A stretch of 64,000 nt of DNA from an uncultured Acidimicrobiia bacterium (GTDB lineage Bacteria > Acidobacteriota > Vicinamibacteria > Vicinamibacterales > UBA2999): the NCBI GenBank assembly GCA_963784445.1, contig CAWARO010000001.1, positions 833,133 to 897,132 of the forward strand, read 5' to 3'. Every line of letters begins with the position of its first letter. The stretch's first letter is position 1. The translations under genes were made by a program, and so were the position numbers. A model generated the notes under the pieces. That model had not been told where the DNA came from. It made no database searches and was given only the letters and a program-made list of their open reading frames with translations. This document shows positions 1 to 64,000 of the stretch, piece by piece.

Positions 1-567
1 GTGCGTGAAGCCCTGGTCGCCGACGGCGAGCACCTCGTCGACCAGCAGCACTTCGGGATCGACGTGCACGGCCACGGCGAAGCCGAGGCGCATATACATG
101 CCTGACGAGTAGGTCTTCACCGGCGCGTCGATGAAGTCCTGCATCTCGGCAAACTCGACGATCTCGTCGAACCGCCGCATGATGTCCTTCTTCGTGAGGC
201 CCAGCATGATGCCGTTGATGAAGATGTTCTCGCGGCCAGAGATTTCCGGATGGAACCCGGCGCCAAGCTCGATCAGCGCCGAGATGCGGCCGTCAACCTT
301 GACGCTGCCTTGAGTGGGACGCGTAATCCCCGCCACACACTTGAGCAGCGTGCTCTTGCCGGAGCCGTTGCGGCCGATCACGCCATACGTGCAGCCCTTC
401 GGCACCGAAAACGACACACCGCGAAGCGCCTGGAACGTTTCGTCGGGCTTCAAATCGCCCAGCAGGCTGCCGTCGAGGATCGCTGACTTCAGCGTGGCAA
501 ACTGCCGCTTTCGCGCGTAACGGCGGTAGACCTTCGAGACGTTGATGACGTCAATGGCGGGCGTCAT
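1..567 (-). CDS. ABC transporter ATP-binding protein, polysaccharide/teichoic-acid exporter type (Wzt/TagH-like); 3' end runs off the window
   Basis: Absent from the ORF track because no stop lies in the window. My minus-strand translation from the ATG at 567 reads MTPAIDVINVSKVYRRY...GVIGRNGSGKSTLLK (Walker A)...YSSGMYMRLGFAVA (signature-like)...LLVDEVLAVGD (Walker B). ATGA stop/start overlap with the upstream permease at 564-567. Confidence 0.85.
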   Translation of the reverse strand, partial: MTPAIDVINVSKVYRRYARKRQFATLKSAILDGSLLGDLKPDETFQALRGVSFSVPKGCTYGVIGRNGSGKSTLLKCVAGITRPTQGSVKVDGRISALIELGAGFHPEISGRENIFINGIMLGLTKKDIMRRFDEIVEFAEMQDFIDAPVKTYSSGMYMRLGFAVAVHVDPEVLLVDEVLAVGDQGFTH

Positions 568-1358
568 ACTTCTTCCGCAAAACTATCGCGAAGCCGGTCA
601 AACACGAAGTATCCGATCAGGAACACGAACACCGACGCCACGGCGAGCGCGACCAGCCACAGCCAATGCCCGTGCGGGCCCGGGAAGAACAGCACCTCCT
701 GATACGAGATCATGATGTGCGTCATCGGGTTGAGATTCAGCCACCAGCGCATGTCCTGCGGAATCGACTGCATCGGGTAGATGATCGGCGTGGCGAAGAA
801 CCAGAACTGCATCAGGTTGCCGAGCAGGTCCTTGAGATCGCGGAAGTGCACCGTCATCGCCGACAGTAGCAGCGCCAGTCCGATGGTGAGGACGAGCTGC
901 ACGAGCACGATCACCGGGAACCACAACAGCTGCAGGCCCTCGATCGGCCGCTGGTAGTAGATCAGGAACGCCACGAGAATCACGAGCCCGAGGAAGAAGT
1001 GCACCATGTTCGCCAGCACGGTGACGATCGGCAGCACTTCGGCCGGAAACAGCACCTTCTTGATCAGGTTCCCACCGGCAATCAGCGTGTTCGCCGATTC
1101 GAGCAGCGATGACGAGAACCAGGTCCACGGCAGGATGCCGCAGAACATGAACAGCGCGTAGGGCTGCATGTCGGGTGGATGCGTGCCGGGCAACACCTTC
1201 GTGAACACGAAGGTGTAGATCAGCAGCAGCATCAAGGGATTGAAGAAGGACCAGAAGAAGCCGAGGACGGAGCCCCGATACCGCGCCTTGAGGTCGCGGA
1301 CGACCAGGGTCTGAATCAGTCCGCGGTATCGGAGGAGCTTGGCGAGATTGCTAAACAT
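564..1358 (-). CDS. ABC-2 type transporter permease (Wzm/TagG-like)
   Basis: 264 aa multi-TM ORF. The N-terminus LIQTLVVRDLKARYRGSVLGFFWSFFNPLMLLLIY is typical of ABC-2 polysaccharide exporter permeases. Translationally coupled to the ATPase. Confidence 0.85.
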   Translation of the reverse strand: MFSNLAKLLRYRGLIQTLVVRDLKARYRGSVLGFFWSFFNPLMLLLIYTFVFTKVLPGTHPPDMQPYALFMFCGILPWTWFSSSLLESANTLIAGGNLIKKVLFPAEVLPIVTVLANMVHFFLGLVILVAFLIYYQRPIEGLQLLWFPVIVLVQLVLTIGLALLLSAMTVHFRDLKDLLGNLMQFWFFATPIIYPMQSIPQDMRWWLNLNPMTHIMISYQEVLFFPGPHGHWLWLVALAVASVFVFLIGYFVFDRLRDSFAEEV

Positions 1359-1390
1359 CCGTTATCCGCCAGGAGGCGGACATCACCATC

Positions 1391-1804
1391 TCACATCCCC
1401 CGGCGCATTTCCGCCTGCATCCGCTGCAAGGTAGTGAGCATCTCCCGGCGCGCGCGCTCGAAGTCGATCTCGTGAGGCACCGCGCCCATCATCTCCTCGG
1501 CGCGCTTCATGCCGCTTTCCGCGCGTTCCTGGTCGAGCTCTTCCGCGCGCTCGGCGACGTGTGCCAGCACTGTCACCGAGTCAGGCAACACTTCCGCGAA
1601 CCCCACCGACACCATCAGGAAGTGCTTCTCGCCGCCCTGCCGGTACCACATCGCCCCAGTTCTGAGCGACGTGAAGAACGGCGTGTGTCCCGGCAGCACG
1701 CCGAAGTCGCCTTCGCTGCCAGGCATCGAGACCTCGTCGACCTCCTGGGAAATCGACGTGTCGGGCGAGACGATGTGCAGGGTGAGTTTAGTGGGTAAGG
1801 CCAT
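1391..1804 (-). CDS. atpC: F1 ATP synthase subunit epsilon
   Basis: 137 aa. Contains LHIVSPD...VSMPGSEGDFGVLPGHTPFFTSL. Last gene of the atp cluster. Confidence 0.9.
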   Translation of the reverse strand: MALPTKLTLHIVSPDTSISQEVDEVSMPGSEGDFGVLPGHTPFFTSLRTGAMWYRQGGEKHFLMVSVGFAEVLPDSVTVLAHVAERAEELDQERAESGMKRAEEMMGAVPHEIDFERARREMLTTLQRMQAEMRRGM

Positions 1805-1872
1805 GTCGGTGTGGGGATCGGGGATCGGGGATCGATCTGTTTACCGATCCCTGATCCGTGAGCCCCGATCCC

Positions 1873-5796
<3,924 letters not shown>

Positions 5797-5800
<4 letters not shown>

Positions 5801-6342
5801 TGTTCAACCAACTGTTTGCGCAGCTGTTCGAGCTGCGTCCTCACGCTGCCGTCGTAGACCGTACTGCCGATCTTGGCGACCACGCCGCCGAGCAGCTCGG
5901 CATCGACGCTCGTCGACAATTCGACTTTCTTCCCGGTGACTTTCGAGAGGCGTTCCGCGAGCGCTTTCGTCTTCTCCGGCGAGAGCGGCACGGCGCTCGT
6001 CACTTCGGCGCGCACGATGTTGTGGTGCTCGAGCAGCCGCTCGCGATACGCCTCGGCGAGATCGGGCAGATAGTGCAGCTTGCGGGTCTCGGCGAGCAGC
6101 ACCAGCAACTTCGTCACCGGCGTCGACAAGCTCATCGCCTTCGACACCGCTTCCATCAGCGACTTTCGCGCGGCCTCGGTGACCGTGCCACGCTTGGACG
6201 CGGCGGCCAGGTCCGGGCTCGCCTGCATCATGGCGATCACGGCCTGCAAATCGCGATCGATCTGGTCGAGGTCGGCCTTCTCCTGCAGCGCCACATCGAA
6301 CAGCGCTTTCGCGTACCGGTTGGCTGAGGTGCGGAGTGACAT
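5797..6342 (-). CDS. atpH: F1 ATP synthase subunit delta (OSCP)
   Basis: 181 aa. Contains [12 protein letters not shown]... . ATGA overlap with atpA. Position in the operon fits. Confidence 0.85.
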
Positions 6343-7095
6343 CTACTGCTGCTCCTTCACCTGCGAGAGATAGCGATCGACGAGCCGTTCCTGGTCGGCC
6401 GGCGTGACGTCTTTCTTGATTCGCTCGGCGGCGAGCTGTACCGACAGGTTGGCGGCGTGCTCGAGAATCTCTTTCTTCGCGAGCCGCACCTGCAGATCGA
6501 TCTCGCGGCGCGTCTGTTCGAGCAGCCGATCGCGATCCGCGGCCGCCTGGGCGGCAATACGTGCGTCTTCGGCTTTGATTTCCTCGGCGCCGCGCGCGCG
6601 CAGCGCGACGAGTTCGCCGGGCAGCGCCTTGAGCTTCTGTTCGATGGTCTCGAGTTGCGCGGTGGCCGCAGCGCGCAGCTCGGCCGCCTCGACGAGGTCC
6701 TTGCGGATGGAGGAACCGCGTGTGGCGAGGTAGTCGCGGAGCGGCTGGTTGAGGAAGTAATAGAGGATGCCGACGAAGATGATGAAGTTGGCGACCGGCC
6801 AACCCATCCCTAAGATCATTCCGCCGATGCTTTCGTCATGGCCGCCTTCAGCGGCGTGTTCGCCTTCGGGCTGCGCATGATCTGCTGCGGCCTGACCCGC
6901 CGGAGCCGGCGGATGTTCCTGCCCGCCTTCGCGGCCGTAGGCCGCTCCGGCGAGGTCGCGCCGTGGCTCCGCAGAAACTTGCGGAGCGGAGGCGGATGCC
7001 GGCACGGCTGCTGCGAACGTCAGCAAAAACGCTGCAAACAAGGCAGTTAAGACTTTGTTCTTTAATTCACAAGCGGCGAGGAACGGGGTCTGCAA
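6343..7095 (-). CDS. atpF: Fo ATP synthase subunit b with a signal-peptide-like, His/Glu-rich N-terminal extension (start uncertain)
   Basis: TM helix GWPVANFIIFVGILYYFL followed by a long coiled coil. I prefer the TTG at 7093-7095, which lies 7 nt after AAGGAA and gives (M)QTPFLAACELKNKVLTALFAAFLLTFAAAVPASASA. The alternative ATG at 6819 gives 158 aa. The ORF-track start at 7332 overlaps the b' gene and is rejected. Confidence 0.7.
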   Translation of the reverse strand: MQTPFLAACELKNKVLTALFAAFLLTFAAAVPASASAPQVSAEPRRDLAGAAYGREGGQEHPPAPAGQAAADHAQPEGEHAAEGGHDESIGGMILGMGWPVANFIIFVGILYYFLNQPLRDYLATRGSSIRKDLVEAAELRAAATAQLETIEQKLKALPGELVALRARGAEEIKAEDARIAAQAAADRDRLLEQTRREIDLQVRLAKKEILEHAANLSVQLAAERIKKDVTPADQERLVDRYLSQVKEQQ

Positions 7096-7114
7096 CTTCA
7101 GATTCCTTGCTTGT

Positions 7115-7540
7115 TTAGGAAGCGCGTCCGAGGACGCGAGACACGATCGCGCCCGCCAGATGTGAAGCGTCGCGATCGAGCGCGGCGCGCGCCTCTGTCG
7201 ATTCCTGCTGCACGCGCGCCGTGGCCGCAGAGAGTTCCTGCCCGACGGTCGCGCGAGTGGCTGCGAGAAGCTCGGCGCGCTTGTCGAGCGCGGCTTTTCG
7301 CATGTCGTCCATTTGCCCATAGACCTCGGCACGAGCGGTATTCAATTTCTGATCGTATTCAGCGGCGGCCGCGGCAGCTTTCTGCGCCGAGGACTCGGCG
7401 ATCTCACGCGCGCCGCGAACGGCCGTGGCGCGCTCGTCGATGACAAGGAGGATCGGCTTGAAGACCAGCGTGTTGAGCAGGAAGGTGCACAACAGCAGGA
7501 AACCGACGACCCAAAGTGCAGTGATATCCGGGGTTAACAA
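7115..7540 (-). CDS. Fo ATP synthase subunit b' (second b-type subunit)
   Basis: 141 aa. An N-terminal TM helix (ALWVVGFLLLCTFLLNTLVF) is followed by an Ala/Glu/Arg-rich helix. First gene of the cluster. Confidence 0.8.
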   Translation of the reverse strand: MLTPDITALWVVGFLLLCTFLLNTLVFKPILLVIDERATAVRGAREIAESSAQKAAAAAAEYDQKLNTARAEVYGQMDDMRKAALDKRAELLAATRATVGQELSAATARVQQESTEARAALDRDASHLAGAIVSRVLGRAS

Positions 7541-7567
7541 ACAATTAAATCTATCACGTTCCCTACG

Positions 7568-7610
7568 GGTTCCAAGGGTTCCAGGGGTTCCAAAGGTTCC
7601 AGGGGTTTGG
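7568..7610. repeat. 9-bp tandem repeat GGTTCCARR x4 in the selD-atp spacer
   Basis: The sequence reads ggttccaag ggttccagg ggttccaaa ggttccagg ggtttgg. Extra GTTCC copies lie at 7558 and 7620. Confidence 0.9.
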
Positions 7611-7636
7611 TGCGGGTGGGTTCCGAATTCGGGTAG

Positions 7637-8683
7637 TTAACCAAATTTAAGTCTTGAACCACCTGCGGAGGTTACGGATCCCACAAAACTGGCCGAAATT
7701 CCAGCGTTTTCCAGGTTGGCGAAGACCGCATCTGCTGCTTGGGCGCCGACCGACAAGAGTAAGCCTCCCGATGTTTGAGGATCAAAAATCACATCCCGGC
7801 GGGCTTCCGATACGTCCCGACTAAATTCAATCCCCGCCGCAAAGTGCTCCCGGTTTGTATTCATTCCCCCGGACTTGTTTTCCGCGGTCATCGCCAGCAC
7901 GCCTGGGATGATCGGCAACGCGCTCGCGTCGAACTCGATCGTCACGTGACTGGCCGCGGCCATCTCCGATGCGTGACCCGCCAGGCCGAAGCCGGTGATG
8001 TCGGTGCACGCGTGAACGCCATCGCCGTTCGCGATGGCTTCCGCCGCTGCCTTGTTCAACGTTCGCATCTGCGCCACCGCAAGATCGATCACGTCCTGTG
8101 ACGCTCGGCCGAACTTGATCGCGGTGCCGACGATGCCGGTGCCGAGAGCCTTGGTAAGAATCAAACGATCGCCCGGCTTCGCGCCGGCGTTGGTGAGGAT
8201 GCGTTTGGGATCGATCGCGCCGGTGACCGCGTAACCAAATTTGATCTCGCGATCCTGCACCGTGTGACCGCCAAGTAACGCCACGCCCGCCTCGCGCAAC
8301 TTGTCGAAGCCGCCGCGAAAGATCTGCGCAATGTCGTCGGTGTGCAGGCCATCCTGCGGGAACGCCGCAATCGCCAGCGCCGTGAGGGGCCGGCCGCCCA
8401 TGGCATACACGTCACTCAGTGCATTCGCCGCGGCGATCTGTCCGTAGATATACGGGTCGTCGACGATCGGCGTGAAGAAATCCACCGTCTGCACCAGCGC
8501 CGGTCCACCCTCCCACGCGTACACACCAGCATCGTCCGCAGTCCTGTAGTCAACGAGGATGCGTGGATCCGATTGAACTGGTATGCCGCTCAGGACCTGA
8601 GCGAGCTCGCCGGCTGCGAGTTTGCTCGCTCAACCGGCGCAGCTGACCATCTCGGTCAGCCGGCGCCTTTGCTGTGTCGTCAT
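7637..8683 (-). CDS. selD: Selenide, water dikinase (selenophosphate synthetase), selenocysteine-containing; in-frame UGA at 8630-8632
   Basis: The ORF track starts at 8524. Reading upstream in frame gives [60 protein letters not shown]... . The U-x-x-K spacing matches the SelD active-site Cys/Sec-Lys motif. The ATG at 8683 overlaps the parB stop (ATGA). Confidence 0.85.
8587..8629 (-). promoter_or_regulatory. Candidate bacterial SECIS for selD
   Basis: The mRNA downstream of the UGA contains CGCUCA-GGUCC-UGAGCG (plus-strand 8587-8603). The GGUC apical loop resembles the E. coli fdhF SECIS loop, recalled from memory. Confidence 0.45.
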
Positions 8684-9573
8684 TTGCGTTCCGTTAGATA
8701 TTCGTACAACCGCTGGAGCTCGTTCTCGTTCGTGAAGGCGATCGCGATCGTGCCTCCTTTTCCTTTGCGCTTGATCTCAACAGGAGTGCCAAGCGTGATG
8801 CGCAGCTGTTCTTCGGCCGCGCGCGTGTGGACGTCCTTCTTCGCTTTGAGCGGCGCCGTGGTGGTGGCGCCGCGCTTGTCGTCGATCTCTTTCTTGACGA
8901 GCGCTTCGGTCTCACGCACCGAGAGGCCGCGCGACACCACGTCGCGCGCGAGACGGCGTTGGTCGCTCTCGGAGGTCAACGCCACGATCGCGCGGGCGTG
9001 GCCCATCGAGAGCGCGCCCGAGGCCACGTTGCCGCGGACCTCTTCCGGCAGCTTGAGCAGGCGCAGGTAGTTCGCCACCGTCGCGCGATCCTTGCCAACT
9101 TGCGCGGCAATGTCGTCTTGCGTCAATTGAAAGTCGGAAACCAGGCGCTGATACGCGGCCGCCGCTTCCATCGGGTTGAGATCCTCGCGCTGGATGTTCT
9201 CGATCAGCGCCATCTCCAGCAGGCGCTTGCGATCGGTCGCGGCGATGTCCCTGACGACGATGGGGACTTTGGTGAGTTGGGCGCGCTGGGCAGCGCGCCA
9301 GCGGCGCTCGCCGGCGATGATCTGGTAGCGCTCACGCGCGGAGAGCGCGTTCTCGATCCTGCGCACGACGATCGGCTGAATCACGCCGTTGGCCTTGATC
9401 GATCGCGCGAGATCGTCGAGGCGCGCATCGTCCATGTGCGCGCGCGGCTGATACTGATTCGGCTCGAGCTGATCGATATCGACCTCGACGGACGAGCGTG
9501 GCGCGGTGAGCGCGTCTGATGCGTCGGGGATCAGCGCGCTGAGTCCTTTGCCAAGAGCTGGTCTTTTCTCCAT
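8680..9573 (-). CDS. parB: Chromosome partitioning protein ParB/Spo0J
   Basis: 297 aa. Contains LEPNQYQPR, GVIQPIVVR and IIAGERRWRAA. Confidence 0.93.
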   Translation of the reverse strand: MEKRPALGKGLSALIPDASDALTAPRSSVEVDIDQLEPNQYQPRAHMDDARLDDLARSIKANGVIQPIVVRRIENALSARERYQIIAGERRWRAAQRAQLTKVPIVVRDIAATDRKRLLEMALIENIQREDLNPMEAAAAYQRLVSDFQLTQDDIAAQVGKDRATVANYLRLLKLPEEVRGNVASGALSMGHARAIVALTSESDQRRLARDVVSRGLSVRETEALVKKEIDDKRGATTTAPLKAKKDVHTRAAEEQLRITLGTPVEIKRKGKGGTIAIAFTNENELQRLYEYLTERK

Positions 9574-9591
9574 GGTTGTTCCTGGCTACTG

Positions 9592-10380
9592 CTACTGGAT
9601 ACTGGCTACTTCTGTATTGCGTTCGAGCACTTCGCGCGCGAAGGCGAAGTACGCCTCGGCGCCGCGCGAGCGGGCGTCGTAGGTCACAGCCGGCAGGCCA
9701 TGGCTCGGCGCTTCGGCGAGGCGCACGTTGCGCGGGATCACCGTGCGATAGACCTTGTCCTTGAAAAACTCGCGCACGTCGCGCGACACCTGCTGCCCCA
9801 AGTTGGTGCGGTCATCATTCATCGTCAGCAGCACGCCTTCGATGTCGAGCGTGGGATTGAGCGAGGCGCGCACGCGGCGCATGGTGGCCACGAGATCGGC
9901 GAGGCCTTCGAGCGCGAAATATTCGCAGTGAAGCGGGATGAGCACTTTGTCAGCGGCGACCAGCGCGTTGAGCGTGAGCAGTCCGAGCGACGGCGGCGAA
10001 TCGATGATCACGAAATCAAATTCGTCGCGCAGCTGCGCGAGAAGATTTTTGACGCGCCCTTCGCGGTCGTCGACGGCGATCAGTTCGATCTCGGCGCCGG
10101 AGAGATCGCGGGTGGCGGGAATCAGCCAGAGCCGCTCGATGGACGTCTGGAGAATGAAGTCGTGGACGTCGGCGCTGGGGTTGGTAATGGCTTCGTAGAT
10201 GGTGCCGCCTGGCGCGCGCTGGCCCTTCAGCCCGACGCCGCTGGTGGCGTTACCCTGGGCGTCACAGTCGACGAGCAGCACCTTGCGGCCTTCGAGGGCG
10301 AGCGCGGCGGCCAGATTGATCGCCGTGGTGGTCTTGCCGACGCCACCCTTCTGGTTTGTAACGGCGATAACTTTAGCCAT
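9592..10380 (-). CDS. parA: Chromosome partitioning ATPase ParA/Soj
   Basis: 262 aa. Deviant Walker A NQKGGVGKTTTAINLA. Confidence 0.93.
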   Translation of the reverse strand: MAKVIAVTNQKGGVGKTTTAINLAAALALEGRKVLLVDCDAQGNATSGVGLKGQRAPGGTIYEAITNPSADVHDFILQTSIERLWLIPATRDLSGAEIELIAVDDREGRVKNLLAQLRDEFDFVIIDSPPSLGLLTLNALVAADKVLIPLHCEYFALEGLADLVATMRRVRASLNPTLDIEGVLLTMNDDRTNLGQQVSRDVREFFKDKVYRTVIPRNVRLAEAPSHGLPAVTYDARSRGAEAYFAFAREVLERNTEVASIQ

Positions 10381-10457
10381 ATCAGTTAGTTATGGTTGTT
10401 TACTGTTGTTTGACCTAAACAACACGGCTCTGTGAAGTGTTGAACAGATTAGCGCAA

Positions 10458-10473
10458 CGTTCCACGTGGAACA
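10458..10473. promoter_or_regulatory. parS-like site CGTTCCACGTGGAACA
   Basis: Contains a 14-bp perfect palindrome GTTCCACGTGGAAC, compared with the Bacillus-type parS consensus TGTTNCACGTGAAACA. Lies 78 bp upstream of the parA start. Confidence 0.75.
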
Positions 10474-10500
10474 AGAGCCACTTTTGGTGCCTAGGGCAGG

Positions 10501-11163
10501 CTAAACGCGGGTCTTGCTAAGAATTACGAGCTTGCTGTGAAGCGCGTCAACAAGCGGGTATGTGGCCATCCAGGTGAGCGGTGGCGGCGGAGCGTCCTCG
10601 AGCTCACTGCGACTTGAGCCTCGAAATAACAGCAATTTCCCGCCTGTACGTAAGAAAGCCTGGAGCGTGAGGAGCGTCCGGGTTTCGATGCGGACAGCGC
10701 GAATAGACACGAGATCGAGGGTTTCGTGGAGCTCTGCGCGCGGAAGCAACTCCTCGAATCTCGACGTCTCGACTTCGGCATCACGCAGCCCGAGAGCCCG
10801 CACCGCTTCCCGGAGGAATACGGCCTTGCGGGTTTTGACTTCGACCATTCGCAGGTGAAGGTTCTCACTGGCGAGTTTCAACGGGATCGCCGGCGAGCCG
10901 CCACCGGATCCGGCATCGAGCAGTGTTCTAGCGTTTTCCGCGACGTAGCGGGCGGCAACGACCGGCTCGATTAGCAGCCGATCGATAGCGGCTTCATCCC
11001 CCTCCGGCGTCAGCTTGAACGCGGTGAGGTTGATCTTCGCGTTCCACTTGGTGAGGAGCTGGTAGTAAATCTCGAGTTTTTCGACGAGAGAAGGGTCGAG
11101 CGTAAGGCCCGCGGCCTTCGCTCGTTTCCTCAAACGCTCTCGGAATTCTCGATTGCTTCGCAT
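10501..11163 (-). CDS. rsmG: 16S rRNA (guanine527-N7)-methyltransferase
   Basis: 220 aa. Contains YYQLLTKWNAKINLTA and LLDAGSGGGSPAIPL. Confidence 0.9.
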   Translation of the reverse strand: MRSNREFRERLRKRAKAAGLTLDPSLVEKLEIYYQLLTKWNAKINLTAFKLTPEGDEAAIDRLLIEPVVAARYVAENARTLLDAGSGGGSPAIPLKLASENLHLRMVEVKTRKAVFLREAVRALGLRDAEVETSRFEELLPRAELHETLDLVSIRAVRIETRTLLTLQAFLRTGGKLLLFRGSSRSELEDAPPPPLTWMATYPLVDALHSKLVILSKTRV

Positions 11164-11283
11164 TGCCGAATGTCAAATTAGCGAATGGGAGACTGTTTGG
11201 CGATCGTTAATTTGGTGATCGTCAATTCGAATTGGTGGATCGCCGAATCCGAAAATCGCTCAACAATTGCTAATCATTCGATT

Positions 11284-13137
11284 TCAAATCGTCAATTTGA
11301 AGCGTCCCAAATAAGCCCCCACGACAGCTACGGCAGCGGGCGTGACACCCGGTATACGCTGCGCCTGCCCCAACGTTTCTGGGCGCGTTTCGGAGAATCG
11401 TTGGACCATCTCGCGCGAGAGCCCTGGCACTCGTTCGAAGGGAAAGGCCTCCGGAATCCGGCGTCTCTCGGCATGTTGAGCCCGGACAACCGCCTGCTCC
11501 TGCCGCAAGAGATACCCCTCGTACTTGACCGATGTCTCAACGGAAGCCATGTCCAGAAGCCGGTCGGCAGTCGAGGTTTGAACGGCAATCTCCCCCGTCG
11601 AGAGCAGCCCTTCCAGCGTGATTTCCGGCCGGCGTAATGCCTGGCTTGCCGGTACGCGTGCACCGCCGTCAACCCGCACCAGGCTCCGCCGGAGACCGTC
11701 GACGTTCGCGTCAAATCGCTGTTTTCTGGCCTGAAAACGCTCCCAACGAACGTCATCAACCAGGCCAATCTGGCGCCCTTTCGGCGTCAATCGCAGGTCG
11801 GCGTTGTCGGTCCGTAAGAGCAGCCGATACTCGGCGCGAGAGGTGAACATACGGTAAGGTTCGAGGCATCCTTTGGTCACCAGATCGTCCACCATGATGC
11901 CGAGGTAGGCCTCGTCTCTCCCGAGCGTCAGCGCCGGCCTTCGCTGAACGACACGGGCCGCATTGATGCCGGCTAACAGCCCCTGACCGGCCGCCTCCTC
12001 GTAACCGGAGGTGCCGTTGATCTGGCCGGCGAAAAACAGGCCGGAAATCCGGTGCGTTTCGAGCGACGAGCGCAGTTCTGTAGGCTGGACGAAGTCGTAT
12101 TCGACGGCATACCCAGGCCGCAGCATTTCTGCGGATTCCAGTCCTGGCAGCGCCTGAATCAAATCTCGCTGGGTCTCAGCGGGAAGGCTCATCGAAAAGC
12201 CGTTGATATAGATCTCCTCAACGTCCAGCCCCTCCGGCTCGAGGAACAGCTGATGCCGCTCGCGATGAGGGAATCGCATCACCTTGTCTTCGAGCGAAGG
12301 GCAGTATCTTGGCCCAATTCCCGCGATCTGCCCGTTATACAGAGGGGAATCGCCGATGTGCCCGCGCACCAGCTCGTGGACGCGATCGGTGGTGTGGAGG
12401 AGGTAACACGCCGCGACGTTCTTCGGCTGTTCTGTGGCCATGAACGAGAACGGAACCGGCGCGTCATCGCCGTGTTCCACGTGGAACACTCCGCGCTTGA
12501 CGCCTTCGTCAAACTCGATCGACTTTCGAGCGAGCCGCGGCGGCGTTCCGGTCTTCAATCGGCCCCAGCGGAAGCCTAATTCCTTGATGGAGTCGGCCAA
12601 ATCGCGCGACGGTGGCTCGCCGGCCCGGCCCGCGGGCCTCTGTTCGCGCCCAACGTGAACCAGACCGTTGAGGAACGTGCCGGTCGTGATAACGAGCGCT
12701 TTGCAGCCGAAACTTCGCCCATCCTCGAGCTGAAGTCCGGAAATCTTGCCGTTTTCGAGCAAAATCCGCCCAGCACGGCCGATGATCCACTCAATGTTCG
12801 GTTCGGCCTCCAGGGCGGCGCGCACCCATTCGCCGTAGCGGGCCTTGTCGGCCTGCGCCCTGGGCGACCACACCGCCGGCCCGCGCGAGCGATTAAGGAG
12901 TTTGAATTGTATTCCCGTAGCGTCGATTGCGCGGCCCATCAATCCGCCCAGCGCATCGATTTCTCGGACCAAATGCCCCTTCGCCGTGCCGCCAACCGCG
13001 GGATTGCAGGGCATGTGCGCGACGGTTTCTCGAGTGAGCGTGCAGAGTCCTACGCTGCGGCCCAACCTCGCCGCCGCCCACGCAGCCTCAACGCCGGCGT
13101 GACCGCAGCCGATCACGATGACATCGTATTCACTCAT
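11284..13137 (-). CDS. mnmG: tRNA uridine 5-carboxymethylaminomethyl modification enzyme MnmG (GidA)
   Basis: 617 aa. N-terminus MSEYDVIVIGCGHAGVEAA (FAD fold). GidA-like throughout. Confidence 0.97.
   Translation of the reverse strand: MSEYDVIVIGCGHAGVEAAWAAARLGRSVGLCTLTRETVAHMPCNPAVGGTAKGHLVREIDALGGLMGRAIDATGIQFKLLNRSRGPAVWSPRAQADKARYGEWVRAALEAEPNIEWIIGRAGRILLENGKISGLQLEDGRSFGCKALVITTGTFLNGLVHVGREQRPAGRAGEPPSRDLADSIKELGFRWGRLKTGTPPRLARKSIEFDEGVKRGVFHVEHGDDAPVPFSFMATEQPKNVAACYLLHTTDRVHELVRGHIGDSPLYNGQIAGIGPRYCPSLEDKVMRFPHRERHQLFLEPEGLDVEEIYINGFSMSLPAETQRDLIQALPGLESAEMLRPGYAVEYDFVQPTELRSSLETHRISGLFFAGQINGTSGYEEAAGQGLLAGINAARVVQRRPALTLGRDEAYLGIMVDDLVTKGCLEPYRMFTSRAEYRLLLRTDNADLRLTPKGRQIGLVDDVRWERFQARKQRFDANVDGLRRSLVRVDGGARVPASQALRRPEITLEGLLSTGEIAVQTSTADRLLDMASVETSVKYEGYLLRQEQAVVRAQHAERRRIPEAFPFERVPGLSREMVQRFSETRPETLGQAQRIPGVTPAAVAVVGAYLGRFKLTI
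12473..12488. promoter_or_regulatory. parS-like site TGTTCCACGTGGAACA inside the mnmG coding sequence
   Basis: Perfect 16-bp palindrome sharing its 14-bp core with the site at 10458. Confidence 0.75.
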
Positions 13138-13177
13138 GGATTCTTAATTTTTTGCAAGTGTTCGTTATGTATCAGCG

Positions 13178-13345
13178 CCGAGGACACGGAGAAGTATGGA
13201 GCACACGGAGCGTTCTTCAAGAATAGCAGCGAGACCCTCCGGCTGAAGCCGGCCTCTATAGAGACGCTATGGTTTGGCGGCGTTGAGGCGCGTCGCACGG
13301 CACGATGACAACCTCCGTGTCCTCCGTCCTTCTCCGTGTCTTCGG
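13178..13345. repeat. 168-bp element bounded by 33-nt imperfect inverted repeats (MITE-like or structured RNA)
   Basis: Left arm ccgaggacacggagaagtatggagcacacggag (13178-13210). The reverse complement of the right arm (13313-13345) is ccgaagacacggagaaggacggaggacacggag, identical at 29 of 33 positions. A REP-like hairpin ccggctgaagccggcctctatagag lies inside. Confidence 0.6.
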
Positions 13346-13351
13346 CTGGCT

Positions 13352-14677
13352 TTACTTGCCTATGCAGAAACGCTCGAAGATGTGGCGCAGCAGATCGTCG
13401 CTCGTGCGTTTGCCGGTGATCTCCTGCAGCGTCTGCGCGGCCTCCTGCAGATCTAGCAACGGAAATTCTTCCGGCACCTCGCCTTCGAGCGCTGTGACGG
13501 CTCGATCGATCGACGCGCGGGCGCGTTCGAGCAACACGACGTGACGCATGTTCGTGATCTGCGGGCTGTCGCGCAGCGGCTCGCTCGTGTTCAGCGTGGT
13601 CGCGATTGCCTCGATCAATTGCTCGATGCCCTCACCTGTCTTGGCAGAGACATCGATTCCGGAAAACGACATGGCTGACGCTGCCAGGTCGGACTTGTTC
13701 CTGACCACAACACGACGCTGATGCGCCGTCGCCTCCAGCACGCCGCGATCTTCGGCCGACAGCGGCCGCGATCGATCGAGGACGACGATGGCCAGGTCCG
13801 CGATGCGCAAAGTGTCGCGCGCGCGGGAGACGCCTTCTTGTTCCACGACGTCCATCGTGTCGCGCACGCCGGCCGTGTCGACGAGCGACAGTGACAGTCC
13901 GCCGATGTCGGCCCGCTCCGTCAGCAGATCCCGGGTCGTCCCGGGAATCGCGGTGACGATCGCGCGATTCGTATTTAGCAGCGCGTTGAAGAGGCTCGAC
14001 TTGCCAACGTTTGGCGCGCCGACGATGGCCACCTGCGCGCCTTCGCGCACGAGGCGGCCGCGCGACGATTGCGCCAGCAAGCCGTCGATGCGGGCGATGA
14101 TGCCTGCCAATGACGTGCGGGCTTCCCGCGGCGCCACGAAGTGATAGCCCTCGTCCGGGAAATCCAGCGAGGCCTCGAGCTTGGCGATCACGTCGAACAG
14201 ATCCCGCTCGATCTCGCCGATCGTTTTCGTGAGGGTGCCTTCGAGCTGATCGAACGCCGCGCGAGCCTGAAGCGGCGTCACCGCATCGATGAGGTCGGCG
14301 ACGGCCTCGGCCTGAATCAGATCGATCTTGTTGTTGAGAAACGACCGGAGGGTGAACTCGCCCGGCTCCGCCATGCGCGCGCCTGCATCCACCGCGGCCC
14401 GCACGATCGACGCGAGCACCACAGGGCTGCCATGCGCCGAGAGCTCCGCCACGGTCTCGCCGGTGTAGGAATGCGGCCCAGGGAACAGTGTGACGACGAC
14501 TTGATCGTTGGAGGCAAACTTCGCGAAGGTCGCGTGGCGGGGTTCGAACTGCGTGACGCGTCCGGTGAGCTCGCGGGCGATGCGCTCGGCGTCAGGACCG
14601 CTAATGCGGACGACGCCGATTCCGCCTCGCCCGGCGGGAGTCGCAATCGCGACGATCGTGTCGGAGATAGAAAACAC
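13352..14677 (-). CDS. mnmE: tRNA modification GTPase MnmE (TrmE)
   Basis: 441 aa. G1 motif GAPNVGKSS. C-terminal CIGK. Confidence 0.95.
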   Translation of the reverse strand: MFSISDTIVAIATPAGRGGIGVVRISGPDAERIARELTGRVTQFEPRHATFAKFASNDQVVVTLFPGPHSYTGETVAELSAHGSPVVLASIVRAAVDAGARMAEPGEFTLRSFLNNKIDLIQAEAVADLIDAVTPLQARAAFDQLEGTLTKTIGEIERDLFDVIAKLEASLDFPDEGYHFVAPREARTSLAGIIARIDGLLAQSSRGRLVREGAQVAIVGAPNVGKSSLFNALLNTNRAIVTAIPGTTRDLLTERADIGGLSLSLVDTAGVRDTMDVVEQEGVSRARDTLRIADLAIVVLDRSRPLSAEDRGVLEATAHQRRVVVRNKSDLAASAMSFSGIDVSAKTGEGIEQLIEAIATTLNTSEPLRDSPQITNMRHVVLLERARASIDRAVTALEGEVPEEFPLLDLQEAAQTLQEITGKRTSDDLLRHIFERFCIGK

Positions 14678-14815
14678 GCCGGGGGGATGATACGTGCCGG
14701 GGAGACGATCCGCGCCGGGGTTGTTGATTCGGGCTCGGGGACGGATTTCCCCGGCAAGTAATACGTGCCCGGCAAGCAGCCACCTTCCCCGGCAAGAGGT
14801 GCCGCCCCCGGCAGC

Positions 14816-15259
14816 TTACTTAACGGAAATGATTACCGTCTTTTCGAACGCGTCTCCGATGCTCTCGGACGCCACCGACTGTAGTTCCGCCACCGCGAGG
14901 TGCACAATGCGGCGCTCGTAAGGATTGAGCGGGCCAATCTCCTGCGCCAGGCCGGTGTCCTTGGCCTTGCCGCCGAGGAAGAGCGCCATCTGCCGCAGCT
15001 CTTCGTCCTTGCCCTTCCGATATCCCATGCAATCCACCACGAGGCGGCGCCCCTCGGTGGCTTCGTGACGATACACGGCGCCTACGATGTGCTGCAGCGC
15101 GGCGAGCCCTTCGCCCTGGCGGCGGATCAGCACGTTGCCGTCCTCGCCATCCAGATTGATCCGGACGCCGTCCGGCATCTCCTCGGCCGAGGCCTCGAGA
15201 TCAAGGTCCATTGCGTCGACGATCTTCTGCACGAACTCGGTGATGTCTGCGGTCGCCAT
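14816..15259 (-). CDS. Jag/KhpB-like RNA-binding protein (KH plus R3H)
   Basis: 147 aa. R3H-type LNPYERRIVHLAV. Conserved position downstream of yidC. Confidence 0.8.
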   Translation of the reverse strand: MATADITEFVQKIVDAMDLDLEASAEEMPDGVRINLDGEDGNVLIRRQGEGLAALQHIVGAVYRHEATEGRRLVVDCMGYRKGKDEELRQMALFLGGKAKDTGLAQEIGPLNPYERRIVHLAVAELQSVASESIGDAFEKTVIISVK

Positions 15260-15295
15260 AGGGTCTCGGTGCCTAATCGGTGTCTAATCGGTGGC

Positions 15296-17050
15296 CTATT
15301 TAACAGCAGCTTTGGCCGGCTTGCCAATCAAGTAGTTCGTGAAGTACTGCTGGACGATCGTGAACAGCGTGCTGACCAGCCAGTAGAGCACCAGCCCGCT
15401 CGGGAACGAGAACGACATCGCCGCAAACATGAGGGGCATGAACATCATGATCTTCTGCTGCGTCGGGTCGCCGGCCGCCGGCTGGAGCTTGGTCTGCCAG
15501 AACTGCACCGCGCCCATGGCCACCGGCAGGATGTAGTACGGATCCGGCGCTGACAGGTTGGTAATCCACCCCATGAAGTTCGCGCCGCGAATCTCGATGG
15601 CCATCTGCAGCATCGAGTAGAAGGCAATCAGGAACGGCAGGGTCAGGAGCATGGGCACGCAGCCGCTGGCGGGGTTGACGCCCTTCGACTTGTACAGCTC
15701 CATCACCTCGGTGTTCATCTTCTGCCGCTCGGGGTCGGTGACCTTGTACTCAGCGTAGCGCTCCTGGATCGCCTTCATCTGCGGCTGGATTTCCTGCATC
15801 TTCCGCATCGACACCACGCTCTTGTGGCGCAACGGGAACATGGCCAGGTTGATCAGGATAGTGAGGACGACAATCGACCAGCCCCAGTTGCCGACGAATC
15901 CCTGCACCCACTTCAGCGCGCCCAGCAGCGGCACCGCGAGCACAGAGAACATGCCGAAGTTGATGGCGCGCGTCAGCTCTGGATCGATCTCGCGCAGCTC
16001 CTCGAACACCTTCGGGCCGTAAAAGAACTTCGCGTTCACCGGCGGCGCCGCAAACCGCAACGACGTGCTCACGTACTTGCCGATGATCGACGGGTCGCTG
16101 ACCAGCGGCGCGTGTTGCGGCTGATAATCGATGTGCACCGTCCGGGCCGGTTCGTCGTTCAACAGCACGGCGGCGAAGTAGTGATCGTCGACGCCGACGT
16201 ACTTGAACAACCCCTCCTGCGATCCGCTGGCGGTGGGATCCATGCGATCGACATCGCCGTCGCGATAGACAATCGCCTGTGCCGGCAGCGTGTATGCAGG
16301 CGAGAAGAAGGACGAAGGCGGCGTGCGCGCGATGTCGTCGCCGAGACCAGGGCCCCAATGAATCGTCGGATTCAGCTCCTGCTGGCCGGCCAGCACCGTG
16401 GCGCTGAAGTTCACAACGTAACTGGTGGGCTCGAGGGTGAAGGTCTTCCTGACGTTCAAGCCATCCGACGCCGCGGCTTCAAACACCACGCTTTGTGGCG
16501 ACGCGGTGGCGTCAATCTTGTCGGCGACGGGATTGCCGTTCACCGTGACGCGATAGATCGCCTCGTTGAGGCGCGCGCTCGTCGCCGGATCGTCCACGGT
16601 GAGGATGAACGGCGTGATCCGGCTGTCGCCCATGCCCGGGGGCAGGATGCCTTCGCCGGGCACGAGATCGAGCGGCTCGCCGGCGTCGTTGCGGAACTCC
16701 TTCAAGATCCAGTGCACGAGCTTCGCGCCGCGATTCGAAAAAACGGCTCTGACCTTGGTGGTTTCGACCACGATCTCACGGGCTGCGACATCTCCAACGG
16801 TCATCGTTGGTCCCGTTGGTGTGGCATTTCCGGGCTGTTCCGGTGCACGAGGTGCACTGGGTGCACTGGGTGCACTAGGTCCTGGTGCCTGCAGCGCACT
16901 CGGTGCACCCTGTGCACTCTGCGCACCCTGTGCACCTGCAGTCGCGTTCGAAGAAACGCGTGCCGGCTGTGGCGGTGGCATGACGAAACGCTGGAACAAA
17001 AATAAAACAAGAAACGACAGCGTGATTGCTATGAGGACTCGGCGTTCCAT
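15296..17050 (-). CDS. yidC: Membrane protein insertase YidC
   Basis: 584 aa. An N-terminal TM is followed by a large periplasmic domain and a C-terminal 5-TM core (GWSIVVLTILINLAMFPL, CVPMLLTLPFLIAFY). Confidence 0.93.
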   Translation of the reverse strand: MERRVLIAITLSFLVLFLFQRFVMPPPQPARVSSNATAGAQGAQSAQGAPSALQAPGPSAPSAPSAPRAPEQPGNATPTGPTMTVGDVAAREIVVETTKVRAVFSNRGAKLVHWILKEFRNDAGEPLDLVPGEGILPPGMGDSRITPFILTVDDPATSARLNEAIYRVTVNGNPVADKIDATASPQSVVFEAAASDGLNVRKTFTLEPTSYVVNFSATVLAGQQELNPTIHWGPGLGDDIARTPPSSFFSPAYTLPAQAIVYRDGDVDRMDPTASGSQEGLFKYVGVDDHYFAAVLLNDEPARTVHIDYQPQHAPLVSDPSIIGKYVSTSLRFAAPPVNAKFFYGPKVFEELREIDPELTRAINFGMFSVLAVPLLGALKWVQGFVGNWGWSIVVLTILINLAMFPLRHKSVVSMRKMQEIQPQMKAIQERYAEYKVTDPERQKMNTEVMELYKSKGVNPASGCVPMLLTLPFLIAFYSMLQMAIEIRGANFMGWITNLSAPDPYYILPVAMGAVQFWQTKLQPAAGDPTQQKIMMFMPLMFAAMSFSFPSGLVLYWLVSTLFTIVQQYFTNYLIGKPAKAAVK

Positions 17051-17074
17051 CTGGTGATTTCGTGATCTCTTGAT

Positions 17075-17299
17075 CTAGTGATCTTGGGGAAGTGGAACGG
17101 GATCGTAGCCGTGACCGCCGAACGGGTGGCAGCGGCACAGACGCTTGGTGCCGAGCCATCCGCCGCGGACCACACCGTAGCGCGTGATCGATTCCGCCAT
17201 GTAATCGGCACAGCCGGGCGTGTAGCGGCAGCTGCCGGCGAAGAGCGGCGACAGGGTGACTTTATAAAGGCGAATGAGAGCGAGGGCGAAGCTACGCAT
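17075..17299 (-). CDS. yidD: Membrane protein insertion efficiency factor YidD
   Basis: 74 aa. Contains CRYTPGCADYMAESI and CHPFGGHGYDPVP. Confidence 0.85.
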   Translation of the reverse strand: MRSFALALIRLYKVTLSPLFAGSCRYTPGCADYMAESITRYGVVRGGWLGTKRLCRCHPFGGHGYDPVPLPQDH

Positions 17300-17681
17300 T
17301 CACGACCCTGCCTGACTTGGACAGCAGCGTGACGAACTCAGCTTCGAGGCGGTCATACGGCGCGTCAAGAATTTCGCGGCGAGGCACGACGACCACGTCG
17401 AGCGCGCCCGCGGGTTTGTGATGGCGAAACACCTCGCGAACGAGCCGCTTCGCGCGGTTGCGTTCCACCGCGGCGCCCATCTTCCGGGTGGCCGCAATGC
17501 CCAGGCGCGCGACGCCGGCCTCGCGCTCCCTCGTGAACATCGTCATGAGGCGTCCCGATCGCTTGGTTCCTGTCTTGTAGATGAGTTCGAAGTCGGCCCG
17601 CTTGCGGACGTGCTCATCACGGAAAAAGCCAGTGGCCTTGGGGTCTCGAGGACTTGAGGACGTGAGCACCATTCCTATCAA
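17292..17681 (-). CDS. rnpA: RNase P protein component
   Basis: 129 aa basic protein with GIAATRKMGAAVERNRAKRLVRE (RNR motif). Sits between rpmH and yidD. Confidence 0.85.
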   Translation of the reverse strand: MIGMVLTSSSPRDPKATGFFRDEHVRKRADFELIYKTGTKRSGRLMTMFTREREAGVARLGIAATRKMGAAVERNRAKRLVREVFRHHKPAGALDVVVVPRREILDAPYDRLEAEFVTLLSKSGRVVNA

Positions 17682-17716
17682 GCCCTCAGGACCTCACGTC
17701 CTCAGGCCCTCGGTAT

Positions 17717-17881
17717 TTACTTCTCGTCGGAAACGGTGAGGCGCTTCCGCCCCTTGGCGCGCCGGCGCTTCAGCACCTGGCGGCCGTCCTTGGTGGCCAT
17801 GCGCACCAGGAAGCCGTGCCGCTTCGCGCGACGGCTGGTATTGGGTTGAAACGTTCGCTTGCCCTTCTTCGATCTAGCCAT
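17717..17881 (-). CDS. rpmH: 50S ribosomal protein L34
   Basis: Below the ORF-track size cut-off. My translation is [54 protein letters not shown] (54 aa). Confidence 0.9.
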
Positions 17882-18001
17882 TTTTCTCCTCGGTCGAACT
17901 AACGATTATAGGCCGAATCCCCCCTGCACTCATGGTGGTAAAGTTGCGTTCCCGCCGGCCCGGTGTCGGATTTCGATTCAGGGAACCGGAGGTGCCCGAA
18001 G

Positions 18002-18033
18002 TTTTCCACACCTGTGGAAAACTTTGTGGAAAA
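18002..18033. promoter_or_regulatory. Cluster of three DnaA-box-like 9-mers upstream of dnaA
   Basis: TTTTCCACA at 18002-18010, and TGTGGAAAA at 18013-18021 and 18025-18033. Each has one mismatch to TTATCCACA. Confidence 0.6.
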
Positions 18034-18080
18034 GCCCGCGAATCTATTGATATAACTCCTTATTATTCAGTTGTTTACCT

Positions 18081-19454
18081 GTGATGCTAACCACGACCAT
18101 TTGGGACCAGGTCCTCAGCCGCATCGAAGGGCAGGTGGGCAAACACAGCTTTTCGACCTGGTTCAAACCGACCTCCCTGCTCGCAGACGGGGGGAGCAGC
18201 CTGCGGATCCGGGTTCCGAACCTGTTATTCGTCGAATGGCTCCCCAAGCACTACTCCGTGGTGCTGGCCGAGGCGCTCCGGGACGTGGGCCGCGGGGACG
18301 TGAAGCTGGTGTTCGTGCCGGATGCCTCTGGTGCTTCCGAGGAGGCTCGCGGGCAGTCGATCAGGGCGTCGGCCGCACCGGAATTCGAAGAGGCCGCCGA
18401 ACCCTCCCAGAGTGATGCGCCCGCCGAGCCGCAACGCGCCGGCAGCCTCATCCCCCGCTACACCTTCGACTCATTCATCGTCGGGCCGTCGAACCAGTTT
18501 GCGAATGCGGCGTGTCGCGCGGTGGCGGAAACGCCGTCGCGATCGTACAACCCGCTGTTTATTCACGGCGGCGTCGGATTGGGCAAGACGCACTTGATGC
18601 ACGCGATCGGCCACTACGTGGTGCAACATCACCCCGGCCTTGCGCTGACCTACATCTCGTCCGAGCGATTCATGAACGAGATGATTAACGCGGTGCGCTT
18701 TGATCGCATTCTCGATTTCAGGTCACGGTATCGCAGCGTTGACGTGCTGCTCGTGGATGACATTCAATTCGTTTCGGGCAAGGAAGGCACGCAGAACGAG
18801 TTTTTCCATACCTTCAACGCCCTGCATGACGCGCAGAAGCAGATCGTCATCAGCAGCGACCGTCCTCCCAATGAAATTCCTGCCCTGGAGGAGCGGTTGC
18901 GCTCGCGTTTCGAATGGGGATTGATTGCCGACATCAATCCGCCGGACATCGAGACCAAGGCCGCGATTCTGAAAAAGAAAGCCGAAGGCGAAGCGGTGCC
19001 GTTGCCCGACAACGTGGCGATGTATATGGCCAGCCGCATCAAGACCAACATCCGCGAGCTCGAGGGCTCGCTGATTCGCCTCATCGCGTATGCCTCGCTC
19101 ACGAGCAAGCCGCTCACCATCGAACTCGCACAAGACGTGTTGAAGAACGTGCTCGATCACGATGAGAAGGCGGTCACGATTGAGCAGATTCAGAAATACG
19201 TCGCCGATTACTACCAGTTGAAGCTGACCGAGCTGAAATCGCGCAACAACGCGAAGTCAGTATCGATGCCGCGCCAGGTAGCGATGTACCTGTGCAAATC
19301 GCTCACGCATGCATCGTTGCCGGAGATTGGCCGCAGTTTCGGCGGCAAACATCATTCGACGGTGATTCATTCCATCAAGAAGGTCGAAGAGATGCGGAAA
19401 AAGAGCGGCGACTTCGACAAACAGGTCAATAACCTGATGGATTCGTTCAAGTAG
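18081..19454 (+). CDS. dnaA: Chromosomal replication initiator DnaA
   Basis: 457 aa. AAA+ Walker A GGVGLGKTHLM. C-terminal DNA-binding domain (HSTVIHSIKKVE). Start is GTG at 18081 or ATG at 18084. Confidence 0.97.
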   Translation: MMLTTTIWDQVLSRIEGQVGKHSFSTWFKPTSLLADGGSSLRIRVPNLLFVEWLPKHYSVVLAEALRDVGRGDVKLVFVPDASGASEEARGQSIRASAAPEFEEAAEPSQSDAPAEPQRAGSLIPRYTFDSFIVGPSNQFANAACRAVAETPSRSYNPLFIHGGVGLGKTHLMHAIGHYVVQHHPGLALTYISSERFMNEMINAVRFDRILDFRSRYRSVDVLLVDDIQFVSGKEGTQNEFFHTFNALHDAQKQIVISSDRPPNEIPALEERLRSRFEWGLIADINPPDIETKAAILKKKAEGEAVPLPDNVAMYMASRIKTNIRELEGSLIRLIAYASLTSKPLTIELAQDVLKNVLDHDEKAVTIEQIQKYVADYYQLKLTELKSRNNAKSVSMPRQVAMYLCKSLTHASLPEIGRSFGGKHHSTVIHSIKKVEEMRKKSGDFDKQVNNLMDSFK

Positions 19455-19462
19455 CAATCAGG

Positions 19463-19497
19463 AATCAGGAATCAGGAAAGCGGCCTGATTCCTGATT
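19463..19497 (+). terminator. Perfect 14-bp hairpin after dnaA (AATCAGGAATCAGG / CCTGATTCCTGATT)
   Basis: The stem spans 19463-19476 and 19484-19497 with loop aaagcgg. No U-tract follows immediately, so terminator function is uncertain. Confidence 0.4.
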
Positions 19498-19499
19498 AC

Positions 19500-19739
19500 T
19501 GGTTGCTGATTCCCGTTTTGCACAGGCCGGTTGTGCATGAATTGCGCGCCCTGCGGATGGGGCGAAAGACCCCTCGAATCGCGTCCAAAGACACACCGGT
19601 TACCCACAGAAAAATGCACAGTTTAAATAGTTGATTTTAAAGGCTTTATTCTTGATGGAAATTTCGTAAACAGGACCTATTTCCTGTATACTTTTATATC
19701 TTCGCCTTTTACTCAAATCTCAGAGGTTAAGCAGGGCTT
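19500..19739. other. Candidate oriC / DNA-unwinding region in the dnaA-dnaN spacer
   Basis: DnaA-box-like TTTTGCACA (19516-19524) and TTACCCACA (19600-19608). A conspicuously AT-rich stretch of about 130 bp (19610-19739) sits in an otherwise GC-rich window. Confidence 0.5.
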
Positions 19740-23419
<3,680 letters not shown>

Positions 23420-23461
23420 CGATCTCTTGATCTTGTGATCTGGTGATTTAAAAAACGCTGC

Positions 23462-25960
<2,499 letters not shown>

Positions 25961-25963
<3 letters not shown>

Positions 25964-25990
25964 GGGCGGGACTGTAGTCCCGCCCGCCAG
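25961..25990. repeat. REP-like hairpin GGGCGGGAC-tgta-GTCCCGCCC
   Basis: Perfect GC-rich hairpin directly after the gyrA stop. Member of the family also seen at 26689, 49317 and 63779. Confidence 0.7.
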
Positions 25991-25998
25991 GAGGACGA

Positions 25999-26694
25999 AT
26001 GAAAAGGATCGCCGCCGCAATCTCGCTCATTCCCGCGACCATGATGGTTGTGAGTTGCTCGCGTCCGCCCGAGCAGCAGTTTCTGACCCAGTTCTTCAGA
26101 GCTGCGCGTGGGCGAGACAACACCACGGTGGGCCGCATGTCGGCGGTGGAGATCGATCCGCGAACGCAGGGCTCGGTCGATGATTTCGAAATCACGAGCA
26201 TCAGCGAAGAGAAGCGCGCGCCGCTGTCGTTCAAGCCGCTGTTCGAGGCGGAGGCAAAGGCCCGCGAGGAAGAGAAGGCGTTCCTCGCCACGAAGATCGA
26301 GTATCAGAACGCGAACATCAAGTCGATCGAAGAGGTGCTGAAGCTCGAGGCTCAACCGGACGCGAAGTGGCCGCCGGCGCTGCAGAAGACAAAAGCGGAA
26401 TGGGACAAGTGGCGTGAAGGCATCGCCGCCCATGCGCGCGCGACCTCATCGGCCACCGCGGCAATCAAGTCGTCCACCGGCCTCGCGGAAGCGTCGTTGA
26501 CGCAGCCAGGGCAGCCACCGCTCGACGCGCGGACGTTCCAAGGCGAGACGATCAGCAAGGACGTGGTGGTGAACGCCGACGTGCGCTCGCCGGATGGGCA
26601 GACGTCGCAGAAGACCCTGACCATCACCATCGCGCGCGTGGCCGGCGGCGGCCGCGAGGGCCGGCCGATCATCACGAAAATTACCGGGCTGTAG
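25999..26694 (+). CDS. Hypothetical lipoprotein
   Basis: 231 aa. Lipobox-like MMVVSC. I recognise no family. Confidence 0.55.
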   Translation: MKRIAAAISLIPATMMVVSCSRPPEQQFLTQFFRAARGRDNTTVGRMSAVEIDPRTQGSVDDFEITSISEEKRAPLSFKPLFEAEAKAREEEKAFLATKIEYQNANIKSIEEVLKLEAQPDAKWPPALQKTKAEWDKWREGIAAHARATSSATAAIKSSTGLAEASLTQPGQPPLDARTFQGETISKDVVVNADVRSPDGQTSQKTLTITIARVAGGGREGRPIITKITGL

Positions 26695-26743
26695 GGGCAC
26701 GTGGGGCCGGGTCTTCAGACCCGCCTCTACGTACCGGTAGGCG
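26689..26743. repeat. REP-like element (GGCCGGGTCttcaGACCCGCC plus CTCTACGTACC flank)
   Basis: Hairpin plus the shared CTACGTAC flank, lying between convergent genes. Confidence 0.7.
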
Positions 26744-29023
26744 TTAACGCGCGGTGAGCTTCGCGTACTTGGCACGAAGCGTCTTCGTGCCCACCGTGAC
26801 GAACTTTACAACCAGCTTCTGGTCGTCTTCAAGGTCCTCAACGCTCACCACGGTGCCCGGTCCGAACTGGGCGTGGTTGACGCGTGCGCCAGGGCGCAAC
26901 CCGGGCGTCTGGTCCTCTTCCTCGTAATGGAAATTCTGCGTGGCGACCTTCTCGGTGTTTACTTCCCTATCCTTTGGCGCATATCGGCGTGCGTAAGGAT
27001 TGGGCCGATAACTCCAGTTGGTACCGCTGCTCGCGCGGCTCGACGACGGTGCCTCGTCGCGCTCGACAAGGTCGGCGGGAATCTCGTCGATGAAGCGCGA
27101 TGGTTCCGTATTCTGATACTCGCCAAACACACGCCTTCGTGCCGCGCTGGTGAGCACCAGCTGCTTTCGCGCGCGGGTGATGCCGACGTAGCAGAGACGC
27201 CGCTCCTCTTCGAGTTCAGCCTCGTCTTCCCGCGATCGCGAATGCGGGAAGAGGCCTTCTTCAAGTCCGGCAAGGACGACGGTCGGAAACTCGAGACCCT
27301 TGGCTGAGTGCAAGGTCATCATCATGACCTTCGGGTCCGACTTTTGTCCTTGTTCCTTGTCCACGTCCGACAGCAGTGACAACCGGTCGACGAAGCCGCC
27401 AAGGGAGGGCTCGGCTTCACGGGATTCGTACTCACGCGCGGCCGAGACGAGCTCCATCAGGTTCTCGATGCGGCCTTCCGATTCCTCGCTCCTGTCTTCA
27501 CGGAGATCTCGGAGGTAGCCGGACTGATCGAGCACTTTCCCGAGAAGCACGGACACTGATTCGCGACGCGCCACATCCGCGAGGGTGGTGATCATGTCGC
27601 GGAACGCCGCCAGCGAGGCCCCTTGTCTCGAGGTGAGAAGCCTCCCATCAACCGCGGTGACAAGTTTCGTCCACAGGGAGTTCTGAGAGACAGTCGGCGA
27701 TAGCCCGGCGAAGAGCGGCTGCGCGCTGGTGTCGACGTCGCTGACGTCGACGGCTTCGAGCGCATCCATCACGCCTTTGCCGATGCCACGCGCCGGCACG
27801 TTGATAATGCGCCGCACCGCCACATCGTCATGCGGGTTGAGGATCAGCTTCAGGTACGAGAGCGCGTCCTTGACTTCCCGCCGCTCGTAGAAGCCGACGC
27901 CGCCAAGCACGACGTAGGCAATGCCCGCCGCCCGAAGCGAGTCCTCCACCGCACGCGACTGCGCGTTGGTGCGATACAACACCGCCATCTTCGCGTTGAC
28001 ATCGTCCCGTATCGAGGCCACGGCGGTCCTGGTGATGTATTCCGCCTCCTCGAGCTCGTCGGACCCCCGGAACAGCCGAATCTTCGCGCCGCCCGTCACG
28101 TCGGTCCAGAGCGCCTTCTTCTTGCGGTTGCGGTTGTTGGCAATTACCGCGGACGCCGCATCGAGTATCACTTCCGTCGATCGGTAGTTCTGCTCGAGAC
28201 GCACGGTCATGGCATCCGAGAAGTCGGTCTCGAAATCCATGATGTTGCGGATGTCGGCGCCGCGCCATTTGTAGATGGACTGGTCGGGATCGCCGACCAC
28301 GGCAAGGTTGCGGTGCTTGCCGGCAATCTGCTTGATCAGCAGGTACTGTGGCCGATTGGTGTCCTGGTATTCGTCGACCATGACGTAGCGAAAGCGGTGC
28401 GCGTAACGCTCGCGAACGTCGGGGTTCTTGTCGAACAGCTCCACCGTGGCCAGCAGCAGATCGTCGAAGTCCAGCGCGCTCGCGTCCTTCAGCGCTTTCA
28501 TGTAGCCGGCAAAGAGCTTCCCGATTTCCTTGTCACGGACGTTCCAGGTGTTCTCGAAGCTCTCCGGGCCTTCCATGCGGTTCTTGGCCGCGCTGATGCG
28601 CCCGAGCACCATGCGCGGCTGATACGTCTCGTCCGCCAGGTGGTATTCCTTGAGCAGCAGCTTGATGACGGCCTGCTGATCGGCAGAGTCGTAGATCGTG
28701 AAATCGCGGCTCAGGCCGATGTTGTGGGCCTCGCGACGCAGCAGGCGCGCACACAGCGCATGGAAGGTGGAAATCCACATCGCGCGGCAGTCGGCATCGA
28801 GCAGCCGCTCGACACGCTCGCGCATTTCCTGCGCCGCCTTGTTGGTGAAGGTGACCGCCATGATCTGATCGGGATACGCAATGCGCTCCGACACGAGATA
28901 GGCGATGCGATGGGCGATGACGCGCGTCTTTCCCGAACCCGCTCCAGCCAGAATGAGCACAGGACCTTCTGTCTGGCGTACAGCCTCTTGTTGCTCGGGA
29001 TTCAGTGACGAGAGAAGGTCCAT
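26744..29023 (-). CDS. UvrD/PcrA/Rep family ATP-dependent DNA helicase
   Basis: 759 aa. Walker A AGAGSGKTRVI. DEYQDTN. C-terminal Tudor-like tail. Confidence 0.9.
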   Translation of the reverse strand: MDLLSSLNPEQQEAVRQTEGPVLILAGAGSGKTRVIAHRIAYLVSERIAYPDQIMAVTFTNKAAQEMRERVERLLDADCRAMWISTFHALCARLLRREAHNIGLSRDFTIYDSADQQAVIKLLLKEYHLADETYQPRMVLGRISAAKNRMEGPESFENTWNVRDKEIGKLFAGYMKALKDASALDFDDLLLATVELFDKNPDVRERYAHRFRYVMVDEYQDTNRPQYLLIKQIAGKHRNLAVVGDPDQSIYKWRGADIRNIMDFETDFSDAMTVRLEQNYRSTEVILDAASAVIANNRNRKKKALWTDVTGGAKIRLFRGSDELEEAEYITRTAVASIRDDVNAKMAVLYRTNAQSRAVEDSLRAAGIAYVVLGGVGFYERREVKDALSYLKLILNPHDDVAVRRIINVPARGIGKGVMDALEAVDVSDVDTSAQPLFAGLSPTVSQNSLWTKLVTAVDGRLLTSRQGASLAAFRDMITTLADVARRESVSVLLGKVLDQSGYLRDLREDRSEESEGRIENLMELVSAAREYESREAEPSLGGFVDRLSLLSDVDKEQGQKSDPKVMMMTLHSAKGLEFPTVVLAGLEEGLFPHSRSREDEAELEEERRLCYVGITRARKQLVLTSAARRRVFGEYQNTEPSRFIDEIPADLVERDEAPSSSRASSGTNWSYRPNPYARRYAPKDREVNTEKVATQNFHYEEEDQTPGLRPGARVNHAQFGPGTVVSVEDLEDDQKLVVKFVTVGTKTLRAKYAKLTAR

Positions 29024-29040
29024 GAAGGGATCGGAGATCC

Positions 29041-30882
29041 CTATTCTACCGTGACACTCTTCGCGAGATTCCTCGGCTGATCGACGTCGCAGCCGCGACG
29101 CACAGCGATGTAGTACGACAATAACTGCAACGGCAACGAGATGACGACTGGCATCAACAGCCGATGTGTGGCAGGAACTGCAACCAGGCTGTCGTTCTCG
29201 TCGAGTAGCTGTTCGAGCGTGGTGTCGCCTTTGGTGGTGAGGGCGATGATCGAGCCGCCGCGCGCCTTGGCTTCTTGGATGTTGCCCTGCATTTTCTCGA
29301 AGACGTGATCGTGCGTGGCGATCGCCACCACCGGCATCTGCTCGTCGATGAGCGCGATGGGACCGTGTTTCATCTCGCCGGCGGGATAACCCTCGGCGTG
29401 AATGTAGGAGATTTCCTTTAGTTTGAGCGCGCCTTCGAGAGCGATTGGGTAATTGATGCCGCGGCCGAGATAGAGGAAGTCGGAGCGGTTGTAGAACTTC
29501 GCCGCGATCTCTTCGATCTCCTTCGAGGTCTTGAGCGTTTCTTCGAGGACCTTCGGGAGCTGCATCAGCGCGTTGATGTGATCGCAGCGTTCGGCCTGCG
29601 TCAGCGTGTTGCGCACCTCGGCCAGCTTGAGGGCAAACAGGTAGAGTGCGACCAGCTGCGTGGTGAACGCCTTGGTGGAAGCCACGCCGATCTCAGGGCC
29701 GGCGTGCGTGTAGATGGTGCCTTCGGCTTCGCGTGTCGCCATGCTGCCCACAACGTTGCAGATCGAAAGGCTCCGCGCGCCCTTGGCTTTCGCCTCACGC
29801 AAGGCGGCCAGCGTATCCGCCGTTTCACCGGACTGTGTGATCGCGACGGCCAGCGACTTGTTATCGATGATCGGATTGCGGTAGCGGTACTCCGAGCCGT
29901 AGTCCACCTCTACCGCGACCTTGGCGAGCTCCTCGATCATGAACTTACCGACAAGCGCCGCGTGCCACGAGGTGCCGCAGGCCAAGAGAGTAATCTTGTC
30001 CACCGCGCGCAGGTCGGTATCGGAGATCGCCATCTCGTTGAGATGCACTTGGCCGGTATCGAGCGACGCCCGGCCGATCACCGTGTCGCGCACCGCATGC
30101 GGCTGCTCGAAGATCTCCTTGAGCATGAAGTGCTTGTAGCCGGCCTTCTCGGCCGAGATCGGGTCCCACGTCACTCGGGTGGGCTTCCTTTCCACCGTCT
30201 TGCCCTCGAGCGTCTTGAACTGGACGCCCTTGGGTGTGAGCACGGCCATCTCGCGATCGTCGAGGAATACGACGTTGCGGGTGTGGCTCAGGAGCGCGGG
30301 CACGTCCGACGCCACGAAATATTCGCCCTCGCCGATCCCGACCACGATCGGCGGACCGTTCCGAACCGCTACGAGCTTTTCCGGATCGTCTGCCGACATC
30401 AACACGAGTGCGAACAGGCCGCGCACGCGCTGCATGGCGCGCAACACCGCGTTCTCGAGGCCGTCCTTCTTCCACTCTTTCTCGACGAGATGCGCCACCA
30501 CTTCGGTGTCGGTCTCGCTCTGGAACTTGTGTCCCTCGGCAATCAGCTCACGCTTGATCTCGAGGTAGTTTTCGATGATGCCGTTGTGCACCACCACGAT
30601 GCGGCCGGATCCGTCGCGGTGCGGATGCGCGTTTTCTTCCGTGGGCCGGCCGTGCGTGGCCCACCGCGTGTGGCCGAGGCCATACACGCCGGCGAGCGGC
30701 TTCGCCTGGATGGAGTTTTCGAGGTTGATTAGCTTGCCGGCACTCCGGCGGACTTCGATGCTGCCGTTCTGCACCACGGCAACGCCCGCCGAATCGTAGC
30801 CGCGATACTCGAGTCTCCGCAGACCGTCGAGAATGACCGGCACAACCGGCTTAGGCCCGATGTAACCAATAATCCCGCACAT
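29041..30882 (-). CDS. glmS: Glutamine--fructose-6-phosphate aminotransferase
   Basis: 613 aa. N-terminus [10 protein letters not shown]-terminus KSVTVE. Confidence 0.97.
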
Positions 30883-30911
30883 AAATCAGTTCACAGTTGA
30901 CGGTTGACGGT

Positions 30912-32318
30912 TCACAGTTGCTTCGCCTTTCCATGTTGCCGCTTAGCGACCCAGCCGTCTTTGTTTTCCTGGCGGGCTCGGCCAATTGCCAGCGCGCCTG
31001 CCGGCACATCCGTAGTGACCGCGGAGCCGGCTGCAATGTACGATCCATCAGCTAAGGTGACCGGCGCAACCAGCGTGCTGTTGCTGCCGACAAAGACCCC
31101 CTTGCCGATGATGGTCTGGTGCTTCTTCTCACCATCGTAGTTGCAGGTGATGGTGCCGGCGCCGACATTCGTGGCGCTGCCGATGGTCGCATCGCCTAGA
31201 TACGCAAGGTGATTCGCCTTCGCGCCCTTCCCCATCACGGTCTTTTTCAGCTCGACGAAGTTGCCGATGTGGACCTCCTCGCCCACCTTCGATCCGGGCC
31301 GGATATGCGCGAACGGGCCGAGCATCGCGCCCGCTTCGATTGTGGAGTCGGTGACCACAGTGTGGTTGCGCACACACACACGATCTCCCACCGTCGAATT
31401 CACGATGCGGGCCCCGGAGTGGATCTCGCAAGCCGAGCCAATCTTGGTCGACCCCTCGAGAAACACGCAGGGATAAATCACCGTGTCGGGCCCCACGACG
31501 ACGTCGGCGTCGACGTAGGTGGTGGCCGGGTCGATGAGCGTAACGCCGGCGGCCATCAACTCTTCGTTTTTTTGCTGGCGGACCATGGTGCTGACCTCTG
31601 CGAGTTCGGTTCGACTATTGATGCCGCGGACCTCGTCCATGCGCGCGACAGTGTAGGTGGCGACGGGCTTACGTTGCTTGCGATAGATGGCGATGAGATC
31701 CGGAAGGTAGTACTCGCCCTGGTTGTTGGCGTTGCCGAGGCTGTCGAGCGCCTTGAACAGTGTCTCGAGCGCGAAGGCATAGATCCCGGAATTGATTTCG
31801 GTGATCTTGCGCTGTGCGTCCGAGGCGTCGCGTTCCTCGACAATCTTGGTGATTCGTCCGCTGGTGCGGACGATTCGGCCGTAGCCATATGGCCGTGGCA
31901 GGTTGGCGGTAATGACGGTTGCCGCCGCGCCCGCCGCAGCGTGCGTTTCGAGCAGCGCGCCGACCGTGTCGGGCGTGAGCAGCGGCGCATCGCCTGAAAG
32001 CAGAACGAGGGTGCCGGACTTTCCTTCCAGGACAGGCCGGGTTTGGAGCAGCGCGTGGCCGGTTCCGAGCTGCTGGTCTTGGAGCACGAACTGCGGCTTC
32101 ACGGACCTCACCCGCGCCACGGCAGCCTTAAGCGCGTCGGCGCCGTGACCTACGACCACGGTGATAGTTTGAGGGTTCACGGTCGCAGCGGTGCGGAGCA
32201 CACGTTCTATGATCGTGAGGCCGGAGATGCCGTGCAGGACCTTCGGGACCTGCGACTTCATCCGCGTCCCCTTGCCGGCCGCGAGAACGACTACGTGAAC
32301 CTGGTTTGAAGGCTTCAT
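30912..32318 (-). CDS. glmU: Bifunctional UDP-N-acetylglucosamine pyrophosphorylase / GlcN-1-P acetyltransferase
   Basis: 468 aa. VVLAAGKGTRM plus left-handed beta-helix hexapeptide repeats. Confidence 0.95.
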   Translation of the reverse strand: MKPSNQVHVVVLAAGKGTRMKSQVPKVLHGISGLTIIERVLRTAATVNPQTITVVVGHGADALKAAVARVRSVKPQFVLQDQQLGTGHALLQTRPVLEGKSGTLVLLSGDAPLLTPDTVGALLETHAAAGAAATVITANLPRPYGYGRIVRTSGRITKIVEERDASDAQRKITEINSGIYAFALETLFKALDSLGNANNQGEYYLPDLIAIYRKQRKPVATYTVARMDEVRGINSRTELAEVSTMVRQQKNEELMAAGVTLIDPATTYVDADVVVGPDTVIYPCVFLEGSTKIGSACEIHSGARIVNSTVGDRVCVRNHTVVTDSTIEAGAMLGPFAHIRPGSKVGEEVHIGNFVELKKTVMGKGAKANHLAYLGDATIGSATNVGAGTITCNYDGEKKHQTIIGKGVFVGSNSTLVAPVTLADGSYIAAGSAVTTDVPAGALAIGRARQENKDGWVAKRQHGKAKQL

Positions 32319-32324
32319 TTTGGT

Positions 32325-33179
32325 CTATTGACCAATTTTGACTCGTTCTAGGGCCTCATAAACTTGCTTGGCAGTGAGACCCAGGCGTTCGCCGGCAATC
32401 CTGGCGGCCTCTCGCTTCGATTTAGGTCGTTCAATTTCTGTTATTTGACCAACTAAATTCTGAATACACTCGTCCGATGACGCCTCCTTGGCGGCTTCGG
32501 TGGGTGGGCCTGGCGGGATAATGAGCGTGAACTCGCCGTGCGGACTATCGAACCGAGCTAGGAGTTCGCCAGGAGTGGCCCAAACTAACTCCTCATAAAG
32601 CTTCGTAAGCTCACGCCCAATAAATATAGGTCTATCGACCAATAATTTAAGTTCCTCGAGCGTCCGCCGAAGCTTGTGAGGAGCCTCAAAGAAGACCACC
32701 GCCCGGTCCTTGGCTGCTTCGGTTAATGCCGTGAACCATAATTTGCGGTCTTTAGACCTAATTGGTGGGAATTCTAGGAAGGTGAAGCCATCACTTCTAA
32801 TCCCGGACGCCGAAATGGCTGCGGCCACCGCGCTGGCGCCGGGGATCGGCTCGATGCGGAAGCCCTCCGAGCGGACAGCGGCCACCAACCCGGCTCCCGG
32901 ATCCGATATCCCGGGCGTGCCGGCGTCGGTTACTAGGGCGATGGATTCGCCTTTCGCAAGACGGCCGACGATCTTCTGCACGCGGGCGCCTTCGTTGTGC
33001 TCGTGAACGCTGATGATGGGGACGTCGATGTTGAAATGCCGGAGCAGGTTGCCGGTCCGACGCGTGTCCTCGGCCGCCACCAGCTGGACCGCTTTGAGCG
33101 TTTTGAGCGCGCGAAGCGTGATGTCTTCGAGATTCCCGATGGGCGTGGCGACTACGTAGAGCACTCCCCCCAAAGGCAT
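32325..33179 (-). CDS. rsmI: 16S rRNA (cytidine1402-2'-O)-methyltransferase
   Basis: 284 aa. Contains LYVVATPIGNLEDITLRALKTL and AAEDTRRTGNLL. Confidence 0.88.
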   Translation of the reverse strand: MPLGGVLYVVATPIGNLEDITLRALKTLKAVQLVAAEDTRRTGNLLRHFNIDVPIISVHEHNEGARVQKIVGRLAKGESIALVTDAGTPGISDPGAGLVAAVRSEGFRIEPIPGASAVAAAISASGIRSDGFTFLEFPPIRSKDRKLWFTALTEAAKDRAVVFFEAPHKLRRTLEELKLLVDRPIFIGRELTKLYEELVWATPGELLARFDSPHGEFTLIIPPGPPTEAAKEASSDECIQNLVGQITEIERPKSKREAARIAGERLGLTAKQVYEALERVKIGQ

Positions 33180-33289
33180 CCCGCCATTTTAAGCTACCAT
33201 TGCCTGATGCCCTCTTTCCCCTAATTGGGCCTTGGTATTTAGCCTTGCCCGGCCTCCGGCCGGGCGGTCGTCACCTCTTTTAGGCAGGC

Positions 33290-34948
33290 ATGCACGCGGC
33301 TGAACCTTTACCTCACTTCGTAGACGACTACCTCGCCTTTCTTTATGAGGTCCACCCCACCGGGGCGACCATGGATGGGGTTCACGTCCACGATGACCTG
33401 CTGGAAGACTACCGGCGATCGGCCATCGACACGCATGCGAGCGCGCTATCGGGCTTCGCGCGGAGGCTCGACGGGATCCCTCAGACTCACCTCAGCACAC
33501 GCGAACAGGTCGAGCACCAGATTGTGTCGGCGAATATCCGCGGCCGGCAGTTCGAGCTCGAAGCGGTGCGGTCGTGGGAGCGCAACCCGCACTTCTACGC
33601 CGACACACTCGCCTCGAGCCTGGCCGCCCAGGCGATCTTCAACTACGCGCCCGAGACCGAGCGCGCCCGCCGCGTGCTCTCGAAGCTGCGCCAGGTGCCG
33701 CGGCTCGTGCAGGCGGCGCGCGACAACATCAAGGACCCGCCGGCCATTTACGTGAAGGTCGGCATCGATACGTGGCGCGGCGCGATGTCGTTTATCGACG
33801 CTGATTTGCCGCGCGCCTTCTCGGCGGTCGACGATATGCACCTGCTCGGCGACCTGGCCGACGCGTGCACCGAAGCGGTGAATACGATCGGCGCCTACGT
33901 CACTGATCTCGAGACCGACATTCGCCCGAAGGCCAAGGGCAGCTTCCGGCTCGGACGCGAGCGCTTCGAGCAGAAGCTTCGCCTTGAAGAAGGCATCACG
34001 CTCACGGTCGATCGTTTGCTGGCGATCGCGACCCGCGAGCTCCAGGCCACGCAAGAGGAATTTCGCCAGCTCGCCGGCCGTTTGAACGGCGGCGATCCGA
34101 TGAAGGCGTGGCGCACGGCGAAGGAGAAGTATCCGCAGGCGGGCACCTTGATCGCCACCGCCCGGGAGCAACTCGACGAGCTGCACACCTTCCTGTCGCG
34201 AAACCCGGTGGTGCCGATGCCCGACAGCGCCGGTGTGGCCGTGGCGCCGACGCCGGAGTTTTTCCGCTGGGCCTCGGCCAGCATGTGGACGCCGGGCCCG
34301 TTCGAGTCCAAACCTTCGCGCGCGATGTATTACCTGACCGACGTCGATCCGAAGTGGGAAGACGATCGCAAGTCGGAGCACCTGCGCGACTTCAACCTGC
34401 CGACGCTGTGGACCATTTCCATCCACGAGGTCTACCCGGGTCACTTCCTGCACTACCAGTTCCTGCGGAAGGTTGAATCGAAGGTCCGCCGCTCGACGCT
34501 CTTCGCGCCGGCGTCGTACATCGAAGGCTGGGCGCACTACTGCGAGCAGATGATGATGGAGGCGGGATTCGGCCGCGGGGATCACTCGTTAAAGCTCGGC
34601 CAGCTCGCCGAAGCGCTGGTGCGCCTCGCGCGATTCGTGGTCGGAATCCGGCTGCACACCGAAGACTGGTCGGTGGAGCAGGGCGTGCGGTTTTTCCGGG
34701 ACGAAGCGTTTCTCGAGGAAGCGAGCGCCCGGCGCGAAGCCGAACGTGGCACATTCGACCCCACCTACCTCGTATACTCAGCAGGCAAGATGATGCTCCT
34801 GAAACTGCGTCACGATTGGTACGAAGAGCAGGGCAGCAAGCCGTCGCTGCGCGCGTTTCACGATGCGTTCCTCGCGCAAGGCTCGGCCCCATTCTGGGCG
34901 CTGCGCCGGTTAATGCTGGAGAGCCATCACGACGTCGTGTTGGAGTAG
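33290..34948 (+). CDS. DUF885 family protein (HExxGH metallopeptidase-like motif)
   Basis: 552 aa. Contains SIHEVYPGHFLHYQF. Family assignment is from memory. Confidence 0.7.
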   Translation: MHAAEPLPHFVDDYLAFLYEVHPTGATMDGVHVHDDLLEDYRRSAIDTHASALSGFARRLDGIPQTHLSTREQVEHQIVSANIRGRQFELEAVRSWERNPHFYADTLASSLAAQAIFNYAPETERARRVLSKLRQVPRLVQAARDNIKDPPAIYVKVGIDTWRGAMSFIDADLPRAFSAVDDMHLLGDLADACTEAVNTIGAYVTDLETDIRPKAKGSFRLGRERFEQKLRLEEGITLTVDRLLAIATRELQATQEEFRQLAGRLNGGDPMKAWRTAKEKYPQAGTLIATAREQLDELHTFLSRNPVVPMPDSAGVAVAPTPEFFRWASASMWTPGPFESKPSRAMYYLTDVDPKWEDDRKSEHLRDFNLPTLWTISIHEVYPGHFLHYQFLRKVESKVRRSTLFAPASYIEGWAHYCEQMMMEAGFGRGDHSLKLGQLAEALVRLARFVVGIRLHTEDWSVEQGVRFFRDEAFLEEASARREAERGTFDPTYLVYSAGKMMLLKLRHDWYEEQGSKPSLRAFHDAFLAQGSAPFWALRRLMLESHHDVVLE

Positions 34949-34958
34949 GTATTTACTT

Positions 34959-35255
34959 ATGCCGCTGTATGAATACCAGTGCGACGCCTGCGCACACCGC
35001 TTCGAGGTGATCCAGAAGTTTTCGGATGCGCCGATCGATGTGTGCCCGAAGTGCGGCGGCGTGGTGAAAAAGCTGCTGTCGTCTCCGGCGATCCAGTTCA
35101 AGGGATCCGGGTGGTACATCACCGACTACGCGAAGTCGGGGAAGACCGAGACTGGCGGCACGGCCTCAGCCAACGCGGCGAAGGCGGAAGCCAAGTCCGA
35201 GACCAAGACCGAGACGAAGACGGAAACTAAGACCGAGACGAAGTCAGAGTCGTAA
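34959..35255 (+). CDS. FmdB-family zinc-ribbon protein with a C-terminal (TETK)n tail
   Basis: 98 aa. Contains MPLYEYQCDACAHRFE...CPKCGG. The tail reads SETKTETKTETKTETKSES. Confidence 0.75.
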   Translation: MPLYEYQCDACAHRFEVIQKFSDAPIDVCPKCGGVVKKLLSSPAIQFKGSGWYITDYAKSGKTETGGTASANAAKAEAKSETKTETKTETKTETKSES

Positions 35256-36114
35256 GGTACGCCCTGAGCTCCTTGGCGAGCTCAGGACGCTTCAAGCCGA
35301 AATACACGCTCGCCTTCAGGAACCCCAGCTTGTTGCCGGTGTCGTGCCGCACGCCGTCCACTTCATACGCATAGATCGGCCGTGACTTCAGCAGGTGGCG
35401 GAGGCCGTTGGTCAGCTGAATCTCACCCGACTTGTCCTTCTTCGTCTCGTGCAGCGCGGCGAAAATGTCGGGTGTGAGGATGTAACGGCCGATGATTGCC
35501 AGGTCCGACGGCGCTTCTCTTTGCGGCGGCTTCTCGACGAGATCCTTCACGCGATACACGCCCTTGCCGAGCTCGGGCGCAGGTTCACCGGCGATCACGC
35601 CGTAATTCGACACCTGGTCCATCGGCACGCGCTCGACCGCGAGCACCGGCCCATCCGCGCGATCGAACACATCGATCATCTGCTTCAACGCCGGCGGCGT
35701 GGCATCGATCACGTCATCGGCAAGGATCACGGCGAAGGGTTCGTTGCCGACGATGGTTTCGGTGACGAGGACGGCGTGGCCGAGGCCGAGCGGCTCGCCC
35801 TGGCGGACGTACGACACGTTGATCAGCGCCGAGATCTTCCTGACCTCGTCGGCGAGGTCCTTCTTGCCGCGGCTCTCGAGAAACGCTTCCAGCTCCTTCG
35901 AGACATCGAAGTGATCTTCGATGGCGTTCTTGCCGCGGCCGGTGACCACCACGATGTTGGGCACGCCCGAAGCCACGGCCTCTTCGACGCCGTACTGGAT
36001 GGTCGGCTTGTCGACCAGCGGCAGCATTTCTTTCGGCTGGGCCTTGGTGGCGGGGAGAAAGCGGGTGCCGAGGCCCGCGGCGGGGAAGACGGCCTTACGA
36101 ATCCTAGCACTCAC
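35227..36114 (-). CDS. galU: UTP--glucose-1-phosphate uridylyltransferase (start uncertain)
   Basis: Homology starts at (V)SARIRKAVFPAAGLGTRFLPATKAQPKEMLPLVDKP, with GTG at 36112-36114. The ORF-track start at 36363 would overlap serS and is rejected. Confidence 0.85.
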   Translation of the reverse strand: MSARIRKAVFPAAGLGTRFLPATKAQPKEMLPLVDKPTIQYGVEEAVASGVPNIVVVTGRGKNAIEDHFDVSKELEAFLESRGKKDLADEVRKISALINVSYVRQGEPLGLGHAVLVTETIVGNEPFAVILADDVIDATPPALKQMIDVFDRADGPVLAVERVPMDQVSNYGVIAGEPAPELGKGVYRVKDLVEKPPQREAPSDLAIIGRYILTPDIFAALHETKKDKSGEIQLTNGLRHLLKSRPIYAYEVDGVRHDTGNKLGFLKASVYFGLKRPELAKELRAYLTTLTSSRS

Positions 36115-36134
36115 TCCAATAGAATAGTCCACAC

Positions 36135-37424
36135 ATGCTTGATCCAGGGTTCGTTCGCGACAACCTAGAGACCGTCCAGAAGGGCATGACGAGCCGCGGC
36201 CTCGATGTGACCACCGAGTTGCAGCAGCTGGCCACGGCCGAGACCCACCGGCGACGGTTGATCCCAACCATCGAAGGGCTGAAGCGCGAACAGAACACGT
36301 CGGGCGACGAAGTGGCGCGCGCGAAGCGGCAGGGCCAGGACGCCAAGCACCTGTTCGAAGCAAGCAAGATGCGCGCGCAGAAGATCAAGCAGCTCGAAGT
36401 GGAGCTCGATGCCGCCGAACGGCAGCGCACCATCCTGCTCGAAACCTTTCCGAACCTGCCGCATGCGAGCGTCCCGGTTGGCACGAGCGCCGGCGACAAC
36501 GTCGTGGTGCGGACGTGGGGTGAATTGCGCAACTTCGACTTCGAGCCGAAGGCGCACTGGGATCTCGGTCCGCAGCTTGGCGTGATCGACTTCGAGCGCG
36601 CGACGAAGATTTCCGGCGCGCGCTTTGCGGTGCTGATGGGCGCCGGCGCGCAGCTCGAGCGCGCATTGATCAATTTCATGTTGTCGCTGCACACCAACCA
36701 ACACGGCTATACCGAAGTGCTGCCGCCGTTCCTGGTGTCCTCGTCCACGTTGTATGGCACGGGTCAGCTGCCGAAGTTCGAGAAGGACCTCTTCAAGATC
36801 GCCGGCGAGTGGGATCTCTATCTGATCCCCACGGCGGAAGTGCCGGTGACGAACTTGTATCGCGGCGAAATCATCGACGGCCGCCTACTGCCGCTGAAGT
36901 ACACCGCGTACACCCCGTGCTTCAGGAGCGAGGCCGGTTCGTACGGCGCGGACACGCGCGGCTTGATCCGGCAGCACCAGTTCGACAAGGTGGAGCTCGT
37001 GAAGTTCACCACGCCCGAACACTCGTACGACGAGCTCGAATCGCTGACCGCGAATGCCGAGCGCGTGCTGCAGTTACTGGGACTTCCGTATCGCACCGTC
37101 GTGTTGTGTACCGGCGACATGGGCTTCTCGTCGGCGAAGACCTACGACATCGAAGTGTGGCTGCCGAGCCAGAAGGCGTATCGCGAGATTTCGTCGTGCT
37201 CGAACTGCGAAGCGTTCCAGGCACGGCGGGCGAACATCAAATACCGGCCGGAAGGGACAGGCAAGGCCGATCACGTGCACACGCTCAACGGCTCAGGCCT
37301 GGCGGTTGGCCGGACGCTGATCGCGATTCTGGAGAATTACCAGCAGAAGGACGGCACGGTGGAGATCCCCGAGGCCCTAAGGCCATTCATGGGAGGGAAG
37401 ACCGCGATTCAGCCGGTAAAATAG
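36135..37424 (+). CDS. serS: Seryl-tRNA synthetase
   Basis: 429 aa. N-terminal coiled coil, then class II motifs ([25 protein letters not shown]). Confidence 0.97.
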
Positions 37425-37429
37425 ACGAG

Positions 37430-37519
37430 GGAGAGGTGGCTGAGTGGTCGATAGCGGCGGTCTTGAAAACCGTTGAGCCTTCACGGGCTCCAGGGGTTCG
37501 AATCCCTTCCTCTCCGCCA
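37430..37519 (+). tRNA. tRNA-Ser (anticodon UGA), CCA encoded
   Basis: Hand-folded cloverleaf. Acceptor GGAGAGG/CCTCTCC. Anticodon stem-loop GCGGT-CTTGAAA-ACCGT. Long variable arm GAGCC-ttcacg-GGCTC. T-arm AGGGG-TTCGAAT-CCCTT. Confidence 0.9.
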
Positions 37520-37682
37520 CTTCGTTCGGCCTTCGGCCTCACTCGTGGCGTCGAGGCCGATTCAGCCACGCATCGGCGAGTCCTTCGGCTCGCCGCTAGC
37601 GGGGTCGAATCCCTTCCTCTCCGCCACTTCCTCGACGGATTCAGTCACGCAGCGGGCGCGAATCCCTTCCTCTCTCCCACTA
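37520..37682 (+). repeat. Two degenerate tandem copies of the tRNA-Ser 3' portion
   Basis: ggggtcgaatcccttcctctccgccacttc at 37601-37630 matches the tRNA 3' end (37493-37523) apart from one missing t. It is preceded by a variable-arm-like hairpin. A third, more diverged copy cgaatcccttcctctctcccac lies at 37659-37680. gattcagYcacgca also recurs at about 37560 and about 37639. Confidence 0.8.
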
Positions 37683-38864
37683 CAGCGACTTCAAATATTC
37701 CACCAGCTCCTTCTGTTGTGCCGGCGTGAGTGCAAGCTTGCGCGTGCGGTTGTAGTGCGCCACCACGGCGTCGAGCGTTGCGGCGCTGCCGTCGTGGAAG
37801 TACGGCGGATGCTGCCATAGGCCGCGCAGCGGCGTCGTGCGATACGCCTTGTTGGCGGTCCGCGCCGCGTACGCGCCGTCGACGCCGGTGTCGGATGGCG
37901 CGTGGAGCACGCCCTTGTTGTTGTCGGTGCCGGTTCCGCCGACGTGACAACTCGCGCACTCCTTGTCGAACAACGTCTTGCCGCGCGTGGCGATGGTCGC
38001 GTCCACGCTGCCGGCCGGAGGCGGCGGCGCCGCGAGGCTGTGCTGATAGGCGCGCAGCGCCGGCAGCTTCGACGTCACGAGATCGGGGTCGTGCTTCACC
38101 GCAATTTTCAGCCGTGGATCGGAGAAAGTTCCCCGGCCGCCCATCTGCGTGATCGCGACGTACGCATTCCAATACGAGATCGGCCCTTCCGCCGTGTAAG
38201 TCTCATTCGTCACCTGCGCCAATCCGTAGGCCGGCGGAATCACGAGCGGCGTGTTCTTGCCGTCCTGGTTGTAGCGGGGGTCGTATTTGCCCGCTCCCCA
38301 CGACGAATACACCGCCTTCTTCTCGGCAGGCAGCGCCGGCGACAGCGCGATAATCGCGCCGGGATTCAGGTCGCGGTTTGCCCATCCGTCCATACGACGG
38401 CCGATGCCCGGTGCCAACGAGTTGTCCACATTCGAGTGGCAGAGCGCGCAGGTCACGCCGAGACGCGTGATGTTGTTGTTGGCATCAACCACGGCTTGGA
38501 CGCCGACCACCGCGTTCATTTTCAGCAGCGCCACCGTAGTGGCGGGACTCTTCAGATCGACTTTCTTCAGGATTCCCGGAGGCAGCACATCGGCGTCGAC
38601 CTTCAGCCCCACCTTGAGCGCTGTCGTCGGATCAACTTGCTTCTGGATTACTTCGTGAAGCCGTAGCGTGTCGGTCCAGAGCTGTTCGTCCCCGAAGGTA
38701 TCGAACCGGAAGATGCGTTGTCCTTCCGCGATCACTGCCGGCGACGCCTGAGCTTGCACCGTTGAGGTAGCGAAGCGAACATGCTGATTTGCCGGGGTGG
38801 CACGGACGACGATTGCCGCGATGACAGCGGCGAACGTAAGGACAATGGTGAATTGACGAAGCAT
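37680..38864 (-). CDS. Di-haem c-type cytochrome, peroxidase-like (DUF1111/CCP-like)
   Basis: 394 aa. N-terminal membrane anchor or signal. Two CxxCH motifs (CALCH, CASCH). C-terminus RTTPLRGLWQHPPYFHDGSAATLDAVVAHY. Confidence 0.7.
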   Translation of the reverse strand: MLRQFTIVLTFAAVIAAIVVRATPANQHVRFATSTVQAQASPAVIAEGQRIFRFDTFGDEQLWTDTLRLHEVIQKQVDPTTALKVGLKVDADVLPPGILKKVDLKSPATTVALLKMNAVVGVQAVVDANNNITRLGVTCALCHSNVDNSLAPGIGRRMDGWANRDLNPGAIIALSPALPAEKKAVYSSWGAGKYDPRYNQDGKNTPLVIPPAYGLAQVTNETYTAEGPISYWNAYVAITQMGGRGTFSDPRLKIAVKHDPDLVTSKLPALRAYQHSLAAPPPPAGSVDATIATRGKTLFDKECASCHVGGTGTDNNKGVLHAPSDTGVDGAYAARTANKAYRTTPLRGLWQHPPYFHDGSAATLDAVVAHYNRTRKLALTPAQQKELVEYLKSL

Positions 38865-38947
38865 ATCGGCCTCCGTCTAATAGAGCGCGGTGGACGGAAA
38901 CGGTGACAGGTACGTCACGCAATCGGCGGTCGCCACTCTAATGCCTG

Positions 38948-39610
38948 ATGCCAATGCCTAATGCTCAGGAGCTAGCGCGGTTGAATGTCCTCCCTGATGA
39001 AGAGGTGGTGTCGCGCGTTGTCGAGGGCGAAACCGAGCTGTTCGAGATCCTGATGCGGCGCCACAACGAGCGCATCTACCGCGCCGCTCGCGCGATCACT
39101 CGCGACGCGGATGAGGCGGAGGATGTCGTCCAGCACACGCATGTCAAGGCCTTCACTCACTTGCGGCAGTTCACCGGGCGGGCGCAGTTCGCCACCTGGC
39201 TGACCACCATCGCCGTCCACGAAGCGATCGCCCGGGTCCGCCGGCGCGGAAAGTACGAACCGTTTGACGACGAGGTGCCGGTGGTGGAGCCGTTTCCGCT
39301 GCTGGGAGATCCGGAGCGGCAGACCTCGACGGGCGAACTGCACGCGCTGCTGGAATGGGCGATCGATCAGCTGCCCGACGGCGCCCGCGAAATCTTTGTG
39401 CTGCGTGAGGTCGAAGGGTTGAGCACAACGGAAGCGGCCGAATGCCTGGGCGTCTCGACCGACGTCGTCAAGGCGCGGTTGTCGCGGGCCCGTGCTGCGC
39501 TGCGTCGCGCGTTGACCGAGCGCACGGGTGCTGCCGCCCGGGATGTCTTCAGGTTCTACCGTCCTCGCTGTGACCGAGTGGTCACGTTCGTGATGTCGGC
39601 AGTGAGGTAA
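38948..39610 (+). CDS. ECF-type RNA polymerase sigma-70 family factor
   Basis: 220 aa. Region 2 DVVQHTHVKAFTHL. Region 4 FVLREVEGLSTTEAAECLGVSTDVVKARLSRAR. A tail of about 30 aa follows, ending FRFYRPRCDRVVTFVMSAVR. Confidence 0.85.
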   Translation: MPMPNAQELARLNVLPDEEVVSRVVEGETELFEILMRRHNERIYRAARAITRDADEAEDVVQHTHVKAFTHLRQFTGRAQFATWLTTIAVHEAIARVRRRGKYEPFDDEVPVVEPFPLLGDPERQTSTGELHALLEWAIDQLPDGAREIFVLREVEGLSTTEAAECLGVSTDVVKARLSRARAALRRALTERTGAAARDVFRFYRPRCDRVVTFVMSAVR

Positions 39611-39662
39611 CGGAGTCCGCTCTCGAGGTCCACCAAGACGGCACTTGAGGTAACCTGCCTTC

Positions 39663-40112
39663 ATGCGAGCGATGGTGCTGATCGCCGTCCTTGTCGTTGC
39701 GGCGGGTTGCCGCGACAATTCCAATGCCGATTTTCCCGAGGGCGAGCCGATGGCCGATACCGGTGTGACGCAGTTACTGAAAACCGACATCAAAGTTGGC
39801 GACGGCGCCGAAGCGCGGCCCGGGCGGGTGGTGCGCGTGCATTACACGGGCTGGCTGTACGACGCGAGCCGTCCCGACAAGCGCGGCCAGAAGTTCGACA
39901 GCTCCAAAGACTCGATGCAGCCGTTCGATTTCACGCTTGGAGCCAAGGAAGTGATCCCCGGATGGGACGAGGGCGTGGCCGGCATGAAAGTCGGCGGCAC
40001 GCGCACCCTCACGATTCCGCCCGCGATGGGGTACGGTGCGCGGGGCGCCGGCGGGGTGATTCCTCCGAACGCCACGCTTGTGTTCGAGGTCGAATTACTC
40101 GACGTGAAGTAG
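39663..40112 (+). CDS. FKBP-type peptidyl-prolyl cis-trans isomerase, lipoprotein-like signal
   Basis: 149 aa. Signal LVVAAGC. Contains VHYTGWL and VIPGWDEGVAGMKVGGTRTLTIPPAMGYG. Confidence 0.9.
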   Translation: MRAMVLIAVLVVAAGCRDNSNADFPEGEPMADTGVTQLLKTDIKVGDGAEARPGRVVRVHYTGWLYDASRPDKRGQKFDSSKDSMQPFDFTLGAKEVIPGWDEGVAGMKVGGTRTLTIPPAMGYGARGAGGVIPPNATLVFEVELLDVK

Positions 40113-40440
40113 AGACGCACCCAGGTGCGATCGGTTCGCACCAAAGCACTTGGGAGGCATTGATTCCAATCAAGCGTCCCGACCGGATCAGCCGAACCAC
40201 CACAGCTTCAATCTCCCCGACGCCGTCGGCGAACACGACTTCGGCGTCGGTGATCACAGCCACAAGGCGCTGAAGCGAGATTCCCGCCGCGCCCATCATC
40301 ACGCGCAAACGAGGCGCCAGATCTTTGCGCGTTGAACGACAGACGACCACCACGTGCAGTCCACGGCCGGCAGCATCGACAGCCGCCGCCAGCACCGCTG
40401 GCGGGGCGCCGGAGATCACGATGTCGGCCGTGGCCTTCAT
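40009..40440 (-). CDS. Hypothetical protein with a Rossmann-like N-terminus; possible gene remnant
   Basis: 143 aa. N-terminus MKATADIVISGAPPAVLAAAVDAAGRGLHVVVV. ATGA-coupled to the upstream peroxidase gene. The low-complexity Arg/Ser tail overlaps the FKBP gene by 104 nt. Confidence 0.3.
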   Translation of the reverse strand: MKATADIVISGAPPAVLAAAVDAAGRGLHVVVVCRSTRKDLAPRLRVMMGAAGISLQRLVAVITDAEVVFADGVGEIEAVVVRLIRSGRLIGINASQVLWCEPIAPGCVSTSRRVIRPRTQAWRSEESPRRRPAHRTPSRAES

Positions 40441-41669
40441 CGCTCACGCTCGGTTGTCGTGGTGGTCACGATCGTTGATCCGCTGAGCGTGCGAAGGAAC
40501 GCTTCGAGTTGGCGCAGTTCAGCCGGTTTCAAACGGAGCGGCTTCAGCTCCGTATGCCCGGCCGGCGCCGCCGGCGCACGGTTGTAGTGATCGAGCACTT
40601 CGGCAAGCGTGCTGAATTGACCGGCGTGCATGTAGGGCGCGCGCTCGGCGACATTACGCAGCGACGGCACTTTGTAGGCGCGTTGCAGCGTGTGCTCACC
40701 GGTCACGAGAAACTCAAGCTCCGAGCAGCCCTGTAGGCGATCGCTCCAGCGGCTCTTGCAGCTGAATTCGTCATTCAGGACCGCCTTGGCGCCGCTGAAC
40801 CGGCCATCGTCAGCCGGCAATCCAGGCCGGCTCGGCACTCCGGTATTGTGGAACTCGTTGTTGGTGAAGAGTGGCCCGTTGTGGCACTGCGTGCAGTTCG
40901 CCTTGCCTACAAAGAGCCGCAGCCCCGCACGTTCGTCGTTCGACAGGATGTCCGCGTCGCGCTCACTGAGCGCCTCAACGAACTGGTCGAACCGCGAAGC
41001 GCCGTACTCGATCCGGCGCTCGTAAGCCGCCACGGCTTTACCGATGTTCACAAACACCCGCGTCACGTCATCGCGCTGTGATTCAGTGAGCGCCATCCAA
41101 GCCCTTGTCGCGTCGCGGTTCTCGACCGGACCTGCTGCCACCGGCACACGGGTCAGATCAGGCAACGCACCAAAGATGGCTTCGTACTCCCGAGCGTAGT
41201 GTGTGGCGATCACGTGAGCGTATTGGGCCCGCGTGCCGCCATGTTCCACCGCGCTCTCCAGCGGACCCAAAGCCTGCGCCCACTGACTGTCCTTGCGGCC
41301 GTCCCAGAACAAAAAGGGCGAACGGGAGGTCGCCGCGATCGGCATGGTTCGCCTCGTCGTGGTCCCCACACCGACTGCGAGCGCGGTGCCATCCTGAAAC
41401 TCACGCTGCGGCTGATGGCACGTCCCACAAGACACCTTGCCGTCGAGGCTCAGGCGCGCATCGAAGAACAGACGTTCACCCAGGGCGGCCGCGCGTGGGT
41501 CGTTTGCCACGCGGTTGGTCGGATCGGGCGGAACCGGATCGAGTGCCGTCAGCGACAGCGAGCGCAGTTCGTGGATCTCTGCCGCGGTCCAGCGCTCACC
41601 TCCAGATGCCACCGCGACGACGGAGGTCAGGAGAATGGCGACCAGGATGAGGAAACGATTCGCATTCAT
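40437..41669 (-). CDS. Di-haem cytochrome c peroxidase (CCP/MauG family)
   Basis: 410 aa. CGTCH and CTQCH haem motifs. Contains PSLRNVAERAPYMHAGQFSTLAEVLDHY. Confidence 0.88.
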   Translation of the reverse strand: MNANRFLILVAILLTSVVAVASGGERWTAAEIHELRSLSLTALDPVPPDPTNRVANDPRAAALGERLFFDARLSLDGKVSCGTCHQPQREFQDGTALAVGVGTTTRRTMPIAATSRSPFLFWDGRKDSQWAQALGPLESAVEHGGTRAQYAHVIATHYAREYEAIFGALPDLTRVPVAAGPVENRDATRAWMALTESQRDDVTRVFVNIGKAVAAYERRIEYGASRFDQFVEALSERDADILSNDERAGLRLFVGKANCTQCHNGPLFTNNEFHNTGVPSRPGLPADDGRFSGAKAVLNDEFSCKSRWSDRLQGCSELEFLVTGEHTLQRAYKVPSLRNVAERAPYMHAGQFSTLAEVLDHYNRAPAAPAGHTELKPLRLKPAELRQLEAFLRTLSGSTIVTTTTTERER

Positions 41670-41687
41670 GGCGGGCTCCGTCTGAAA

Positions 41688-42164
41688 TCAGAGGTCCAGG
41701 TTGAACGTGACCGTATCGGCGCCGGGCGCGGCTTCAATCACGACCTTGAATTCCCACCAGCCACCCATATTGAACCGCACACCTTCGATTTCATACGCGC
41801 CGCCACCCAGGCTCTTGGTGACCCGCGGCCGCGTCGGCAAGCCGTGGCCGTGCTGCGGCATGCCGCCGGCGATCACGATCGCCGCGCCGTCCACCGGACG
41901 GCCTCCGGCATCGGTGATGACGATACGAACCGTCTGCATTTTGCGGGGGCGCAGCAGCGCGCTCGGTTCGAGGGTGGCGAGGTATCGGCCTTGGGCCGAG
42001 GGCCGCGGGCCCAGGCCGAATTCAGTGGCGGCCGGCCTCCGCGCAGACTTGCCGGCCATCATCATCACGTGACCGCACGCCGAGAGACCGATGGCCGAGG
42101 CCATGATGACCGCGAAGATGACCGCCGGCTGGTAACGTGATTTGCTACGCTGTGCTGTGTTCAT
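41688..42164 (-). CDS. Small periplasmic lipoprotein, YtkA/FixH-like fold suspected
   Basis: I prefer the ATG at 42164, six nt after AAGGAG. Lipobox LSAC. Contains GGMPQHGHGLP and FNMGGWWEFKVVIEA. Family call is tentative. Confidence 0.5.
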   Translation of the reverse strand: MNTAQRSKSRYQPAVIFAVIMASAIGLSACGHVMMMAGKSARRPAATEFGLGPRPSAQGRYLATLEPSALLRPRKMQTVRIVITDAGGRPVDGAAIVIAGGMPQHGHGLPTRPRVTKSLGGGAYEIEGVRFNMGGWWEFKVVIEAAPGADTVTFNLDL

Positions 42165-42275
42165 TGCCGTCTCCTTTACTCTTGCGGCGACCATCGCCGC
42201 GACACTGCAACGATAGCGACGGCGAACCCCCGAGCGATTGAACGGACGAGCCGAAGTTGTTGAACGAACGCGCTG

Positions 42276-43130
42276 ATGTCCTTGAATAAACCTGCTGCGG
42301 GCGCAGGCGGGCAAAGGTGGTCGGTGCCGCCGCGCTGGTATCTATGGGACGGCGGATTCCTGCTGCTTGGCCAAAGCGTTGGCGTGGTCCCGCCGCATGC
42401 GCATCACGCCATCCAGATCGTCATCACGGTCGAAGGCAATGTCAGCATCCGCGGCAAACGAGGCGACTGGCAGGCGGCGGAAGCGGTGATCGTCCGGCCG
42501 GACGTCGAACACTCGTTCGATGGGGGCGGGGCGGTCGGCGCGATGTTGTTTGTCGATCCCGAGTCGCTCGAAGGCGCGTGGCTGCTGATGTCATTGCGGA
42601 GGGACATCACCGTCGTTCCGCCCACGCGGGTCGTCTCGTGTGTGACCGAACTGAAGCGGTTCCTGGATGATCCGTTCGCCGGCATGGAAGTGGGCGCATT
42701 GGTCAAGTACTGCGTGCACTCGCTCTGCACCGGTGTGGCGCCCGGTCGCCGGCTGGATTCCCGGATCACGCGGGTCCTCGAGGCGATTCGCCGCTCGGAC
42801 GAAGTGCGCATGTCCGTTGACGACGCGGCGGCGCTCGCGTTTCTCTCGCCCAGCCGATTCGCCCACCTGTTCAAGCAGCAGATGGGCCTCCCATTTCGAC
42901 GGTATTTGCTGTGGCGAAAACTGGCGCGGGCCATGCTCGTGATCGGCCGCCAGCAGACCATTTCCACCGCGGCCCACGAGGCTGATTTCGCCGACGCCGC
43001 CCACCTGACGCGCACGTTCTACCAGATGTTCGGCATTCCGCCTTCGCTGCTGATGCGCGGCGAATTCATTGAAATTGCCTCACCCTTCGCCGCACCGGAC
43101 ACCGCGCCGATGACGCGTCAGCGACAATGA
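42276..43130 (+). CDS. AraC family transcriptional regulator
   Basis: 284 aa. C-terminal double HTH (SPSRFAHLFKQQMGLPFRRYLLWRKL ... DAAHLTRTFYQMFGIPPS). Confidence 0.8.
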   Translation: MSLNKPAAGAGGQRWSVPPRWYLWDGGFLLLGQSVGVVPPHAHHAIQIVITVEGNVSIRGKRGDWQAAEAVIVRPDVEHSFDGGGAVGAMLFVDPESLEGAWLLMSLRRDITVVPPTRVVSCVTELKRFLDDPFAGMEVGALVKYCVHSLCTGVAPGRRLDSRITRVLEAIRRSDEVRMSVDDAAALAFLSPSRFAHLFKQQMGLPFRRYLLWRKLARAMLVIGRQQTISTAAHEADFADAAHLTRTFYQMFGIPPSLLMRGEFIEIASPFAAPDTAPMTRQRQ

Positions 43131-44215
43131 ACTGCCGCCACTTCGGGGTTTGCGGCGGCTGCACGCTGCCAGGCGTGCCCTACGCCGATCAACTTGCGAA
43201 GAAGCGGCAGGATCTGTCGCGGCTGCTTCGCCTCGACGTGCCGGCGCTCATTCCTTCGCCGTCCGAATCCGGTTTCCGCTGCAAGGTGGCGTTCGTGTTT
43301 GGCGCGGGCCCTCGAGGTCAGCTCGTGATGGGGCATTACGCACTCGAATCGCAGCGCATCGTCCCGATCGAGGAATGCCCTGTACATCACGAGCGCGGCA
43401 ACCGAATCGCGTTTGCCCTTCGCGATCACCTCTCCCGAGTAACGGCGATAACACCCTTACTGCGCCACGTCATCATCCGCGCGACCGCAGATGGCCGAGA
43501 GGCGTCAGCGATGCTGGTGGTGCGGCGAAACGACAAGGCGTTGCGTGCGCCAATCAAGAAGTTTCTCGCCTCGCCGGAAAAACCAGATGGGTTCTTCATC
43601 AACATCCACGACAAGCCCGGGCCGTTCATGGTCGGCGACGAGACGATCAAGATCGAAGGGCGCAGCCACGTCAAGGAAGTCGTCTCTGGGATCTCGTATC
43701 TCGTCTCGCCTGCGGCGTTCTTCCAGACCAATGTGGGCGCAGCGGCGGTTCTCGTGAAACTCGTTCTCGAGGAGGTCGGACCCGCGAAGACGGTTCTTGA
43801 TTTGTACTGCGGCAGCGGGTTGTTCTCACTGCAACTGGCGAAGGCGGGCGCGCGCGTGACGGGCGTCGAAGAGAACCGGCAGGCGATTAAGGATGCCGAA
43901 GCCAATCTCCGGTTGAATCGGCTGCCGGAAGGGCAGGTGCGGTTCATTGCCGGCAGGGCAGAGGACTCCATCAGAGGCACCTTTGATGCGGTCGTCCTCG
44001 ATCCGCCCCGCCAGGGCTGCCCGCCGCGCGTGTTGTCGGCGGTGTTCGAGCAGCTGCGGCCGGCCAAGGCGGTCTACGTCTCCTGCAATCCGGATGCGCT
44101 CGCCGTCGAATTGCCGGTTATCCTCAATGCCGGCTATCGCGTGACGCGCGTGCAGCCGGTTGACATGTTTCCGCACACCACCCACCTCGAGACCGTCATG
44201 GTGTTCGCCCGGTGA
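43127..44215 (+). CDS. Class I SAM-dependent RNA (uracil-5-)-methyltransferase, RlmD/TrmA family without TRAM
   Basis: 362 aa. N-terminal Cys cluster CRHFGVCGGC. SAM motif LDLYCGSGLFSL. Catalytic-Cys region VYVSCNP. Confidence 0.85.
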   Translation: MNCRHFGVCGGCTLPGVPYADQLAKKRQDLSRLLRLDVPALIPSPSESGFRCKVAFVFGAGPRGQLVMGHYALESQRIVPIEECPVHHERGNRIAFALRDHLSRVTAITPLLRHVIIRATADGREASAMLVVRRNDKALRAPIKKFLASPEKPDGFFINIHDKPGPFMVGDETIKIEGRSHVKEVVSGISYLVSPAAFFQTNVGAAAVLVKLVLEEVGPAKTVLDLYCGSGLFSLQLAKAGARVTGVEENRQAIKDAEANLRLNRLPEGQVRFIAGRAEDSIRGTFDAVVLDPPRQGCPPRVLSAVFEQLRPAKAVYVSCNPDALAVELPVILNAGYRVTRVQPVDMFPHTTHLETVMVFAR

Positions 44216-46296
44216 CGGCGGGGGTTCTTCGAACGGTCATCATCGCCTCCACGATCGTGGCGGCGATCACCGAGGCCTACCTGGCCACCTGGGACGCGCG
44301 CCAGGTGTTCGGGATCGCGCTGGCCGGCTTCGCCGCGACCTTGGCCGCGGGCCATCGCTACCGGCAAATCGCCCTGCCGGTATTGATGCCGCTGCTCTAC
44401 GTGATGCCCGCGATCTATCACCTCTGGATCGGCTACAAGGAATTCGGGTACGACGCGATCTGGCTGCTGCCGCTGCTGGGACTCGCGCTGTCGAGCCCGA
44501 CCCCGCTGACGTGGTCGTTGCCCAAACGATGGCAATGGCCGCTGGCGACATGGGCCGCCATCGTGTCGATCTCCTGGCCGATCGTGTTCCTGCGCGAATC
44601 CGACTTCACGTGGTGGGTCGCGATCGTGCCGCTCGAGCGCGTATCAAATTCGAGCGATGGCATCGGCCCGTGGCAGGCCGCGCTCAACGTGACCTACTTC
44701 GTGCTGCTGCACAATGTGGGCATCCTCTGGATCGACGCACTCTGCAGGTGGTATCGCGACCATCATCAACGATTTCGAGTTGAAGTGCTGCTGCCGCTGG
44801 CAATCGCCGCCGCAGTGTCCTGCGTGGTGTCGATCTACCAGGGCTACGTCGATCTCACGTTTCTCAACACCGGCTTTTGGGCCTACATGATTCGCGCCGG
44901 CGGCACGCTCGGCGATCCGAACAAACTCGGCGCGATCGCCGCGTTCTGGACCGTGGGATCGCTGGTGCTGGCAAAACGGGCGGGCACGAGGCGTGCGTTT
45001 CTGATGGGGGCCGCGGCGATGGTGCTCGGCATTGCCGGAGTCTGGCTGTCGGGATCCCGAACTGGCCTGGGCGCCTTGGTCTTCAGCCTGCCGATAGCCG
45101 CCTTTGAAGCCTTGCGCGCGTGGCGATCGGCCGCGATGGCCAGCCGCGTTAGCAGTGGCCGCGTGGCAGCGATCGCCGGCGGCGCCTTCGTCGTCGCCAT
45201 CCTGCTGATCGTCGGGCTGGGGTTCTCGTCCACACACACCGTCGGCGCGCGTGGCACGTGGGGCTATCTCCCATTCTTCGGCGATCGCGGCATCGCGGCA
45301 AGTGCGAACGAGCTGTTATGGGAACGGTTCGGATACGGACCGGCGGCCATCGAGATGGTGAAGGAACATCCGATCGACGGTGTCGGCATCGGCGTGTTCC
45401 ATACCGTGGTCCACGATTTCGCCACGCTTCGCGGCTACACGGGTGAGGACGCGATTCCCACCGACAACGCGCAGAACTGGTTGCGTCACAACATCGCGGA
45501 GCTCGGCATCATCGGCAGCATTCCTCTCCTGTGGTGGTGCGTACTGCTCGTATACGTGATGTTCAGCCGGCCACCTGGCGGTGATCGGCTGTCGTTCGGC
45601 CTGCTGCGCGCCGTGATCATCGGCTTCGGCATGGCGTCGATTTTCGGCATGCCATCCCAGGCAATGGCCGTGGTGATCACCTTCTGGACGTTCGTATTCT
45701 GGCTGTTTGCCGAACGCCCTTTGACTCGCTCTCCTCACGCGTCGCGTGACGAGAGCTCGCTCAGGACAGGCGACCTCGACGCGCCGGGCCCGGCGCTCCT
45801 CAGCGACTGGACGCGTGGCGCCACAATCGCCGCATTGGCGCTGATGGTGATTCATGCCGGCGCGACGATCGTCGACGCCCGCGGCGATCTGTGGCCGCGC
45901 AATCGCTCGATGCGGTTCGACTGGTTCTACAAGTACGGAATGAGCGAGCCCGAGCCGGATCCTGGTGGCAATCCCGTTCAGCGACGGTGGACCGTCATGC
46001 CGAAGTCGCTGGCGGTGGTACCGGTTAGCGGCAAGGTGCTGAAGTTCGTGGCGTGGATCGATCATCCAGATGGCGACGAGCGGCCCGTGAAGACGAAGGT
46101 GTGGGCCGACGGCAAGCTGGCCTTCGACGGCGAGATCAGGCGCAGCTCGCCGTTGTTACTGGACATTCCGGCCACGCCCGGTCGGTCGCACCTGATTCTG
46201 GAGACGGAGATCGATCGATTGTGGGCGCCGCGAGACTACGGGCAACGCGATCCGCGGGCGCTCGGGCTGTCGATTAGAGACTGGGTTTGGGAATAG
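44212..46296 (+). CDS. O-antigen ligase/polymerase-like (Wzy_C) polytopic membrane protein with a soluble C-terminal domain
   Basis: 694 aa. At least 10 predicted TM helices by eye. Contains LSGSRTGLGALVFSL. ATGA-type coupling to the methyltransferase. Confidence 0.7.
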   Translation: MTAGVLRTVIIASTIVAAITEAYLATWDARQVFGIALAGFAATLAAGHRYRQIALPVLMPLLYVMPAIYHLWIGYKEFGYDAIWLLPLLGLALSSPTPLTWSLPKRWQWPLATWAAIVSISWPIVFLRESDFTWWVAIVPLERVSNSSDGIGPWQAALNVTYFVLLHNVGILWIDALCRWYRDHHQRFRVEVLLPLAIAAAVSCVVSIYQGYVDLTFLNTGFWAYMIRAGGTLGDPNKLGAIAAFWTVGSLVLAKRAGTRRAFLMGAAAMVLGIAGVWLSGSRTGLGALVFSLPIAAFEALRAWRSAAMASRVSSGRVAAIAGGAFVVAILLIVGLGFSSTHTVGARGTWGYLPFFGDRGIAASANELLWERFGYGPAAIEMVKEHPIDGVGIGVFHTVVHDFATLRGYTGEDAIPTDNAQNWLRHNIAELGIIGSIPLLWWCVLLVYVMFSRPPGGDRLSFGLLRAVIIGFGMASIFGMPSQAMAVVITFWTFVFWLFAERPLTRSPHASRDESSLRTGDLDAPGPALLSDWTRGATIAALALMVIHAGATIVDARGDLWPRNRSMRFDWFYKYGMSEPEPDPGGNPVQRRWTVMPKSLAVVPVSGKVLKFVAWIDHPDGDERPVKTKVWADGKLAFDGEIRRSSPLLLDIPATPGRSHLILETEIDRLWAPRDYGQRDPRALGLSIRDWVWE

Positions 46297-46338
46297 AAGG
46301 AAATGAAAAACTAACAGTGAAAAATTAAAAACCCAAAT

Positions 46339-47092
46339 TCACTTCTTCGGTATCGTCTTATCTAAATAGGCGCGAATCGTGTCGTAGGTGTGCGGCTGCA
46401 TCCAGGCATCGACGACGCGCGCGTTGAGATCGGCGAGCTGCTTCGTGCGTTGGAGGATCGGCGTGAAAAATGCCTCCTTCGTCAGCGCGAACGCGCCGGC
46501 AGGAATCGAGGCCAGCCTCTGCGCGACCTCGGTGGCACGGTCGAGGAGCATTCCGGCCGGGCACTTCTCGTCGATGAGCCCCATCGCCTTCGCCTCGTCG
46601 ATTTGCACGGTTCGTCCCGTGAACACGAGATCGCGAAGCGGGCCGTCGGCGAGACGCGCCGACATGATCTGGAGCGGCAAGGCCGGGAACGGCACACCGA
46701 CCGCGAGTTCAGGAATGCCTATGCGCCCGTTGCCCTCAACCATGATCCGATGATCGCAGGCGGCGGCCAGGATGCAGCCGCCGGCAATGGCGTGACCGTT
46801 GATCGCCGCCACCATGTGGTTTCGGGAAGGTCAACGCCGCGTGAAGAAAGGCGTCGAGGACCGGAAGAAAACGGCGCCCATATTCAGGTCCGTCATTCAC
46901 GACCCGATACAGATCGACGCCGGCGGAAAAAGCCGAACCTGAGCCGGTGACAATCACGGCCTTGATTGGCGCAGCGGCTGCGTCCGCTATTTCTCGCGTG
47001 AACGCCTCACCCAACTCGACGTCCATCGCGCTCACCTTGCCATGCGCGAGTTTCAGGACGCGGATGCCGTCGGTGTCTTTGCGCTCGATCAT
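46339..47092 (-). pseudogene. Enoyl-CoA hydratase/isomerase family, single frameshift near 46816-46820
   Basis: The N-terminal half (MIERKDTDGIRVLKLAHG...TFPKP) and the C-terminal half (MVAAINGHAIAGGC...) lie in different frames. Removing one base from ccgaaaccaCatggtg restores FPKPMVAAINGHAIAGG. Confidence 0.75.
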
Positions 47093-47176
47093 GTCCAGAA
47101 TTTTATGAGATTCGCCGTCTTCATCAAACGCGGCCGGATCGTCCCGTTTGCAGAAGTCCTGGCGGGCGCAGCTCAT

Positions 47177-47401
47177 TTGCGCTGGAGCACGGACCCCGCC
47201 ACGCCCGACATTACTGACACCGATACGAAGTTCGCCTTGCAGCCTGGCGGCGGGGTGACGGTGCTCCTCACCGAGAACGTCAGCGTGAGAGCGGCTGTTG
47301 ACTACCGGCGAATCGTGTTCACCGAAGACGACGAGTTCGAGGAGGACAATTCGCAGGTTCGGGCCATCGCCGGCGTGGTGTTCGGATGGGGCGCCCGGTA
47401 A
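47177..47401 (+). pseudogene. C-terminal remnant of an outer-membrane beta-barrel protein
   Basis: An alternating-hydrophobic pattern runs from KFALQPGGGVTVLLTENVSVRAAVDYRRIVF to RAIAGVVFGWGAR. There is no N-terminal part, and it abuts the hydratase gene. Confidence 0.35.
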
Positions 47402-47449
47402 TTGGGAGGAGATAATGGCTCCGGACGGTTCTGGCGCGAGGTGGCGGCG

Positions 47450-48128
47450 ATGACCTGTCGAAGGCGGTTGCTGATCGTCCTGTTGTGGCTCGCGATCGTT
47501 GCAGGGAGCGGCTGCGGATCGGACTCGCCGACCGCTCCTTCACCGCCAGCGTCGGACTTTGCGGCGCAGTTCGACGCATTGTGGAGCACCTTCGATCGCG
47601 AGTATTCGTACTTCGTTCACAAACGGATCGATTGGAGTGCGCTCCGCTCGGCGTATCGTCCCCGCGCGATTGAGGCGGTGGACCAGACAGGCTTCATCGC
47701 CGTCATCCGCGAGATGCTCGGCCATCTTCACGACATGCACGTCGTTCTCCGCGACCCCAGCGGGCCGATCGATGCCGACGCACGATCCGCAGACGTTTGT
47801 GAACTGGGATCGAACAGTGTGGCAGCAGTACATCGCCCGCGCAAACTGGACGCAGGGCCAGAATGACTGGGGTTACGGCGTACTCGACGGCGTACCGTAC
47901 ATCACGGTCGGCAGCTGGGGTTCGAACAGCATCCGTGCAGCCGACTTCGACGCCGCGCTCGAGCGCTTTCGCACCGCGCCGGCGATCATTCTCGACGTGC
48001 GGATGAACCCGGGTGGCAACGATTCACTGGCGTTTGAAGTCGCAGGGCGCTTCGCGCGCGCCTCCGTCGGGTTCGGGTCCGTACGATTCCGAAACGGTCC
48101 CTCGCACGGCGACTTCGGGCCGGCATAA
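47450..48128 (+). pseudogene. Peptidase S41-like lipoprotein, frameshifted (about 47740-47790) and 3'-truncated
   Basis: Frame A reads MTCRRRLLIVLLWLAIVAGSGC...HDMHVVLRDPSG. Frame B reads THDPQTFVNWD...ILDVRMNPGGNDSLAFEVAGRF. The ORF ends before the expected catalytic Ser region. Confidence 0.65.
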
Positions 48129-48138
48129 TTGGCTGTCC

Positions 48139-48855
48139 ATGGTCCCACCGAACATCGCCGCGGCGCGCCCGGCAGCGACTGTGATCGTGCTTCGCGCGGG
48201 CGATCCGTTCGAGATCCTGATGGTCCGCCGCAACGACAAGGTGGCGTTCATGGCCGGGTCGTACGTGTTTCCGGGCGGCCGCGTCGACGACGGCGATCGG
48301 CCTCCCGCAGGTGAACGGCTCCCGGCGGCGATCTTCCCCGACTTGAGCGATGTGGACGAGGCTGCCTATCGCATGGCCGCCGTGCGCGAGCTCGAGGAAG
48401 AGGCCAGCGTCTACATCACGGTGAACGACCTCTACCCGTTCGCGCATTGGGTAACGCCGGAGATCGAGACGCGCCGCTTCGACACGCGCTTCTTCCTGGC
48501 GCGCATGCCTGACGGCCAGAACGCGATTCACGATGGTGGCGAAATGACCGCGTTGGAGTGGCTGTCGCCTCGTGAAGCGATTGCGCGCTTCGAGCGGCGC
48601 GAGCTGCTGCTGCCGCCGCCGACGTGGACCTCGATCCGCCAGCTTGCCAAGCGCTCGTCGATCGACGATGTGATGCAGTGGGCGCGGACGCGGAAAATCG
48701 TGCGCGTGATGCCCGGGTTCATCAAGAACGAGAAGGAGTTCATCCTCACCTTGCCTGGGGATCCGCTGTTCCCGACCATTCCCGATTGGGAAGTGCCCGA
48801 AGAGACGCGATTTGTGTTGCAGGACGGAGCCCGGTGGCAGCCCCTGAAGGTTTGA
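48139..48855 (+). CDS. NUDIX hydrolase
   Basis: Start at MVPPNIAAARPAATVIVLR. Nudix box region GGRVDDGD...AAVRELEEEASV. Confidence 0.8.
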   Translation: MVPPNIAAARPAATVIVLRAGDPFEILMVRRNDKVAFMAGSYVFPGGRVDDGDRPPAGERLPAAIFPDLSDVDEAAYRMAAVRELEEEASVYITVNDLYPFAHWVTPEIETRRFDTRFFLARMPDGQNAIHDGGEMTALEWLSPREAIARFERRELLLPPPTWTSIRQLAKRSSIDDVMQWARTRKIVRVMPGFIKNEKEFILTLPGDPLFPTIPDWEVPEETRFVLQDGARWQPLKV

Positions 48856-49319
48856 GTGCTGCCATCGATCAAGTCATCGCGTTCTTCAACGCGAAGAGGA
48901 TGGACCTGCCCGACGGGTTCTTCGATCGCAAGACGCAGTTCGTGATCAACGGCGCGCCCTTCGAAACGCTGCTCGGCCAGTCGCCGACCGATCCGCTGAT
49001 TCTGATGCTGGCCCGCGGTCCGGCGGGCTTTCGTTTCACTGCCAAGGCGCTGCAGCATGCGCTGCCGGACGCCCGCATCGAGCGGCCTTCGACTCCGCTG
49101 ACTCAACAAGTCGAGTCAGCGTCGCTCAGGCCAGGCGGCCCGACTACGGTCTCTACAGAACTGCGGTTGTTTGGGACCTTGCGTGGCAGCGGCGAGGCGA
49201 TCGATACGGTGGTCGCCGTCACACTCAGGCTGAACGCTGCCGGGAGCATCGAGGTGGCCGAAGCCCAAGTCGAGGCGGCCGCGCTCGAAAAGATTCGTCA
49301 GGCGCGTTTGCAACCTTAG
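48852..49319 (+). CDS. Hypothetical protein (TTG start overlapping the NUDIX stop)
   Basis: (M)SAAIDQVIAFFNAKRMDLPDGFF... of about 155 aa. No family recognised. Confidence 0.4.
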   Translation: MSAAIDQVIAFFNAKRMDLPDGFFDRKTQFVINGAPFETLLGQSPTDPLILMLARGPAGFRFTAKALQHALPDARIERPSTPLTQQVESASLRPGGPTTVSTELRLFGTLRGSGEAIDTVVAVTLRLNAAGSIEVAEAQVEAAALEKIRQARLQP

Positions 49320-49380
49320 GCGGGACTTCCGCCTTCGCCCTCAAGGGCTACGGCGGACAAGAAGTCCCGTCTCTACGTGC
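49317..49380. repeat. REP-like nested hairpin (GGCGGGACTTC ... GAAGTCCCGTC plus CTCTACGTGC flank)
   Basis: Outer 11-bp stem with an inner hairpin GCCCTCAAGGGC. Shares the flank motif with 26689 and 63779. Confidence 0.65.
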
Positions 49381-49426
49381 TGGTCGAATTGGACGCGGTC
49401 GTTCGTCATTCGGTCAGGAGACTTCC

Positions 49427-49951
49427 ATGCATCTGTTCCTTGCTCTCGTCCTGACCACCGCATTCCTTCCCTTCGACTCGGTTGACTCGACTCATCGAGT
49501 TAACCTCGCTCAGGGCGGGCAAACGGGCGCCGATCCGCTGTTATCCCGCCTGGCCGGCCAATGGACCGGGACGGGGACGGTGCTCAATCAACCCTCGAAA
49601 ATCCAGATGGCGTGGACCTGGGAACTGGGCGGCCGCTTCATTCGGCTGACGTTCCGCAATGAAATGGGCACCGCGCCGAAAGTCAACGTGTTCGAAGGCC
49701 ATGCCTATTACCGGCCGGTGGCCGACGGTCAGTATCGCGGCATGTGGTTCGACAACTCGGGCATGTTCCGGCCACTCGACGCGAAACGCGACGGCGACGC
49801 GCTCGTGTCGAAGTGGGGCACGCCCGATACCGAAGAAGGCGAGACGACTTACCGGCTCCGCGAAGACGGCACGATGGAAGTCGTCGATCGCGTGAAAGGG
49901 AAGGACGGCACCTGGCGCGACTTCGGCCGCGCCACGTATCGGCGATTGTAA
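49427..49951 (+). CDS. Hypothetical secreted protein (DUF1579-like, tentative)
   Basis: 174 aa. N-terminal hydrophobic segment. Contains LAGQWTGTGTV and FEGHAYYRP. Confidence 0.45.
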   Translation: MHLFLALVLTTAFLPFDSVDSTHRVNLAQGGQTGADPLLSRLAGQWTGTGTVLNQPSKIQMAWTWELGGRFIRLTFRNEMGTAPKVNVFEGHAYYRPVADGQYRGMWFDNSGMFRPLDAKRDGDALVSKWGTPDTEEGETTYRLREDGTMEVVDRVKGKDGTWRDFGRATYRRL

Positions 49952-49973
49952 AGGTGCCAGACCCCTTTACAAT
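49945..49973. terminator. Hairpin ATTGTAAAGG-tgccagacc-CCTTTACAAT (copy 1)
   Basis: 10-bp perfect stem overlapping the stop codon of the 49427 gene. A near-identical copy lies at 50047-50074. Confidence 0.45.
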
Positions 49974-50046
49974 TGGCGAACCGAAAATCCGTGGCGTTTA
50001 CTGGCGGAAGCAGCGTCTGGTTGGCAGAAATTGCAGCAAAACGCCA

Positions 50047-50074
50047 TGTAAAGGTGCCAGACCCTTTTACAATT
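50047..50074. terminator. Hairpin TGTAAAGG-tgccagac-CCTTTTACA (copy 2)
   Basis: Same sequence as copy 1 with one extra T. Overlaps the stop codon of the convergent selenoprotein gene. Confidence 0.45.
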
Positions 50075-50717
50075 CAGGCAGCTCCAATACAGCTCTCACG
50101 TATTCCTGCTCCGGCAAGCCGCCCATGATCTCAATCGTCTCGTTGACGACCGTCTTCGGCACGCCGGTCACTCGGTACTTCCGGCTGAGATCCATGAATT
50201 CGGTGGCTTCAATCGCGTCGGCGGTGATGTTCGGGTTGGCCGCAGCCATCTTGTGTGCGAGGACGACCGCCCTCGGGCAGTGCGGTCAAGTTGGCGTGGA
50301 AAACACCTGGATGTGGGTGGGTTTGTTGACCGCCTGAATCCACTTCATCGTCTCGGGCTCGAGCTCGATCTTGCCCGTGCCGGCCGTGATGATGGCTTCG
50401 ACCAGGCCGACGAACTCGTATCCGGTCGGCGCGCCGAACATACGCATGCGCGTATCGACGTCGTCGCTCAGGATCACGATGGCCGGCGCCTTGTCGATCT
50501 TGTACTTCGCCTTGTCTTCCGTATCGAGGATGAAGTTCTTGTCGACAACGGTGATCTTGTTGTTCAGCGCGGCCAGCTCACCGAGGATTTGTTTGGTGAT
50601 GGTACCGGTTTCAGAGCCGCCAAGGGCTTGCGTGAACAGAACGACCTGGACTGGATTGGTGATGACAGAAAGGTGCTGCTTGAGTGTTGCTTCGTCTTGC
50701 GGAGAAAGAAGGGCCAT
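50067..50717 (-). CDS. Two-unit thioredoxin-fold protein disulfide oxidoreductase (PDO / AhpF-N-terminal-like), selenocysteine-containing; UGA at 50286-50288
   Basis: ORFs 50286-50717 and 50067-50249 are in the same frame, separated by one TGA. The joined protein reads ...THIQVFSTPT-U-PHCPRAVVLAHKMAAANPNITADAIEATEFMDLSRKYRVTGVPKTVVN... . This parallels the archaeal PDO motif VFVTPTCPYCPLAVRMAHKFAIEN, recalled from memory. Confidence 0.85.
50258..50275 (-). promoter_or_regulatory. Candidate bacterial SECIS for the UPHC oxidoreductase
   Basis: The mRNA reads CGAGGG-CGGUCG-UCCUCG starting 10 nt after the UGA. The apical loop contains GGUC. Confidence 0.4.
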
Positions 50718-50765
50718 ATCTGATTATGACGGGATCGGGGATCGGGGATCGGGGATCCGGAAAAT

Positions 50766-51254
50766 TCAGAACTTGAAGAGATCGTCGAAGGCTTTCTTGG
50801 CCCCGCTGGGCTCTTTTGGATTGTTGTTCTGGCTCACGGCCGTGGTGGTTTCCCGCTCCCAGGTGGTGCGGCCCGAGAAGTGCGGGCAGTCGTTCGCCAC
50901 GTCCTTGGGCGACACACGAGCCGTCAGCTTCACTGCACATTCGAAGGTGGTGCCCGGGTCGAAGTTCACGCACTGGACGCACGATCGCAAGTCGACCTGG
51001 CACTTGGGACACTTGCTGCGCGACATGATTTCGGCATCGACGATGGTGCCGCAGCGTGAGCAGCGCGCCACCTGGCGCGAGCCCATCATGCGAGGGTTGC
51101 GGGCGCCTTCGGAGGAGATGCGCCGAGCGCCGGCGGGCGCGCCTGGTTCGCGCTCCGGCTTGGCGCCACCGCTGTCGGGACGCGGCCCCGACGGTTTGCG
51201 ATCGCGGTTGTCGTCCTGGTAGCCGCGTTGACGATATTTTCGGTCGTCGCTCAT
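50766..51254 (-). CDS. Hypothetical Cys-rich zinc-ribbon protein with a basic disordered N-terminus
   Basis: 162 aa. Contains CSRCGT...CPKCQ...CVQC...C...C. No family recognised. Confidence 0.5.
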   Translation of the reverse strand: MSDDRKYRQRGYQDDNRDRKPSGPRPDSGGAKPEREPGAPAGARRISSEGARNPRMMGSRQVARCSRCGTIVDAEIMSRSKCPKCQVDLRSCVQCVNFDPGTTFECAVKLTARVSPKDVANDCPHFSGRTTWERETTTAVSQNNNPKEPSGAKKAFDDLFKF

Positions 51255-51261
51255 TTGATCC

Positions 51262-51312
51262 CCCGCCTACAGGCGGGTGATCCCTCGCCTAAAGGCGGGG
51301 GCTATAGGTGAG
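51262..51312. repeat. Tandem small hairpins CCCGCCtacaGGCGGG / CCTCGCCtaaaGGCGGGG
   Basis: REP-like variant between two minus-strand genes. Confidence 0.55.
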
Positions 51313-51318
51313 GCGAAG

Positions 51319-52923
51319 TTAGGCTTCATAGACTGCTTTACCACCGACAACGGTCCGCACAATCTTGATATTCTTGATCTCGTCTGGATTCACGTCGTGC
51401 GGATCCTTCTCGAGCATCGTGAAGTCCGCGAGCTTGCCCGGGGCGATCGAGCCCTTCACGTTTTCCTCGTGCGAGGCGTAGGCGCCGTTGATGGTCGCGA
51501 CCATCAGCGCCTGGTCAACCGTGATTCGCTGCTGTGGTCCCCACACGTTACCACCGAAATCCTTGCGCGTGACCATGCTTTGGATGGCCATCAGCGGCTC
51601 GAACGGCCCCGGGCCGTAGTCGGACGCGCCGGCGACGCGAATGCCGTTGTCGATGAACGACTTGTGCGCGAACATCCAGTTCATCTTGTCTTGGCCGTAG
51701 AACTTCCACTTCTCGCCGTGATAGTGCGCGTAGGTCCAGAACGGCGTCGGGATTACCCCTAGGGCCTTGATGCGTGCGAGCAATTCCGGATTGACGAGCG
51801 AGCAGTGCTCGATGCGGTTGCGCGGGTCCGGCCGCGGCCACTGCTTCTGCACGCGCTCGTAGGCCTTGAGCACCATGTCGATGGTGGTGTCGCCGTTGGC
51901 GTGGATGGCCACGCGCATGTTGTGACGCCACGCATCTTCGACGGCGTCGTCGACTTCCTTCTGCGTCATGGTGAGGATGCCGTAATCCTTGGTGCCGACA
52001 TACGGCGTGCTCATGCGCATGGTGCGCTCGGAGGCCGATCCGTCCGCCGCGAACTTGACGCCGACGCACTTCAACCACTCGTCGCCGAAGCCATAGGTGA
52101 TGCCGGCGGCCTTGAAGCCACTGAACGCGTCGGTGCCGCGAACGAGGAAGCCGGCGCGGTGCCGCAGCTCGCCGGCGTTGCGTGAGTCCTGGTAGGCGAG
52201 GATGCTGTCGCGGCCGGCGCCGGCGTCGTGAACGGAGGTGAGGCCCGCCGCGGTCAGCAGCTTCGAGATGTGCGCCTTGCCCTGCCGGCCACGCTCGCGT
52301 TGCTGCTCGGGCGTGAACCGTTCGCGGGTGCCGACTTTCGAAAACACGCCGCGCGCGAGCTCGGCCACGCGGCCGGTGAGCTCGCCGCTTTCGTCGCGGA
52401 AGAAGCGGCCGTGGTCGGGATCGGGTGTGGCCTTGGTGACGCCCGCGAGATCGAACGCCTTGGTGTTGTACCAGCTGGTGTGGCCGCCACGATGGTTCAC
52501 CGCGATGGGGTGATCGCGCGACACCTCGTCGAGGTCCTTGCGCGTCAGCGTGACGTCAAGCTTGGTGTCGTCGAACATGATCGCTTCGACCCACTGGCCC
52601 GGCGGCGTCTTGTCGACGCGCGCCTTCAGGTTGGCCTGCAGCTCGCGCACGCGCGGCACTTGCGCATTCACGCTGAACAACTCACCGACGCCGCTGACGT
52701 GACAGTGGCAATCGATGAAGCCCGGGGTGATCGTCGCGCCGGCCGCATCGATCTGGCGCGTCTGCGCGTTGGCGAGATTGCGAATGTCGGCGCTCGATCC
52801 CACGGCGATGAACCGGCCGTTTCTGACGGCGAACGCTTCCGCGCGCGCCATCGACGGCTCGCCCGTCAACACCCGCGCGTTGATCACGATCAGATCGGCG
52901 GCTACACCCGGTCCGGCGCCCAC
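51319..52923 (-). CDS. Amidohydrolase family (Amidohydro_3-like) metal-dependent hydrolase; the true N-terminus is probably disrupted
   Basis: 534 aa. Metal-binding motif ITPGFIDCHCHV. An in-frame Tat-like signal lies upstream with no in-frame start (see findings). Confidence 0.85.
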   Translation of the reverse strand: MGAGPGVAADLIVINARVLTGEPSMARAEAFAVRNGRFIAVGSSADIRNLANAQTRQIDAAGATITPGFIDCHCHVSGVGELFSVNAQVPRVRELQANLKARVDKTPPGQWVEAIMFDDTKLDVTLTRKDLDEVSRDHPIAVNHRGGHTSWYNTKAFDLAGVTKATPDPDHGRFFRDESGELTGRVAELARGVFSKVGTRERFTPEQQRERGRQGKAHISKLLTAAGLTSVHDAGAGRDSILAYQDSRNAGELRHRAGFLVRGTDAFSGFKAAGITYGFGDEWLKCVGVKFAADGSASERTMRMSTPYVGTKDYGILTMTQKEVDDAVEDAWRHNMRVAIHANGDTTIDMVLKAYERVQKQWPRPDPRNRIEHCSLVNPELLARIKALGVIPTPFWTYAHYHGEKWKFYGQDKMNWMFAHKSFIDNGIRVAGASDYGPGPFEPLMAIQSMVTRKDFGGNVWGPQQRITVDQALMVATINGAYASHEENVKGSIAPGKLADFTMLEKDPHDVNPDEIKNIKIVRTVVGGKAVYEA

Positions 52924-53129
52924 CGACGGTTGCGCGCTCGCCAGCGTTTCGAGACCGCCCGAGGCAAATCCCGTTGCGCCGGCCAGCGCCGCGCCGAAAC
53001 CAAGGAATTCTTTTCTGGAGAGTTTTCCATAGCGGGGGGAACTATACGCTAAACAGGGGTCGAGGTCCTGAGGACTTGGGACCCTGAGGGCTTACTGATT
53101 CAAGCCCTCAAGCCCAAGCCCTCAAGCCT

Positions 53130-56100
53130 TTAGAAGCGGCCGACCACCGTCAACTGGAACGCTCGCGCCGGCTGCTGATTGACCATCAACAGGAAGTTCG
53201 AGCTCCAGCTCTGATAGGCGCTGTTGTAGCTGTATTGCGTGTAGTCCCCACCATTGAGAAGGTTGAAGACGTTCCCCGCAACCTCGAGCTGGTAACGCTG
53301 ATACTGCAGGGTCTTGCCGATCTTCAGGCCGACCGTCGTGATCAGCGGCGCCTGCGACCTGCCCCTCGCCGCGGTCGCTGAAGACATAGCGATTGCGGGT
53401 CGCCAGCGGATTCGGGGCTGTTGATCCGTTCGCCAACGTGAACGTCGCGGGTCCGTACTTGAGGACGTCGGGATCGTTGGCCGCCAGCTGATACAACGGC
53501 GCTCCCGACCACGGCCCGGCCTGGAACGTGGCGCTGGCCGCGACGTTGATGCGCCAGGGAGCCTGCCACACGCCGCCGAGGTTGCCGCGGTACTTCATCC
53601 ACGTCGGACCGTAGCTCAACGCGTTGCCCGTGTCGGGCAGCGAGTTGCCGTCGTTGTTGCCGCGCGGCATGTAGAGATTGGCGTCATTCGCGAAGTGGTT
53701 CGGCTGCACGAAGCGCGCCGGGTCGGTCGGGTTCCACGTGCCGTCGATCTTGTGCCACTGCCGCGTGAAGCCGCCAATCAGCTGGAAGCCCCTCGACATG
53801 TTCTTCGTCGCTGTCACTTCAATAGCCTGGTATTTCAGCTGGCTCCAGGTGTTGTTCGTCTGCTGCTGGACCATGTCCCTGGTTCGGATCGACTCTGCCG
53901 AAACCTCCGAAGGGGAGACCCGGTGCGTCGGGATAGATGCCGTTGATGTCGATGTTCGCCCACATGTGCTTGTAGGCGCGGTTGATGTAGCCCACGTCCA
54001 GGCCAATCTGCCAGCCGAACTGCCGGCGGAATCCGACGATGAACTCGTCGAGGTACGGCTGGTGCAGGCCGGGCGCGATCTGCTGGCCGGCCAGGGCGGT
54101 CGCTCGATGCCGGCAGCGAGCTGCGTGGTCTCGAACGTGCCGTTGAGGTCGTTGTCGTACTCGCGGCGGAACGACACCGTATCATCCGCGCCGAAAATGG
54201 TGACGCCGTCGCGGCCCATGACCTGTTCTCCCAGGCGGCCGTAACTGGCGCGCAGCACGTTCTTGGCATCGTTGGTCAGGAGGTAGGTGGCGCCAATCCG
54301 TGGCTGCACCGACCAGGATTTCTGCCGCGTGATGTCTCTCACTTCGTCAACCCGCTTGACGTAGTCGAACCTGATCCCGACGTTCGCCGTCAACCGATCG
54401 TTCGGCCTCCAACTGTCCTGGAGGTAGAAGGCGTAGTTGCTGTCGCGGGCCTGGCGCGTTTGCAGGCTGATCGGATTGGCGTAGTCACGCCGATAGGGCC
54501 GCGTGCCTCGCGATGGGTCGTTGACGTCGACCACCGTCTGGAACTCCCGGAAGAAGCCGTCGTTCGTGTACAGCGTGACCTGATCGTAGATGTTCTGCGG
54601 TTCCAGGAAGAACCCCGTTCCAAACTCGTGGTTGCCGGCCCAGCCGGCCTTGTAATACGTCAGGTCACCGCGAATCAGGGAGAGCGAGGCCGGGCACGTT
54701 GGTGCGAGTCGCGTTGTTGCCGCCCTCGAGGATCAGCGAGTTGCCGGTGATGAAGCCGCTCGAGATGCGCGTGCCGTCGTAAATGTTGATGTTCGGTCCC
54801 TGGGCGTTGAACCCGAACGCCTCGTAGGTGTCGTTGTCGTTGCCGCGCTTGTTGTTGTAGCCGGCCGAGAACGTCGTCGTCATTCTGTCGCCCCACGTCG
54901 ACGTGAGCTTGGCGTTGTAGACGTTCCCGCCGTTCGAATAGACGTTGATCGGATCGAAGTAGGTACTGCCAGTTGCTCTGGCCGTGCGTGCGGTCGCGCT
55001 GGAAGAACCCCGACAACTCGTGGGCGGCGCCGAGCACGCGACGTGACCTTCACGTACGGCTGGTAGCCCTTGATCTCCTGGGGGAACAACTCAGCGTTGG
55101 GATAGTAGCTCTTGATGTCGTTGACGTTCTTCGAGTTGCGGCTGATCTGGGTCTCGACCGCCGACTTGCGGAACGACGTGAAGAACCAGACGCGATCCCT
55201 CATGATCGGCCCGCCGAACGAGCCGTCGAACTGGCCGATCTTGGCTTGCACCGGCGTGCCGCCGGTGGTGGTGCATTCCTGGTTGGGGCAGGTTGTATGC
55301 TGGCCGAGCGGCGTCCCAGAAAGGTTGAACACGGTCTTGTGGTGGGTGTTGTTGCTGACCCAGTTGAGCGGCTGGTATGCGTACCCGGCGGTCCCCCTGA
55401 ACGTGTTGCCGCCGCTCTTGGTGATGACGTTGATCGCCAGGCCGGTGCCCATCGGCGTCGACGCGTCGGACCCGCCGGTCTTGACCTGGGTGTCCTGGAT
55501 CATGTCCGACCCCATCTGCACGTAGGTGAGCTGGAAGTCGTTGTAGTTGCCCGCCTGCATGCCTTCGAGCTGCACGACGTGGGCGAAGTGTTCCGTGGCG
55601 TGCCCGAAGTACACCGATCGCCCGCTGCCGTCATCGAACGGTCGCGAATGGACGCCGGGCGTCTGCTCGAGGAAGTCGGTCCAGTTCTTCCGGGCGGCAA
55701 GCGGCATCTGTTTCTGGAACTCGCCGTCGATGTTCAGGATGTTGCCGGGCTTGCTGACCTCGAGCATGGGCGAATCGCCCGTGACGGTGATGGTTTCGGC
55801 CACGGCGCCGATCTCGAGGACGATGTCGACTTGAAAGTTCACGCCGCCGCGCAGCACGATTCCCGTGCGTTGGTAGTTCCGGAACCCCTGGAGCTCCGCG
55901 GTGACGGCGTAGTCGCCGGGAGGCAGGTTGATCAGACGGTAGTAGCCGGTCTCGTCGCTGACGCCGGTTGCCGGCGTGATCATGTTGGGGCTGGTTGCGG
56001 TGACCGTGACACCAGGCAGCACGCCACCCTGGTTGTCTTTGACGTAGCCTCGCAGGCTGCTGCCCGTGGGCTGCGCCTCCGCCAAGTACACGCCCGCACT

Positions 56101-56145
56101 CAATACAACGAGCAGGCAAATCCCGAATCGCAGAACACGTCCCAT
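53130..56145 (-). pseudogene. TonB-dependent receptor with an N-terminal CarboxypepD_reg domain; at least 6 frameshifts
   Basis: Signal MGRVLRFGICLLVVLSAGVYLAEAQ. Contains GVTVTATSPN...ETGYYRLINLPPGDY. C-terminal beta-barrel ends ...AFQLTVVGRF. Homologous segments tile five ORF-track pieces in different frames. Shifts lie near 55040, 54960, 54690, 54105, 53878 and 53355. Confidence 0.8.
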
Positions 56146-56277
56146 GGCGATTCCTCCCTGCCGACAGAACAAAGTCACGAGCCCGAGGGGCCGCGGTTAA
56201 CGACGACGTGGAAACTCCGACGACGAAGCGAGATCTTACGAGGCGGATGATACTGCGATACCGAAGCTCGGAGAAAG

Positions 56278-58253
56278 CTACTTCGGCAGGGCTTTCAGGA
56301 GGGCCGTGGCGCGCGCCTCGGTGGGATCGAGCCGAATCGCTTCCAGCGCTTCTCGTCCTGGCCTCTGAAAATCGGCCCAGTTCGGCGTACACCGCAGCCA
56401 GGTTGAGGTGCGCGCTGGCGCTCCCCGGGTCGAGGCGGGAGGCACGTTCGAGATAGGGACGAGCGGTGGGAGGATCGCCGTTCAGAAAAATTGCCACGCC
56501 CAGCTTCTCGTGCGCCTCGGCCCGATCCGGCGCCCGCTGAACCGCGATCTGCAGCCACCGGATTGCTTCGGGCAAGGCCTGTTGCTCGAGCGCCAGCGTC
56601 CCGAAGTCGAGCGCAGTTTCAGCCGACGTTCCCGTCACCGAGTCTTCAATTCCCGACAGCTGTTTGACCGCCTCGCCTGCGCGACCGGCCCTGGTCAGCG
56701 CTTCTCCGAGCGAGAGCCGGATGGCCGGTTCCGGGCCGTCAATGGCGATCGCCTCAGTCAGTAGGGCAACCGCTTCATCCGGCCGCCCCGCATCGAGCAG
56801 CGCCTGCCCGACTCTGAAACGAAGAACCCCAGGGTGACTATGATCGTGCGAGATCTGTTCGACGTACCGGCGCGCCTCGTCGAACGACCCTCGCTCGACG
56901 AGCCACACCGCTTGACGCGTTTGCTCGCCTCCAATCCCGTTGTCGAGTCCGAGATTCCAGAACACCACGAGCGAAGTCATTGCGATGGCACCGGCCGGAC
57001 GCAACGGCAGGCTGAAGCGGCGGGCTCGCACCAGGTCGTAACACCGAACAAGCACGGCGCCGGCCGCAGCGCACAGCGGCACGAACAGCGGCATGCGGTA
57101 GCGATCCGTCACGAAGAAGAGGACCACCGATGCTCCGTACAAAGGGACGAACATCGCCCACACCCAATACCCGTGGCGGTTCGTGCGCAGCGATCGGCCA
57201 GCACAGGCCGACCAGGCCAAGCGGCAGAAGCAGCCAGGGACCGATGGCCAGAACGCGAAGGAATGAGAAGGACTCGCGCGCGTAGAACGCGTAACTGTAG
57301 TTGAGTGGCACGTCGACGCGGTTGAGCAGAATCCTGATCTTGCGTATCCACAACCTGAGCGCATCGGCCGGATGTCCGGCCATCCAGTCGAATGCCCGCC
57401 ACGCAAAGTAGCTGGAAACCTCGCCGGGAGAAAGGCGCCGGCCCGTACTCGATTCGGCCACGCGAGTAGAATCGCCGGCCTGTCCAGCGATCGATGGCGT
57501 GATGCCCGGCACAGGCGTGTAGGTCCCGTCGGCGCGATCGTGGTTGCCGATGTAGAGATTCAACCCGCCGTGCGAGGCAATCAAGACGACGTCCCCGGAC
57601 ACCGCATAATTGCGTGCCGCGCTGGCTGCAAGGACGGCGAGCAGAGCAGTGACCAGCACCGCGCCGCGTTTGATCCGGCCGTCCCGCCACTCGCTGACGA
57701 ACACAACGGCGGCGGCCGCCACAGCAAACACGAGCGCGTTGGGGCGATTGAGAGCGAGCAGTCCAAGTGACGCTCCGGCTGCGGCAAAGGCGCCCGTGCC
57801 ACCACCTGCCATCGTTCGCGTGAGCGCGTAGAGAACACTCGACACGAGGAACGGATCCAATGCCGATTGAAGAATCAGGACTTCGTTGAACGCAAAGATG
57901 CCGGTCAGAATCGCGAGCCCGGCGGCGACCAGAGCCGCCCGTTCGCCAAACCAATGCCGGGTGGTGGCGAAGAGCAACCCCACCGCCGCGGCCCCGAGAG
58001 CGATCTGGACCAGTTGCGCCGCGAGCAACGATCCTCCGGCCGCGAATACGGCCGCGAGGAAGTAGACATACAGCGGCGACACGAAGAACGCCCCAATGGG
58101 CGCCAACAACCCTTCCGTTGCGACTCGCTGGCTCAGGGTGACGTAGTAAGCGGTGTCGAGTTCACCATGTGGCTGCAGCAGTTGGTGGTTCCACAGCTGC
58201 ACGAGGACGACCAACTTGACGGCGAAGGCCGCTGCCACGACCACTGCGACCAT
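56278..58253 (-). pseudogene. GT39/ArnT-PMT-like glycosyltransferase with C-terminal TPR repeats; 2 frameshifts
   Basis: The multi-TM N-terminal part is in the frame of ORF 56838-58514. The TPR part (AEAHEKLGVAIF..., SASAHLNLAAVYAELGRFSEA) is in the frame of ORF 55631-57406. The last 26 codons (REALEAIRLDPTEARATALLKALPK) are in the third frame. Shifts lie near 57200 and 56370. An alternative GTG start is at 58304. Confidence 0.75.
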
Positions 58254-58375
58254 TCGCCACGAGCGGTCCGAAATCGTCTTGAAAGTTGACGGTTTACGGT
58301 TCACAGTTGACAGTTGAGTTTGCCAGTTCGGCAGTTTGAAGTTTAGGTTGCCAGTTTTCAAGCCCGGAGCGAAAC

Positions 58376-60428
58376 ATGAAATTGCGCATTCGCTTGTCGG
58401 TTTCCGCCCTGCTATGCCTGTTGGTTTTGGCGCCTGCCACCGCGCAGGAAAAGCGCCCCCGCACGTTTGTTGACGCCTTGGAGCAGCCGGTCCTGGCCGA
58501 TCCGCAGCTTTCACCGGGCGGCAAGCAGATCGCGTTCGTCATTGATCGCGCGGACTGGAAGGCGAACCGCCGGATCGGTCACATCTTCCGGATCAACACC
58601 GACGGCACCAACCAGGTGCAACTGACATTCGGCGAGCGCGGTGAATCGAGCCCGCGCTGGTCGCCGGACGGCAAGTCGATTGCGTTCACCGCGCGCCGCG
58701 ATCCCGACAGCGTCAACCAGATCTACGTGCTGCACGCCGACGGTGGCGAGGCCCGCAAGATCACGAGCCACGGCACGGCCACCGGCAACATCACGTGGGC
58801 GCCGGACGGCAAGTCGATCTATTTCACCGCCACCGACGCCAAGTCCGCCGAAGAACGCGAGCGCGATCGCGTGCAGGACGATGTCTTTGCGTTCGAAGAG
58901 AACAACTTCAAGCAGCGCCACTTGTGGACCACGGATCTCGAGGGCAAGACGAAACGGGTCACGGAAGGCAACTGGTCGGTCGGCAGTTACGAGCTGAGCG
59001 ACGACGGCACGCGCATCGCGATGCATCGCACGCCGACACCGCTCCTGGGATCGGGCGAGCGCGGCGAGGTGTGGGTCATGGATGCGTCAGGCCAGAACGC
59101 GAAACAACTCACGACCAACGGTGTGTCCGAGGCCAATGCGTCGCTTTCTCCCGATGGCGCCCAGGTTCTGTTCACGGCGGATTCGAGCGCGCAATTCGAG
59201 CATTACTACAACGACAAGCTGTTCCTCGTGCCTGCCGCGGGTGGCGCGGCGCGGGTGCTGCTGCCGGCAGACTGTCAGCTACGAAGTCGAGAACGCGGCG
59301 TGGAGCAAGGACGGCAAGAGCATCTACTTCACCGCCAACATGGGCGTGCACAACGAGATCATGAAAGTGGACGTGGCCACGCGGCAGGTGACGCAGCTCT
59401 CGAAGGGCGAGCACAACCTGCAAGGCTGGTCGGTCTCCGAAGACCACGGCCTGCACGTGTTCCTCCGCAACACCGGGCCGCGACCGAGCGAGGTCTATGT
59501 GATGCCGGCCGGTGGCGGCGAACCGACGCGCGTGAGCGCGGTGTTCACCGACGACCTCGCCAACTTCAAGACCGCGCGCATCGAGCGCATCACATGGAAG
59601 GGCCAGGACGGCGTCACCGTTGAAGGGCTCCTGACATACCCGATCGACTACAAGGCGGGGCAGAAGTATCCGCTGATCGTGGCCACGCACGGCGGGCCGG
59701 CGGCCTCGGATCGATTTGGCTTCGCCACCGAGACGCAGGTCTACGCCGCGAAGGGCTACGCGGTGCTTCGGCCGAACTACCGCGGCAGCACCGGCTACGG
59801 CGATGCGTTCCTGCGCGACATGGTGAACGGCTACTTCAAGCAGGCGCACCTGGACGTGATGGCCGGCACCGACGCCGTGATCGCGATGGGCGTGGCCGAT
59901 CCCGACAAGTTGATCAAGATGGGGTGGAGCGCCGGCGGCCACATGACCAACAAGATCATCACGATCACCGATCGCTTCAAGGCGGCCAGCAGCGGCGCCG
60001 GTGCGGCGAACTGGATCTCGATGTATGCGCAGAGCGACATCCGCGAGTACCGCACGCCGTGGTTTGGCGGCACACCGTGGCAGGCCAATGCGCCGATCGA
60101 TCTGTATTGGAATCACTCGCCACTCAAGGACGTCTCCAAGGTGAAGACCCCGACAATCTTCCTCGTCGGCGAACAGGATCCGCGCGTGCCGCTGCCGCAG
60201 TCGATCGAGATGTTTCGCGCGTTGAAGTCGAACGGCGTGCCGACGCACTTGTACGTCGCGCCGCGGGAGGGCCACGGATGGACGGAACTGCGTCACCGGC
60301 TCTTCAAGCTCCAGATCGAGATGGAGTGGTTCGAAAAGTACATCCACAACCGCGCTTACACGTGGGAGCGCGCGCCGGGCGACGAGAAAAAGGAAACGCC
60401 CAAGCCGACGACGAGCGCGCCACAGTGA
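58376..60428 (+). pseudogene. S9 family serine peptidase (prolyl oligopeptidase/DPP-like), single frameshift near 59265-59280
   Basis: The beta-propeller N-terminal half (SPRWSPDGKSIAF repeats) is in one frame. SYEVENAAWSKDGKSIYF...GWSAGGHMT (nucleophile elbow) is in another. Confidence 0.8.
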
Positions 60429-60534
60429 CTCTCGCCCGGCCTCTCGGCCGGCCGTTAAGCCGTTCAAGCCTTGACTCGCCGCGATTCGAGATGGTACAAA
60501 CAGCCACTTCTCGAACTCGAAGGCGAGGAACCGG

Positions 60535-62559
60535 TTGGCCCAGACGGAAGCAGAGCTGCTAGACAACCCTGTCGCGGGCCATCCGACGCTGATCCTGCGA
60601 TCGCCCGATTTCCACTCAATCACCGAGGCGGTTGCGGAGCCGGTCGAGCGGGCGACCCCGATCGGCTGGTGGCTGTTCTTCATCCCTTCCCTCGGGCTCC
60701 TTAGCCTTCTCGGAATCGCCGTCGCGTGGCTGTTCTGGGAGGGCATTGGCATTTGGGGCCTCAACCAGCCCGTCGGCTGGGCCTGGGACATCACGAACTT
60801 CGTGTTCTGGGTCGGGATCGGCCACGCCGGGACGCTGATCTCGGCAATCCTCTTCCTCTTCCGCCAGACCTGGCGCACCTCGATCAACCGTTCGGCCGAG
60901 GCGATGACCATTTTCGCGGTCATGTGCGCCCTGACATTCCCGGGGATCCACGTGGGACGCGTCTGGGTCGCCTACTGGATGTTCCCGCTCCCGAACCAGA
61001 TGGGCATGTGGCCCAATTTCAGGAGCCCTCTCCTCTGGGACGTCTTCGCGGTCAGCATCTACGGAACCGTTTCGGTCCTGTTCTGGTACGTCGGCCTGAT
61101 TCCAGACCTGGCGACGATTCGCGATCGGGCGAAGACCCCCATCCGAAAGTTCCTCTACGGAATTTTCGCCCTTGGCTGGCGGGGCTCAGTGCGGCAATGG
61201 CACCACTATGAAACCGCCTACCTGATTCTCGCCGCGCTCGCGACGCCGCTGGTCCTCTCGGTTCACTCGATCGTCTCGATGGATTTCGCGGTCTCGCTCC
61301 TGCCTGGATGGCATACGACGGTCTTCCCGCCGTACTTCGTCGCCGGCGCGATCTTCTCCGGGTTCGCCATGGTGCTGACGCTGATGGTGATCTGCCGCAC
61401 GGCGTTCCGCCTCGAGCACATCGTCACCCTCCGACACTTCGACTACATGGCGAAGATCATGCTCGTGACCGGGACGATGGTGGGCTACGCGTATTCCACG
61501 GAGTTCTTCACTGCCTGGTATAGCGGAAACCCCTACGAGCTGTTCACGTTCCTGAACCGCGCGGGCGGACCGTACGCCTGGGCCTACTGGATCATGGTCA
61601 GCTGCAACGTGATCAGCCCCCAGGTCTTCTGGTTCAAGAAGGCCCGCACGAGCATCCCGATCCTGTTCACGGTGTCGATCATCATCAACATCGGCATGTG
61701 GTTCGAGCGGTTCGTGATCATCGTGACGTCGCTGCACCGCGACTTCCTGCCCTCGTCCTGGGGTTACTTCAGTCCCACGGTCTGGGACGTGATGTGCCTG
61801 CTCGGAAGCTTCGGGCTCTTCTTCACGATGTTCTGCCTGTTCGTGCGCTTTCTCCCGATGGTGGCCACCGCCGAGGTCAAGACCGTCCTGCCGCAGGCCC
61901 ACCTGCATGGGCACCACGACCACGCGTCCGAGAGCCAGCACCACGCACCTGCGCCGGCCCTTGCAGCGGCCGAAGCGCCTTCTAAATGGAGTTTCCAGCT
62001 GCCGATGGTCCCGCGGCTTCCGAAGGGACCCTACTACGGCATCCTCGCCGAGTTCGCGACGCCTGACGCCCTCTACCGCGCGTGCGAGCGGGTGCGTGAC
62101 GCCGGCTTCACGAAGTGGGACGCCCACAGCCCGTTCCCCGTCCATGGCCTCCACAAAGCGATGGGACTCCGGCGCTCCTTGCTTCCCTGGATCGTCCTCG
62201 TGATGGCACTGACGGGCGCTTTGGCTGGGTTTGCCCTGCAGTGGTGGGTCCACACCACCGCCTACCCGCTCGTGATTAGCGGCAAGCCATTCTTCACCTG
62301 GCCCGCCTTCATTCCGATCACTTTCGAGGTCGCCGTCCTCTTCGGTGCGCTCGGCGCGGTCTTCGGCATGCTTGGCCTGAACCGGCTGCCGATGCACCAC
62401 CATCCGCTCTTCCAATCCAAGGTCTTCGAGCGGGCGAGCGACGACACGTTCTTCATCTCGATCGAATCGTGGGATCCCCGGTTCGATCCGTCGGCTACCC
62501 GGACGCTGCTGGAGTCCGTGGGCGCGCGTAGCGTCGAGCTCCTGGAGTCCTCTGAATGA
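60535..62559 (+). CDS. actC: Alternative Complex III ActC (NrfD-like quinol-binding subunit) fused to ActD (DUF3341)
   Basis: 674 aa, TTG start 7 nt after GAGGAA. ActC signature [42 protein letters not shown]. After a His-rich linker comes the ActD-like [39 protein letters not shown]. Confidence 0.85.
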
Positions 62560-63770
62560 CCCCCGAACACGATCACGTCGCGCTTCGGGCCGAGCAGGTC
62601 ACGATCCCGCCGGGGCACTCGTGGAACCGGATTCCGGTGATTGCCGCTGTTATTGCCCTGCTGGGGGCGGTGGTCTGCGCGATTCTGGCGCCGGGGAATC
62701 CGAAGCAGTTCTACTTCTCGTGGCTCGTGTCGTTCCTGTTCTTTATGAGCCTGGCCCTCGGTGCGCTCTTCTTCGTGCTGATCCAGTACGCGGCCCAGGG
62801 AGGCTGGGGGGTTGTGCTGCGGCGGATTGGGGAGACGGTCTTTTCCACGATTCCCGTGATGGCGGTCCTGTTCGTCCCGATACTCTTCGGGCTGCACGAT
62901 CTCTTCGAATGGTCCCACGCTGACGCGAGGGAGCACGACGCGCTGCTGGCATGGAAGGCGCCTTACCTCAACGTGACGTTTTTCTTGATCCGGGCGGTGC
63001 TGTTCTTTGGAATCTGGTCCTTCATCGCGGTGATTTACTCCCGCGGCTCGCGCGGCCAGGACGCGACGGGCGATCACAAGGTGTCGGCGCGCCTGCGCAA
63101 ATTCGCCGGGCCCGCGATCATCGTGATGGCGCTCACCACGACCTTCGCGTCGATCGACTGGATCATGTCGCTCACGCCGCACTGGTACTCCACCATGTTC
63201 GGCGTCTATTTTTTCGCGGGCTCCTGGGTGGGGTTCATCGCGCTGCTCTCGGTGGTCGTGTCGGCAATGCGCGGGGCGGGTTTGCTGGACACGGTCATCA
63301 GCAAAGAGCACATGCAGGACGTCGGAAAGTTCCTGTTCGCATTCACGGCGTTCTGGGGCTATATCGCCTTCTCCCAGTATTTCCTCGTGTGGTACGGGAA
63401 CCTCCCGGAAGAGACGATCTTCTACAAAGCGCGGATGGAAGGGTCCTGGTTGACGGTCTCGCTCATCCTCCTGTTTGGACACTTCGTGGCGCCGTTCTTC
63501 TACCTGATGGGACGGAGCGTCAAGCGGAACGGAGCGACCTTGGCCTTCGGGGGAACGTGGATCCTGGTCATGCACTTCGTGGATTTGTACTGGCAGGTCA
63601 TGCCGACGCTCCATCCCGAGGGGCTCAACCCGTCGCTGCTTGACGTCGCTGCGCTCATGGCGGTCGGCGGATCTTTCGTGGCGGCGGCGAGCTGGCTGAT
63701 GCGACGGCATGCGCTCGTGCCACTGCGCGACCCGAGGATTGCGGAATCGCTGGCCTTCGAGAACGTCTGA
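62556..63770 (+). CDS. actF: Alternative Complex III ActF-like membrane subunit
   Basis: 404 aa polytopic protein. Contains [23 protein letters not shown]-type coupling to actC-D. Confidence 0.8.
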
Positions 63771-63778
63771 GAGCGGGC

Positions 63779-63846
63779 GGTACGTAGAGGCGGGACTTTA
63801 GTCCCGCCTTCTGGCGGGCGGGTCTAAAGACCCGCCCCTACGTACC
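63779..63846. repeat. Double REP-like hairpin flanked by inverted GGTACGTAG / CTACGTACC
   Basis: GGCGGGACtttaGTCCCGCC and GGCGGGTCtaaaGACCCGCC lie between the inverted 9-mers. Confidence 0.75.
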
Positions 63847-63919
63847 GAGTCTGTATGATGGGGTTGCACAGAGGGCTAGCCCAGTATAAAGTCGGCCCAT
63901 TATGACCAAGGAGCTGAGC

Positions 63920-64000
63920 ATGCGCTTGACAGGGAACAGGTTGTGGCTGGCGGTGTGGCTGGTCACGGTGTTGGTGTCGCCGGGCGTAGCTTTTGCCGCC
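63920..64000 (+). CDS. 5' end of a secreted-protein gene (runs off the window)
   Basis: ATG six nt after AAGGAG. MRLTGNRLWLAVWLVTVLVSPGVAFAA looks like a signal peptide. Confidence 0.3.
   Translation, partial: MRLTGNRLWLAVWLVTVLVSPGVAFAA

Follow-up and report, generated by a model that had tools for sequence, protein, structure and literature searches.

SelD and FdhA have been described as the most widespread bacterial selenoproteins (PMC1794560), a statement repeated later (PMC5029168) and again in a 2026 review (PMC13188914), and among bacterial selenoprotein families SelD ranks second in breadth of distribution (PMC1794560, PMC5029168, PMC13188914). In 2006, Zhang et al. reported 38 SelD sequences with selenocysteine (Sec) and already listed selenoproteins in Acidobacteria (PMC1794560). 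In the bacterial SECIS consensus, an apical loop of 3–9 nt is carried by an upper stem of 4–16 bp, a G occurs in the first two loop positions and is usually followed by G or U, the distance from the UGA to the apical loop is 16–37 nt, and the minimum free energy is no higher than -7.5 kcal/mol (PMC13188914). Both Sec-SelD and SECIS-dependent decoding are long established, and the selD gene described here is a correct but ordinary case of them. As in the known Sec-SelD genes, its UGA is followed by a hairpin within the coding region. Unlike those genes, it comes from an uncultured member of the Vicinamibacterales (Acidobacteriota) whose close public entries are all truncated calls, and 32 nt, including an additional conserved hairpin of 15 nt, separate its putative SECIS apex from the UGA.

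The gene was found on the minus strand of the window, by which we mean the whole 64-kb stretch of DNA that was analysed. Positions 1–26000 of the window constitute a chromosomal origin region (atp operon, selD, parB, parA, rsmG, mnmE, yidC, dnaA), and the adjacency of parB and selD is found again in several relatives, for example at the loci L003, L015, L023, L027 and L046. The features of the selD locus are as follows:

7637 to 8683, minus strand: full-length selD coding sequence of 348 codons, including one UGA (putative Sec) codon, with the stop TAA at 7639-7637; from translation, TIGR00476 and structure alignments
8681 to 8683, minus strand: selD start codon ATG, sharing ATGA with the parB stop TGA at 8682-8680
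8643 to 8659, minus strand: upstream hairpin U1, CUGAC-CGAGAUG-GUCAG, inside selD at -27 to -11 from the UGA
8630 to 8632, minus strand: in-frame UGA, putative Sec codon 18, equivalent to Cys17 of E. coli SelD; from alignment, with TGA in the window and 78 related loci
8606 to 8620, minus strand: hairpin H2, CUCGC-NGCNG-GCGAG, a conserved 15-nt hairpin between the UGA and H3; from RNAalifold
8587 to 8603, minus strand: hairpin H3, CGCUCA-GGUCC-UGAGCG, with the loop at 8597-8593, the candidate SECIS apex; from the RNAalifold consensus and covariation
8598 to 8632, minus strand: alternative fold B, in which UGAGCGAGC pairs with GCUCGCUCA, the UGA lying inside the stem; it excludes H3
7637 to 8524, minus strand: shortened open reading frame reported by gene callers, with a GTG start and 295 codons for amino acids, without the Sec/Lys loop

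The first-pass annotation had stated that the list of open reading frames begins SelD at 8524, without the catalytic N-terminus, that reading upstream leads through an in-frame UGA at 8630-8632, and that an ATG at 8683 overlaps the parB stop. All of this was borne out: the mechanical open reading frame extends from 8524 to 7637 with a GTG start and 295 residues, translation of 8683-7637 contains the TGA at 8632-8630 as its sole internal stop, and the parB frame (9573-8680) terminates in a TGA that overlaps the selD ATG by 4 nt. The N-terminal sequence Met-Thr-x-Gln-Gln-Arg-Arg-Arg-Leu, which begins 17 codons before the UGA, is kept by the closest relatives, while on the 5' side of the ATG the sequences of relatives diverge and stops are present. 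At the other end of the gene, 96 nt separate the selD stop from the gene for ATP synthase subunit B', which comes next; a tandem repeat with a 9-nt unit (TTGGAACCC, minus strand; 4.6 copies with 84% matches) lies in this spacer at window positions 7567-7607.

For protein searches, the UGA was replaced by Cys in the query. The extended protein (347-348 residues) scored 363 bits on TIGR00476 (cut-off 125) and matched profile positions 1-310 of 311; the 295-residue form scored 314 bits and matched positions 51-310, with positions 1-50 missing, so the N-terminal coverage that had been proposed for checking against this model is restored by the extension. On the equivalog PRK00943 (NF002098, cut-off 299), the extended protein passes with 311.5 bits and the 295-residue form fails with 272.6 bits. 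Weaker matches of the extended protein to ThiL, HypE and PurM are as expected for the superfamily, and precomputed Pfam assignments for an identical 295-residue public protein consist of the AIR-synthase-related domains PF00586 (N-terminal) and PF02769 (C-terminal). The best match among solved structures was E. coli SelD (3u0o; E = 1.6e-66, residues 6-344). In the alignment of the query (SCAG-U-ASK) with E. coli SelD (GAG-C-GCK) and Aquifex SelD (SSG-C-AAK), residue 18, encoded by the UGA, pairs with Cys, and Lys pairs with Lys. Since the UGA pairs with the Cys of the E. coli enzyme, it stands at the position of the catalytic Cys, with the Lys three residues on; the two E. coli residues are Cys17 and Lys20. 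The earlier suggestion that U-x-x-K reproduces the spacing found in SelD proteins thus holds for both residues. The motifs DDAGVY, TVDFF, NALSDVYAMGG and TDITGFGL on the 3' side of the UGA are also conserved in the structure alignment.

With the Aquifex aeolicus enzyme (PDB 2yye/2zod; TIGR00476 / PRK00943), the protein shares its family, full-length HMM coverage and the Sec/Cys-x-x-Lys N-terminal loop. The catalytic loop and the metal- and ATP-binding motifs are likewise conserved with respect to E. coli SelD, which, however, has Cys (UGC) where the present gene has UGA, and for that reason carries no SECIS. On sequence grounds, the gene very probably encodes selenophosphate synthetase (selenide, water dikinase; SelD) in its full length, with a catalytic residue 18 that would be Sec, specified by the UGA at 8632-8630.

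Conservation of the UGA was followed in relatives by a scan with one genome per species, which gave 80 selD loci, at 59-89% identity, nearly all of them from metagenome-assembled genomes of Acidobacteriota or Vicinamibacterales. An in-frame stop is present at the UGA codon in 79 of the 80 loci, that is, in every locus with the N-terminus included. Where the codon itself was read, in the window and 78 related loci, it is always TGA and never TAA, TAG or a sense codon; L005 also has an in-frame stop at this site, its codon not being among the 78 read. The peptide flanking the UGA is almost invariant in the 79 relatives. None of these 79, all with the N-terminus, has a Cys codon at the UGA position, and none starts at an internal Met or Val with the catalytic motif elsewhere. 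The first-pass annotation had named orthologues that begin at the equivalent of 8524 and carry the Cys motif elsewhere as evidence that would overturn its reading; instead, all 79 relatives keep the stop and its flanks. In the ten codons on the 5' side of the UGA, the protein is conserved and third positions vary (entropy 1.95 for an Arg and 1.75 for an Ala codon), the Arg at -10 being encoded by six different codons and the Ala at -2 by four. Such conservation of amino acids combined with variation of third positions indicates that this region is translated in the selD frame.

The public record of the same proteins looks quite different. The best 120 matches in a large protein collection, which include an entry 100% identical to the 295-residue frame, are 282-335 residues long, with a query coverage of no more than 92%, so the public SelD calls of this clade are uniformly truncated. 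Such a loss can be attributed to the in-frame UGA, which leads gene callers to drop the catalytic start of the protein.

Downstream of the UGA, the pattern of conservation changes. Between the codon that precedes the UGA and about +45, hardly any synonymous variation is seen, whereas synonymous sites are free outside this stretch. That preceding codon is GGU in 78 of 79 sequences, in spite of the GC bias, and comparable figures apply to CTC (79/79), GAG (79/79) and a second CTC (77/79); the frozen stretch also includes AAA (71/79) and GCT (67/78), which are unexpected choices in a genome with 63% GC. The exceptions are three third positions, all in predicted loops. RNAalifold run on the relatives predicted two tandem hairpins, H2 and H3, in a structure that is 95.2% paired, as against 23-39% in slid controls, and its covariation score was exceeded by none of 500 shuffles.

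The second of these hairpins, H3, occupies +27 to +43 after the UGA, its loop following the UGA by 32 nt (alignment columns 34-65), and 97.4% of its cells in the alignment are paired. Its loop reads N-G-U-N-N across 79 sequences, the G and the U being invariant. One of its pairs, 63-73, is U-A in 64-65 sequences; 12 others have C-G and 1 has U-G. The switch to C-G results from a synonymous GCU to GCC substitution on one arm and a Ser to Gly replacement (AGC to GGC) on the other, and the GCC codon is seen only together with GGC opposite. A G-C to G-U change in H3 is found in 12 sequences. A neighbour-joining tree of the protein outside this region requires about 5-6 parsimony changes for the switch to C-G, which therefore represents more than one inherited event. 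H3 also falls within the bacterial SECIS consensus in all four respects, having a 5-nt loop (GGUCC) with G-U at loop positions 2-3, a 6-bp stem, a spacing of 32 nt, close to the upper limit of the accepted values, and an energy of -9.1 kcal/mol when folded alone. Taken together, the conservation and the covariation make it probable that H3 is the SelB-binding SECIS apex. No SECIS family of Rfam was found in the window at the gathering threshold, or in 8540-8700 and 50200-50330 at E-values up to 10, where the matches were chance ones only. The bacterial SECIS models of Rfam are lineage-specific, so a missing match is no mark against function.

The first-pass annotation had pointed to the hairpin CGCUCA-GGUCC-UGAGCG downstream of the UGA, to the similarity of its loop to the fdhF SECIS apex and to a GGUC shared with the hairpin after a second UGA in the window. 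The hairpin is indeed present at 8603-8587, covaries and fits the consensus; the E. coli fdhF element, taken from the K-12 record, reads GCA-GGUC-UGC after its UGA; and the sequence that follows the second UGA, at 50288-50286, is CGAGGGC-GGUC-GUCCUCG. In both fdhF (GCA-GGUC-UGC) and selD (UCA-GGUCC-UGA), the apical hairpin is closed by A-U and has the loop GGUC(C), and in both the UGA is able to pair within a lower helix. The two elements differ in the distance from the UGA to the start of the loop (18 nt in fdhF, 32 nt in selD), in the upper stem, which has a bulged U in fdhF and none in H3, and in the lower helix, which is continuous in fdhF, whereas in selD a separate hairpin, H2, fills the gap. 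The G and U of the loop are located at +34/+35 in H3, at +19/+20 in the second gene and at +20/+21 in fdhF, so that the H3 loop is more distant from its UGA, by 14-15 nt, than the loops of the other two. The extra distance equals the 15-nt length of H2.

H2 itself spans +10 to +24 after the UGA, with its loop at +15. It is 99.7% paired and its stem is without variation: the third positions of the stem are frozen (CTC 79/79, GAG 79/79, GGC 73/74), and two third positions in the loop vary freely. The lack of covariation in H2 follows from the fact that its stem never varies. Compared with the SECIS consensus, it falls outside in three of the four respects, with a spacing of 14 nt (less than 16), an energy of -6.0 kcal/mol (above -7.5) and a loop, N-G-C-N-G, without G followed by G or U. 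As a conjecture, H2 may serve as a spacer that is looped out.

The alternative fold B is the minimum-free-energy structure of the single sequence (-19.6 kcal/mol) and is thermodynamically preferred for the isolated RNA. In the alignment it is 97.8% paired, but the sequences that break its pair 33-63 are precisely the 12 in which H3 is compensated. Selection has thus kept H3 where the two folds conflict, and fold B was rejected as the primary conserved SECIS on the same observation. Around window positions 8598-8635 the hexamer UGAGCG is present in two copies, of which one coincides with the Sec codon and the other belongs to the 3' arm of H3; the CGCUCA arm could accordingly pair with either copy, and would thereby mask the UGA or form the SECIS apex. 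On the other side of the UGA, the middle pair 6-18 of U1 changes from G-C to C-G in 15 of 77 sequences, in about four separate clades and with both changes synonymous; the U1 helix is 88% paired and often loses its outer pairs. Two further pairings were considered and rejected. The hairpin GCGAG-CAAA-CUCGC right after the UGA was not picked by RNAalifold and is broken by GCC and TCG variants, and the third-position members of a long-range CGCCGG/CCGGCG pairing, which came from a chance Rfam alignment, vary without compensation.

The window contains another gene of the same kind:

50067 to 50717, minus strand: two-domain protein disulfide oxidoreductase, the putative second selenoprotein gene, with a UGA at 50286-50288 and a hairpin at 50258-50275; from TIGR02187

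This gene, which open-reading-frame finding reports as two pieces, scored 233 bits on TIGR02187 (PDO_seleno_TRX, cut-off 185), a type of oxidoreductase listed as a known selenoprotein family (PMC1794560, PMC13188914). As a member of a family distinct from selD, it bears only on Sec decoding by the organism. Its UGA supplies the first residue of U-P-H-C, the second CxxC-type motif, where it replaces the first Cys, and is TGA in 80 of 80 metagenomic relatives. The hairpin (50275-50258) follows this UGA by 17 nt, almost the fdhF distance; it is frozen in relatives, with codons just upstream varying freely, and shows a compensatory G-C to C-G change in the two most divergent ones.

Genes for the decoding machinery were sought in the neighbourhood. 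No selA, selB, selC or selU was found in the 64-kb window or in the 10-kb flanks of the 80 related loci, and tblastn with E. coli SelA and SelB, as well as ARAGORN for tRNA-Sec, gave no match in the window and the 80 loci. A single tRNA is present in the window, tRNA-Ser(UGA), and it is distinct from selC. An NCBIfam scan of 30 window open reading frames returned no sel gene apart from selD, but an origin-region set of genes including atp genes, parAB, rsmG, mnmE, yidC, dnaA, pcrA, serS, galU and rlmD. Among 20 family-supported genes of the window, 5 end in TGA (8 in TAA and 7 in TAG), fewer than would be expected at 63% GC in a sample too small to interpret. Internal TGA is confined to two genes, selD and the disulfide oxidoreductase, and in both its position corresponds to that of a Cys with a redox or catalytic role. 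A survey of in-frame TGAs flanked on either side by apparent coding sequence likewise left just these two. Two independent genes in one window, each with a conserved UGA and a hairpin, make a working Sec system very likely and speak against a lack of the insertion machinery, which the first-pass annotation had named as its second ground for refutation; this lineage thus very probably decodes Sec by a machinery that we infer from its targets. Another internal stop, the TGA at 46833-46831, was rejected as a Sec codon, since it adjoins a frameshift near 46820-46835 that splits an enoyl-CoA hydratase (crotonase) gene at about 46339-47090 on the minus strand. One frame encodes the N-terminal half of that gene (MIERKDTDGIRVLKL...FPKP) and the next frame the remainder (VAAINGHAIAGG...); the split gene is either a pseudogene or an assembly error.

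Could the TGA in selD simply be a genuine stop, the product being the 295-residue protein from the GTG at 8524 or the locus a pseudogene whose upstream frame is not read through? Both the mechanical listing of open reading frames and all public calls among the best 120 matches give the short form, and no Sec machinery is found in the window. Yet the short form has lost the Cys/Sec-x-x-Lys loop and remains below the PRK00943 cut-off. Protein-level conservation in 79 genomes extends over the 17 codons that precede the UGA as well as the 35 that separate it from the GTG, and the former vary synonymously. A genuine stop would hardly explain why the codon is always TGA, and a pseudogene would not be kept across a range of 59-89% identity, which together make termination at this codon extremely improbable. 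Hardly better founded is the idea that the UGA is read through by other means, be it a reassigned code (UGA for Trp or Gly), near-cognate decoding or Cys insertion. Read-through by Cys-tRNA(Sec) or near-cognate tRNAs does occur at Sec codons in other systems, and the Sec machinery in this lineage is inferred rather than seen. On the other hand, TGA still terminates 5 of the 20 well-supported genes and is internal only at the redox or catalytic Cys of two genes, and both UGAs are followed by conserved hairpins with the G-U loops typical of SelB sites. We regard non-Sec read-through as very improbable.

A third explanation accepts Sec insertion but assigns the SelB element to H2 or to fold B instead of H3. 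The position of H2 speaks for it, as it starts at +10 with the loop at +15, near the position found in fdhF, and so do its completely frozen third positions in the stem; for fold B, one can cite its minimum free energy and its high degree of pairing. However, H2 departs from three parts of the SECIS consensus and shows no covariation, and fold B loses the pair 33-63 in exactly those 12 genomes in which H3 is compensated. Since the UGA is part of the 5' arm of fold B, this arm presumably has to be unwound when the UGA is in the ribosomal A site. The GGUC loops of fdhF and of the second gene, moreover, are matched by the loop of H3. It therefore seems unlikely that either of them is the SelB element, and H3 is retained as the probable one.

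With H3 as the SECIS apex, the following course of events can be envisaged. Translation would start from the ATG at 8683, probably coupled to parB termination. With the ribosome at the UGA, the 5' arm of fold B would be melted at that moment, which would free CGCUCA to form H3 (8603-8587). The fdhF-like N-G-U-N-N loop of H3 would then recruit SelB-GTP-Sec-tRNA(Sec), the binding of SelB to this loop being expected from established bacterial Sec decoding, and Sec would be delivered with the UGA in the A site, in place of termination, and presumably incorporated. The resulting Sec-x-x-Lys loop would serve as the selenium-binding catalytic loop, as it does in other SelD enzymes. A more elaborate arrangement, in which the H2 spacer, a CGCUCA arm switchable between fold B and H3, and U1 make up a composite UGA element that the ribosome converts from a masked into a SelB-binding form, is a speculative and rather doubtful possibility. 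If such an element did exist, it could tune the translation of selD, which is inherently self-dependent, as SelD is needed to make its own Sec.

These observations have consequences for annotation. In Vicinamibacterales and their allies, a large soil and freshwater clade, the best 120 public SelD entries all lack the catalytic residue, and pipelines that use the shortened SelD calls would be misled about the enzyme as well as about selenium utilisation as a trait. As for physiology, SelD and a thioredoxin-fold oxidoreductase are the minimum set of proteins for which these organisms evidently pay for a Sec machinery. With a conserved putative spacer hairpin and a SECIS apex far from the UGA, selD may represent a small addition to the diversity of bacterial SECIS elements. 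Ten of the related loci (L003, L006, L008, L040, L042, L045, L056, L062, L066 and L068), whose SelD is 63-82% identical to that of the window and which have the same SECIS sequence, are on contigs labelled as Acidimicrobiia, Cyanobacteriota, Bifidobacteriaceae, Burkholderiaceae or Betaproteobacteria; these off-lineage labels suggest mislabelled bins and, less likely, horizontal transfer.

What the first reader, a model, noticed from the sequence alone, without database searches (positions are those of the whole stretch)
46339..60428. A 14-kb tract in which six genes carry about 12 frame disruptions while 46 kb of upstream core genes carry none
- The affected genes are an enoyl-CoA hydratase (1 shift), an S41 peptidase (1 shift plus 3' truncation), an amidohydrolase (signal peptide out of frame), a TonB-dependent receptor (at least 6), a GT39/TPR glycosyltransferase (2) and an S9 peptidase (1).
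- A beta-barrel OMP stub is also present.
- Small genes between them (NUDIX, two hypotheticals, the Sec oxidoreductase, a Zn-ribbon protein) are intact.
- The clustering is clearly non-random relative to the rest of the window.
- One explanation is real relaxed selection on an accessory or island-like segment. The truncated S41 and the OMP stub favour genuine decay.
- The other is a locally low-quality assembly stretch. The density, about 0.9 indels per kb, would leave 0.5-0.7 kb genes unhit about half the time.
- Most shift sites are not in homopolymers. The exception is the amidohydrolase site, an A4/T4 run.
Basis: seen in the sequence. Interest (0 to 1): 0.6.

Follow-up and report, generated by a model that had tools for sequence, protein, structure and literature searches.

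The report
Frameshift cluster most likely assembly errors
Thirteen single-base indels break six genes in a 12.5-kb stretch of a soil acidobacterial (Vicinamibacterales) contig; they are really in the sequence, but they look like consensus errors of the assembly rather than decaying genes, so the finding is ordinary.

Summary
Between 46816 and 59272 the window carries 12 one-base insertions and 1 one-base deletion that no relative shares. They hit:
- an enoyl-CoA hydratase (1)
- an S41 peptidase remnant (1)
- an amidohydrolase, in codon 2 (the deletion)
- a TonB-dependent receptor (7)
- a PMT_2/TPR glycosyltransferase (2)
- an S9 peptidase (1)

The other 51 kb shows none; it includes the dnaA/gyrB/gyrA origin region.

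Deleting the 12 extra bases restores full-length proteins with no internal stop. These are 78-95% identical to intact orthologues in more than 20 independent, mostly short-read, contigs.

On the window's own branch the broken genes show no relaxed selection. The receptor has N/S = 15/46, against 69/69, 69/102 and 56/84 in intact sisters.

Real pseudogenes do not give a spectrum of 12 insertions to 1 deletion, all 1 nt, mostly outside homopolymers, with no nonsense mutations.

The source contig is 1.2 Mb, which suggests long reads. A known Nanopore MAG relative (L008) has a similar +1/-1 pair.

Best reading (about 0.78): consensus errors at structurally variable loci. The outer-membrane-protein (OMP) stub and truncated S41 are a separate remnant left by two deletions of about 470 and 411 nt, and are probably real.

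Only read pile-ups or PCR can settle this.

The parts
46342..47092 (-). Enoyl-CoA hydratase gene with one extra base at 46816/46817 (codon 92, CC[A][C]). Removing it gives a 250-aa protein with no stops.
   Evidence: (ECH_1, positions 5-244 of 251). Orthologues are intact in L003, L005, L006, L047, L082 and L135.
47118..47398 (+). 3' remnant of a beta-barrel outer-membrane protein gene, matching residues 104-196 of the 196-aa L135 orthologue. The 5' part and the upstream spacer (about 470 nt) are deleted.
47450..48128 (+). 5' remnant of an S41 (Tricorn_C1 + Peptidase_S41) lipoprotein gene, about 225 of 342 codons. It carries one extra base at 47762 (G run). The last roughly 355 nt of the gene plus the spacer (411 nt in all) are deleted. 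The stop codon comes from the native NUDIX upstream spacer.
48139..51254 (.). Intact stretch with no window-specific indel. It holds NUDIX (48139-48852 +), a hypothetical (48846-49316 +), a DUF1579-like gene (49427-49948 +), the Sec thioredoxin-like gene (50070-50717 -, TGA at 50286-50288) and the Zn-ribbon gene (50769-51254 -).
51322..53030 (-). Amidohydrolase gene. One base is missing directly after the ATG (ATG at 53030-53028; deletion within 53023-53027), which puts the start codon out of frame with an otherwise intact 568-585-aa reading frame that includes a signal peptide.
   Evidence: 94.9% aa identity to L136.
53133..56145 (-). TonB-dependent receptor (CarboxypepD_reg + beta-barrel) with seven extra single bases at 55034, 54962, 54690, 54117, 54100, 53875 and 53355. 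Removing them gives exactly 3006 nt (1002 codons) with no stop.
56278..58253 (-). PMT_2 (GT39-like) + TPR membrane glycosyltransferase with extra single bases at 57194 and 56355. Corrected, it is 657 aa with no stop.
58376..60428 (+). S9 prolyl-oligopeptidase-type peptidase with one extra base at 59272/59273 (GA[C][T]). Corrected, it is 683 aa and 93% identical to the intact L136 protein.

Best explanation
The twelve one-base insertions and the one-base deletion are errors of the consensus sequence of this assembly. They are not mutations carried by the organism.

The window comes from a 1.2-Mb contig of an uncultured Vicinamibacterales bacterium, which almost certainly means a long-read metagenome assembly. 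The errors fall in two patches, 46.8-47.8 kb and 53.0-59.3 kb. Both lie on loci that differ structurally between related strains:
- the OMP-S41 indel
- the invertible or replaceable TBDR-GT39 block
- divergent TBDR alleles

Inference: at such loci, reads from co-occurring strains disagree or depth drops, and the polisher emits an extra base. Often this looks as if both alleles of a synonymous third-position difference were kept side by side.

The genes themselves (ECH, amidohydrolase, TBDR, glycosyltransferase, S9) are most likely intact and functional in the cell.

Separately, the OMP stub and the truncated S41 are most likely a real remnant of a dispensable two-gene module, cut down by two deletions.

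Shown: the lesions, their uniqueness to this assembly, their spectrum, and the lack of any decay signal. Inferred: the sequencing platform and the consensus mechanism.
For: **1. Unique to this assembly.**
- Every relative has an intact, single-frame orthologue.
- The ten full-length short-read TBDR matches listed span 3003-3015 nt; five of them, including the two closest full-length ones, are exactly 3006 nt.
- The 120 best TBDR homologues are about 1000 aa.

**2. Clean restoration.** Deleting just the extra bases restores ECH, TBDR, GT39/TPR and S9 at full length, and the S41 fragment as one open frame. None has an internal stop.

**3. No relaxed selection on the window branch** (N/S counts).
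- TBDR: 15/46, against 69/69, 69/102 and 56/84 in intact sisters.
- S9: 41/48, against 40/53.
- GT39: 26/20, against 48/53 (a small sample).
- Controls: amidohydrolase 10/21 against 9/19; ActC 36/54 against 29/69.
- Seven neutral indels in one gene should come with tens of neutral substitutions at N/S near 3, plus several stops.

**4. Spectrum.**
- 12 insertions to 1 deletion, all 1 nt. P = 0.0017 even at 1:1.
- Curated real bacterial pseudogenes show 396 deletions to 300 insertions, of many sizes (PMC6054270).
- At most 3 of the 12 insertions copy a neighbouring base.

**5. Codon position.** Ten of 12 insertions sit where either of two adjacent bases can be dropped to give synonymous third-position variants. 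The null expectation is 0.52 per site, p = 0.027. That would fit collapsed strain differences, but the signal is only suggestive.

**6. Platform clues.**
- The source contig is 1,199,902 bp.
- L008, a Microflora Danica Nanopore MAG (PMC12313526), carries its own +1/-1 pair in the orthologous glycosyltransferase. No short-read contig does.
- Long-read assemblers collapse strains, and residual indels then cause frameshifts (PMC8302730).

**7. Location.** Both patches coincide with structurally polymorphic loci.
Against: - No reads are available, so depth and allele support are unknown.
- The hits are not uniform in the tract. A 5.3-kb stretch of intact genes has none (p = 0.004), and several hits pile up in one gene. 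That is also what real pseudogenes beside functional genes would look like.
- The tract does hold at least one apparently real decayed locus (OMP/S41).
- The region is truly flexible among relatives.
- Typical Nanopore consensus errors are homopolymer deletions, not non-homopolymer insertions. The error mechanism is therefore not established.
- The third-position signal is weak (p = 0.027).
Confidence: 0.78

Rival explanations
1. Real, very recent pseudogenisation. The flexible segment came under relaxed selection, and five or six genes were each knocked out by single-base indels too recently for substitutions to accumulate.
For: - The region is variable among relatives, and genes here are lost repeatedly: OMP-S41 and the M55 peptidase are missing in several relatives, and TBDR-GT39-S9 is missing in L006.
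- The OMP/S41 remnant shows true decay by deletion.
- Hits are confined to particular genes, with 5.3 kb of untouched genes between them.
- Multiple hits in one gene fit a gene that is already dead.
Against: - There is no excess of non-synonymous change and no stop in any corrected gene.
- Seven indels against at most a handful of possibly neutral substitutions in TBDR is far from any known bacterial mutation spectrum.
- The 12:1 insertion bias, all 1 nt, contrasts with the deletion-biased, size-mixed spectrum of real pseudogenes.
- ECH and the amidohydrolase are conserved in every relative examined.
- None of the lesions is shared with any relative.
Confidence: 0.15
2. A localised burst of insertion mutagenesis. 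For example, insertion-prone repair synthesis tied to the recombination or inversion events at these loci could have produced many +1 events at once without a matching load of substitutions.
For: - The insertion-only spectrum and the lack of substitutions would both be explained.
- The patches coincide with rearrangement-prone loci.
Against: - I know of no such insertion-specific process in bacteria.
- It would leave five conserved genes dead at the same time, which selection should remove quickly.
- The same pattern is explained more simply by consensus error.
Confidence: 0.04
3. Programmed +1 recoding. The genes are expressed through ribosomal frameshifting or transcript editing at the insertion sites.
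For: All shifts go in the same direction (+1), and the downstream frames stay open and conserved.
Against: - No orthologue has a shift at any of the sites.
- No site has a stop or hungry codon, a shared slippery motif or a homopolymer.
- Seven shifts in one gene have no precedent in bacteria.
Confidence: 0.01

Closest known systems
Residual indel errors in long-read (meta)genome assemblies that split genes
   Same: - Single-base indels are unique to one assembly.
- Frames are restored by removing them, and the genes are otherwise perfectly conserved.
- The same kind of lesion is seen in the Nanopore MAG L008.
- The literature notes strain collapse and indel-caused frameshifts (PMC8302730; PMC12313526).
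   Different: - The errors here are almost all insertions and mostly lie outside homopolymers. From my own knowledge, the commonest Nanopore consensus error is a homopolymer deletion.
- The clustering at about 1 per kb, next to 51 kb of clean sequence, is unusually sharp.
- The platform of the source assembly is not known.
Pseudogene tracts in bacteria undergoing gene loss (for example the pseudogene sets analysed in PMC6054270)
   Same: - Frame disruptions relative to intact orthologues.
- Several hits per gene.
- Location in a variable part of the chromosome.
- One locus (OMP/S41) with true deletion remnants.
   Different: - No rise in non-synonymous change, and no nonsense mutations.
- No deletion bias and no spread of indel sizes.
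- The organism is a large-genome, free-living soil acidobacterium.
Programmed +1 ribosomal frameshifting (prfB type)
   Same: The shifts are in the +1 direction, with an open and conserved downstream frame.
   Different: - The shifts are not conserved in orthologues.
- There is no stop or rare codon at the site and no upstream Shine-Dalgarno-like stimulator.
- There are many sites per gene.
Genomic island or flexible region
   Same: Gene content between ECH and the ActC-like gene differs among related Vicinamibacterales. It includes an inversion and allele replacement.
   Different: - No integrase and no flanking tRNA.
- No long repeats at the borders.
- No composition shift.

Membership tests
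Assembly or consensus indel artefact | The lesions are single-base indels absent from all independent assemblies of related genomes | tested here: met
   All 13 events are specific to the window. More than 20 related contigs are intact.
Assembly or consensus indel artefact | Removing the indels restores full-length, conserved reading frames with no other damage | tested here: met
   There are 0 internal stops in five corrected genes, which are 78-95% identical (aa) to relatives.
Assembly or consensus indel artefact | Reads show low depth or mixed support at the sites | not testable with these tools
   No reads are available. The same strain was not found in any other public assembly; the best TBDR match is 89-90%.
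Assembly or consensus indel artefact | The assembly was made from error-prone or strain-mixed long reads | tested here: inconclusive
   The source contig is 1,199,902 bp from an uncultured lineage, which suggests long reads. The record itself was not shown.
Pseudogenes decaying under relaxed selection | Frame disruption relative to intact orthologues | tested here: met
Pseudogenes decaying under relaxed selection | Excess non-synonymous change or stops on the lineage | tested here: not met
   TBDR N/S is 15/46 against 0.67-1.0 in intact sisters, and S9 equals its sister; no stops.
Pseudogenes decaying under relaxed selection | Mixed lesion spectrum with more deletions than insertions and a range of sizes | tested here: not met
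   There are 12 insertions and 1 deletion, all 1 nt, against 396 deletions to 300 insertions of many sizes in real pseudogenes. The feature is met only at OMP/S41, with two deletions of about 470 and 411 nt.
Programmed +1 frameshift genes | The shift site is conserved in orthologues | tested here: not met
Programmed +1 frameshift genes | A slow-to-decode codon or slippery motif at the site | tested here: not met
   The contexts share no motif and have no stop in the zero frame at the site.
Mobile genomic island | An integrase or recombinase, a tRNA or direct-repeat border, and deviant composition | tested here: not met
   The only tRNA is tRNA-Ser at 37430. GC is 0.60-0.66 throughout.
Mobile genomic island | Variable presence among close relatives | tested here: met

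The most novel reading that the evidence does not exclude
The insertions are real and arose together. A local, insertion-specific mutational burst, tied to rearrangement or recombination at structurally unstable loci, inactivated five conserved genes almost at once and left no substitution trace. That would be a mutational process not described in bacteria.
Probability: 0.04. Interest if true: 0.55.

Novelty: not a real feature. Interest (0 to 1): 0.1.

Why it matters
If the frameshifts are artefacts, the practical points are these:
- Six genes of this genome should be annotated as intact, not as pseudogenes.
- Pseudogene counts or 'genome decay' calls from such long-read MAGs need read-level checks, especially at loci that vary structurally between strains.

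If the frameshifts were real, the tract would be an unusual snapshot of simultaneous gene death with an insertion-only spectrum. Nothing here requires that reading.

The real biology in the tract is ordinary: a flexible chromosomal stretch about 28 kb from dnaA, with module loss, an inversion and allele replacement.

Tried and rejected
- **Same strain elsewhere.** I scanned GTDB representative genomes, JGI metagenome contigs, exact-protein look-ups and the 5.8-billion protein set. The nearest TBDR is 89-90% identical, so no independent copy of the sites exists in what I could reach.
- **Singleton test.** Counting singletons at otherwise invariant sites as a decay test was too biased, and one gene was out of phase. 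I replaced it with the three-taxon branch counts.
- **Inversion borders.** I looked for inverted repeats or mobile-element signatures at the borders of the TBDR-GT39 inversion and of the tract. I found none.
- **Shared motif.** I looked for a shared sequence motif at the insertion sites, such as a methylation or slippery motif. I found none.
- **Composition.** There is no composition shift over the tract.
- **'Both alleles kept' idea.** I tested by simulation whether insertions sit where both alleles of a synonymous difference could have been kept. The result is only p = 0.027. I keep it as a suggestion, not a result.
- **Recoding.** Rejected, because no orthologue has a shift.


Full report
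**What the window is**

GC content is 0.60-0.66 throughout, with no shift over the tract.

The first 46 kb is the replication-origin neighbourhood of a bacterial chromosome. It holds ATP synthase genes, mnmG, mnmE, yidC, dnaA (18081-19454), dnaN, gyrB, gyrA, uvrD and glmS. All ten large ORFs scanned there have full-length Pfam matches. Long ORFs tile the stretch with gaps of at most 296 nt.

The nearest relatives are Vicinamibacterales (Acidobacteriota) MAGs and soil metagenome contigs. Proteins of the window occur on a single 1,199,902-bp contig held by NCBI and ENA.

**Checking the observation**

GC3 frame plots show frame switches inside uninterrupted coding signal.

I aligned each gene's DNA with 4-12 relatives and listed the indels present in the window and in no relative (S41; amidohydrolase N-terminus):
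- +1 at 46816 (ECH)
- +1 at 47762 (S41)
- -1 at about 53026 (amidohydrolase, directly after its ATG)
- +1 at 53355, 53875, 54100, 54117, 54690, 54962 and 55034 (TonB-dependent receptor)
- +1 at 56355 and 57194 (PMT_2/TPR glycosyltransferase)
- +1 at 59272/3 (S9)

Control genes show no frame-breaking indel: NUDIX, the Zn-ribbon and thioredoxin genes, and the two ActC-region genes at 60.5-63.8 kb.

The clustering is far beyond chance. The probability is about 6e-10 that all 13 fall in one given span of this size.

**What the broken genes look like once the extra bases are removed**

ECH (250 aa), the receptor (1002 aa; exactly 3006 nt, like five of the ten full-length short-read orthologues including the closest ones, the rest spanning 3003-3015 nt), the glycosyltransferase (657 aa) and S9 (683 aa) become full-length with no internal stop. 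They are 78-95% identical to single-frame, intact orthologues in more than 20 independent contigs, nearly all short-read assemblies. The 120 best receptor homologues in the large protein collection are about 1000 aa.

**Is there any sign of decay?**

I counted changes assigned to the window's own branch by three-taxon parsimony.

| Gene | Window N/S | Intact sister N/S |
|---|---|---|
| TonB-dependent receptor | 15/46 | 69/69, 69/102, 56/84 |
| S9 | 41/48 | 40/53 |
| Glycosyltransferase | 26/20 | 48/53 |
| Amidohydrolase (control) | 10/21 | 9/19 |
| ActC-like (control) | 36/54 | 29/69 |

The glycosyltransferase counts are small and not clearly different from its sister. For the receptor, which carries seven frameshifts, the result speaks against relaxed selection.

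A gene that had drifted long enough to collect seven indels should carry tens of neutral substitutions at N/S near 3, and several stops. The expectation that indels are much rarer than substitutions is my own knowledge.

**The lesion spectrum**

There are twelve insertions and one deletion, all of one base. Even with equal rates, P is 0.0017.

A curated set of 151 real pseudogenes from high-GC Burkholderia has 396 deletions to 300 insertions, spread over many sizes (PMC6054270). At most three of the insertions here duplicate a neighbouring base, and none lies in a run of four or more. No motif is shared among the sites.

**A possible signature of the error mechanism**

At 10 of 12 insertion sites there are two adjacent bases, either of which can be removed to give synonymous codons that differ at the third position. 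Examples are CC[A][C], GT[C][G], GG[A][C] and GA[C][T].

Random insertions meet this criterion 52% of the time, giving p = 0.027. This would fit a consensus that kept both alleles of a strain difference. It is only suggestive, and I could not show that any polisher behaves this way.

**Platform clues**

The record and its reads were not available to me. A 1.2-Mb contig from an uncultured soil acidobacterium points to long reads.

L008 is collinear with the window here. It is a Microflora Danica MAG, and that catalogue is Nanopore-based; its authors note sequencing-error effects in lower-coverage MAGs (PMC12313526). L008 carries its own +1/-1 pair in the orthologous glycosyltransferase. No short-read contig has any frameshift in these genes.

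Long-read assemblers collapse co-occurring strains into one consensus, and residual indels then cause frameshifts (PMC8302730).

**Where the errors fall**

They form two patches. One is 46816-47762. The other is 53026-59272. A clean 5.3-kb stretch lies between them (p = 0.004 under a uniform rate).

Both patches sit on loci that differ structurally among relatives:
- The OMP-S41 module is intact in L135 (ECH, OMP of 196 aa, S41 of 342 aa, NUDIX). It is wholly absent in L003, L005, L006, L047 and L082.
- The TBDR-glycosyltransferase block (53141-58247) is inverted in L082, L083 and L089, and collinear in L008. It is absent, together with S9, in L006. In L136 a 57%-identical receptor allele replaces it and there is no glycosyltransferase.

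In a metagenome, such loci are where reads from related strains conflict. That link is inference. The same non-uniformity would also be expected if only dead genes collect hits, and this is the main point in favour of the rival reading.

**The OMP stub and the truncated S41 are a different matter**

The window keeps only the part that corresponds to L135 9671-10674, at 87.7% identity. It lacks about 470 nt on the left (spacer plus OMP 5' part) and 411 nt on the right (S41 3' part plus spacer). The junctions are clean, and the S41 stop codon is supplied by the native NUDIX upstream spacer.

Two separate deletions that flank a retained piece are not a typical consensus error. I read this as a real remnant of a dispensable module that five relatives have lost completely. 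Its existence does not vouch for the single-base lesions elsewhere.

**Verdict**

| Reading | Confidence |
|---|---|
| Consensus errors of the assembly, on a truly flexible chromosomal stretch that also holds one real gene remnant | about 0.78 |
| Real but very recent pseudogenes | about 0.15 |
| A real insertion-specific mutational burst | about 0.04 |
| Recoding | about 0.01 |

The recoding reading has no conserved shift site and no recoding signal.

Only read pile-ups, re-polishing or PCR can settle this. Interest is low. The useful outcome is a caution for annotation and for pseudogene counting in long-read MAGs.

Noticed in passing
window 50070-50717 (-), TGA at 50286-50288: A thioredoxin-fold gene (Thioredoxin_3) has an in-frame TGA in a T-U-P-H-C motif. 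The TGA and the following 'CCGAGGGCGGTCGTCCTCGC' stretch are the same, apart from one or two substitutions in L007, in the window and nine relatives. That fits a real selenocysteine codon with its downstream hairpin. Gene callers split it into two genes in relatives (L135).
   Followed up: partly
window 53141-58247 versus L082 6613-11679, L083 171-5229, L089 1239-6057: The TonB-receptor plus glycosyltransferase block is inverted in three short-read relatives but collinear in L008. It is absent, with S9, in L006. In L136 a 57%-identical receptor allele replaces it, without the glycosyltransferase. No long inverted repeats were found at the borders.
   Followed up: partly
window 49947-49974 and 50047-50074: Two copies (96% identical) of a 28-nt palindromic element, TGTAAAGGTGCCAGACCCCTTTACAATT, lie 100 nt apart. 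They sit exactly where L135 and L047 carry about 1 kb more DNA, called as a Peptidase_M55 gene in L135. The window and L003 lack that gene.
   Followed up: no
window 53085-53130 (also L003 about 150-190): Short tandem GGGCTTG/AGGGCTTGA-like repeats lie just downstream of the TonB-receptor stop codon. A similar array is present at the same place in L003.
   Followed up: no
L008 2838-4965: The Nanopore MAG relative has its own +1 (G to GG) and -1 (loss of a third-position base) pair, about 630 nt apart, in the orthologous glycosyltransferase. Its receptor and S9 genes are intact.
   Followed up: yes
window 51260-51317: A 58-nt insertion relative to L136 lies between the Zn-ribbon gene and the amidohydrolase. 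It holds two GC-rich hairpins (CCCGCCTACAGGCGGG and CCTCGCCTAAAGGCGGGG), which look like terminators or REP-like elements.
   Followed up: no
window 1-32000: The window contains the replication-origin gene neighbourhood: atp operon, mnmG, mnmE, yidC, dnaA at 18081-19454, dnaN, gyrB, gyrA, uvrD and glmS. The frameshift tract therefore begins about 27 kb from dnaA. oriC itself was not located.
   Followed up: no
window 49086-49136 and 49470-49520: A 51-nt direct repeat (78% identical) links the two adjacent hypothetical genes (48846-49316 and 49427-49948). They share an N-terminal 'FDS.DST.RV..AQ' motif, which suggests a tandem duplication.
   Followed up: no

What the first reader, a model, noticed from the sequence alone, without database searches (positions are those of the whole stretch)
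50067..50717. Thioredoxin-fold PDO/AhpF-N-like oxidoreductase with selenocysteine in the redox motif (U-P-H-C), split in two by the ORF track
- Two minus-strand ORFs (50286-50717 and 50067-50249) share a frame and are separated by a single TGA at 50286-50288.
- Read-through gives one 216-residue protein with two thioredoxin-fold units.
- The TGA sits exactly where the first Cys of the CPxC active site is expected (VFSTPT-U-PHCPRAV).
- Ten nt downstream, the mRNA can form CGAGGG-CGGUCG-UCCUCG with a GGUC-containing loop, the position and loop type expected for a bacterial SECIS.
- A Sec-containing selD lies in the same window.
- From memory, comparative-genomic surveys list an AhpF-N-terminal-domain-like UxxC selenoprotein class, so the family may not be new. 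An automated annotation would still miss it here.
Basis: partly seen in the sequence, partly recalled or inferred. Interest (0 to 1): 0.8.

Follow-up and report, generated by a model that had tools for sequence, protein, structure and literature searches.

The report
Selenocysteine PDO-type thioredoxin-fold oxidoreductase gene
This is one real gene for a small redox protein whose active site uses selenocysteine encoded by UGA, so gene callers cut it in two; the protein family is already a catalogued selenoprotein class, which makes this a well-supported but ordinary new member from soil Acidobacteriota.

Summary
On the minus strand, 50717-50067 is one 216-codon frame interrupted only by TGA at 50288-50286, giving STPT-U-PHCP. 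With Cys in place of U, the joined protein scores 233 bits (cutoff 185) on NCBIfam TIGR02187.2 "PDO_seleno_TRX". It aligns end to end with the solved PDOs 1J08 and 1A8L.

- Nine full-length homologues carry Cys opposite the UGA.
- Of 82 orthologous sequences (Vicinamibacterales, Acidobacteriota), 79 keep TGA and 3 are independent Sec-to-Cys reversions.
- Ten nt after the UGA lies a 7-bp hairpin with a GGUC loop (50275-50258). It meets all four published bacterial SECIS criteria.
- Four codons inside the hairpin show no synonymous variation in 77 distinct sequences, and one base pair covaries (G-C 42, C-G 37, none mixed).
- Translation continues past the UGA under purifying selection.
- selD in the same window (7637-8683) also carries an active-site UGA followed by a G-U-containing hairpin.
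- TGA terminates 22 of 52 predicted genes, so the genetic code is standard.
- selA, selB and tRNA-Sec are not in the window.

[quoted passage not shown] Verdict: a new member of a known kind, widely mis-annotated as a 143-aa fragment.

The parts
50067..50717 (-). Complete coding sequence of the selenoprotein: 216 codons plus TAA stop at 50069-50067, start ATG at 50717-50715
   Evidence: single frame. (TIGR02187.2 233 bits, cutoff 185, residues 7-212). (1J08/1A8L, E about 1e-31, residues 1-211). (homologues start MxLLS).
50286..50288 (-). UGA codon 144, read as selenocysteine; first residue of the U-P-H-C redox motif (50288-50277)
   Evidence: Cys aligns here in 9 of 9 full-length homologues. 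TGA in 79 of 82 orthologous sequences and TGC/TGT in 3.
50258..50275 (-). SECIS hairpin: 5' arm 50275-50269 (CGAGGGC), loop 50268-50265 (GGUC), 3' arm 50264-50258 (GUCCUCG); starts 10 nt after the UGA, with the loop 17 nt after it
   Evidence: it is the only RNAalifold consensus helix. (98.9% of cells paired versus 24-64% when slid; 0 of 500 shuffles reach the observed value). (no synonymous variation in codons +5 to +8; CCG/CTC versus CCC/CTG perfectly linked). (-10.8 kcal/mol). Criteria from PMC13188914.
50373..50717 (-). N-terminal thioredoxin-like unit (about residues 1-115) with no CxxC; SETG lies where P. furiosus and P. horikoshii PDO have CQYC
   Evidence: alignment to 1J08/1A8L. (no conserved Cys in this unit).
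50085..50315 (-). C-terminal thioredoxin unit (residues 135-211) carrying U-P-H-C and the GVPK cis-Pro loop
   Evidence: PF13192 Thioredoxin_3, 67 bits, residues 135-211. (V186-P187-K188 invariant).
7637..8683 (-). selD (selenophosphate synthetase), itself a selenoprotein: Sec codon at 8632-8630 and hairpin CGCUCAG-GUC-CUGAGCG at 8603-8587, loop 33 nt after the UGA. This is the only Sec-pathway gene in the window.
   Evidence: 39% identity to E. coli SelD; U18 aligns to Cys17. (AIRS/AIRS_C). (TIGR00476 345 bits, cutoff 125). (fold).
50766..51254 (-). Upstream same-strand gene for a 162-aa Cys-rich protein with a sub-threshold rubredoxin-like zinc ribbon; conserved neighbour and possible operon partner. 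Its function is unknown and its link to the selenoprotein is inferred only from gene order.
   Evidence: PF23470 22 bits, below the cutoff of 26. (present directly upstream in at least 62 of 74 loci). (same order in L001 and in the Cys-form locus L082).

Best explanation
Window 50717-50067 (minus strand) is a single gene for a 216-residue cytoplasmic protein disulfide oxidoreductase. It belongs to the PDO / AhpF-N-terminal-domain-like family (TIGR02187). The protein has two fused thioredoxin folds and a single redox centre, in the second fold.

UGA codon 144 is decoded as selenocysteine. The elongation factor SelB, loaded with Sec-tRNA(Sec), would be recruited by the 7-bp GGUC-loop hairpin that starts 10 nt downstream, inside the coding sequence. 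The ribosome then inserts Sec and continues for 72 more codons.

The product would carry a selenenylsulfide/selenolthiol couple (U144-x-x-C147). Sec sits in the N-terminal, attacking position of the CxxC-type motif.

Shown here:
- One continuous frame.
- Family membership.
- Cys/Sec correspondence.
- Conservation and covariation of the hairpin.
- Protein-level selection downstream of the UGA.
- A Sec-containing selD in the same window.
- UGA otherwise used as a stop codon.

Inferred from established knowledge of the family:
- Actual Sec insertion.
- SelB binding.
- The physiological role. By analogy with archaeal, Aquifex and Thermotoga PDO/Grx-like proteins and with the AhpF N-terminal domain, it probably accepts electrons from a thioredoxin-reductase-type flavoprotein and passes them to peroxiredoxins or other disulfide substrates.
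For: - Frame and motif.
- Family: TIGR02187.2 'PDO_seleno_TRX' 233 bits against cutoff 185, profile positions 3-208 of 209; Thioredoxin_3; 1J08, 1A8L, 2AYT, 2HLS, 6IL7, AhpF 1HYU/1ZYN.
- Cys opposite the UGA in 9 of 9 full-length homologues at 57-68% identity.
- Codon census: 79 TGA against 3 Cys codons among 82 orthologous sequences from Vicinamibacterales/Acidobacteriota MAGs.
- Synonymous constraint: codons +5 to +8 (AGG GCG GTC GTC) are invariant in 77 distinct sequences, while neighbouring four-fold degenerate codons have entropy 1.0-1.9 bits. Arg is AGG in 76 of 76 at this position but CGC/CGG at the other Arg positions.
- Covariation: CCG...CTC in 41 loci and CCC...CTG in 37, with no mixed combinations.
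- Consensus fold: RNAalifold returns only this helix. The pair count is 98.9% paired, 24-64% when slid, and 0 of 500 shuffles reach it.
- Pair-preserving replacements: two amino-acid changes inside the stem keep pairing. L044 AGG to GGG gives G-U, and L061 GUC to GCC gives G-C.
- Reversions: three independent nested Sec-to-Cys reversions all carry changes in the otherwise invariant block. Two have weakened hairpins (-6.4 and -7.8 kcal/mol against -10.8 or better in all 79 Sec forms), and one refolds in another register.
- Distant clade: L079 and L081 keep TGA with a different 6-7-bp hairpin at the same place, and their Cys sister L080 has a stem mismatch.
- Downstream selection: mean pairwise differences at codon positions 1/2/3 are 0.154/0.112/0.415, and the frame stays open for 70-85 codons in 82 of 82 sequences.
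- Genetic code: TGA is the stop of 22 of 52 predicted genes.
- selD-Sec with its own hairpin.
- bSECIS criteria (3-9-nt loop, 4-16-bp stem, G in the first two loop positions, 16-37 nt spacing, MFE at or below -7.5 kcal/mol) from PMC13188914 are all met.
Against: - selA, selB and tRNA-Sec are not in the 64-kb window. The rest of the genome could not be examined.
- The hairpin is not significant on the single sequence (z = -0.62).
- No Rfam family matches it. Rfam has no general bacterial SECIS model, so this carries little weight.
- Covariation rests on one base pair and only about 1-2 evolutionary events.
- No redox partner (TrxR or peroxiredoxin) is encoded nearby, so the physiological role is by analogy only.
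- No experimental evidence of Se incorporation exists here.
Confidence: 0.93

Rival explanations
1. Two genuine separate genes. UGA is a real stop that yields a 143-residue single-domain protein, and the 60-residue thioredoxin-like ORF (50249-50067) is translated independently from its own ATG.
For: This is what gene callers output for more than 100 relatives and for L001 (143 aa plus 61 aa). An ATG exists at 50249.
Against: - The 12 codons between the UGA and that ATG encode the conserved PHCPRAVVLAHK, with synonymous variation at codons outside the hairpin. They are therefore translated in this frame.
- Both fragments would lack the redox motif, and the second would lack beta-1 and alpha-1 of its thioredoxin fold.
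- Cys-form relatives are single 217-226-aa proteins.
- The frame relationship is kept in 79 of 79 TGA sequences.
Confidence: 0.03
2. UGA is read through without the Sec system, for example by near-cognate tRNA-Trp or tRNA-Cys or by a local recoding signal. The active site would then hold a standard amino acid, and the hairpin would simply stimulate read-through.
For: Sec machinery other than selD was not seen in the window. Hairpins downstream of stop codons can stimulate read-through in other systems (general knowledge).
Against: - The UGA sits exactly at the catalytic Cys of a family already listed as a UxxC selenoprotein.
- selD in the same window carries UGA at its own catalytic Cys position, with a G-U-containing apical loop. 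SelD-Sec makes sense only in a Sec-decoding organism.
- The hairpin fits the SelB-type bSECIS model in loop sequence and spacing.
Confidence: 0.03
3. A pseudogene or an assembly error. The TGA would be a recent nonsense mutation or a miscalled base in a Cys codon.
For: The window does contain at least one apparent frameshift, in the enoyl-CoA hydratase gene near 46816, so sequence errors or pseudogenes do occur here.
Against: - The same TGA is present in 78 other independently assembled sequences.
- The downstream frame is intact and under purifying selection.
- Hairpin conservation is specific to the TGA forms.
Confidence: 0.01

Closest known systems
[quoted passage not shown] An example is ABB15282.1 of Carboxydothermus hydrogenoformans, and it also occurs in Symbiobacterium thermophilum. 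Listed in PMC13188914 Table 1 and PMC1794560.
   Same: - Same NCBIfam model, matched above its cutoff.
- Same UxxC motif, with Sec as the first residue.
- One Sec per protein.
- In-frame SECIS immediately downstream.
   Different: - The lineage is Vicinamibacterales (Acidobacteriota). Cultured members are aerobic soil bacteria (from my own knowledge), whereas the named examples are thermophilic anaerobic or microaerophilic Firmicutes-type organisms.
- Here the Sec form is the rule in the sampled clade: 79 of 82.
- I did not compare sequences directly with ABB15282.1.
Archaeal and Aquifex protein disulfide oxidoreductases (P. furiosus PDO 1A8L, P. horikoshii 1J08, A. aeolicus 2AYT/2YWM, A. pernix 2HLS)
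   Same: Two tandem thioredoxin folds, alignable over residues 1-211 (E about 1e-30). The C-unit motif sits at the same place (CPYC versus UPHC), as does the cis-Pro loop.
   Different: - The N-unit CxxC (CQYC in 1A8L and 1J08) is replaced by SETG, so there is only one redox centre.
- Sec replaces the first Cys.
- His replaces Tyr in the dipeptide.
N-terminal domain of AhpF (S. typhimurium 1HYU/1ZYN, E. coli 4O5Q)
   Same: Two-fold thioredoxin-like domain with a single CxxC, in the second fold. Homology is detectable (E about 1e-11 to 1e-12; TIGR03140 73 bits). The CxHC-type dipeptide with His is shared (from my own knowledge of the AhpF CHNC motif).
   Different: This is a stand-alone protein with no FAD/NADH thioredoxin-reductase-like module. 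It scores 73 bits against a cutoff of 503, so it is not an AhpF. No ahpC is nearby.
E. coli fdhF-type bacterial SECIS
   Same: A hairpin inside the coding sequence just 3' of the UGA, with an apical GGUC-type loop with G-U exposed, at a spacing within 16-37 nt (the fdhF loop sequence is from my own knowledge).
   Different: The stem is short and perfect at 7 bp, with no bulged U. The distant clade (L079, L081) uses a different loop, CGUGUC.

Membership tests
NCBIfam TIGR02187 PDO_seleno_TRX (protein disulfide oxidoreductase; the selenoprotein class 'AhpF N-terminal domain homolog') | Whole-protein HMM score above the curated cutoff, over the full length | tested here: met
   233 bits against a cutoff of 185; residues 7-212 on profile positions 3-208 of 209 (U replaced by C for scoring).
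NCBIfam TIGR02187 PDO_seleno_TRX (protein disulfide oxidoreductase; the selenoprotein class 'AhpF N-terminal domain homolog') | Two tandem thioredoxin-like units in one chain | tested here: met
   Full-length phmmer alignment to solved two-unit PDOs 1J08 and 1A8L (query 1-211 to chain 1-222, E about 1e-31). No structure prediction was run.
NCBIfam TIGR02187 PDO_seleno_TRX (protein disulfide oxidoreductase; the selenoprotein class 'AhpF N-terminal domain homolog') | U/CxxC redox motif in the C-terminal unit, with Sec aligned to Cys of homologues | tested here: met
   TPT-U-PHCP versus TPT-C-PHCP in 9 of 9 full-length homologues. Aligns to CPYC of 1J08 and 1A8L.
Archaeal-type PDO sensu stricto (PfPDO-like) | A second CxxC active site in the N-terminal unit | tested here: not met
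   SETG aligns to CQYC of 1A8L and 1J08. No conserved Cys occurs in the N-unit across the clade.
AhpF (alkyl hydroperoxide reductase subunit F) | C-terminal FAD/NAD(P)H thioredoxin-reductase-like module; score above the TIGR03140 cutoff | tested here: not met
   The protein ends at residue 216. TIGR03140 gives 72.9 bits against 502.9, matching only profile positions 8-182. The JGI label 'AhpF' on the truncated relatives is therefore a misnomer.
Bacterial SECIS element (bSECIS consensus model, PMC13188914 Fig. 2) | Apical loop of 3-9 nt on an upper stem of 4-16 bp | tested here: met
   4-nt loop and 7-bp stem.
Bacterial SECIS element (bSECIS consensus model, PMC13188914 Fig. 2) | G in one of the first two loop positions, followed by G or U | tested here: met
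   The loop is GGUC, invariant in 77 of 79 TGA forms. The selD loop is GUC.
Bacterial SECIS element (bSECIS consensus model, PMC13188914 Fig. 2) | 16-37 nt between the UGA and the apical loop | tested here: met
   17 nt (10-nt spacer plus 7-nt arm). selD: 33 nt.
Bacterial SECIS element (bSECIS consensus model, PMC13188914 Fig. 2) | MFE at or below -7.5 kcal/mol | tested here: met
   -10.8 kcal/mol for the window; -10.8 to -18.0 in all 79 Sec forms.
Bacterial SECIS element (bSECIS consensus model, PMC13188914 Fig. 2) | Binds SelB and directs Sec insertion | not testable with these tools
   Needs a binding or reporter assay. The indirect support is evolutionary: constraint is specific to the TGA forms.
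Sec-decoding trait of the host genome | selD present | tested here: met
   TIGR00476 345 bits against a cutoff of 125, and the gene itself contains Sec.
Sec-decoding trait of the host genome | selA, selB and tRNA-Sec (selC) present | not testable with these tools
   None is in the 64-kb window: ARAGORN and Rfam find only tRNA-Ser(UGA), and the Pfam scan of 40 large ORFs finds no SelA or SelB domains.

The most novel reading that the evidence does not exclude
The Sec-PDO and the Cys-rich, rubredoxin-like zinc-ribbon protein encoded directly upstream (50766-51254) could form a conserved two-gene redox module peculiar to Vicinamibacterales. The selenoprotein would service, or be serviced by, the metal-binding Cys protein. 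In that case the Sec form would be an ancestral, near-universal selenoprotein of a mainly aerobic soil lineage, which would run against the usual association of thiol-oxidoreductase selenoproteins with anaerobes. My data show only the gene adjacency (at least 62 of 74 loci) and the 79-of-82 prevalence of TGA. There is no functional link.
Probability: 0.15. Interest if true: 0.4.

Novelty: new member of a known kind. Interest (0 to 1): 0.25.

Why it matters
**Annotation.** The gene is systematically mis-annotated. More than 100 of the 120 closest database entries are 143-residue fragments, labelled 'hypothetical' or 'AhpF', and none is a full-length Sec product. Correcting this restores a redox-active protein to the proteome of Vicinamibacterales, an order widely recovered in soil and freshwater metagenome bins.

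**Selenium biology.** It shows that this clade decodes Sec: selD-Sec and this PDO lie within 42 kb of each other. The Sec form has been stably retained, with only three reversions among the sampled genomes.

**A teaching example.** The locus illustrates an RNA element constraining a coding sequence. Four codons are frozen at synonymous sites, Arg is fixed as AGG, and synonymous Pro/Leu third positions covary.

It does not open a new kind of biology. The family, the motif and the mechanism are established.

Tried and rejected
- **Rfam.** Gathering thresholds on the whole window gave only tRNA-Ser. A permissive scan of 50150-50350 gave only chance-level hits with E of 0.8 or worse. This is uninformative, because no general bacterial SECIS family is curated there.
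- **Single-sequence folding.** Not significant (z = -0.62). I dropped it in favour of comparative evidence.
- **Search for selA and selB in the window.** I scanned 40 predicted proteins with Pfam. ORFs of SelB-like size (613, 617 aa) and SelA-like size (441, 468 aa) turned out to be GlmS, MnmG, MnmE and GlmU. tRNA-Ser with anticodon UGA at 37430-37519 is an ordinary serine tRNA, not tRNA-Sec.
- **First motif search for selD.** The pattern [C*]G[CA]K failed because the motif here is U-A-S-K. tblastn then found the gene.
- **Extended lower stem.** The single-sequence MFE suggested one, but RNAalifold does not support it.
- **Alternative genetic code.** Rejected: TGA ends 22 of 52 predicted genes.
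- **Redox partner in the neighbourhood.** No TrxR or peroxiredoxin was found.
- **Upstream Cys-rich protein.** Only sub-threshold zinc-ribbon matches.
- **Literature on Vicinamibacter and selenocysteine.** Nothing relevant.
- **Not run.** I skipped structure prediction and fold search, because the full-length sequence match to solved PDOs already settles the fold.
Full report
**1. The observation**

On the minus strand the window reads ...CAG GTG TTT TCC ACG CCA ACT TGA CCG CAC TGC CCG AGG GCG GTC GTC CTC GCA.... The ORF list gives 50717-50286 (143 aa, ending in this TGA) and 50249-50067 (60 aa) in the same frame. Translating 50750-50067 shows the TGA at 50288-50286 as the only interruption. 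Read-through gives 216 residues with the motif VFSTPT-U-PHCPRAV. The 12 codons between the TGA and the second ORF's ATG complete the CxxC-type motif.

**2. Family**

With Cys in place of U, the joined protein matches NCBIfam TIGR02187.2 at 233 bits (cutoff 185) over essentially the whole profile. NCBI now names this model "PDO_seleno_TRX, protein disulfide oxidoreductase". The matches to AhpF models are far below their cutoffs and cover only the AhpF N-terminal domain.

Pfam sees Thioredoxin_3 at residues 135-211. Against the PDB, the best matches are the two-thioredoxin-fold PDOs of P. horikoshii (1J08) and P. furiosus (1A8L), at E about 1e-31 with query 1-211 aligned to chain 1-222. After them come Aquifex and Aeropyrum PDOs, a Thermotoga Grx-like protein, and the AhpF N-terminal domains.

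In that alignment the C-unit CPYC aligns to U/C-PHC. The N-unit CQYC aligns to SETG. This protein therefore has a single redox centre, as the AhpF N-terminal domain does.

**3. Cys/Sec correspondence and annotation status**

A search of 5.8 billion proteins returned two classes. One is full-length proteins of 217-226 aa at 57-68% identity. The other, much larger, is 142-159-aa products at 85-97% identity that stop at the TGA. These are labelled 'hypothetical protein' by NCBI or 'alkyl hydroperoxide reductase subunit AhpF' by JGI.

All nine full-length proteins have Cys opposite the UGA (TPT-C-PHCP). No full-length Sec-annotated product appears, although one would outrank everything else. On a syntenic 5.9-Mb contig the gene is called as 143 aa plus a separate 61-aa 'Thioredoxin_3' ORF.

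**4. Comparative test in named genomes**

A scan of one genome per GTDB species gave 80 loci, nearly all labelled Vicinamibacterales, Acidobacteriota or Acidobacteria, at 56-93% protein identity. A few carry other labels such as Acidimicrobiia or Bifidobacteriaceae, which look like bin mislabels. Together with L001 and the window there are 82 sequences: 79 have TGA at the active-site codon and 3 have TGC or TGT.

A neighbour-joining tree built without the hairpin codons places the three Cys forms (L062, L072, L080) separately inside TGA clades. This implies three independent Sec-to-Cys reversions.

Downstream of the UGA, mean pairwise differences at codon positions 1/2/3 are 0.154/0.112/0.415, against 0.252/0.163/0.446 upstream. 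The frame stays open for 70-85 codons in all 82 sequences. This is the signature of a translated, selected reading frame. It excludes both the pseudogene reading and a real stop.

**5. The SECIS element**

Ten nt after the UGA lies CGAGGGC-GGUC-GUCCUCG, at 50275-50258. On the single sequence it is the centroid structure, but the overall fold is not significant (z = -0.62). The comparative evidence is strong:

- **Synonymous constraint.** In 77 distinct main-clade TGA sequences, codons +5 to +8 (AGG GCG GTC GTC) show zero synonymous variation, while flanking four-fold degenerate codons have entropies of 1.0-1.9 bits. Arg is AGG in 76 of 76 here, but CGC or CGG at Arg +35 and +38.
- **Covariation.** The third positions of Pro +4 and Leu +9 covary perfectly: CCG...CTC in 41 loci, CCC...CTG in 37, none mixed. 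This switches a G-C pair to C-G.
- **Consensus fold.** RNAalifold on the 79 TGA sequences returns exactly this helix and nothing else.
- **Pair count.** 98.9% of cells are paired, against 24-64% when the partners are slid by 1-3 columns. None of 500 shuffles reaches the observed pairing or covariation score.
- **Pair-preserving replacements.** Two amino-acid replacements inside the stem preserve pairing: L044 Arg to Gly makes G-U, and L061 Val to Ala makes G-C.
- **Decay in the Cys forms.** All three Cys forms deviate from the frozen block. L080 and L072 fold at only -6.4 and -7.8 kcal/mol, whereas all 79 Sec forms fold at -10.8 or better. L062 breaks the register and refolds with a different loop.
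- **A second solution.** The most distant TGA sequences (L079, L081) have a different 6-7-bp hairpin with loop CGUGUC in the same place.

The caveat is that the covariation involves one pair and probably only one or two evolutionary events.

Measured against the published bacterial SECIS model (PMC13188914 Fig. 2), the element meets every criterion:

| Criterion | Required | Observed |
|---|---|---|
| Apical loop | 3-9 nt | 4 nt |
| Upper stem | 4-16 bp | 7 bp |
| G in the first two loop positions | yes | GG |
| UGA-to-loop spacing | 16-37 nt | 17 nt |
| MFE | at or below -7.5 kcal/mol | -10.8 kcal/mol |

**6. Sec machinery and genetic code**

selD lies at 7637-8683 (minus). It sits in an origin-proximal block, yidC-mnmE-mnmG-rsmG-parA-parB-selD-atp, with dnaA at 18081-19454. 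It has TGA at 8632-8630 in SCAG-U-ASK, which aligns to Cys17 of E. coli SelD. The part after the UGA scores 345 bits on TIGR00476, whose cutoff is 125. Thirty-three nt after the UGA it has the hairpin CGCUCAG-GUC-CUGAGCG.

TGA terminates 22 of the 52 predicted genes, so the code is standard. selA, selB and tRNA-Sec are not in the window. This is the one refutation condition I could not test.

**7. Mechanism**

The supported reading is standard bacterial Sec insertion. SelB with Sec-tRNA(Sec) would bind the GGUC hairpin as the ribosome reaches UGA-144. Sec is inserted and translation continues. The product is a stand-alone, single-centre PDO/AhpF-NTD-like oxidoreductase, with Sec as the attacking residue and Cys147 as the resolving residue.

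By analogy with archaeal, Aquifex and Thermotoga PDO-type proteins and with AhpF, it most likely shuttles electrons from a thioredoxin-reductase-type flavoprotein to peroxiredoxins or protein disulfides. That step is inference. No such partner is encoded nearby.

The only conserved neighbour is an upstream same-strand 162-aa Cys-rich protein with a sub-threshold rubredoxin-like zinc ribbon. It is present in at least 62 of 74 loci.

**8. Comparison with what is known**

The class is already catalogued. [quoted passage not shown] ABB15282.1' appears among the selenoproteins 'predicted with high confidence' in the 2026 review (PMC13188914). It is also reported in Carboxydothermus hydrogenoformans and Symbiobacterium thermophilum (PMC1794560).

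What is new is modest:
- The Vicinamibacterales lineage.
- The near-fixation of the Sec form there.
- The very clean SECIS constraint.
- The scale of mis-annotation.

I found no paper linking Vicinamibacter to selenocysteine.

**9. Verdict**

This is a new member of a known kind. Interest is about 0.25.

Noticed in passing
window 50047-50072 and 49947-49972: A 26-nt palindromic element, TTGTAAA(A/G)GGGTCTGGCACCTTTACA, occurs twice, 100 nt apart, in the space between the convergent PDO gene and the 174-aa DUF1579-like gene (49427-49951). The TAA inside each copy serves as the stop codon of one of the two genes. None is expected by chance. Only 1 of about 80 relatives (L003) has an exact copy. 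It may be a REP-like element or a bidirectional terminator.
   Followed up: partly
window 50731-50757: A perfect heptamer repeat, (GGGATCG) x 3.9, fills most of the 48-nt leader between the upstream Cys-rich gene and the PDO start. Relatives have different short repeats there (L001 GGATCC-like, L005 GGGAACY-like) or none, so the leader is hypervariable.
   Followed up: partly
window 50766-51254 (-): A 162-aa Cys-rich protein (CxxC-13-CxxC-6-CxxC...) with a disordered basic N-terminus and a conserved C-terminus AKKAFDDLFKF. It has only sub-threshold rubredoxin-like zinc-ribbon matches (PF23470 22 bits, cutoff 26; PDB 2GMG E 0.009). It lies directly upstream of the PDO gene in at least 62 of 74 related loci.
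   Followed up: partly
window 7637-8683 (-): selD is itself a selenoprotein: TGA at 8632-8630, with the SECIS-like hairpin at 8603-8587. Its ATG overlaps the parB stop (ATGA). A gene caller would start it at a downstream Met, or would call only the 330 codons after the UGA.
   Followed up: yes
window 46342-47092 (-): The enoyl-CoA hydratase gene is split by a frameshift near 46816. Residues 1-92 of the L001 orthologue match frame -1 (47092-46817), and residues 93-250 match frame -2 (46815-46342). This is either a pseudogene or a single-base assembly error.
   Followed up: partly
window 53122-56178 (-): A TonB-dependent-receptor-like gene appears fragmented into three ORFs: 54880-56178 with a CarboxypepD_reg N-terminus, 54665-54883, and 53122-54534 with beta-barrel pieces. 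This may be another frameshift or assembly artefact.
   Followed up: no
L062, L072, L080 (about position 3430 in each): Three independent Sec-to-Cys reversions are nested within TGA clades. Each is accompanied by synonymous changes in the otherwise invariant hairpin block. This serves as a natural control, showing that the RNA constraint is tied to the UGA.
   Followed up: yes
L079 and L081 (about positions 3433 and 1798): The most divergent TGA-containing orthologues (56-57% identity) use a different hairpin, (C)GCGAGC-CGUGUC-GCUCGC(G), at the same distance from the UGA. This suggests SECIS turnover within the family.
   Followed up: partly
window 1-26000: The window spans the chromosomal origin region: yidC, mnmE, mnmG, rsmG, parA, parB, selD and an F-type ATP synthase operon on the minus strand. 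dnaA is at 18081-19454, followed by further large plus-strand ORFs.
   Followed up: no
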